From Octopus vulgaris (lineage: Eukaryota), in assembly GCA_951406725.2 (NCBI GenBank), contig OX597840.1:33232001-33296000 (forward strand): a stretch of DNA of 64,000 nt. The letters run 5' to 3'. Shown here one piece after another: positions 1 to 64,000 of the stretch (the first letter of the stretch is position 1; each line of letters starts with the position of its first letter). The position numbers and the translations under genes are program-made. The notes under the pieces are model-generated. The model searched no databases. It worked only from the letters and a program-made list of their open reading frames with translations, and had not been told where the DNA came from.

Positions 1-50
1 CAACCATTGCTGACACCAACGCCACCACCACCACTAACGCCATCTCCGCT

Positions 51-82
<32 letters not shown>

Positions 83-1120
83 TATCATCTCCAACATCAT
101 ATTCTTCCACCAGCTAGCACCACCACCATCACCATCATCCTCACCACCATCACCACCACCATCATCACCATCCTCATCACCATCAACACTACCACCACCA
201 CTAGCACCACGACAACCATCACCACCACCACCACCACCACCACCACCACCACCACAACAACAACAACAACAACAAGACTACCACTACCACTACCACGACC
301 ACCATCACCATTACCACCACCACCACCACCACCACTATCACCACCACCACCACCACGACTACCACCACTATCACTACCACCACCACGACTACCACCACCA
401 CCACTACCACCACCTCTTTCCACCATCGTCACCACCAACGCTACCAGTATCTACAACCGCCACCATTTCCACCATCGGCGCTCCACCGCTTACCATGAGC
501 AGCAGCACTAACACTATTGGCAGCACCATCACTGCCACAACGACGGCCATGACCACCACTACCGACACCCTGTACCATCACCATCACCACCACCACCCCA
601 CCACCATCTATAGTCACCATCTCACCACCATCTCTACAAACAGCTTCCCCACCGCCAACACCACCATCCGTTTACTCTCCACCAACATCACCCCGTCACC
701 ACCACCACCACCACCACCACCACCACCACCACAATCATCTTCTCCGCCACCACTTCTCTAAACACCGCACCACCACCACCACCACCACCACGACTACCAC
801 CACCATTACCATCACCACCACAACGACTACCACCACCATCATCACCACCACCACCATCACCACCACCATCATCACCACCACCACCATCATCACCACCACC
901 GCCACGACTACCACCACCATCACCACCACCACCACCATACATGCTATAGTCACCATCTCACCACCATCTCTAGAAACAGCTTCCCCACCGCCAACACCAC
1001 CATCCGTTTACTCTCCACCAACATCACCCCGTCACCACCACCACCACCACAACCATCTTCCCCGCCACCACTTCTGTAAACACCACACAACCACCAACAC
1101 CAACACCACCGCCACCACCT
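1..1120. repeat. (CAC/CAT/TAC)n low-complexity tract with an internal ~150 bp duplication (~611-770 vs ~947-1085)
   Basis: Trinucleotide runs; block tagtcaccatctcaccaccatctcta...ccgtcaccacc occurs twice. Confidence 0.9.
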
Positions 1121-1345
1121 CGCTTTCCCATGACACTTCTTTTGGCCAACAAAATTATGAAAATAAAATTCCAACTGCGTATTTGATAAATTATTTATTT
1201 TTGCCGTATTTTTTCTAACTTACTAATTGGTTGTGTGTGTATACAAAATACCATATATAAATATAAATACATACGTGTGTACGTGAGTATACACACACAC
1301 ACGTATGTTTATATACAGATGTTTATATATAGATGTGCATATACA

Positions 1346-1388
<43 letters not shown>

Positions 1389-1441
1389 ACATACACATAT
1401 GTTTATATACAGATGTGAATGTATTTGCATAGGAATGTGTT

Positions 1442-1838
<397 letters not shown>

Positions 1839-2451
1839 ATGTATGTATGAATGTAAGCTTATGTGTGTGTGTGTGTGTATAGAGAGGGGAGAGAGAGAAA
1901 GAGAGACATAGACAGAAGACAGAGAGACAAACAGACATAGAAAAACGGGCAAACTGACAGATTGATAGATAGATACATACATACATACATACATAGATGC
2001 ATAAATACATATACACGTATACATACATACACATATATATATATAACGCATTTATATACAAAATATACATACAATTATGATGACATTTATATACCTCCCC
2101 CCACTTTTTCCATTCTGAATTTTAACCCCTTCACAGAAGACCCCTCAGATTGTTCCCCCTCCTTTGTTTTCCAGTTGTGGTCTTTCTCCATTCTATAAAT
2201 TTAAACAATGTTTTGTTACTCCGCTATACTTCTCCCTTTCTTAATTTTTTTTCTGTGAAGAAGCACTAACATCCGAAACGTCGATACACACTCTCTCTTT
2301 TCTTTGAAGAATTCAACCGATAATGTATCATTTTTAATGTTTATTGCATCTACAATGTATGCGAATGTTTGTGTATGTATGTATGTATGTATGTATGTAT
2401 ATGAATGTGTGTGTGTATGTATGTATGCATGTGTGTATGTATGTATGTATG

Positions 2452-2482
<31 letters not shown>

Positions 2483-2535
2483 CTACGCTCGTGCTTTTAG
2501 CGATTCCTTTTCCTTCTTTGGACTTTCCCCCTCTC

Positions 2536-2571
2536 CTTTCTGACGAAGTGCTATGCACGAAACATCAAAAG
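2536..2571 (+). ncRNA. Minimal type-I hammerhead motif in an F-related repeat (~2484-2645)
   Basis: CTTT-CTGACGA-A-GTGC tat GCAC-GAAAC-ATC-AAAAG. Confidence 0.65.
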
Positions 2572-2640
2572 CTTTCTCTATTTACTGAGCGCCAAGCTCA
2601 TGAAGTCCGTATGCACCTCCCGTTGTTTATTCTTATCATC

Positions 2641-2703
<63 letters not shown>

Positions 2704-2787
2704 GAATTCACAAAAATACAAAAGACAAAGACGGATCTATAAACAACAAACACGTATATTAGTTTAACGCTCGGGAAGTGAGAAAGT

Positions 2788-2823
2788 CTTTTATGTTTCG
2801 AGCCTACGCTCTTCGACAGAAAG
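2788..2823 (-). ncRNA. Minimal hammerhead motif with A6U core variant
   Basis: rc: CTTT-CTGTCGA-A-GAGC gtag GCTC-GAAAC-ATA-AAAG. Confidence 0.55.
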
Positions 2824-3444
2824 AAACACAGAAATAAACAGGAAGAGAAAATAAAAAATGTTTAGTGGCTTGCGATCTATTATGGCGACTGCCGGACAGA
2901 AGGGTCACACAGGAGAGCTAGAAAGAAGGAGAGATAATAACGTAGTGGTAATCCCAAAACGAAGGTGCGCGTGCGTGTGTATGAGAGAATGTGTATGTGC
3001 ATGTGGAAAGGGGCTGGTGACCTTGACCTGTGCATGTGTGCATGTGTAGGTGTGTGGATGATAGTGTGGGTGCTGTGAAGTGGTCAGTGCTAGTGTGTGC
3101 GGGATGGTGTGATGTGGTGTGGTATGATGGTGTGTGCTGTGTTGGTGTGTGGTGTGGTGCTACGTGGTGTGGTGCTATGTGGTGGTGTTGGGGTATGGGA
3201 GAGGCGAGAGTGGTGGAAGCAAGGGTAGGTGTAAGGGATTGAGTGGGAGTGGGATAGGATATATAGGGATGGTGGGGTTGGGATGTGTAGGATGGGGTAA
3301 CGAGGGAGGGTTGACGATGAAGGGAGAGGGTGGAAGGGAGAAGGTGGGTAGGAGTGCAGAGAGGAAGTAGGTGTCAGAGCAAGAGAGGAGAGGTGGGTGG
3401 GAGGAATTAGGTGTGAGCGGAAGAGAGGAGAGAGGAGAAGGGTT

Positions 3445-3790
3445 AGATAAAGAGGGCAGGAAATTTGAGCCCATGTGGCGCAAAGGAGCAAAGAAAGAAG
3501 ATTAATCCCTTTCACGGTGAAGACGGGAGTCCGGATGGCCCATGTGCAAAGACAATCCGAACACAGACAGGTGTTGTGAAGAATGACCGGTAGAGCGGAA
3601 ATGGCGAGAGAGGTGTTCCGCGAGAGAGGTGTCTCGGAGGTTATCCGCGAACCGGTCAGCCAAACGGCGTCCCATCTGACCAATGTATAGAGAAAGACAG
3701 AGAGAAAGCAGGAGATGCAGTAGGTGACGTTGCTAGAAGTGCAAGTGAAGGAGTCAGTGATATGATTGGGTTGATGGTGTGTATTAGATT
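3445..3790 (-). pseudogene. GIY-YIG endonuclease domain relic of a PLE
   Basis: NVTY..C..YIGQ.GR.L.DRF motif; frameshifts and a stop codon. Confidence 0.8.
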
Positions 3791-3839
3791 ATTGAAAGCC
3801 ACGCATCCTCTTCCAAGCAAGTTATACATATAAGCAAGT

Positions 3840-3924
<85 letters not shown>

Positions 3925-4259
3925 GTATATATATATATGTGTATGTATGTATGTATGTATGTATCGGAGGAATTTGAGCTCAGATCATAAAGAAGGACAA
4001 AATGTCAGTTAGCATACGCCCGGTGCGGTAACAAGTTCGCCGCCTCATATTACATGAAAAATTGGTTTCAGACTTTGGCACAATTCCACCAGCTTTACAC
4101 TTTGCAGCCTCGCATAATTCTAATAATGAGCTGAGTAGTTTAAGGAGCCCCTCCTCAAAGGATAAGCCGGATATGTGCTTAACAATATTACTAATTAGGC
4201 TTTTAATGATTAATGATAATTACAAGATAGTTAGAATTAATATTAATATTAAAATAATT

Positions 4260-4324
4260 ATGGCGTAGTGGTTAAGAGCGCGGGTTACCAACTCCAAGAT
4301 TCTGAGTTCGATTCCAGGCAGTGA

Positions 4325-4415
<91 letters not shown>

Positions 4416-4725
4416 CTGGGAATGCATACCTGTGAATTTGTGCGTGTAATCGGGAATGCATGCAATGAGCTTCTCTGCCCTAGGTGTACGGAAAATACTC
4501 GGCGAGAAACGGAAGAAAATTTGAAGAAAAAAAAAAAATAATAAAAAATAATAATAATAATAATAAGGTCGAAAAATACCTTCGGAATGAGAACCCAGGT
4601 TCGAAATTTCCCCAAGACACCTGATAAAGGCTGGAGGGTATATCAGCCGAACCGTTGTTTTAACAACAAACAAGATGAGGACAAATATCCGCCAAATGTA
4701 AACAATGTAAATAATGTAAATAATT
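4260..4725 (+). mobile_element. tRNA-headed SINE-like element with internal (AAT)n and a degenerate HHR (4617-4660)
   Basis: A box tggcgtagtggtt, B box gagttcgattcc; ACAC-CTGATAA-A-GGCTG...CAGCC-GAACC-GTT; (aatgtaaat)n tail. Confidence 0.6.
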
Positions 4726-5411
4726 ATACTGAATTGTCATACCATGAAGAATGGTATGAAAAATAAGTAAAAGATGTAAGTAATAATAAAGTAAATGTAA
4801 TTATAACTAAAATATTTAACCGCTTTACTAACCTTTGTGTTTTTTACATACATAATGCTGAAGACATGAAAAATATCGCATGCTTTCGCTGATGAAGGGA
4901 TGAATATATCGCGTTTAACACATAAATAACTGAATAAATCTCGCGGTTTTTAATGCTCGATGACTGGTCTTATTTTAATGGGGTCTTTTTGCTTAGATAT
5001 TGTCACGCTACTCCTTTTTTTTAATAGTTTGAATTCACTGTACCGTGAACCAAAGAGAAACGATTCAAAAGCTTCATCTTCTGGGTTTCTACGTATGTAT
5101 GTATGTATGTATGCATGTATGGATGGATGGATTGATTGATGGATGGATGGATGGATGGATGGATGGATGGATGGATGTATTACCGTATGTATGCATGTGT
5201 GCATCTATCTATCTTTCTATCTATGTGTATGCACGCCTCTCTATCTCAATGTATATATGCAAATAAACGTAGATAAAAGCGTGTATGCGTGTATGTGTGT
5301 GTACGTGTGTGTGTGTGCTTGTATGTGTTTGTGTGTGAATATATTATGCAGATACGAGCATATACATACATAAACACATACATATGCGCGAGTGTTGTTG
5401 TGTGGCCTAAA

Positions 5412-5479
<68 letters not shown>

Positions 5480-5933
5480 TACATATATATATACATGCAT
5501 ATATATATATATATATATATATACATTCATATAAACTTGTATACATATATATCTGTTGCGTCATACGTGCATACTTACAGCCATACACAAACGTACATGT
5601 ACAGCAAAATAAACAAAACACGACACACAGAAATACACACACACACACACAATCACACACATACACTCATGTATATATGCACACATATATACCTGTTGCT
5701 TCATAACGTGAGAGACACAAATACACTTGCGTAGATACACACACATTTGCACGCTGAGTAACAACAACAACAACAGCAGCAGCATCAACAATTCAATACA
5801 AAGAGAAACAAAATATATATGGAAACTGACAGCTAAGAACCGATCGATTTGGTTGGAAGCCAAAACGTTTATTGCGCCAAATGAATGAGAAGGCCGAAGT
5901 AATATTATGACATTTGCCAATATAAATGTATAA

Positions 5934-5979
<46 letters not shown>

Positions 5980-6057
5980 CTGCACACACACACGCATGCG
6001 CACACTCGCGGGCGCATGTATATATGAGAATGTATGGTAAACATAAGATACACTTTA

Positions 6058-6450
6058 TCCATTATATAAAAATCCGTTCTGTTTGTCTGTCTGTGTGTGA
6101 GTGTGTGATAGGATCTCGGGCATCCTCCATCCGATTGCGCTCAAATTTGATATGTAGATACCGACGGTATCAGGGCGTGTATAAGTTGAAAAAGTTGAAA
6201 AAGTTACATAAATCGATTCCAGGTGAGAGTGCGATCGATAAAGCCGTGGGAACGTGCATTTGTAAAATCGTTTTTCTTTGGAATAGAAAAAAAGTCTATC
6301 TTTATTTCTTTTGCTGGTGTCTCAAATTTAGATTAAATCAGTGTTTCTCAAAGGGGAGGCCTATGGGACGGTCGGACAATTTGAGAAAATTTGGTTTAAA
6401 TGTTTGACAACTCAGCACCGTCCATTGGACGGGGAGGGGGCCGTTGGAAA
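6058..6450 (+). mobile_element. Non-autonomous Helitron-like element (family H), copy 1
   Basis: Starts tccattatataaaa; subterminal hairpin CCGTCC-att-GGACGG; homologous to 6610-6985. Confidence 0.6.
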
Positions 6451-6540
6451 AAATATATATATTATATATATTATTTATTTACGTATTGCTTTATGTCTAT
6501 CACTGTTTAAGTTGCATAATAGTGGTTTTATCTCTAATTC

Positions 6541-6609
<69 letters not shown>

Positions 6610-6621
<12 letters not shown>

Positions 6622-6985
6622 CCGTTCTGTGTGTGTATGCATGTGTCTTCTAGGATCTCGGGCATCCTCCATCCGATTGCGTTCAAATTTGATATGTGGA
6701 TACCGGCGGTATCAGGGCGTGTATAAGTCTTGAAAAAATTTCAAAAATTGATTCCAGGTGAGAATGCGATCGATAAAGCCGTGAGAACGTGCATTTGTAC
6801 GCGCAAGTACATCAACTGTTGCGATCGATACTACGCGTACGCGAGAAAAATGCACGGTGTCTCAAATTTAGGTTAAATCAGTGTTTCTCAAAGGGGACGA
6901 TTGGACAAGTTGTTTTGAAAAAATTTGGTTTAAATGTTTGACAACTCAGCACCGTCCATTGGACGGGGGGCATTTTGTCCGTACT
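6610..6985 (+). mobile_element. Family H Helitron-like element, copy 2
   Basis: Same body and 3' hairpin as 6058-6450; further 3' fragments at 45392-45575 and 45810-45915. Confidence 0.6.
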
Positions 6986-7067
6986 ATCTGTTCCCGACGC
7001 ACGTTTCGTCATTGTGGCTATCTATATCCTCTGCAGAAGATATTTATTGTACATTTAGAAGCAGGAA

Positions 7068-7233
7068 GGCGCATGGCTCAGTGGTTAGAGCACTGGGCTC
7101 ACAATCATTAGGTAGTGAGTTCGAATCCCGAACCGGGCTGCGTGTTGTGTTCTTGAGCAAGACACTTTATTTCACGTTGTTCTAGTTCACTCAGCTGTAG
7201 AAATTAATTACGATATCGCTGGTGCCAAGCTGT
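7068..7233 (+). mobile_element. SINE family A (tRNA-derived), 5' part
   Basis: A box tggctcagtggtt, B box gagttcgaatccc, CORE-like cttgagcaagacactt; homologous to 28325-28662. Confidence 0.85.
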
Positions 7234-7518
7234 TGAAATAGGGAGACGAGTCACTACTATCTCTGGTGGTCAAGTGAGGAAGGTCGAATTCATGTGATCT
7301 AGTTGTCCCGGCTCTGGAGGTGGCGGGGGTTTATCTCCCCCACTAGTGTTATAAATAAGAGAACATTTTGCACCAAAAAGCAAATATGACAGTTTCTCTC
7401 GGGGTGTCTACCGCAGTATAGTATGTTCTAACGGAACATTCACATTTAAGTGGGATAAATAATACCTCACGGTATTAATAATGCCTCTGTCGCTAATATA
7501 TGTTTTCAACAAGTTCAA

Positions 7519-7560
<42 letters not shown>

Positions 7561-7696
7561 TGTGTGTGTGCATGTACACACACACTTAAGCTCAATACCA
7601 CTGCGTGGTACATTGCGAAAGTGCTTTCTATTATTGCTGAGCCGACCATAAGCCTTTTGAGTGGATATTGTAGACTAAAACTGAAAGAAGGTCATC

Positions 7697-7725
<29 letters not shown>

Positions 7726-7733
<8 letters not shown>

Positions 7734-8510
7734 ATAGAGGGCATTATTACACATAAATGCCTCACACTAAGAGGGACTAAGTCATTACTACCAAAATTAT
7801 ACTAATCATACCCATGGGTATGATTAGTATAATTTTGGTAGTAATGACTTAGTCCCTCTTAGTGTGAGGCATTTATGTGTAATAATGCCCTCTATACAAT
7901 ATAGATATAATTAATTTGTTCAAAAGAAAAAAATTATTTTCGAATTCTTTTCTTTTATGAGGTTTTCACGCTAACTATCCGATAATTTCTTGTTAAGATT
8001 CCTTATTAAGAGGTTATCCTTAATTGTTAAACTTATTCCGAAATACTTTTTATTACCCGACATGCAGTTCGTAAAAAGCCCGCCATTTACCGGATATATG
8101 ATTTATAAACATTCCATGTGCTTGGCCGGAGTGATCAGTTGTCTGGTCGTCTTCGCTACGTAAGGTTGGTAGTTTATTTATGATGTGTTCAGAATCAGTT
8201 CTGCTGAGGATCATAAGACGCAAGTTGAATGTGAAATCACGGTGATACAGAACTAAATTCATTTTTTTAAATGTCTTGCTTTGAAAAACTGCATTTGGGT
8301 ATGATTAGTATAATTTTGGTAGTAATGACTTAGTCCCTCTTAGTGTGAGGCATTTATGTGTAATAATGCCCTCTATACAATATAGATATAATTAATTTGT
8401 TCAAAAGAAAAAAATTATTTTCGAATTCTTTTCTTTTATGAGGTTTTCACGCTAACTACCCGATAATTTCTTGTTAAGATTCCTTATTAAGAGGTTATCC
8501 TTAATTGTTA

Positions 8511-8514
<4 letters not shown>
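7726..8514 (+). mobile_element. Retrozyme/PLE-like insertion: 178-bp perfect palindrome plus a 481-bp-period partial tandem repeat with HHR
   Basis: Palindrome 7726-7903 centred on cccatggg; 7815-8033 repeated at 8296-8514; (TA)n on both sides. Confidence 0.85.
8197..8254 (+). ncRNA. Type-I hammerhead ribozyme motif
   Basis: Stem I AGTTCTG/CAGAACT, core CTGAGGA, GAAA, stem III ATCA cgg TGAT, predicted cleavage after A8247; stem II weak. Confidence 0.75.
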
Positions 8515-8585
<71 letters not shown>

Positions 8586-8679
8586 CATATATATAAATTT
8601 AGAGGAATGACCACTAAAGTTGACTCCTAGTATGCTAAATATAGACGTCAAATCGCCATTACCATATATATGTGGGGGG

Positions 8680-8878
8680 AGGCGCATGGCTCATTAACGT
8701 TGCTCCAGGTAACTCAGCTGCAGAAATGAGTTGCGACGTCACAGGTGTCAAACTGTATCGGCCCCTTTTCTCTTTCCCTTGGATAACACTGATGGTGTGG
8801 AGAGGGGAGGCCGGTGTGCATGTGTGACTGCTAGCCTTCCATAAAACAATCTTGCCCGGACTTGTGCCTGGAGGGGAG
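8680..8878 (+). mobile_element. SINE family A, internally deleted copy
   Basis: Homology to the 28325-28662 body and tail. Confidence 0.75.
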
Positions 8879-8881
8879 TAT

Positions 8882-9060
8882 ATGAGCCGCACACAAGTGT
8901 AAGAGTGTTTCAAAGGTTTCGAAGCTGGCCGTTGCTGCAAAATGTATGGGTCGCTTGCTCATGGAAGATCAAAAGCAGTCACGAACAGTTGGAAGTAGAT
9001 CCGGACCTTTGTTTCGAAGGTCATCACTGGTGACGAAATCCGTGCTACGAAGTCCGTGAA
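8882..9060 (+). pseudogene. Mariner transposase relic
   Basis: MSRTQV*ECFKGFEAGR (HTH-like), AAKCMGRLLMEDQKQSR (WVPRLL-like), SKVITGDE (first catalytic D). Confidence 0.75.
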
Positions 9061-9125
9061 TGTAGAAGAGGTGAAGAAAGAAAACGTATGTACCTATTTA
9101 TCTGTGTGTGCGCGTGTGTGCGTGC

Positions 9126-9198
<73 letters not shown>

Positions 9199-9733
9199 TC
9201 AATATCTGTGTATCTGTGATCGTCCCCCCACCGCCGCTTGAAAACCGGTGTCGATTTCTTCACGTCCCCCTAAACGGTACTAATGATATTATAAATACCA
9301 GACTCAGGCTTTGAAAACAAATGTGCTGGGGTTCGATTTGTACGACTAAACCCATTAAAGCGATGCCCCCAGAAGGGCCGTAGTCTAATGAGTGAAACAA
9401 GCAAGAGATGAACGATAAAAGATATACACAGAAAGACGAGATGGTCATGGCTGGAACTCCTTCAATCGGAGATCTTCACGATTTGTGCTGACATTACAGC
9501 AACAGCAACAACAACAGCCGTTCAAGAATTTGGACCTGGAGATCTCCATTTTCAGCGACTTCGAGGGCTACCTCCCAGTGGTGTCGGGCGTCAACGAAGA
9601 GCCCTCGACTACAACAAGACGACCAAGGTCTTTTTTTTCCAAGGTCTGGGGTCTCCCGCCCCTAAGCCCTAGACCATAACCTAATCACCCTTACCCGTCT
9701 TGTTGCTTAACAACAACAATAACAACAACAGCA

Positions 9734-10092
9734 GTGGAGGCGCAATGGCCCAATGGTTAGGGCAGCGGACTCGCGGTCGGAGGATCGCGGTTTCGATTCC
9801 CAGACCGGGCGTTGTGTGTGTTTATTGAGCGAAAAATACCTAAAGCTCCCTGAGGCTCCGGCAGGGGTTGGTGGCGACCCCTGTTGTACTCTTTTGCCCT
9901 AACTTTCACTCTTTTTTCCTGTTTCTTGTCCCCGACTTCCTACACAACTGCTGAGCCTGGATGCGCATTCATCCATCCGTCGATGCTCTCTCGGTGTCGG
10001 GGGTTGACCTGCTTTCTCTTCTGCGGGTCTTACGAATAGCAAAGGACCACGCCTCGGACTTCTCCCAGGCGCTCAACAAGCAAACAAACAAA
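9734..10092 (+). mobile_element. SINE family B (tRNA-like head)
   Basis: ggaggcgcaatggccc..tggttagggcagcggactcgcgg..gtttcgattccc; (caaa)n tail. Confidence 0.85.
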
Positions 10093-10577
10093 CATAGCAG
10101 CAGCAACTGTTGCAAGCACATCAGAGGCAAGGGTTTTAGGTTAATGCCATAAAGATTGTTAAAAGGTGCGTTGTACCCTTAACATTTCACTTTCAACACT
10201 CCTCCACCTCTGGGAGCGGCAAATAATAAAAAAAAGTAATAAAGTAATATGGAAATAAAATAAAAAATATAATAAAAAATAATCTCATCTAAATTACGTG
10301 TAAAAGTGAAGTTGTTTGCGTGTACGGCATTGTGTGTGTATGTGTGTAGTCGTGCATGGTATGTATATATATATATATGTGTGTGTGTATATCATATCTA
10401 TGCATGTCACTCTATCTCTCTCTCTCTCTCTTTCTCTTTCTCTCTCTCTCTCTCTCTCTCGCTCTCTCTCAATATATATTTATATAGACACACAGACACA
10501 TATAGTGTGTGTTATATTTGTCTATGCGTATGTTTGTCTATCTATCAGTGGATATCTGTGTGCGTGTGTATATATGC

Positions 10578-10631
<54 letters not shown>

Positions 10632-10660
10632 ATATACATATATATAAGCATATATATGTA

Positions 10661-10703
<43 letters not shown>

Positions 10704-10714
10704 ATGTATGTATA

Positions 10715-12397
10715 AATCATATGTTTTAGCCGAAGGCCGCGGCCATGCTGGGGCACCACCGCTGAATGAGCCACACTATATATCTGATATGGCACTTGAT
10801 CAACAAGGGAGTTCGATGCTGCTGCCCGCATCCGTGTCTCCTGTCGTGAGGTAGGTTCATCTGGGACTCCCAACAAGAAGAGATCCAGTTTAGTTTTAAA
10901 GAAACCCACATCCACACCATGTAAGTCTCTCAGGCATTTAGGGAGGATGTTGAAAAGCTGTGGTCCTCTGAAACCCAAGCTGTTGCAGTATCTGGACCTG
11001 TATTTTGATGGTGATGTTGGAATCCTGGCACCAGCAGCGGCGCCCCGTTCTGGGTTGGAGTAACTTTGAATGCCAAAGTTTGGGACAAGACCTCCAGGAT
11101 TTTCCAGATGTATATTACTGCATATCTCTCCCGCCTCCGCTCCAGGGAGAAGAGGTTTAATACCTTCAGTCTTTCCCAGTAGCTGACATTTTGCATTGAG
11201 ACGATTTTCTTTGTGTAGCTTCTCTGAGTTGCTTCGAGTTCTGCTGTTTGTTTTATATTGTGTGGTGACCAAAGTTGGGAGCAGTAGTCCAAGCGGCTGA
11301 GGACAAATGTTTTCCATAGGACCATCAGTGTCTCCTCTCTCTTGTTCTGAAAGTTCGGAGAATCCATCCAGCTAGCCGTCTGCATTTTATCACCAGATTA
11401 GCAATATGCATTTGGAAAGATGCATCATTGCTCATGTCAATGCCCAGGTCACGCACTGATTTTGACTCAGGGATTGCAATTCTTCCGGGCCAGTGTATCC
11501 AGTCTTCACGTCATTTACCTTTGTGTGCCAGTAGCGCAGGGCCTGGAACTTACCTGCATTAAACTGCATGTTGTTGTCCTCAGCCCACCTGTATATTGTG
11601 TCCAGCTCATGTTGCAGATGCGCAATATTTTCAGGGTTCTGTATTGCGTGGGAGACCTTTGTGTCATCTGCATAGCTAGCAAGGGTGGTCATCGTAGCAA
11701 CTGAAGGCATGTCTGAAAGGGCCACTATGAACATCAGTGGCCCCAAGACAGTGCCCTGTGGGACACCGCTTGTTATTTGCGTTTCCCTGAGGTGGCTCCA
11801 TTGCTCACAACTGCCTGTTTTCTGTCTTTTAGAAGTTGTGCAGCCACTCTCCAAGTTCCCGCCATGCGAGACCACGCAGTTTGTGACAGATCATACCATG
11901 GTCGACTTTATCAAAGGCTTTTGCAAAGTCAAGATATATTACATCCACATTTGAGCCATTTAGTAGCTGTTTCAACACCCAGTCATAGTGTTGCAGGAGC
12001 TGTGTTGGCAGCCTCTACCTGGTCGAAATCCATGCTGGGTGTCAGACAGTAAGTCATTTTCTTCAAGGAACATGATTAGTTTCTTACGGACTATTCGTTC
12101 CATGACTTTGCTGATGTGTGAGGTCAGAGAGATAGGCCTATAATTTTTAGCATCTGCTCTGCTACCTCCTTATGGATAGGGCATATTACCCCTCTTTCAG
12201 TTTGACTGGGAGCTTACCACTTGCAAGAAAGCTCTGAAAAAGAAGCTGTAGCGGTTTTGCAAGGGCTCGTTTGCACGATTTGAGAAGGATCGCTGGGAAT
12301 CCATCAGGTCCAGCAGTGAGTTTGTGTCAATCTCATCAATGGCTAGTGTGATATCATCTTCTTCGATGTTGATGTACCAATTTTTGTCTCTTTGGCC
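10715..12397 (-). mobile_element. 5'-truncated CR1/L2-group LINE; frameshifted RT ORF2 with 3' UTR
   Basis: YRPISLTSHISKVMERIV, SGVPQGTVLGPLMF, YADDTK, RLDYCSQLWSP, SLERRRERY. Confidence 0.92.
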
Positions 12398-12594
12398 GTA
12401 TATGTATGTATATGTATTTGAGTACCTGTCTTTGTCCCCCATGTGTTTACGTCCTCGTAACTTAGTGGTTCGGCAAAAGAAAATCGATAGATTAAATCCT
12501 GGGCTCGGTTTGTTCGACTAAAGGCGATGCTCCAGCATGGCCGCAATCAAACGACTGAAACAATTAAAAGAATAAAAGAATGTGTGTGTGTGTG

Positions 12595-12667
<73 letters not shown>

Positions 12668-12718
12668 GTTGTTGTTAGTATTATTATTATTATTATTATT
12701 ATCATTATTATTATTATT

Positions 12719-13273
12719 GAGTGAGAGAGCAGTGCATGCCATCAAAGTGACACTGGGGTAAAATATCCGAAACCCAGTATACCCGTCATGACTACCCGTC
12801 TGATAAGGGTACACTAGGCACATGCATCACAACCATATGTGCGCGACATGGTGATCTCATATCAAGATAAACAGCACATGACCTTGCAGGTGGGGCCCAG
12901 TTAGAATTTTCTTCAGGTTGAGTAGCCCATCCTGCTCAAAAGGTCCCTGAATAAGGGTTGTTTAAGGGTGATAAACAAAACACCCATGTTTCCAGAGGTG
13001 AATTATTCAAACCCTAAAGAATCCCTCTCAACACATGGCTATGATGCTCCCCCACTACTTCTGCTCGTGATCAGAGATGCACATATCGTCAGCCACGAAG
13101 GGACATGCTCAACTGGTTAAGGTCAAACAACTGACAAGCAAATCTGTGGTATTGAGCAGAATATTTGCTGTAGCCAATCTTTTATACCAAGACAAAACAA
13201 TGTACATGATAACACTTCCAATCAGTTAAGATCAGATGCCATGAGAGCCACTGCCTGGTACTGCATCAGGGCA

Positions 13274-13277
<4 letters not shown>
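12719..13277 (-). mobile_element. Family E: ~560-bp non-coding element embedded in (AAT)n
   Basis: Homologous copies at 46648-47042, 55555-56060 and 63505-64000; (ATT)n on both flanks. Confidence 0.8.
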
Positions 13278-13333
<56 letters not shown>

Positions 13334-13356
13334 CATTATTATTATTATTATTATTA

Positions 13357-13417
<61 letters not shown>

Positions 13418-13461
13418 CATTATTATTATTATTATTATTATTCTTCTTCTTCTTCTTCTTC

Positions 13462-13509
<48 letters not shown>

Positions 13510-13511
13510 TC

Positions 13512-13546
<35 letters not shown>

Positions 13547-13591
13547 CGTTTGTAAAAAAACACAAATCCGAAAGAAGTACACTCTAATATA

Positions 13592-13697
<106 letters not shown>

Positions 13698-44960: not shown

Positions 44961-46647
44961 TTTTTTACAGGTGTATCCTCAGAATTGGTCCGTTCGTGCT
45001 GGCCATGATAATAATTAGCAACGTATTGCATCTTTATGGTCGATCGTACTTCTGCTATAATATTTTCACTATGTCTGAATTTCGCTGAAACACTGACAGG
45101 TCGTTTACAGTATTTTCTGGTGTATAACTCGCGCCGTTGTATAAGACACATCCTGAGAGTGGACAAATTAATTTAACAATTCGAAAATTTCACAAAAGAA
45201 AAATCTAAAATGAAAATAAGGATCACTCTTTACTAGACTGTTGCATTTTTCAGTCGGAAGCATCTCTTAAAATGTATGTTATATGTTGGTACTCCGTCGG
45301 TTGCGACGACGAGTGTTCCAGTTGTTCCAATCAACGGAACAGCCTGCTCGTGAAATTAACGTGCAAGTGGCTGAGCACTCCACAGACACGTTTTTCTTTG
45401 GAATAGAAAAAAGTCTATCTTTATTTCTTCTTTTGCTGGTGTCTCAAATTTAGGTTAAATCAGTGTTTTTCAAAGGGGAGGCCTATGGGACGGTCGGACT
45501 AGTTGTTTTGAGAAAATTTGGTTTAAATGTTTGACAACTCAGCACCTTCCATTAGACGGGGGGTGCTTTGCTCGTAGATACATATGTGTATATACACAAT
45601 GGTCTTCTTTCAGTTTCCATGTACCAAATCCACTAACAAGGCTTTGGTCAGCCTGAGGCCATAGTAGAAGTCACTTGCCCAAAGTGTTATGCAATGGGAC
45701 TGAACCCAGAACCACGTGGTTGGAAAGCAAGCTTTTTTACCACAGGCCACAGCTGTACCTATGTAACAAAATTTTAATCTTTCTTTTTTCTTTGGTCAGT
45801 GTCATTTCCTAGGAGAGGCCTATGGGACGGTCGGACAAATTGTTTTGAGAAAATTTGGTTTAAATGTTTGACAACTCAGCACCGTCCATTGGACGGCGGG
45901 GCATTTTGCTCGTATTTATTATAAAATAAAACTTCTAAACCCGGCGTCTCGTAAAGCGGATCCTCGTAAAGTGAGATATTACTGTATTCAATGTTTCACC
46001 AAACACTAATTGAAAGATGTTTTGGAGGAAATATTATTGTGTGTACGAATACGATTTTGTGACTGGATACTGGAATAAATTATGAAATCATAAAAGTATA
46101 TTAGCCACTTAAATATGGCTAACCCCTAAGGGTGGATGCTACTGTAGCTTGTAGCCCTAGAAGAACATCTCCAGCTGGCTATTGACACACTTTCTGTGCC
46201 CTATCAGTATTTGCAAAGGGAAGCCACCCTTCCCATCGTCGACCTAACGTGATACGCACTGACCTGGGTTTCTGATTATTTACCCGTCGTCAGCGCACAA
46301 CAATCATCAGTCTTCGATACAAAGTGGTCCCAATGCAAATAGATAAACTGTTGTTATACGAGTAAAGCATTTCAATTTACTTTTCTTTGAACTCAACTGA
46401 ATAGCTGCTTATAATTTGATCAAAAGGATGTAAAACGGCAGAATTCCGGTTTAAGCACCCCATTCAACCCCTCATAACTTTTTTTTTTATTTTTGGGGAA
46501 TTTTTAGAAAAGTTTTGCGAATCTGTGTTCTACATACGGAAATTCATACGATTATGAAAACCCCAAAAAATCTTTAATTTTCAAACGTCCCCACCCCTGC
46601 ATAAGTTCTAAAAGTTCCACTCATTTGCGAATTATTTTTTACAAAAC

Positions 46648-47042
46648 CAGTTGAGCATGTCCCTTAGTGGCTGACGATATGTGCATCTCTGGTCACGAGC
46701 AGAAGTAGTGGGGGAGCATCATAGCCATGTGTTGAGAGGGATTCTTTGGGGTTTGAATAATTCACCCCTGGAAACATGGGTGTTTCGTTCAACATCCTTA
46801 AACAACCTTTATTCAGGGACCTTTTGAGCGGGATGGGCTACTCGACCAGAAGAAAATTCTAACTGGGCCCCACCTGCAAGGTCATGTGCTGTTTATCTTG
46901 ATATGAGATCACCATGTCGCGCGCATATGGTTGTGATGCATGTGCCTAGTGTACACTTATCAGACGGGTAGTCATGATGGGTATATTGGGCTTCGTATAT
47001 TTTACCCGTGTCACTTTGATGGCATGCACTGCTCTCTCACTC
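46648..47042 (+). mobile_element. Family E, truncated, running into (AAT)n(GAT)n(CAT)n
   Basis: Reverse-complement homology to 12719-13115. Confidence 0.85.
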
Positions 47043-47204
<162 letters not shown>

Positions 47205-47226
47205 CACCATCACCATCATCATCACC

Positions 47227-47257
<31 letters not shown>

Positions 47258-47348
47258 CCATCATCACCATCATCATCATCACCATCATCACCATCATCAT
47301 TATCATCATCATCATCACCATCACCACCATCATCATCATCATCATCAT

Positions 47349-47380
<32 letters not shown>

Positions 47381-47454
47381 TCTTCATCATCATCACCACC
47401 ATCATCATCACCATCATCATCATTACCATCATCATCATCACCATCATGATCATC

Positions 47455-47486
<32 letters not shown>

Positions 47487-47561
47487 CATCATCACCATAA
47501 CCATTATCATCATCATCATTTATAGAATTGTAAAATTCGGCACTACTTATCAAGTCATCGC

Positions 47562-47630
<69 letters not shown>

Positions 47631-47951
47631 CACACACACATGAACGAAATATTATATTCCAGTGACAGCTCCTGGCACGTCACGTCAAACCCCTGTGTTG
47701 TTGAAATATAATTTGCAGGGGCTCAACCCTGCCTCTACAGTAGCCATCATAAACAACATGGCGGCTATATACACGGGGCCCCAAAAAAACCCCGTCTCCC
47801 CTCGCAATTCCATTGGCTGGGGTACGGGATACATTCCAATCACTCTTCGTACAGCTCCGAATACCCAGCTCAAACCTGACATTCTCTTTCTTTGCCTTCA
47901 ACAAGTCACACACGATGTGGAATGGGGGATATGTATACTCACGTGCATACA

Positions 47952-47985
<34 letters not shown>

Positions 47986-48011
47986 CATACATACATACAT
48001 GCACACCCACC

Positions 48012-48053
<42 letters not shown>

Positions 48054-48369
48054 TAGTGTAATAAATAAAATATATGCATACATACAAACATATATGTACG
48101 TACCTACACCTACATGGATATATACATGCACATATAAATATATATATACACGTGAGTACAGGACACCACAACCAGACGCAGAACTCAACGAGAAACGAAA
48201 ACGGAAAAACCATTTTTTTACAACAGAAAAAACAGAGTACAGGACATACTACACAAGGAAAAACCCCCTATCATCAGCTGTCACTAGTTCGGCTCCAGCG
48301 TGTTTCGAATATATATATATATATATGCATCATACATTCATATATATGTGTGTATATATATATATAGAT

Positions 48370-48770
48370 AGGCGCAGGAATGGGTGTGTGGTAAGTAGCT
48401 TGCTTACCAGCCACATGGTTCCGGGTTCAGTCCCACTGCGTGGCACCTTGGGCAAGTGTCTTCTACTATAGCCTCAGGCCGACCAAAGCCTTGTGAGTGG
48501 ATTTGGTAGACGGAAACTGAAAGAAGCCCGTCGTATATATGTATATATATATATATGTGTATGTGTGTGTATATGTTTGTGTATCTGTGTCCCCCCAACA
48601 TCGCTTGACAACCGATGTTGGTGTGGTTACGTCCCCGTAACTTAGCGGTTCGGCAAAAGAGACCGATAGAATAAGTACTAGGCTTACAAAGAATAAGTCC
48701 TGGGTTCGATTTGCTCGACTATAGGCGGTGCTCCAGCATGGCCGCAGTCAAATGCCTGAAACAAGTAAAA
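48370..48770 (+). mobile_element. SINE family C, full length
   Basis: Homology to 21141-21520. Confidence 0.9.
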
Positions 48771-48987
48771 TCGTATATATAAACAAATTTTAAAATAGTG
48801 TGCAATTAAACACAAAAGAAAACTACCCTTTAACATGCTAGAAATAGCAGCCAACACGGCCAAAACCATATATATATATGTCTGTGTGTGTAGGGATGAG
48901 TTCTGCCCACGACTCTTTCAGCACCGGCACAAACATCAGCTGAGGAGATAGATAGATAGATAGATAGACAGATAGATAGATAGATAT

Positions 48988-49082
<95 letters not shown>

Positions 49083-49780
49083 TGTTTCTTTATTAGCCAC
49101 ACAGGGCTGAACATAGACGAGACAAATTACAAAGTAGACCATTTCTTTTTGGGGAGAAAAAAAGGTGGGGCTAGGTTTTCAATCAAAAGGGGTCGTAAAA
49201 AGGAAAGAAAAAAAAATAATAAACGATTAATAGGTATCGTGTATCACAGAAATATCATGAAGTAAAGTGTAAAGAGGGAAGCAGATAAGGTTTACCTGTG
49301 GAAAGAAAAGCCTACGGAAAAGACGACGGTAACCTCGGTCAATATTGTCACATGTTAACACATTTATTTGCAAATAAGTAACTCTTTTTTAAAAAATTTT
49401 TCCGGGTTCATAGAATTATGCTCAAGGTGGCTTCGTCATTCATATTTGCCATCCTTGCTACATTCACACATCTTTTTTTAAAATATTCGCTAGACAAAAC
49501 TTGCCTCTCTACTCTCACCTTCCTTTTCAAGTGATACTTGAAGAAGTTGATGAGAGATTGACCAGGGAGGAAAGTGTTTGTCTCCAATCCTTTCAGACGC
49601 GTCCGCCAGATACATTCTTTCGCCATAGCCACAAGGATGATGAAAATAGTTCTTCCTTCTCGTTTGAAGGAAGGAGGCGTGACAATATTGACGATAGACT
49701 CGGTTGATGAACCGGCTCGTCCACACGTGACAGCAGTCGTTCGACATAAGCCCACAGGTCGGAAATGGTTGGACACTGCA
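49083..49780 (-). mobile_element. 3' end of a Tx1/L1-clade LINE (ORF2 C-terminus and 3' UTR)
   Basis: LVAMAKECIWRTRLKG C-terminal motif, stop at 49408, AATAAA next to (GATA)n. Confidence 0.7.
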
Positions 49781-49914
49781 CGAGTCTACCAAATCCAGTC
49801 ACGAGGATTTGATCATCTCTTAACTATGGTAAAATGGTTGAAGATACTTGCTCAAGATGCCACACAATGAGACCCGAAACAATGCGTTTGGAGTTCAGTC
49901 CCATCGCTTTCCAC

Positions 49915-50270
49915 CGGAAATGCAAATTCTCAGCTAATCCCTTAAAAGCATTAAGTCGTATAAACAGCCACCGGCTTCCGGCAGCTGGTCTCTTCTGGCG
50001 AATCATTTGTGTCAGATGTTCATTCTGAGATGGCTGACGTTTTCTGTGTTGCCGTGTTTTTCTACAATCTTCTTCTTTTCCCAACTCACATCGTCTTCTC
50101 GCCTTTGAGGAAAATTTCATTTCCATCTCAAGATCTGACGTCATATCTTTGGCTTCCTTCAAGAATCTGTTCCATTTGTTTTATAACTTCTTTAAATATA
50201 CAAGGAGAGGTTTCAATGTTAGCTAACGCCATATTACATACTGGAGTTGCTCCTCTAGCATTCTATCCTT
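49915..50270 (-). pseudogene. Possible hAT transposase relic
   Basis: LKEAKDMTSDLEMEMKF..RRR and IRLNAFKGLAENLHF resemble hAT C-terminal regions; from memory only. Confidence 0.35.
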
Positions 50271-50374
50271 AGAAGGGGAGAGTCATCAAAAAAATAAATA
50301 AAATGGTGTGGCGGAATTGTGTTGCCGCGAATTGAACTGTCTTCCTTCGTTCTTGTTCTCTGCTCTGTCTTTCT

Positions 50375-50592
50375 CTCTTTACTCTTTTACTCTTTTACTT
50401 GTTTCAGTCATTTGACTGCGGCCATGCTGGAGCACCGCCTTTAGTCGAGCAAATCGACCCCGGGACTTATTCTTTTGTAAGCCCAGTACTTATTCTATCG
50501 GTTTCTTTTGCCGAACCGCTAAGTAACGGGGACATAAACACACCAGCATCGGTTGTCAAGCAATGCTAGGGGGGACAAACGCAGACACACAA

Positions 50593-50629
<37 letters not shown>

Positions 50630-50800
50630 CATATATACGACAGGCTTCTTTCAGTTTCCGTCTACCAAATCCACTCACAAGGCATTGGTCCGCCCGGGGC
50701 TATAGCAGAAGACACTTGCCCAAGATGCCACGCAGTGGGACTGAACCCGGAACCATGTGGTTGGTTAGCAAGCTACTTACCACACAGCCACTCCTGCGCC
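50375..50800 (-). mobile_element. SINE family C, full length
   Basis: Homology to 21141-21520. Confidence 0.9.
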
Positions 50801-50878
50801 TGTTATTTTTTTATTGAATTTTTATTTGGAACATTTGAACTTTGTGCTGAACTTTTTTCTTTCTTTGTTTTTGCAAGC

Positions 50879-51593
50879 ATGGCAACAAAGAAAAACACTG
50901 CATTGGAATGGGAAATTATGCCCCCCAAGCAGTAGGTAAAGAACTTTGATGAGAGAAGGGTAGTGTTGAGGACATATTCCAAGTCTCTTGACACCATCAC
51001 TGTGTTCCCCCAGGTCGATATAGAGAAAGAATTAGCAGAATGCCTGCCAAATATTAAATTTATTGCAAGGGGTGTCAAATTTGCAACAGTGTGGCTGCTA
51101 TTTGACACCCCTGGGGAGGGGAAACATTTTGTTTCTTCCCACATATTGTGGGAGGAAATTGACAAGAGCCAGCATGTGTGGGATGCCATCCGGAATAGAG
51201 ACTGAGAGGATAGAGGACACTATCCGCCGGGGTCTGGGTGGCAGCGGAGCCAGACTCTTGAATGTTAAAATACTTCCTGCGGCTGATTGGGTGGGGTCGA
51301 AAGCAATTTTGACCCTATGGACCCAATCAGTCAAAGATCTGGTTTTTCCAGATTTCCTAAAGATGGCCGGTTCTAGGTATCCGGTGATTCTTGAGAAACG
51401 ACACCACCCCAAGTGTCACCTGTGCCTGAAATCGGGTCACATAGAGAAGAACTGCTCCAGGAACCAAGCAAGGGCACTGGAACAGTTAATAGAAGATCTC
51501 CCTGTTCCCCCAAGGAAACACAGGAATGTCCAAAGGAACAGGAAAAAAGAGAAAAAGAATCGCCAGCAGTCCACTTGTAGTTACATTATTTAA
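50879..51593 (+). pseudogene. LINE ORF1 (gag-like) relic, probably Tx1/L1
   Basis: CCHC knuckle CHLCLKSGHIEKNC followed by a basic tail; stop codon and frameshift upstream. Confidence 0.65.
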
Positions 51594-51932
51594 ATGACCG
51601 GAAGTGAAAGGACAAAGAAAAGGGCTTTCTGGGCCTGGAGAGTGTGAAGAATAGTTGGTATCTGTGTGTATGTGTGTGTGTAGTGGCATCTGTGTGTGAT
51701 AGCATGTGTGTATGTGGCAGTAACTGCGTGTCTGTGTGCATGTGTGCATTTGTGCGTGGTGTATGTGTGCGTGTGGTGGTAACTGTGTGAATGATGTCGT
51801 AGTGAGAGATCAGCAGTTATATATGCTGATAATACTGTTACCAACATTAACACCAGCATGCACATCTAACAGTGTGCAGTCGATGCAGCTGAATGATGCG
51901 TAGTTCCATGTACATATGCATGCATGTATGTA

Positions 51933-51963
<31 letters not shown>

Positions 51964-52091
51964 GTACATATAAATGTATATAAACATATAAATGTGCATA
52001 TGTATAGATACATAAAGTCAATCCAAACATGAAAACACAAAGAGAAACCACAACAACGCGAGGACGTGGAACAAGTATAGAGTTAAGGAGG

Positions 52092-52126
52092 GTTTAACGT
52101 TTCGAGTGGAGCTCTTCGTCAGAAAC
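52092..52126 (-). ncRNA. Minimal hammerhead in family F copy 52015-52192
   Basis: rc: GTTT-CTGACGA-A-GAGCTCCACTC-GAAAC-GTT-AAAC. Confidence 0.7.
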
Positions 52127-52189
52127 ATAGGAAAAGGAAATATCCAGAGAAGGGAAGACGGAGGAAAAAAATCGCCAACGATACACATG

Positions 52190-52286
<97 letters not shown>

Positions 52287-52397
52287 AATCAAACATTAAC
52301 AGTTAACAACATAACAGTAACAAATAACAAAACAGCAAAAGACGTACGCATGGATTGTATTAGCTTGTCCTCAGTAAAGGTTGGAAAAAGAGTAGGT

Positions 52398-52432
52398 TTT
52401 TAACGTTTCGGGCATAACACTTCGTCAGAAAG
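52398..52432 (-). ncRNA. Minimal hammerhead in an F-related copy
   Basis: rc: CTTT-CTGACGA-A-GTGT tat GCCC-GAAAC-GTT-AAAA. Confidence 0.55.
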
Positions 52433-52634
52433 AAGAGAATAGAAAGGTCCGAAGAAGAACCTATCTTGTACATATGTGTGTTTTGTATTATATGCATGCA
52501 TATACTTGGATTATATTAAAATAAATATATATATATTGTATAAATATATATATATATTCAAAATATGACTGCGTGTGTACCGTCGGCGATTTTTTCCCTC
52601 TGTCTTCCCTTCTCTAGATCTTTCCTTCTCCTAT

Positions 52635-52669
52635 GTTTCCGACGAAGAGCTCCGCTCGAAACGTTAAAC
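52635..52669 (+). ncRNA. Minimal hammerhead (U4C) in family F copy 52565-52772
   Basis: GTTT-CCGACGA-A-GAGC tcc GCTC-GAAAC-GTT-AAAC. Confidence 0.7.
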
Positions 52670-53306
52670 CCTCCTTCTTTCCTTCTTTTCTGAGCGTCCA
52701 ATAATACTATATTTGTTCCACGTCCTCGCGTTGTTGTGTTTTTTTTGGGGGGCTTTCTTGTTTGGATTAACTATATGTATATGTATATATACATATTTAA
52801 ATATATATGTAATAATAGATATATGTATATTACATACACACACGCAGATACAAACACACAGGCATATATGTATATATGTATGTATATATATATGTATGTA
52901 CGTACGTATGTATGTATATATGTATGTATGTTTAGGCGCATTTTAGTTTTTTTCTGCATCTGTGCCAACATCTGGTGCAGTTGAGAAATATACATGTATA
53001 TACATACATATACATACATGCATATACATATATATGTGTGTGTGTGAGTGTGTGTATGTATGTATTTATTAATGTATATAAGTATGTGTGTGTGCATGTT
53101 TGTGTATATGTGTATATATGTGCATTAATGCGTGCGATTTGAAGACGGTTCCCCTCATTTGTCTGTGTCAGAGGTGAGGGTGTGTGGCGGGGGGGGGCAA
53201 GAGGTGCGGGAGCTGGGGGTGGGCCATGTGTTGTGAATGAGGAGAGAAGGAGATAAGACAGAAGTCATTCATGCGGGGTAGGTGTGTGCAGATGTACCCG
53301 TATCTG

Positions 53307-53343
<37 letters not shown>

Positions 53344-53376
53344 ATGTGTGTGTGTGTGTGTGTGTGCGTGTGTGTG

Positions 53377-53431
<55 letters not shown>

Positions 53432-54229
53432 AAGCTGCGAAAATGTCGAAGCCATGTGGCATGGAGAAGTTTAAGCAGATATACAGAAAGAGAGAAAGAG
53501 AGAGAGAGAGAGAGAGAGTTTGTATGTGAGAGAGAGGGGGGATAAGAGAGAAAGAAAGAGAGGGTTGAGGGTGAGAGTGAGAGCGAGGGTGGGGGGTGAA
53601 GTGAAGGCGACGATGAGGTTGAAGGTGAGTGTGAAAGTGTGAGGAGGGAGGGTGCGAGTGTTAGGATGATATAGTGACGCAGGGGAGTGATGTTGGCGGC
53701 GGCACCTGCGGTGGTGCCGGTGGTGTTGTCGGTGGTGGTGGTGGCGGCGGCGGTGGTGGTGGTGGTGGCGGTGGGGGTGGTGGTGGTGGTGGTCGTCGTC
53801 GTGGTCGTGGTGTCGGTGGTGGTGGTGGTGGTCGTGGTCGTGGTGGTGGCGGTGGTGGTGGCGGTGGTGGTGGTGGTGGTGGTGGTGGCGGCGGTGGTAG
53901 TGGTGGTGGTGGTGGTGGTGGTGGTGGTGATGGTGGTGGTGGTGGTGGTGGTGGTGGTGGTGGTGGTGGTGGTGGTGGTGGTGGTGGTGGTGTTGACGAC
54001 GAGGCGTGAATCTGGGAGGAGATGCGTAAAGGGCGAAACCATTTATGCGGGATGGGGGGGAGCTGCGGTGTGGAGAAGAGGCACATTCTAAAATATCGTT
54101 GAGATAAGGCAGGGGTGGGTGGTGGTGGTGGTGGTGGTGGAGTCGAAAGATTTCGTTTTGAAGAAGCCATGTGAGATGCTGCCGAGGGAAGAGAAGAGAG
54201 AAAGAGAGAGAGACACACACACACACAGA

Positions 54230-54662
54230 GAGAATAGAGAAAAGGAAAGAGAGAGAGAAAGAAAGAAAGAAAGAAGGAAAGAAGGAAAGAAGGAAGGAAG
54301 GAAAGAAGGAAGGAAGGAAGGAAGGAAAGAAAGAAAGATAGATAGAAAGAAAGAAAGAAAGAAAGAAAGGAAGGAAGAAAGAAGGAAGGAAGGAAGGAAG
54401 AAAGAAAGGAAGAAAGGAAGGAAGGAAGAAAGGAAGGAAGAAAGAAAGGAAGGAAGGAAAGAAAGGAAGGAAGGAAGGAAGGAAGGAAAGAAAGATAGAT
54501 AGAAAGAAAGAAAGAAAGAAATGAAGAAAGAAGGAAGGAAGAAAGAAAGAAAGAAAGAAAGAAAGGAAGGAAGGAAGGAAGGAAGGAAGGAAGAAGGAAA
54601 GAAAGAAAGAAAGGAAGGAAGGAACAAAGGAAGGAAGAAAGGAAGGAAAGAAAAGAAGGAAG
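54230..54662. repeat. (GAAA/GAAG)n polypurine tract
   Basis: About 430 bp of almost pure purine. Confidence 0.95.
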
Positions 54663-55554
54663 GGGGACATCGACAAAAGAGGTTGGGAAAGATGAGGAGA
54701 GGCGGTGCGGTGCGATGAGGCGACGGCGGCGGAAGCAGTGAATATATTATTTTGTAGTTGAGAGAAGGGAATGGTAAGAATCCGGAAAGGAGTCGAAGAA
54801 CCGGCTCTGTGGAATCAAAATGGAAAGGGGCCCTTAGTAGCAAGCAAGGGACCAGGGATTAGGGATTAGGTACCCTTATGTTGGCTGCTGCTGTTGTTGT
54901 TGTTGTTGTTGTTGTTTCGTCTCTTGTCGTGCTGGATATACTCTTTTACTCTTTTACTTGTTTCAGTCATTTGACTGTGGCCATGCTGGAGCACCGCCTT
55001 TAGTCGATCAAATCGACCCCAGGACTTATTCTTTTGTAAGCCCAGTACTTATTCTATCGGTCTCTTTTTGCCGAACCGCTAAGTTATGGGGACGTAAACA
55101 CACCAACATCGGTTGTCAAGCGATGTTGGGGGGACAAACACAGACACACAAACACACACATACGTATATATATATATACTGAACCCGGAACCATGTGGTT
55201 GGTAAACAAGCTACTTACCACACAGCCACTCCTGCGCCTATTTTTGTAGCTTTTTATTTTTTTTGTTATTCTTTCACTTGGTTTCAGTCATGTTGGATTG
55301 TGGCCATGCTGGAGCACCGCATCAAAGGATTTTTTTTTTCTTTAATCGAACAAGTCGGCCCCTAGTCCTTATTATTATGACACACCCGTTATTTCGTCCG
55401 TCTTTATGTTCTAAGTTCAAATTACGCCAAAGTTGACTTCGCCTTTCATCCTTCCGGGGTCGATAAATTATGTACCAGTGAAACATTGGGGGAAGGGTCA
55501 ATGTAATTGATTAGTCCCTTCCGACCAAATTTCAGACCTTGAACCAATTAGTAG

Positions 55555-56060
55555 TAAAATATACGAAGCCCAGTATACCCATCATGACTACACGTCTGAT
55601 AAGGGTACACCAGGAACATGCATCACAACCATATGTGCGCGACATGGTGATCTCATATCAAGATAAACAGCACATGACCTTGCAGGTGGGAACCAGTTAG
55701 AATTTTCTTCTGGTTGAGTAACCCATCCCGCTCAAAAGGTCCCTCCCTGAATAAGGGTTGTTTAATGATGTTGAACGAAACACCCATGTTTCCAGAGGTG
55801 AATTATACAAACCCCAAAGAATCCCTCTGAACACATTGCTATGATGCTCCCCCACTACTTCTGCTCGTGATCAGAGATGCACATATCGTCAGCCACTAAG
55901 GGACATGCTCAACTGGTTAAGGTCAAACAACTGACAAGCAAATCCGTGGTATTGAGCAGAATATTTTCTGTAGCCCTTCTTTTATACCAAGACAAATGTA
56001 CATGATAACACTTCCAATCAGTTAAGATCAGAAGCCATGAGAGCTACTGCCTGGTACTGT
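55555..56060 (-). mobile_element. Family E copy
   Basis: Homology to 12757-13265; followed by (ATT)n. Confidence 0.85.
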
Positions 56061-56414
56061 ATTATTATTATTATTATTATTATTAGGTATTTCTGTTTAT
56101 TTAGAAAGCTACAATTATCAGGTCACGTCACAGACGCTAAACTATAAATTTCACAGGGTACAACCTTAAAGTTGACACTGCTCCACTAAATGCAGAAAAT
56201 TTCTGTCTTGCTTTTGGCTATAAATATACAATTTTTCGATATTTAAACCTTTAACTTTTCCCTCCAAGTTTTTTCTCCACAACATCATACCTTCTTAGCA
56301 ATTAGACTGGAAAACTTTATTATTATAACCGATTTTCAGATTTTTTACTGTCTTTCAGAAAAACGCATATTTTGCGAATGGAAAAAAAAAATAGATCTTT
56401 ACTGACTGGTGGAG

Positions 56415-56960
56415 CCTTGTCGAATAGTTGTTGTCGCGTGTAGGACGGATCCGGTTATCAGCTGAGTCCATCGTGGAGATCGCCCCGCCGCCTTCTTTTG
56501 GCCGGGAAGGAAAGGCAGTTTTCCTCTGTCTGGTGATTATGGCGAAGGAGGTAGTGTGGTGGACGAGGTTGAAGGGACAGAAGACAGATACTTTCCTCAT
56601 CGGCCAAGCCTTCATCGGCCAAGCCTTCATCGGCCAAGCCCTCATCGGCCAAGCCCTCATCGGCCAAGCCCTCATCGGCCAAGCCTTCATCGGCCAAGCC
56701 CTCATTGGCCAAGCCCTCATCGGCCAAGCCTTCATCGGCCAAGCCCTCATCGGCCAAGCCCTCATCGGCCAAGCCCTCATCGGCCAAGCCCTCATCGGCC
56801 AAGCCCTCATCGGCCAAGCCCTCATCGGCCAAGTCCTCATCGGCCAAGCCCTCAAAGACCAAGCCCTCATTTCAAGTTCCACTTGAAATGGATTGTGAGT
56901 TTGGAGAGGGAAGTTTTGCCCCCACCCCCAGGAAGGTGAGTGAATGTGGTGAGGATGGCT
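56415..56960 (+). mobile_element. Tx1/L1 ORF2 C-terminal fragment containing a minisatellite
   Basis: PPPSFGREGKAVFLCLVIMAKEVVWWTRLKG aligns with PPSFKREGRTIFIILVAMAKECIWRTRLKG at 49408-49776. Confidence 0.75.
56596..56870 (+). repeat. 15-bp minisatellite (CTCATCGGCCAAGCC) x ~18
   Basis: 17 near-perfect units at 56596-56850 plus one degenerate unit. Confidence 0.97.
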
Positions 56961-57495
56961 CATGTGAATGAGCCTGCTATGAATATTCGTCTGTAAACTG
57001 GAGAAGTTGAGAAGCAGAGAGACACCTGCTGAGGTGCACCTGGCCCTCGGGATAACCAGGATGTGTAGGGTTCCTCGGTTGCCCCTGACAGAATCGTTAG
57101 CTGGACGCAATGTTTAGCGTTATTTCATCCGTCCTTACGTTCTAAGTTCAAATTCTGCCGAGGTCGACTTTGCCTTTCAGCGTTTTGGGGTCGGTAAATT
57201 AAGTGCCAGTTAAGTACTGGGGACGAAGTAATCGACTATTCCCCTCCCCGAAATTTCCAGCCCTATGTCTATAATAGAAAGGATTGTTCACCTGGAGTGT
57301 CAGCAAGTGCTCACAGCTTTCTGCCAATCGCGTAACGCGGTCGGTGAAAGTTCCACTATGAAGTTCTATAGGGGATTAGAGTAAGTCATGGGATCGATTT
57401 GCTCGACTAAAGGCGGTGCTCCAGCATGGCCACAGTCAAATGACTGAAACATGTAAAAAAGTAAAAGATATATATATATATATATACATTTATGA

Positions 57496-57584
<89 letters not shown>

Positions 57585-57587
<3 letters not shown>

Positions 57588-57827
57588 GGCTTCGCTAGGT
57601 ATGTTGGTTGTTTGTTTAATTATGATGTGTTCAGAATCGGTTCTACTGATGAACATAGACGTATTTGATGCGTTAATTGTGAAATCACAGGTGATATAGA
57701 ACTAAATTCAGTTTTTTAAATGTCTTGCTTCGAAAACTGCATTAGGTATGATTAGTTAAATTTTGGTAGTAATGACTTATGTCCGTCTTAGCGTGAGGCA
57801 TTTATGTGTAATAATGCCCTCTATAGA

Positions 57828-57835
<8 letters not shown>
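57585..57835 (+). mobile_element. Diverged copy of the 7726-8514 family with HHR at 57639-57703
   Basis: GGTTCTA-CTGATGA-ACA..GACGTA tttga TGCGTT..TGT-GAAA-TCA cagg TGAT-A-TAGAACT; (TA)n flanks. Confidence 0.85.
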
Positions 57836-57864
<29 letters not shown>

Positions 57865-57865
<1 letters not shown>

Positions 57866-58178
57866 AAAGGGCTTAGTAAAATAAATTACTTTGCCACATA
57901 CTGAACTCATTAGAAATAGCAGCCAAAAAAACTTTTTTAAAACTATTTCTAATACTTAAAGAAAATCTCTCTCATATAGTGCTTGCTCAATTCAACTCAC
58001 GAAAGTATGGGGGTAAAGACATTAAAAAATCAAATGCAAAGGTTATTTGAGAACGTACGTTTCAAGATTAGTCAAACTCGACATTTCTATCATCAGCTCA
58101 GAACTCCTTGGTTTGGATTTGAAAACACTGAAAGTGGGAGCATACCCTTTCGGCTTCCTATCGCTTCTGAAGATGTTG

Positions 58179-58180
<2 letters not shown>
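57865..58180 (-). mobile_element. Diverged copy of the 43150-43941 family with HHR at 58047-58101
   Basis: rc: TGAG-CTGATGA-TAGA..GTCG agtt TGAC..TCTT-GAAA-CGTACGT-T-CTCA. Confidence 0.8.
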
Positions 58181-58229
<49 letters not shown>

Positions 58230-58370
58230 GAGAGAAGTCAAAAATTATCTGCACTTTTGCTTTAGCATAATTTTATCATTGTCACACTGCCTTCTGCGCA
58301 TGCGTACTTATAGTTGCTACTTATAGTTGGTACGCATGTTATTGTTGTTGCTGTTGTTGCCATCACTTCT

Positions 58371-58402
<32 letters not shown>

Positions 58403-58869
58403 CACTGACACCACCATCACCATCAACATTACCACCACCACCACCACCACCGCCACTACAATCACTGCTGTTGCTTTTGTTACCGCTTTTTTGTCGCTGT
58501 TGTTGTGACTTGTTGTTGTTGTTGTTGCTTTTGCAGTTGTGATTATAGTAATGATGATGATGATGAGGATGATGATGATGAGGATGGTGGTGGTGGTGGT
58601 GGTGGTGGTGGTGGTGGTGGCGTTGGTGCTGGCTGTATAAATCATTTGAGCTGTCACCTGAGCAATGACAAACAAACGAGATGAACAACAGCAACAACAA
58701 CAACAACAACAGCTAAAATAATGATATAAAAAAACATAAAATAAAAGAGAACAACCACGATGGCGGCGATGGCGGGGATGGCGACTAAGACGAAAACAAA
58801 ACGAAAACAAGCAAAAACAACCATTATGAATGCAACAGAAGCAACAAGGGAAACAAAAAGAAGGAACAA

Positions 58870-60385
58870 TTCTAACCACCACCGAAACCACCGCCGCCGC
58901 CACCACTACTACTACTACTACCTCTACCAACAACAGCAACATACTTCTGCTACCCTCAGCATCTACTACCATCACCACAACTACTATCACCACCATCACT
59001 ACCACCACCACCGAAACCACCGCCGCCGCCGCCACAACCATCACCGACACCACCACCATCACTACTACTACTTCAACCAAAAATAACATTATTTCTACTA
59101 CCACCAGTACCACCACCACCACCACCACCATCACTACTACTACCTCTACCACCAGCACCAGCACCACTACTACCACCGCCACCATCATCATGATCATCAC
59201 CACTACTACCACCACCACCACCACCATCACTACTACTACTTCAACCAACAACAACATTATTTCTACTACCACCAGTACCACCACCACCACCACCACCATC
59301 ACTACTACTACCTCTACCACCAGCACCACCACCACCACTACTACCACCGCACCACCATCATCATGATCATCACCGCTACTACCACCACCACCACCACCAT
59401 CACTACTACTACTTCAACCAACAACAACATTATTTCTACTACCACTAGTACCACCATCACCACCACCACCATCACTACTACTACCTCTACCACCAGCACC
59501 AGCACCACTACTACCACCGCCACCATCATCATGATCATCACCGCTACTACCACCACCACCACCACCATCACTACTACTACTTCAACCAACAACAACATTA
59601 TTTCTACTACCACCAGCACCACCACTACTACTATCACCACCATCACTACCACCATCATCATCACTGCTACCACCACCCCGCCACCACCATCGACACCACC
59701 ATCGGACACCACCATCACTACTACTACCTCTACCAACAACAACAACATTACTTCTTCTACCACCAGCACCACCACTACTACTATCACCACCACCACCACC
59801 ACCAACATAATCAACGCTACCACCACATCACCACTAACATTATCATCGCCACCACTACAAACCACTAAAACTAACACCACCACCAACACTACAACCAAAC
59901 CCACCACCACTACTACTACTATCACCAGCCACCTCTACCACCATCCTCACCGCCACCACTAAAACTAACACCACCACCACCACCACCACCGCTACTACTT
60001 CTGTCACTACCACTAGCACCATCACCACCGCTACAACCACCATCACCATCTCAACTATCATCACCACACCACCACCACCACTACCGCTATCAGATATCAC
60101 CACAGCCACCACCATCATCATCAACGATACCACCACCACCACCACCACCACCAGTACAATCATCACTTCTACTACCACTAACAAGCACCTCCACTATTAC
60201 CACCATTGCTGCCGCTATCACCACCACCACCACCACCACCACCATTACTATCAACATTACAACCACCACCTTCGCCACTACAACCACCACAACCACTACC
60301 AGTACTACTACAGCCATCACTTCTACTACCACCACGACCACCACCATCAAGACCGCCACCTCCACCACCACCACCACCACCACTG
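58870..60385. repeat. (CAC/TAC)n low-complexity tract with a ~170-bp higher-order period
   Basis: tcaaccaa..aacattatttctactacc at ~59073, 59241, 59414, 59582. Confidence 0.85.
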
Positions 60386-60774
60386 AGATTAAGATAACCT
60401 ACATCACTGTCCCCAAAATATTCTTGTTGCTGTTGTTGTTTGGGGTCTTTTTTTTTAAAAAAAAAGGGACAGAAAAAAGGATTGCAAAGAATGTAACGGG
60501 AATGGAATAGAGTCGAAAATAATGTCCCTTTTCACTGTCATATCCCAAAACTATAGGGCTTCCATCACTCGTGATAAGGGTCTTATTTTTTTTTTATGGG
60601 GTAAGGGAACTAGAGAGGGGCTAAAACAAGACCCACCGCCGCCGCCGCCGCCGCCACCACTGTCACAAAGACAACGACAGCAACATTTCGTTTCACTAAC
60701 CCCAATTCTGTGATACAAAGGGGCTTCAGTAGAAATGGAAAAAAGGGGACACGGAAAGATAAATCCTTGGGCAG

Positions 60775-61365
60775 TGTATGTATGTATGTATGTATGTATG
60801 TATGTATGTATGTATGTATGTATGTATTTACGTACGTATGTATGTATGTACGTATGTATGTATGTATGTATGTATGCATGTGTGTATGTATGTATGTGTG
60901 TGTGTATGTATGTATGTATGTATGTATATATGTATGTATGTATGATGTATGTATATGAATGTATGTATGTATGTATGTATGTATGTATGCATGTATGTAT
61001 ATGAATGTATGTATGTATGAATGTATGTATGTATGTATGTATGTATGATGTATGTATGTATGTGTTTGTATGTATGTATGTATGTATGTATGTATGTATG
61101 AATGTATGTATGTATATATGTATGTGTGTGTATGTATGTATATATGTATGTGTGTATGTATGCATGTATGTATGTATGTACGTATGTATGTATGTATGCA
61201 TGTATGTATGTATTTACGTATGTATGTATGTAGGTACGTATGTATGTATGTACGTATGTATGTAGGTAGGTTTGTGTGTATGTATGTTTGTATGTATATA
61301 TGTATGTATGTATGTAAGTATGTATGTATGTATGTTTGTATGCATGTATGTATGTAGGTAGGTAG
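60775..61365. repeat. (GTAT)n microsatellite
   Basis: About 590 bp. Confidence 0.95.
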
Positions 61366-62091
61366 GTAAGTAGGTATATACACATACATACATACACGCA
61401 TACATATAGACATATTATATACATACATACATATATACATACATATATACACACATACGTATACATCATAACAGAAGTGGGCTGAGGTTCCCTACACCTG
61501 TTTCAGACTTGTTTTTATTAATGAACTCATCAATTACATCATTTAAAAAAACCGTTTTCCTCAGGTGGATTGAAATGAAAATAAAATGAAGTCCAACAAT
61601 TTAGATTTTTCGCACAGAGAGTCAATATGCATTCTAAACTCTGTGAAAAATCATAAATGTTAAACTTAATTTCAATTTTGATTTTGATTCACCCGAAGAA
61701 AACTTTTTTTATATTTACATGATGTAACTGATACGTTCATTGATAATAAAAAAACACGACTGAAACAGCTGTAGTAAAACTCAGTCCATTTGTGTCATAT
61801 ATTTTACACCACATTCGGAATCTCCCTTGAGTCGACTGTGGACTGCATACTGGAATTTACCCTAGGTGTGATTTTACGTATACGTGGAGTGGATTTGGTC
61901 TGTACTTGTGGGTGTCTGTGTAAACGGAAGGACAAATTCGTATATACTCTAGTAGACACGTGAGTGTTCGTACACACTGTTAATGCACGGGTATGCTGTC
62001 CTTGACTCTACCTAGGTGTCCTTATTATTAAAATACTTTGGCTGTACTGGATCTTGCAAATAACAACAACAACAACATCAACAATAATAAT

Positions 62092-62352
62092 AATATCTAT
62101 CATAGTTGGCGCATTAGGTTTGATAAAAAAATATTCAGACAAATACATAACAAAAACACCAGGACTTGCAAACACATATAACATAGAGAAAATTGCACTA
62201 CTAGGCACTGCACACATCCTACGCAGAACACTTTCCATACAATAACCATAAGAGCATCACAACAAACCACAGCACATACCCAAGGCAAACACAGATGCGC
62301 TCGGTAGTGAAGTGAAAGCAAGCTATAAAAATAAAACTACTGAATAATAATA
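62092..62352 (+). mobile_element. 3' tip of an R4/Dong-like RLE non-LTR element
   Basis: IIVGALGLI...IEKIALLGTAHILRRTLSIQ*, short UTR, (AAT)n on both sides. Confidence 0.8.
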
Positions 62353-63505
62353 ATATTTATTCCAAATACAAATTCCAGAATTTGACATACTAGCAACAAG
62401 CAGAGAAAAATTCCAAACACAAATTCCAGAATTTGACATACGAGAAATAAGCACAGAAAAAGCCAAGCGTATGAAAACTCGTGCTAAAACTACTGCCTTA
62501 GATATTCTTACGGATAAATGGCAAGAAAAACCTCTCAATGGAAAATACCCAAAGAGAACTAAGAATGCCGATATTGACAAAGCCCTGACCCATCAATGGT
62601 TAATGACTTCTTGCTTAAAATCTGAAACAGAAGGGTTTACCATAGCAGCTCAAGATCAATGCCTACCTACAAGAAACTACCAGGCCAACATATTAAAGAA
62701 CGGCAGTAGCCTAACATGTCGTGTACGTCAACAACAAAATGAAACCATTGATCATGTGGTCTCCAAGTGCAGTCTTCTAGCGCCTACAGAGTATCTCAAC
62801 AGGCATGATAGAGCTGCACAATATATTCACTGGGTAATTTGCAAAAACCTGGATTTGCCCCATGATAAAAACTGGTAGGACCACAAACCACCTCCAGTGC
62901 TTGAAAATGATCACATCTCACACCTCTGGAACTTCACCATTCAAACTGACAGAAAGATAGATGCGAATATGCCAGACATCATATTGAAAGACTTCAGACA
63001 AAGAACATGCCTCCTCATTGATATGACTGTCCCAATCGATATAAACGTATCTATCAAGACCTACCAAAAACTGAGCAAATATAAAAAGTTTGAAATAGAA
63101 ATTAGCAAAATGTGGAACCTGAAAACTAAAACAATACCTGTTGTCATAGGTGCCCTGGGAATGATAGCAAAAGGGGCTGATTGCTACCTAACTCAGATAC
63201 CAGGAAACCCCAAAATGGCAGAAATTCAAAAGATAGTGCTCATGGGAACTGCTCATATCCTACGCAAAATACTTTCTATGTAATCTCAAATTTTAAAACA
63301 AACATAATTTTCTTATGGTTTCTTAAACATTCTCTAGAACAACACTAAGTACAAAACCAAATATATGGCACACTAGGCATAACAACAACATGAACTTCCA
63401 ACCTGTTGTCTCTTGAGGTCTCTGGGTGAGACTTGGAGCCAACTTGTACAAATGTAAAGCGAAAGTCAAACATAAAATAACAACAACAATAACAATAATA
63501 ATAAT
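62353..63505 (+). mobile_element. 5'-truncated R4/Dong-like non-LTR element with restriction-like endonuclease; one in-frame stop at 62876-62878
   Basis: ETEGFTIAAQDQ, decayed CCHC (CRVRQQQNETIDHVVSKC), RHD, PDII..D..P..K..KY, LMGTAHILRKIL; (AAT/AAC)n tail. Confidence 0.9.
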
Positions 63506-64000
63506 AAATGCCCTGATGCAGTACCAGACAGTGGCTCTCATGGCTTCTCATCTTAACTGATTGGAAGTGTTATCATGTACATTGTTTTGTCTTGGTATAA
63601 AAGATGGGCTACAGCAAATATTCTGCTCAATACCACAGATTTGCTTGTCAGTTGTTTGACCTTAACCAGTTGAGCATGTCTCTTCGTGGCTGACGATATG
63701 TGCATCTCTGATCATGAGCAGAAGTAGTGGGGGAGCATCATAGCCATGTGATGAGAGGGATTCTTTGGGGTTTTAATAATTCACCCCTGGAAACATGGGT
63801 GTTTCATTCAACATCTTTTAACAACCCTTATTCAGGGACTTTTGAGCGGGATGGGCTACCCGACCAGAAGCAAATTCTAACTGGGCCCCACCTACAAGGT
63901 CATGCGCTGTTTATCTTGATATGAAATCACCATGTCACGCACATATGGTTGTGAAGCATGTGCCTGGGGTACCCTTATCAGACGGGTAGTCATGATGGGT
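63505..64000 (+). mobile_element. Family E copy, runs off the window end
   Basis: Reverse-complement homology to 12780-13277. Confidence 0.85.

Follow-up and report, generated by a model that had tools for sequence, protein, structure and literature searches.

The window examined here, a 64-kb stretch of Octopus vulgaris DNA, contains at 7726-8514 a copy of a new retrozyme-type repeat inserted with a Penelope footprint, the element itself being of the expected kind. On balance, we favour a reading in which a non-coding 481-bp hammerhead repeat recently entered a (TA)n tract as a two-armed insertion, which a Penelope-like enzyme would have primed at both target strands on one, probably circular, RNA.

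In the window copy the B arm measures 89 bp and the A arm 700 bp. The palindrome described in the first-pass annotation, 178 bp long with 89-bp arms and a spacer of 0, is exact (7726-7903, centred between 7814 and 7815), and it is the sole non-microsatellite example of such a kind in the window. The 219-bp direct repeat with a period of 481 bp, for which about one mismatch had been claimed, was located at 7815-8033 and 8296-8514, with one mismatch (7978 T versus 8459 C). When the 481-bp unit is numbered from window position 8037, the short inverted arm (7726-7814, minus strand) covers unit positions 348 to 260, and its outer end is fixed site B, which runs as ..CCCTCTATACAATATA into the TA repeat. 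Both arms stop at unit position 260, at the zero-spacer head-to-head junction (7814-7815), from which the long arm extends on the plus strand as a partial unit (7815-8036, unit 260-481, with an internal B site at 7903 and an internal A site at 8036) and then a full unit (8037-8514, unit 1-478, with an internal B site at 8384), the latter ending at fixed site A as ..GTTAAACT into the TA repeat. The (TA)n target tracts that flank the copy on the left (7700-7730) and on the right (8514-8541) had gone unmentioned in the earlier annotation; the target-site duplication is unreadable, because both flanks are TA repeats.

Coding capacity had been denied to the element, and no ORF longer than 83 aa (stop to stop) lies wholly within it. 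The Penelope-type inverted end proposed for it is borne out by the partial tandem with an inverted 5'-truncated arm, while its reading as a terminal fold-back of one copy has to be given up, as the palindrome is the junction of two opposed arms, each with its own fixed start. The exact window junction was found once in the whole genome and other loci have differing junctions, so the palindrome is not an inherited part of a master element.

The family was searched for in the 2.8-Gb Octopus vulgaris assembly, where the 481-bp unit gave at least 201 matches (40 scored of 1654 candidates) and the exact hammerhead pattern 399 matches, with 0 for the reversed control. The unit has a GC content of 0.33 and no long ORF, and arrays range from 1 to 7.5 units. 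The window subfamily differs from the window unit by 0.5% substitutions (20 units, 12 loci), in line with the young insertion claimed earlier, and an older subfamily with 83-85% identity to the window unit shares the layout; a solo B-ended copy of the latter lies in the window itself (57588-57832, plus strand, 85% identity, hammerhead core at 57646). The window element is a single member of a family that is dispersed, young and non-coding and that by its anatomy we class as a non-LTR retrozyme. Other insertions into family units were also seen, namely an APE+RT LINE with open frames of 495 aa and 1133 aa (L049, 2457-7742) and a 1.7-kb insert (L066).

One hammerhead per unit had been noted before, and a type I layout is indeed found at 8197-8254 (plus strand). 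Stem I is formed by 8197-8203 and 8248-8254, the core CUGAGGA (DNA CTGAGGA) occupies 8204-8210, and then come stem II, with a U-U at its base as in HHR_Amex2, GAAA and a short stem III; the predicted cut falls after 8247. Core and stems are present in every full unit examined, and among the fetched copies the core is conserved between subfamilies, position 7 alone varying (G/C/T/A). On an alignment of 8 sequences 94% of cells pair, versus 28-36% in slid controls, and stem I has one G-C to A-U double change (a compensated pair); the covariation is weak because this one change was inherited by four rows. Rfam gave 0 matches at E<=10 on the hammerhead region, and on the whole window microsatellite and hairpin noise alone among the matches listed. 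Folded in isolation, the 91 nt do not take the hammerhead layout as their minimum-energy structure (z 0.35), and the circular 481-nt monomer folds at -120.6 kcal/mol (z -5.3 versus 60 shuffles). In a recent preprint (10.64898/2026.07.22.740005) an active copy is one with at least two consecutive hammerheads; the window copy has one, and many other loci of the family carry 2-8.

Family copies terminate against TA tracts, the target of the family, at two fixed places, A (unit ~472-481) and B (~348-354), which are ~130 nt apart, with B upstream on the RNA. Exact end patterns with a TA tail amounted to 128 for A and at least 192 for B. It had been proposed to check whether copies are circular permutations of one unit without fixed ends, and the answer is divided: the outer (3') ends lie at two fixed sites, which excludes free circular permutation, while the inner (5') ends are free. 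Pairing was counted on contigs C1-C10, where both end lists are complete (64 A, 99 B). Of 26 neighbouring end pairs within 8 kb, 24 were divergent and 2 had the same direction; all 24 divergent pairs were A+B (A+A 0, B+B 0) and both same-direction pairs were B+B, the all-A+B outcome having p ~2e-8 on the assumption of independent draws of ends. By exact patterns only, 40 of the 64 A ends and 75 of the 99 B ends on these contigs were without a partner end within 8 kb.

The inverted junctions give the same picture, as 49 of the 52 scored were A+B and 3 had one end elsewhere; 19 of the 52 had been fetched because they were A+B, and 30 of the 33 chosen by similarity were A+B. When three further similarity-picked loci outside this set are included (L123, which is A+A, and two with one end elsewhere), similarity-picked junctions comprise 30/36 A+B, 1 A+A and 5 with one end elsewhere. 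L123 (1383-2595) is the sole A+A inverted copy; short inverted duplications make up its junction, and 100 bp beyond lies a fragment that ends at B. The rule among inverted copies is one arm of each type, A and B. A and B each occur also as the sole 3' end of solo copies, and the tail is one-sided and, at ~130 nt, beyond the described 30-40 bp.

Inner ends are scattered over the whole unit, and arms run through the hammerhead cut site, only 4/97 inner ends lying within 5 nt of it; run-off from a hammerhead-cut linear monomer was rejected on this count. The inner ends of the two arms are at most 4 nt apart in 10/52 junctions, against 1.1 expected (0/20000 permutations reach 10); eight of these ten are clear by eye, and L066 and L068 are doubtful, the latter being a false positive of the palindrome test on a TA tract. 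The spacer is 0 in four of the coincident-end junctions, and 4 of the 8 clear symmetric junctions differ between arms by whole units: +1 (the window copy), +7, +1 and -1. Asymmetry was found in 42/52 junctions, many by more than 100 nt; in other junctions the arms overlap by 1-8 nt or a few letters are inserted between them. A zero-spacer palindrome arises when the two arms end on one and the same template base, and this recurs. In L1 twin priming, two target ends prime on one RNA, which leads to a 5' inversion, and the sense arm ends close to the internal site of priming. In the 481-bp family, by contrast, the A arm continues well beyond B and each priming point is fixed; the mapped inverted junctions contradict twin priming of the classical form, in which the sense arm would finish at the second primer.

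Regarding the template, both arms share a diagnostic haplotype in 32/34 inverted copies, and 8 locus-private variants are present on both arms. Across the genome, the copies suggest that a single RNA is likely the source of both arms, with a fixed start site for each. After the homopolymer tract and short pieces had been removed, variants found in at least 3 loci were fixed in all covering units in 181/191 locus-by-variant cases; of the private variants, 81 were single, 12 fixed (at L071, two occur in every one of the 6 pieces) and 9 present in a subset of units. At least 5 haplotypes have homogeneous arrays of 3-7 full units, arrays reaching ~7.5 units, and no subfamily-diagnostic mosaic common to separate loci was observed. 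The monomer-to-multimer step therefore recurs, in keeping with a circle or with repeated template jumping. The homogeneous arrays and the read-through of the cut site indirectly favour a template that was a circle or a monomer read more than once; the nine subset variants need later exchange between units or a mixed template.

In the reading we favour, a reverse transcriptase/GIY-YIG protein, probably a dimer, would nick both strands of the TA repeat, one nick priming cDNA synthesis at RNA site A and the other at site B, ~130 nt upstream. Both cDNAs would be extended towards the RNA 5' side, across the hammerhead cut site, and at the stops the cDNA ends would be joined, or one would template the other, with second strands supplied likewise. 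Hammerhead cleavage followed by ligation would make the 481-nt circle, additional whole units on one of the arms (+1 in the window copy) would correspond to further laps of it, and both cDNAs stopping at one base would give a perfect zero-spacer palindrome, as in the window copy. Against this model stand the A+A copy L123, the fact that most ends have no partner within 8 kb, the ~130-nt tail, and the nine private variants present in a unit subset, for which a single circle is insufficient without later exchange between units. Also against it count the U-U pair of the hammerhead, its absence from the Rfam matches and its departure from the predicted fold, the Xenopus and anole results on cleavage given below, the finding of no DNA homology to the unit in the two autonomous families checked, and the failure of independent contigs to cross the window junction.

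A more specific proposal, which we put forward only tentatively, is that an asymmetric Penelope enzyme dimer may hold the hammerhead-made circular RNA at two fixed start sites and perform rolling-circle double target-primed reverse transcription, in which either cDNA could lap the circle and each could template the second strand of the other. If true, a single step of this kind would account for three traits of Penelope elements together, namely their inverted ends, their one-sided tail and their junction palindromes, and animal retrozyme circles would be true transposition intermediates; we know of no demonstration so far that retrozyme circles are copied into genomes.

The same enzyme and start sites might instead have used an uncleaved linear multimer read from a genomic array, with no circle involved, and long arrays would then come from long sources or from DNA-level expansion. 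Such a template would recall the anole element, which used mainly uncleaved RNA (PMC11167929), and coincident inner ends would have a simple explanation if both cDNAs ran off the same broken 5' end; the nine subset-shared variants show exchange or duplication between units, and the 4.6-kb autonomous element described below makes partial tandems too. It seems unlikely nevertheless, given that the homogeneous arrays recur in at least five haplotypes, that private variants are fixed across whole arrays and that no mosaic is shared. The offsets of +1, +7 and -1 at coincident ends would require A and B to lie on units up to 3.4 kb apart, and the extra unit of the window copy could not have been built from the 260-481 arm after insertion.

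Self-priming, a model published for rotifer Penelope elements (PMC3846280), would have a single primed cDNA fold back, so that the mirror arm would be copied from that cDNA itself, and the endonuclease or TA microhomology would resolve it at the other site. Arms of one haplotype in 32/34 copies, the excess of palindromic junctions and the TATA-like letters in which site B ends would all suit it, but a zero-base loop is unable to self-prime, there is no inverted microhomology at unit position 260 (GCATT/TGGG), the asymmetry of 42/52 junctions is often greater than 100 nt, and A and B both act as the sole 3' end of solo copies, as start sites would. The counts in the 481-bp family favour two target-primed arms over the self-priming described in that paper, and we regard self-priming as quite improbable here. 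Hardly credible is an assembly or chimeric-read artefact, despite arms that are 100% identical and a junction that is unique in the genome, because the arm stops exactly at site B and is followed by a TA tract and unique flank, whereas a chimeric read would not be expected to break off there and return to the flank. Contigs of four public runs contain the family, and none of them crosses the window junction; among these short-read contigs, one has an opposite-strand joint, and joints resembling fold-backs also occur in the 481-bp family. The layout is common to dozens of loci and to a second family.

The mobiliser very probably belongs to the Penelope-like enzyme class, and while this class is well supported, the exact partner is not. 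A very abundant young autonomous Penelope-like element, reached through a GIY-YIG-like fragment beside one copy, has a 4598-bp unit with an open frame of 1312 aa (L102, L103; G000 C5:115.84 Mb and C1:59.39 Mb). By eye, this frame shows YVDD, CxxxxCxxC and a C-terminal YVGET, and it has a long Asn-rich stretch; Pfam gave no family for the protein, and some of its relatives carry PF01541, PF26215 and PF28514. By the cysteine motif named in PMC8557442 it is putatively of Neptune/Nematis type. A hammerhead-like motif with a CTGATGC core lies ahead of the frame start, and the element has TA targets, two fixed ends, A' and B', 56 nt apart (a tail of 56 nt), and partial tandems of its 4.6-kb unit. 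Of 24 inverted junctions chosen from opposed endonuclease hits, 20 were A'+B' and 4 were without resolved ends; one had no spacer. Its end motifs resemble those of the 481-bp unit over 6-7 letters (ACAATAT; TTAAAC.TA).

A second young Penelope-like family (L157-L185), found via a divergent query, has a long (TACA)n-rich 3' region, and some copies end in TA at ..CACGCTGCAATTGTT; a plain hammerhead was not found in six of its loci by pattern search. The 481-bp unit gave no alignment beyond chance to the loci of the two autonomous Penelope-like families checked, and because no autonomous element with DNA homology was found in these two families, the exact partner is inferred from the layout and two short motifs alone. 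The LINE inserted in L049 (5.3 kb) was considered as a partner and rejected, as its frames are APE+RT.

Retrozymes are non-coding tandem repeats with hammerheads and circles, for which Penelope elements are candidate mobilisers (Cervera and de la Peña 2020, PMC7229834) and which have been related to pLTRs (Li et al. 2026, 10.64898/2026.07.22.740005); in the latter preprint, 8/9 Xenopus retrozyme dimers showed no cleavage in vitro and 1/9 was cleaved. Like the metazoan non-LTR retrozymes of PMC7229834, the 481-bp repeat is non-coding and low in GC (33%); each unit has a single type I hammerhead, copies range from dimers to multimers and the monomer is strongly self-paired, although the unit slightly exceeds the quoted 150-450 bp. 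Insertion ends are undescribed in the available text of the retrozyme papers (the word "inverted" has 0 occurrences in that of PMC7229834), whereas here they were mapped to two fixed sites.

Penelope-like insertions are described with an inverted 5'-truncated copy, a 30-40-bp tail that is often one-ended, and (TA)n targets, and the mechanism by which the elements put together their tandem and inverted insertions is described as an unsettled question (Craig et al. 2021, PMC8557442). In Penelope, the tail lies on one inverted pLTR, and self-priming on an antisense template was the explanation offered for palindromes at the inverted junction (Arkhipova et al. 2013, PMC3846280). The 481-bp family resembles the endonuclease-bearing Penelope-like insertions of these two papers in its partial tandem with a head-to-head inverted 5'-truncated copy, one-sided tail, junction palindromes and AT-rich/(TA)n target; unlike Penelope-like elements, it has no ORF in its unit, a tail of ~130 nt instead of 30-40 bp, and up to 7.5 units. 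The anole Poseidon element PAc has two internal reverse transcription start sites in vitro, which delimit the tail and lie downstream of the hammerhead; both strands are nicked and extended, a dimer is predicted, the target is AT-rich and uncleaved RNA is used (Frangieh et al. 2024, PMC11167929). PAc start sites are adjacent, in contrast to ~130 nt apart in the 481-bp family, and PAc showed no strand difference in start site; the pairing of both sites in one insertion is not addressed in the sections of that study examined. The counted A+B rule, the whole-unit offsets and the 481-bp family itself were not found in the literature searched, which excludes older Penelope papers; data on insertion ends may be contained in the supplements to the 2020 and 2024 studies. 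As the 481-bp family is short, young and abundant, it offers countable rules (A+B arms, a shared haplotype, coincident stops with whole-unit offsets), which discriminate the published self-priming model from double target priming and are testable with the existing in vitro assay.

Other features of the window include a different hammerhead family at 43145-43941, also head to head (arms of 188 and 86 bp, 98%), in which the left arm is ~95 bp longer at its outer end; its hammerhead cores lie at 43506 (minus) and 43685 (plus), with a related piece at ~57860-58180 (minus). Further minimal hammerhead-like motifs, CTGACGAAG...GAAAC, are present at 2540 (plus), 52122 (minus) and 52428 (minus). A direct repeat with a period of ~540 bp, 88-98% identical in blocks, occupies 6083-6968, and three tandem copies of a 184-bp unit, which we take to be octopus SINE-like, are found at 22198-22750.
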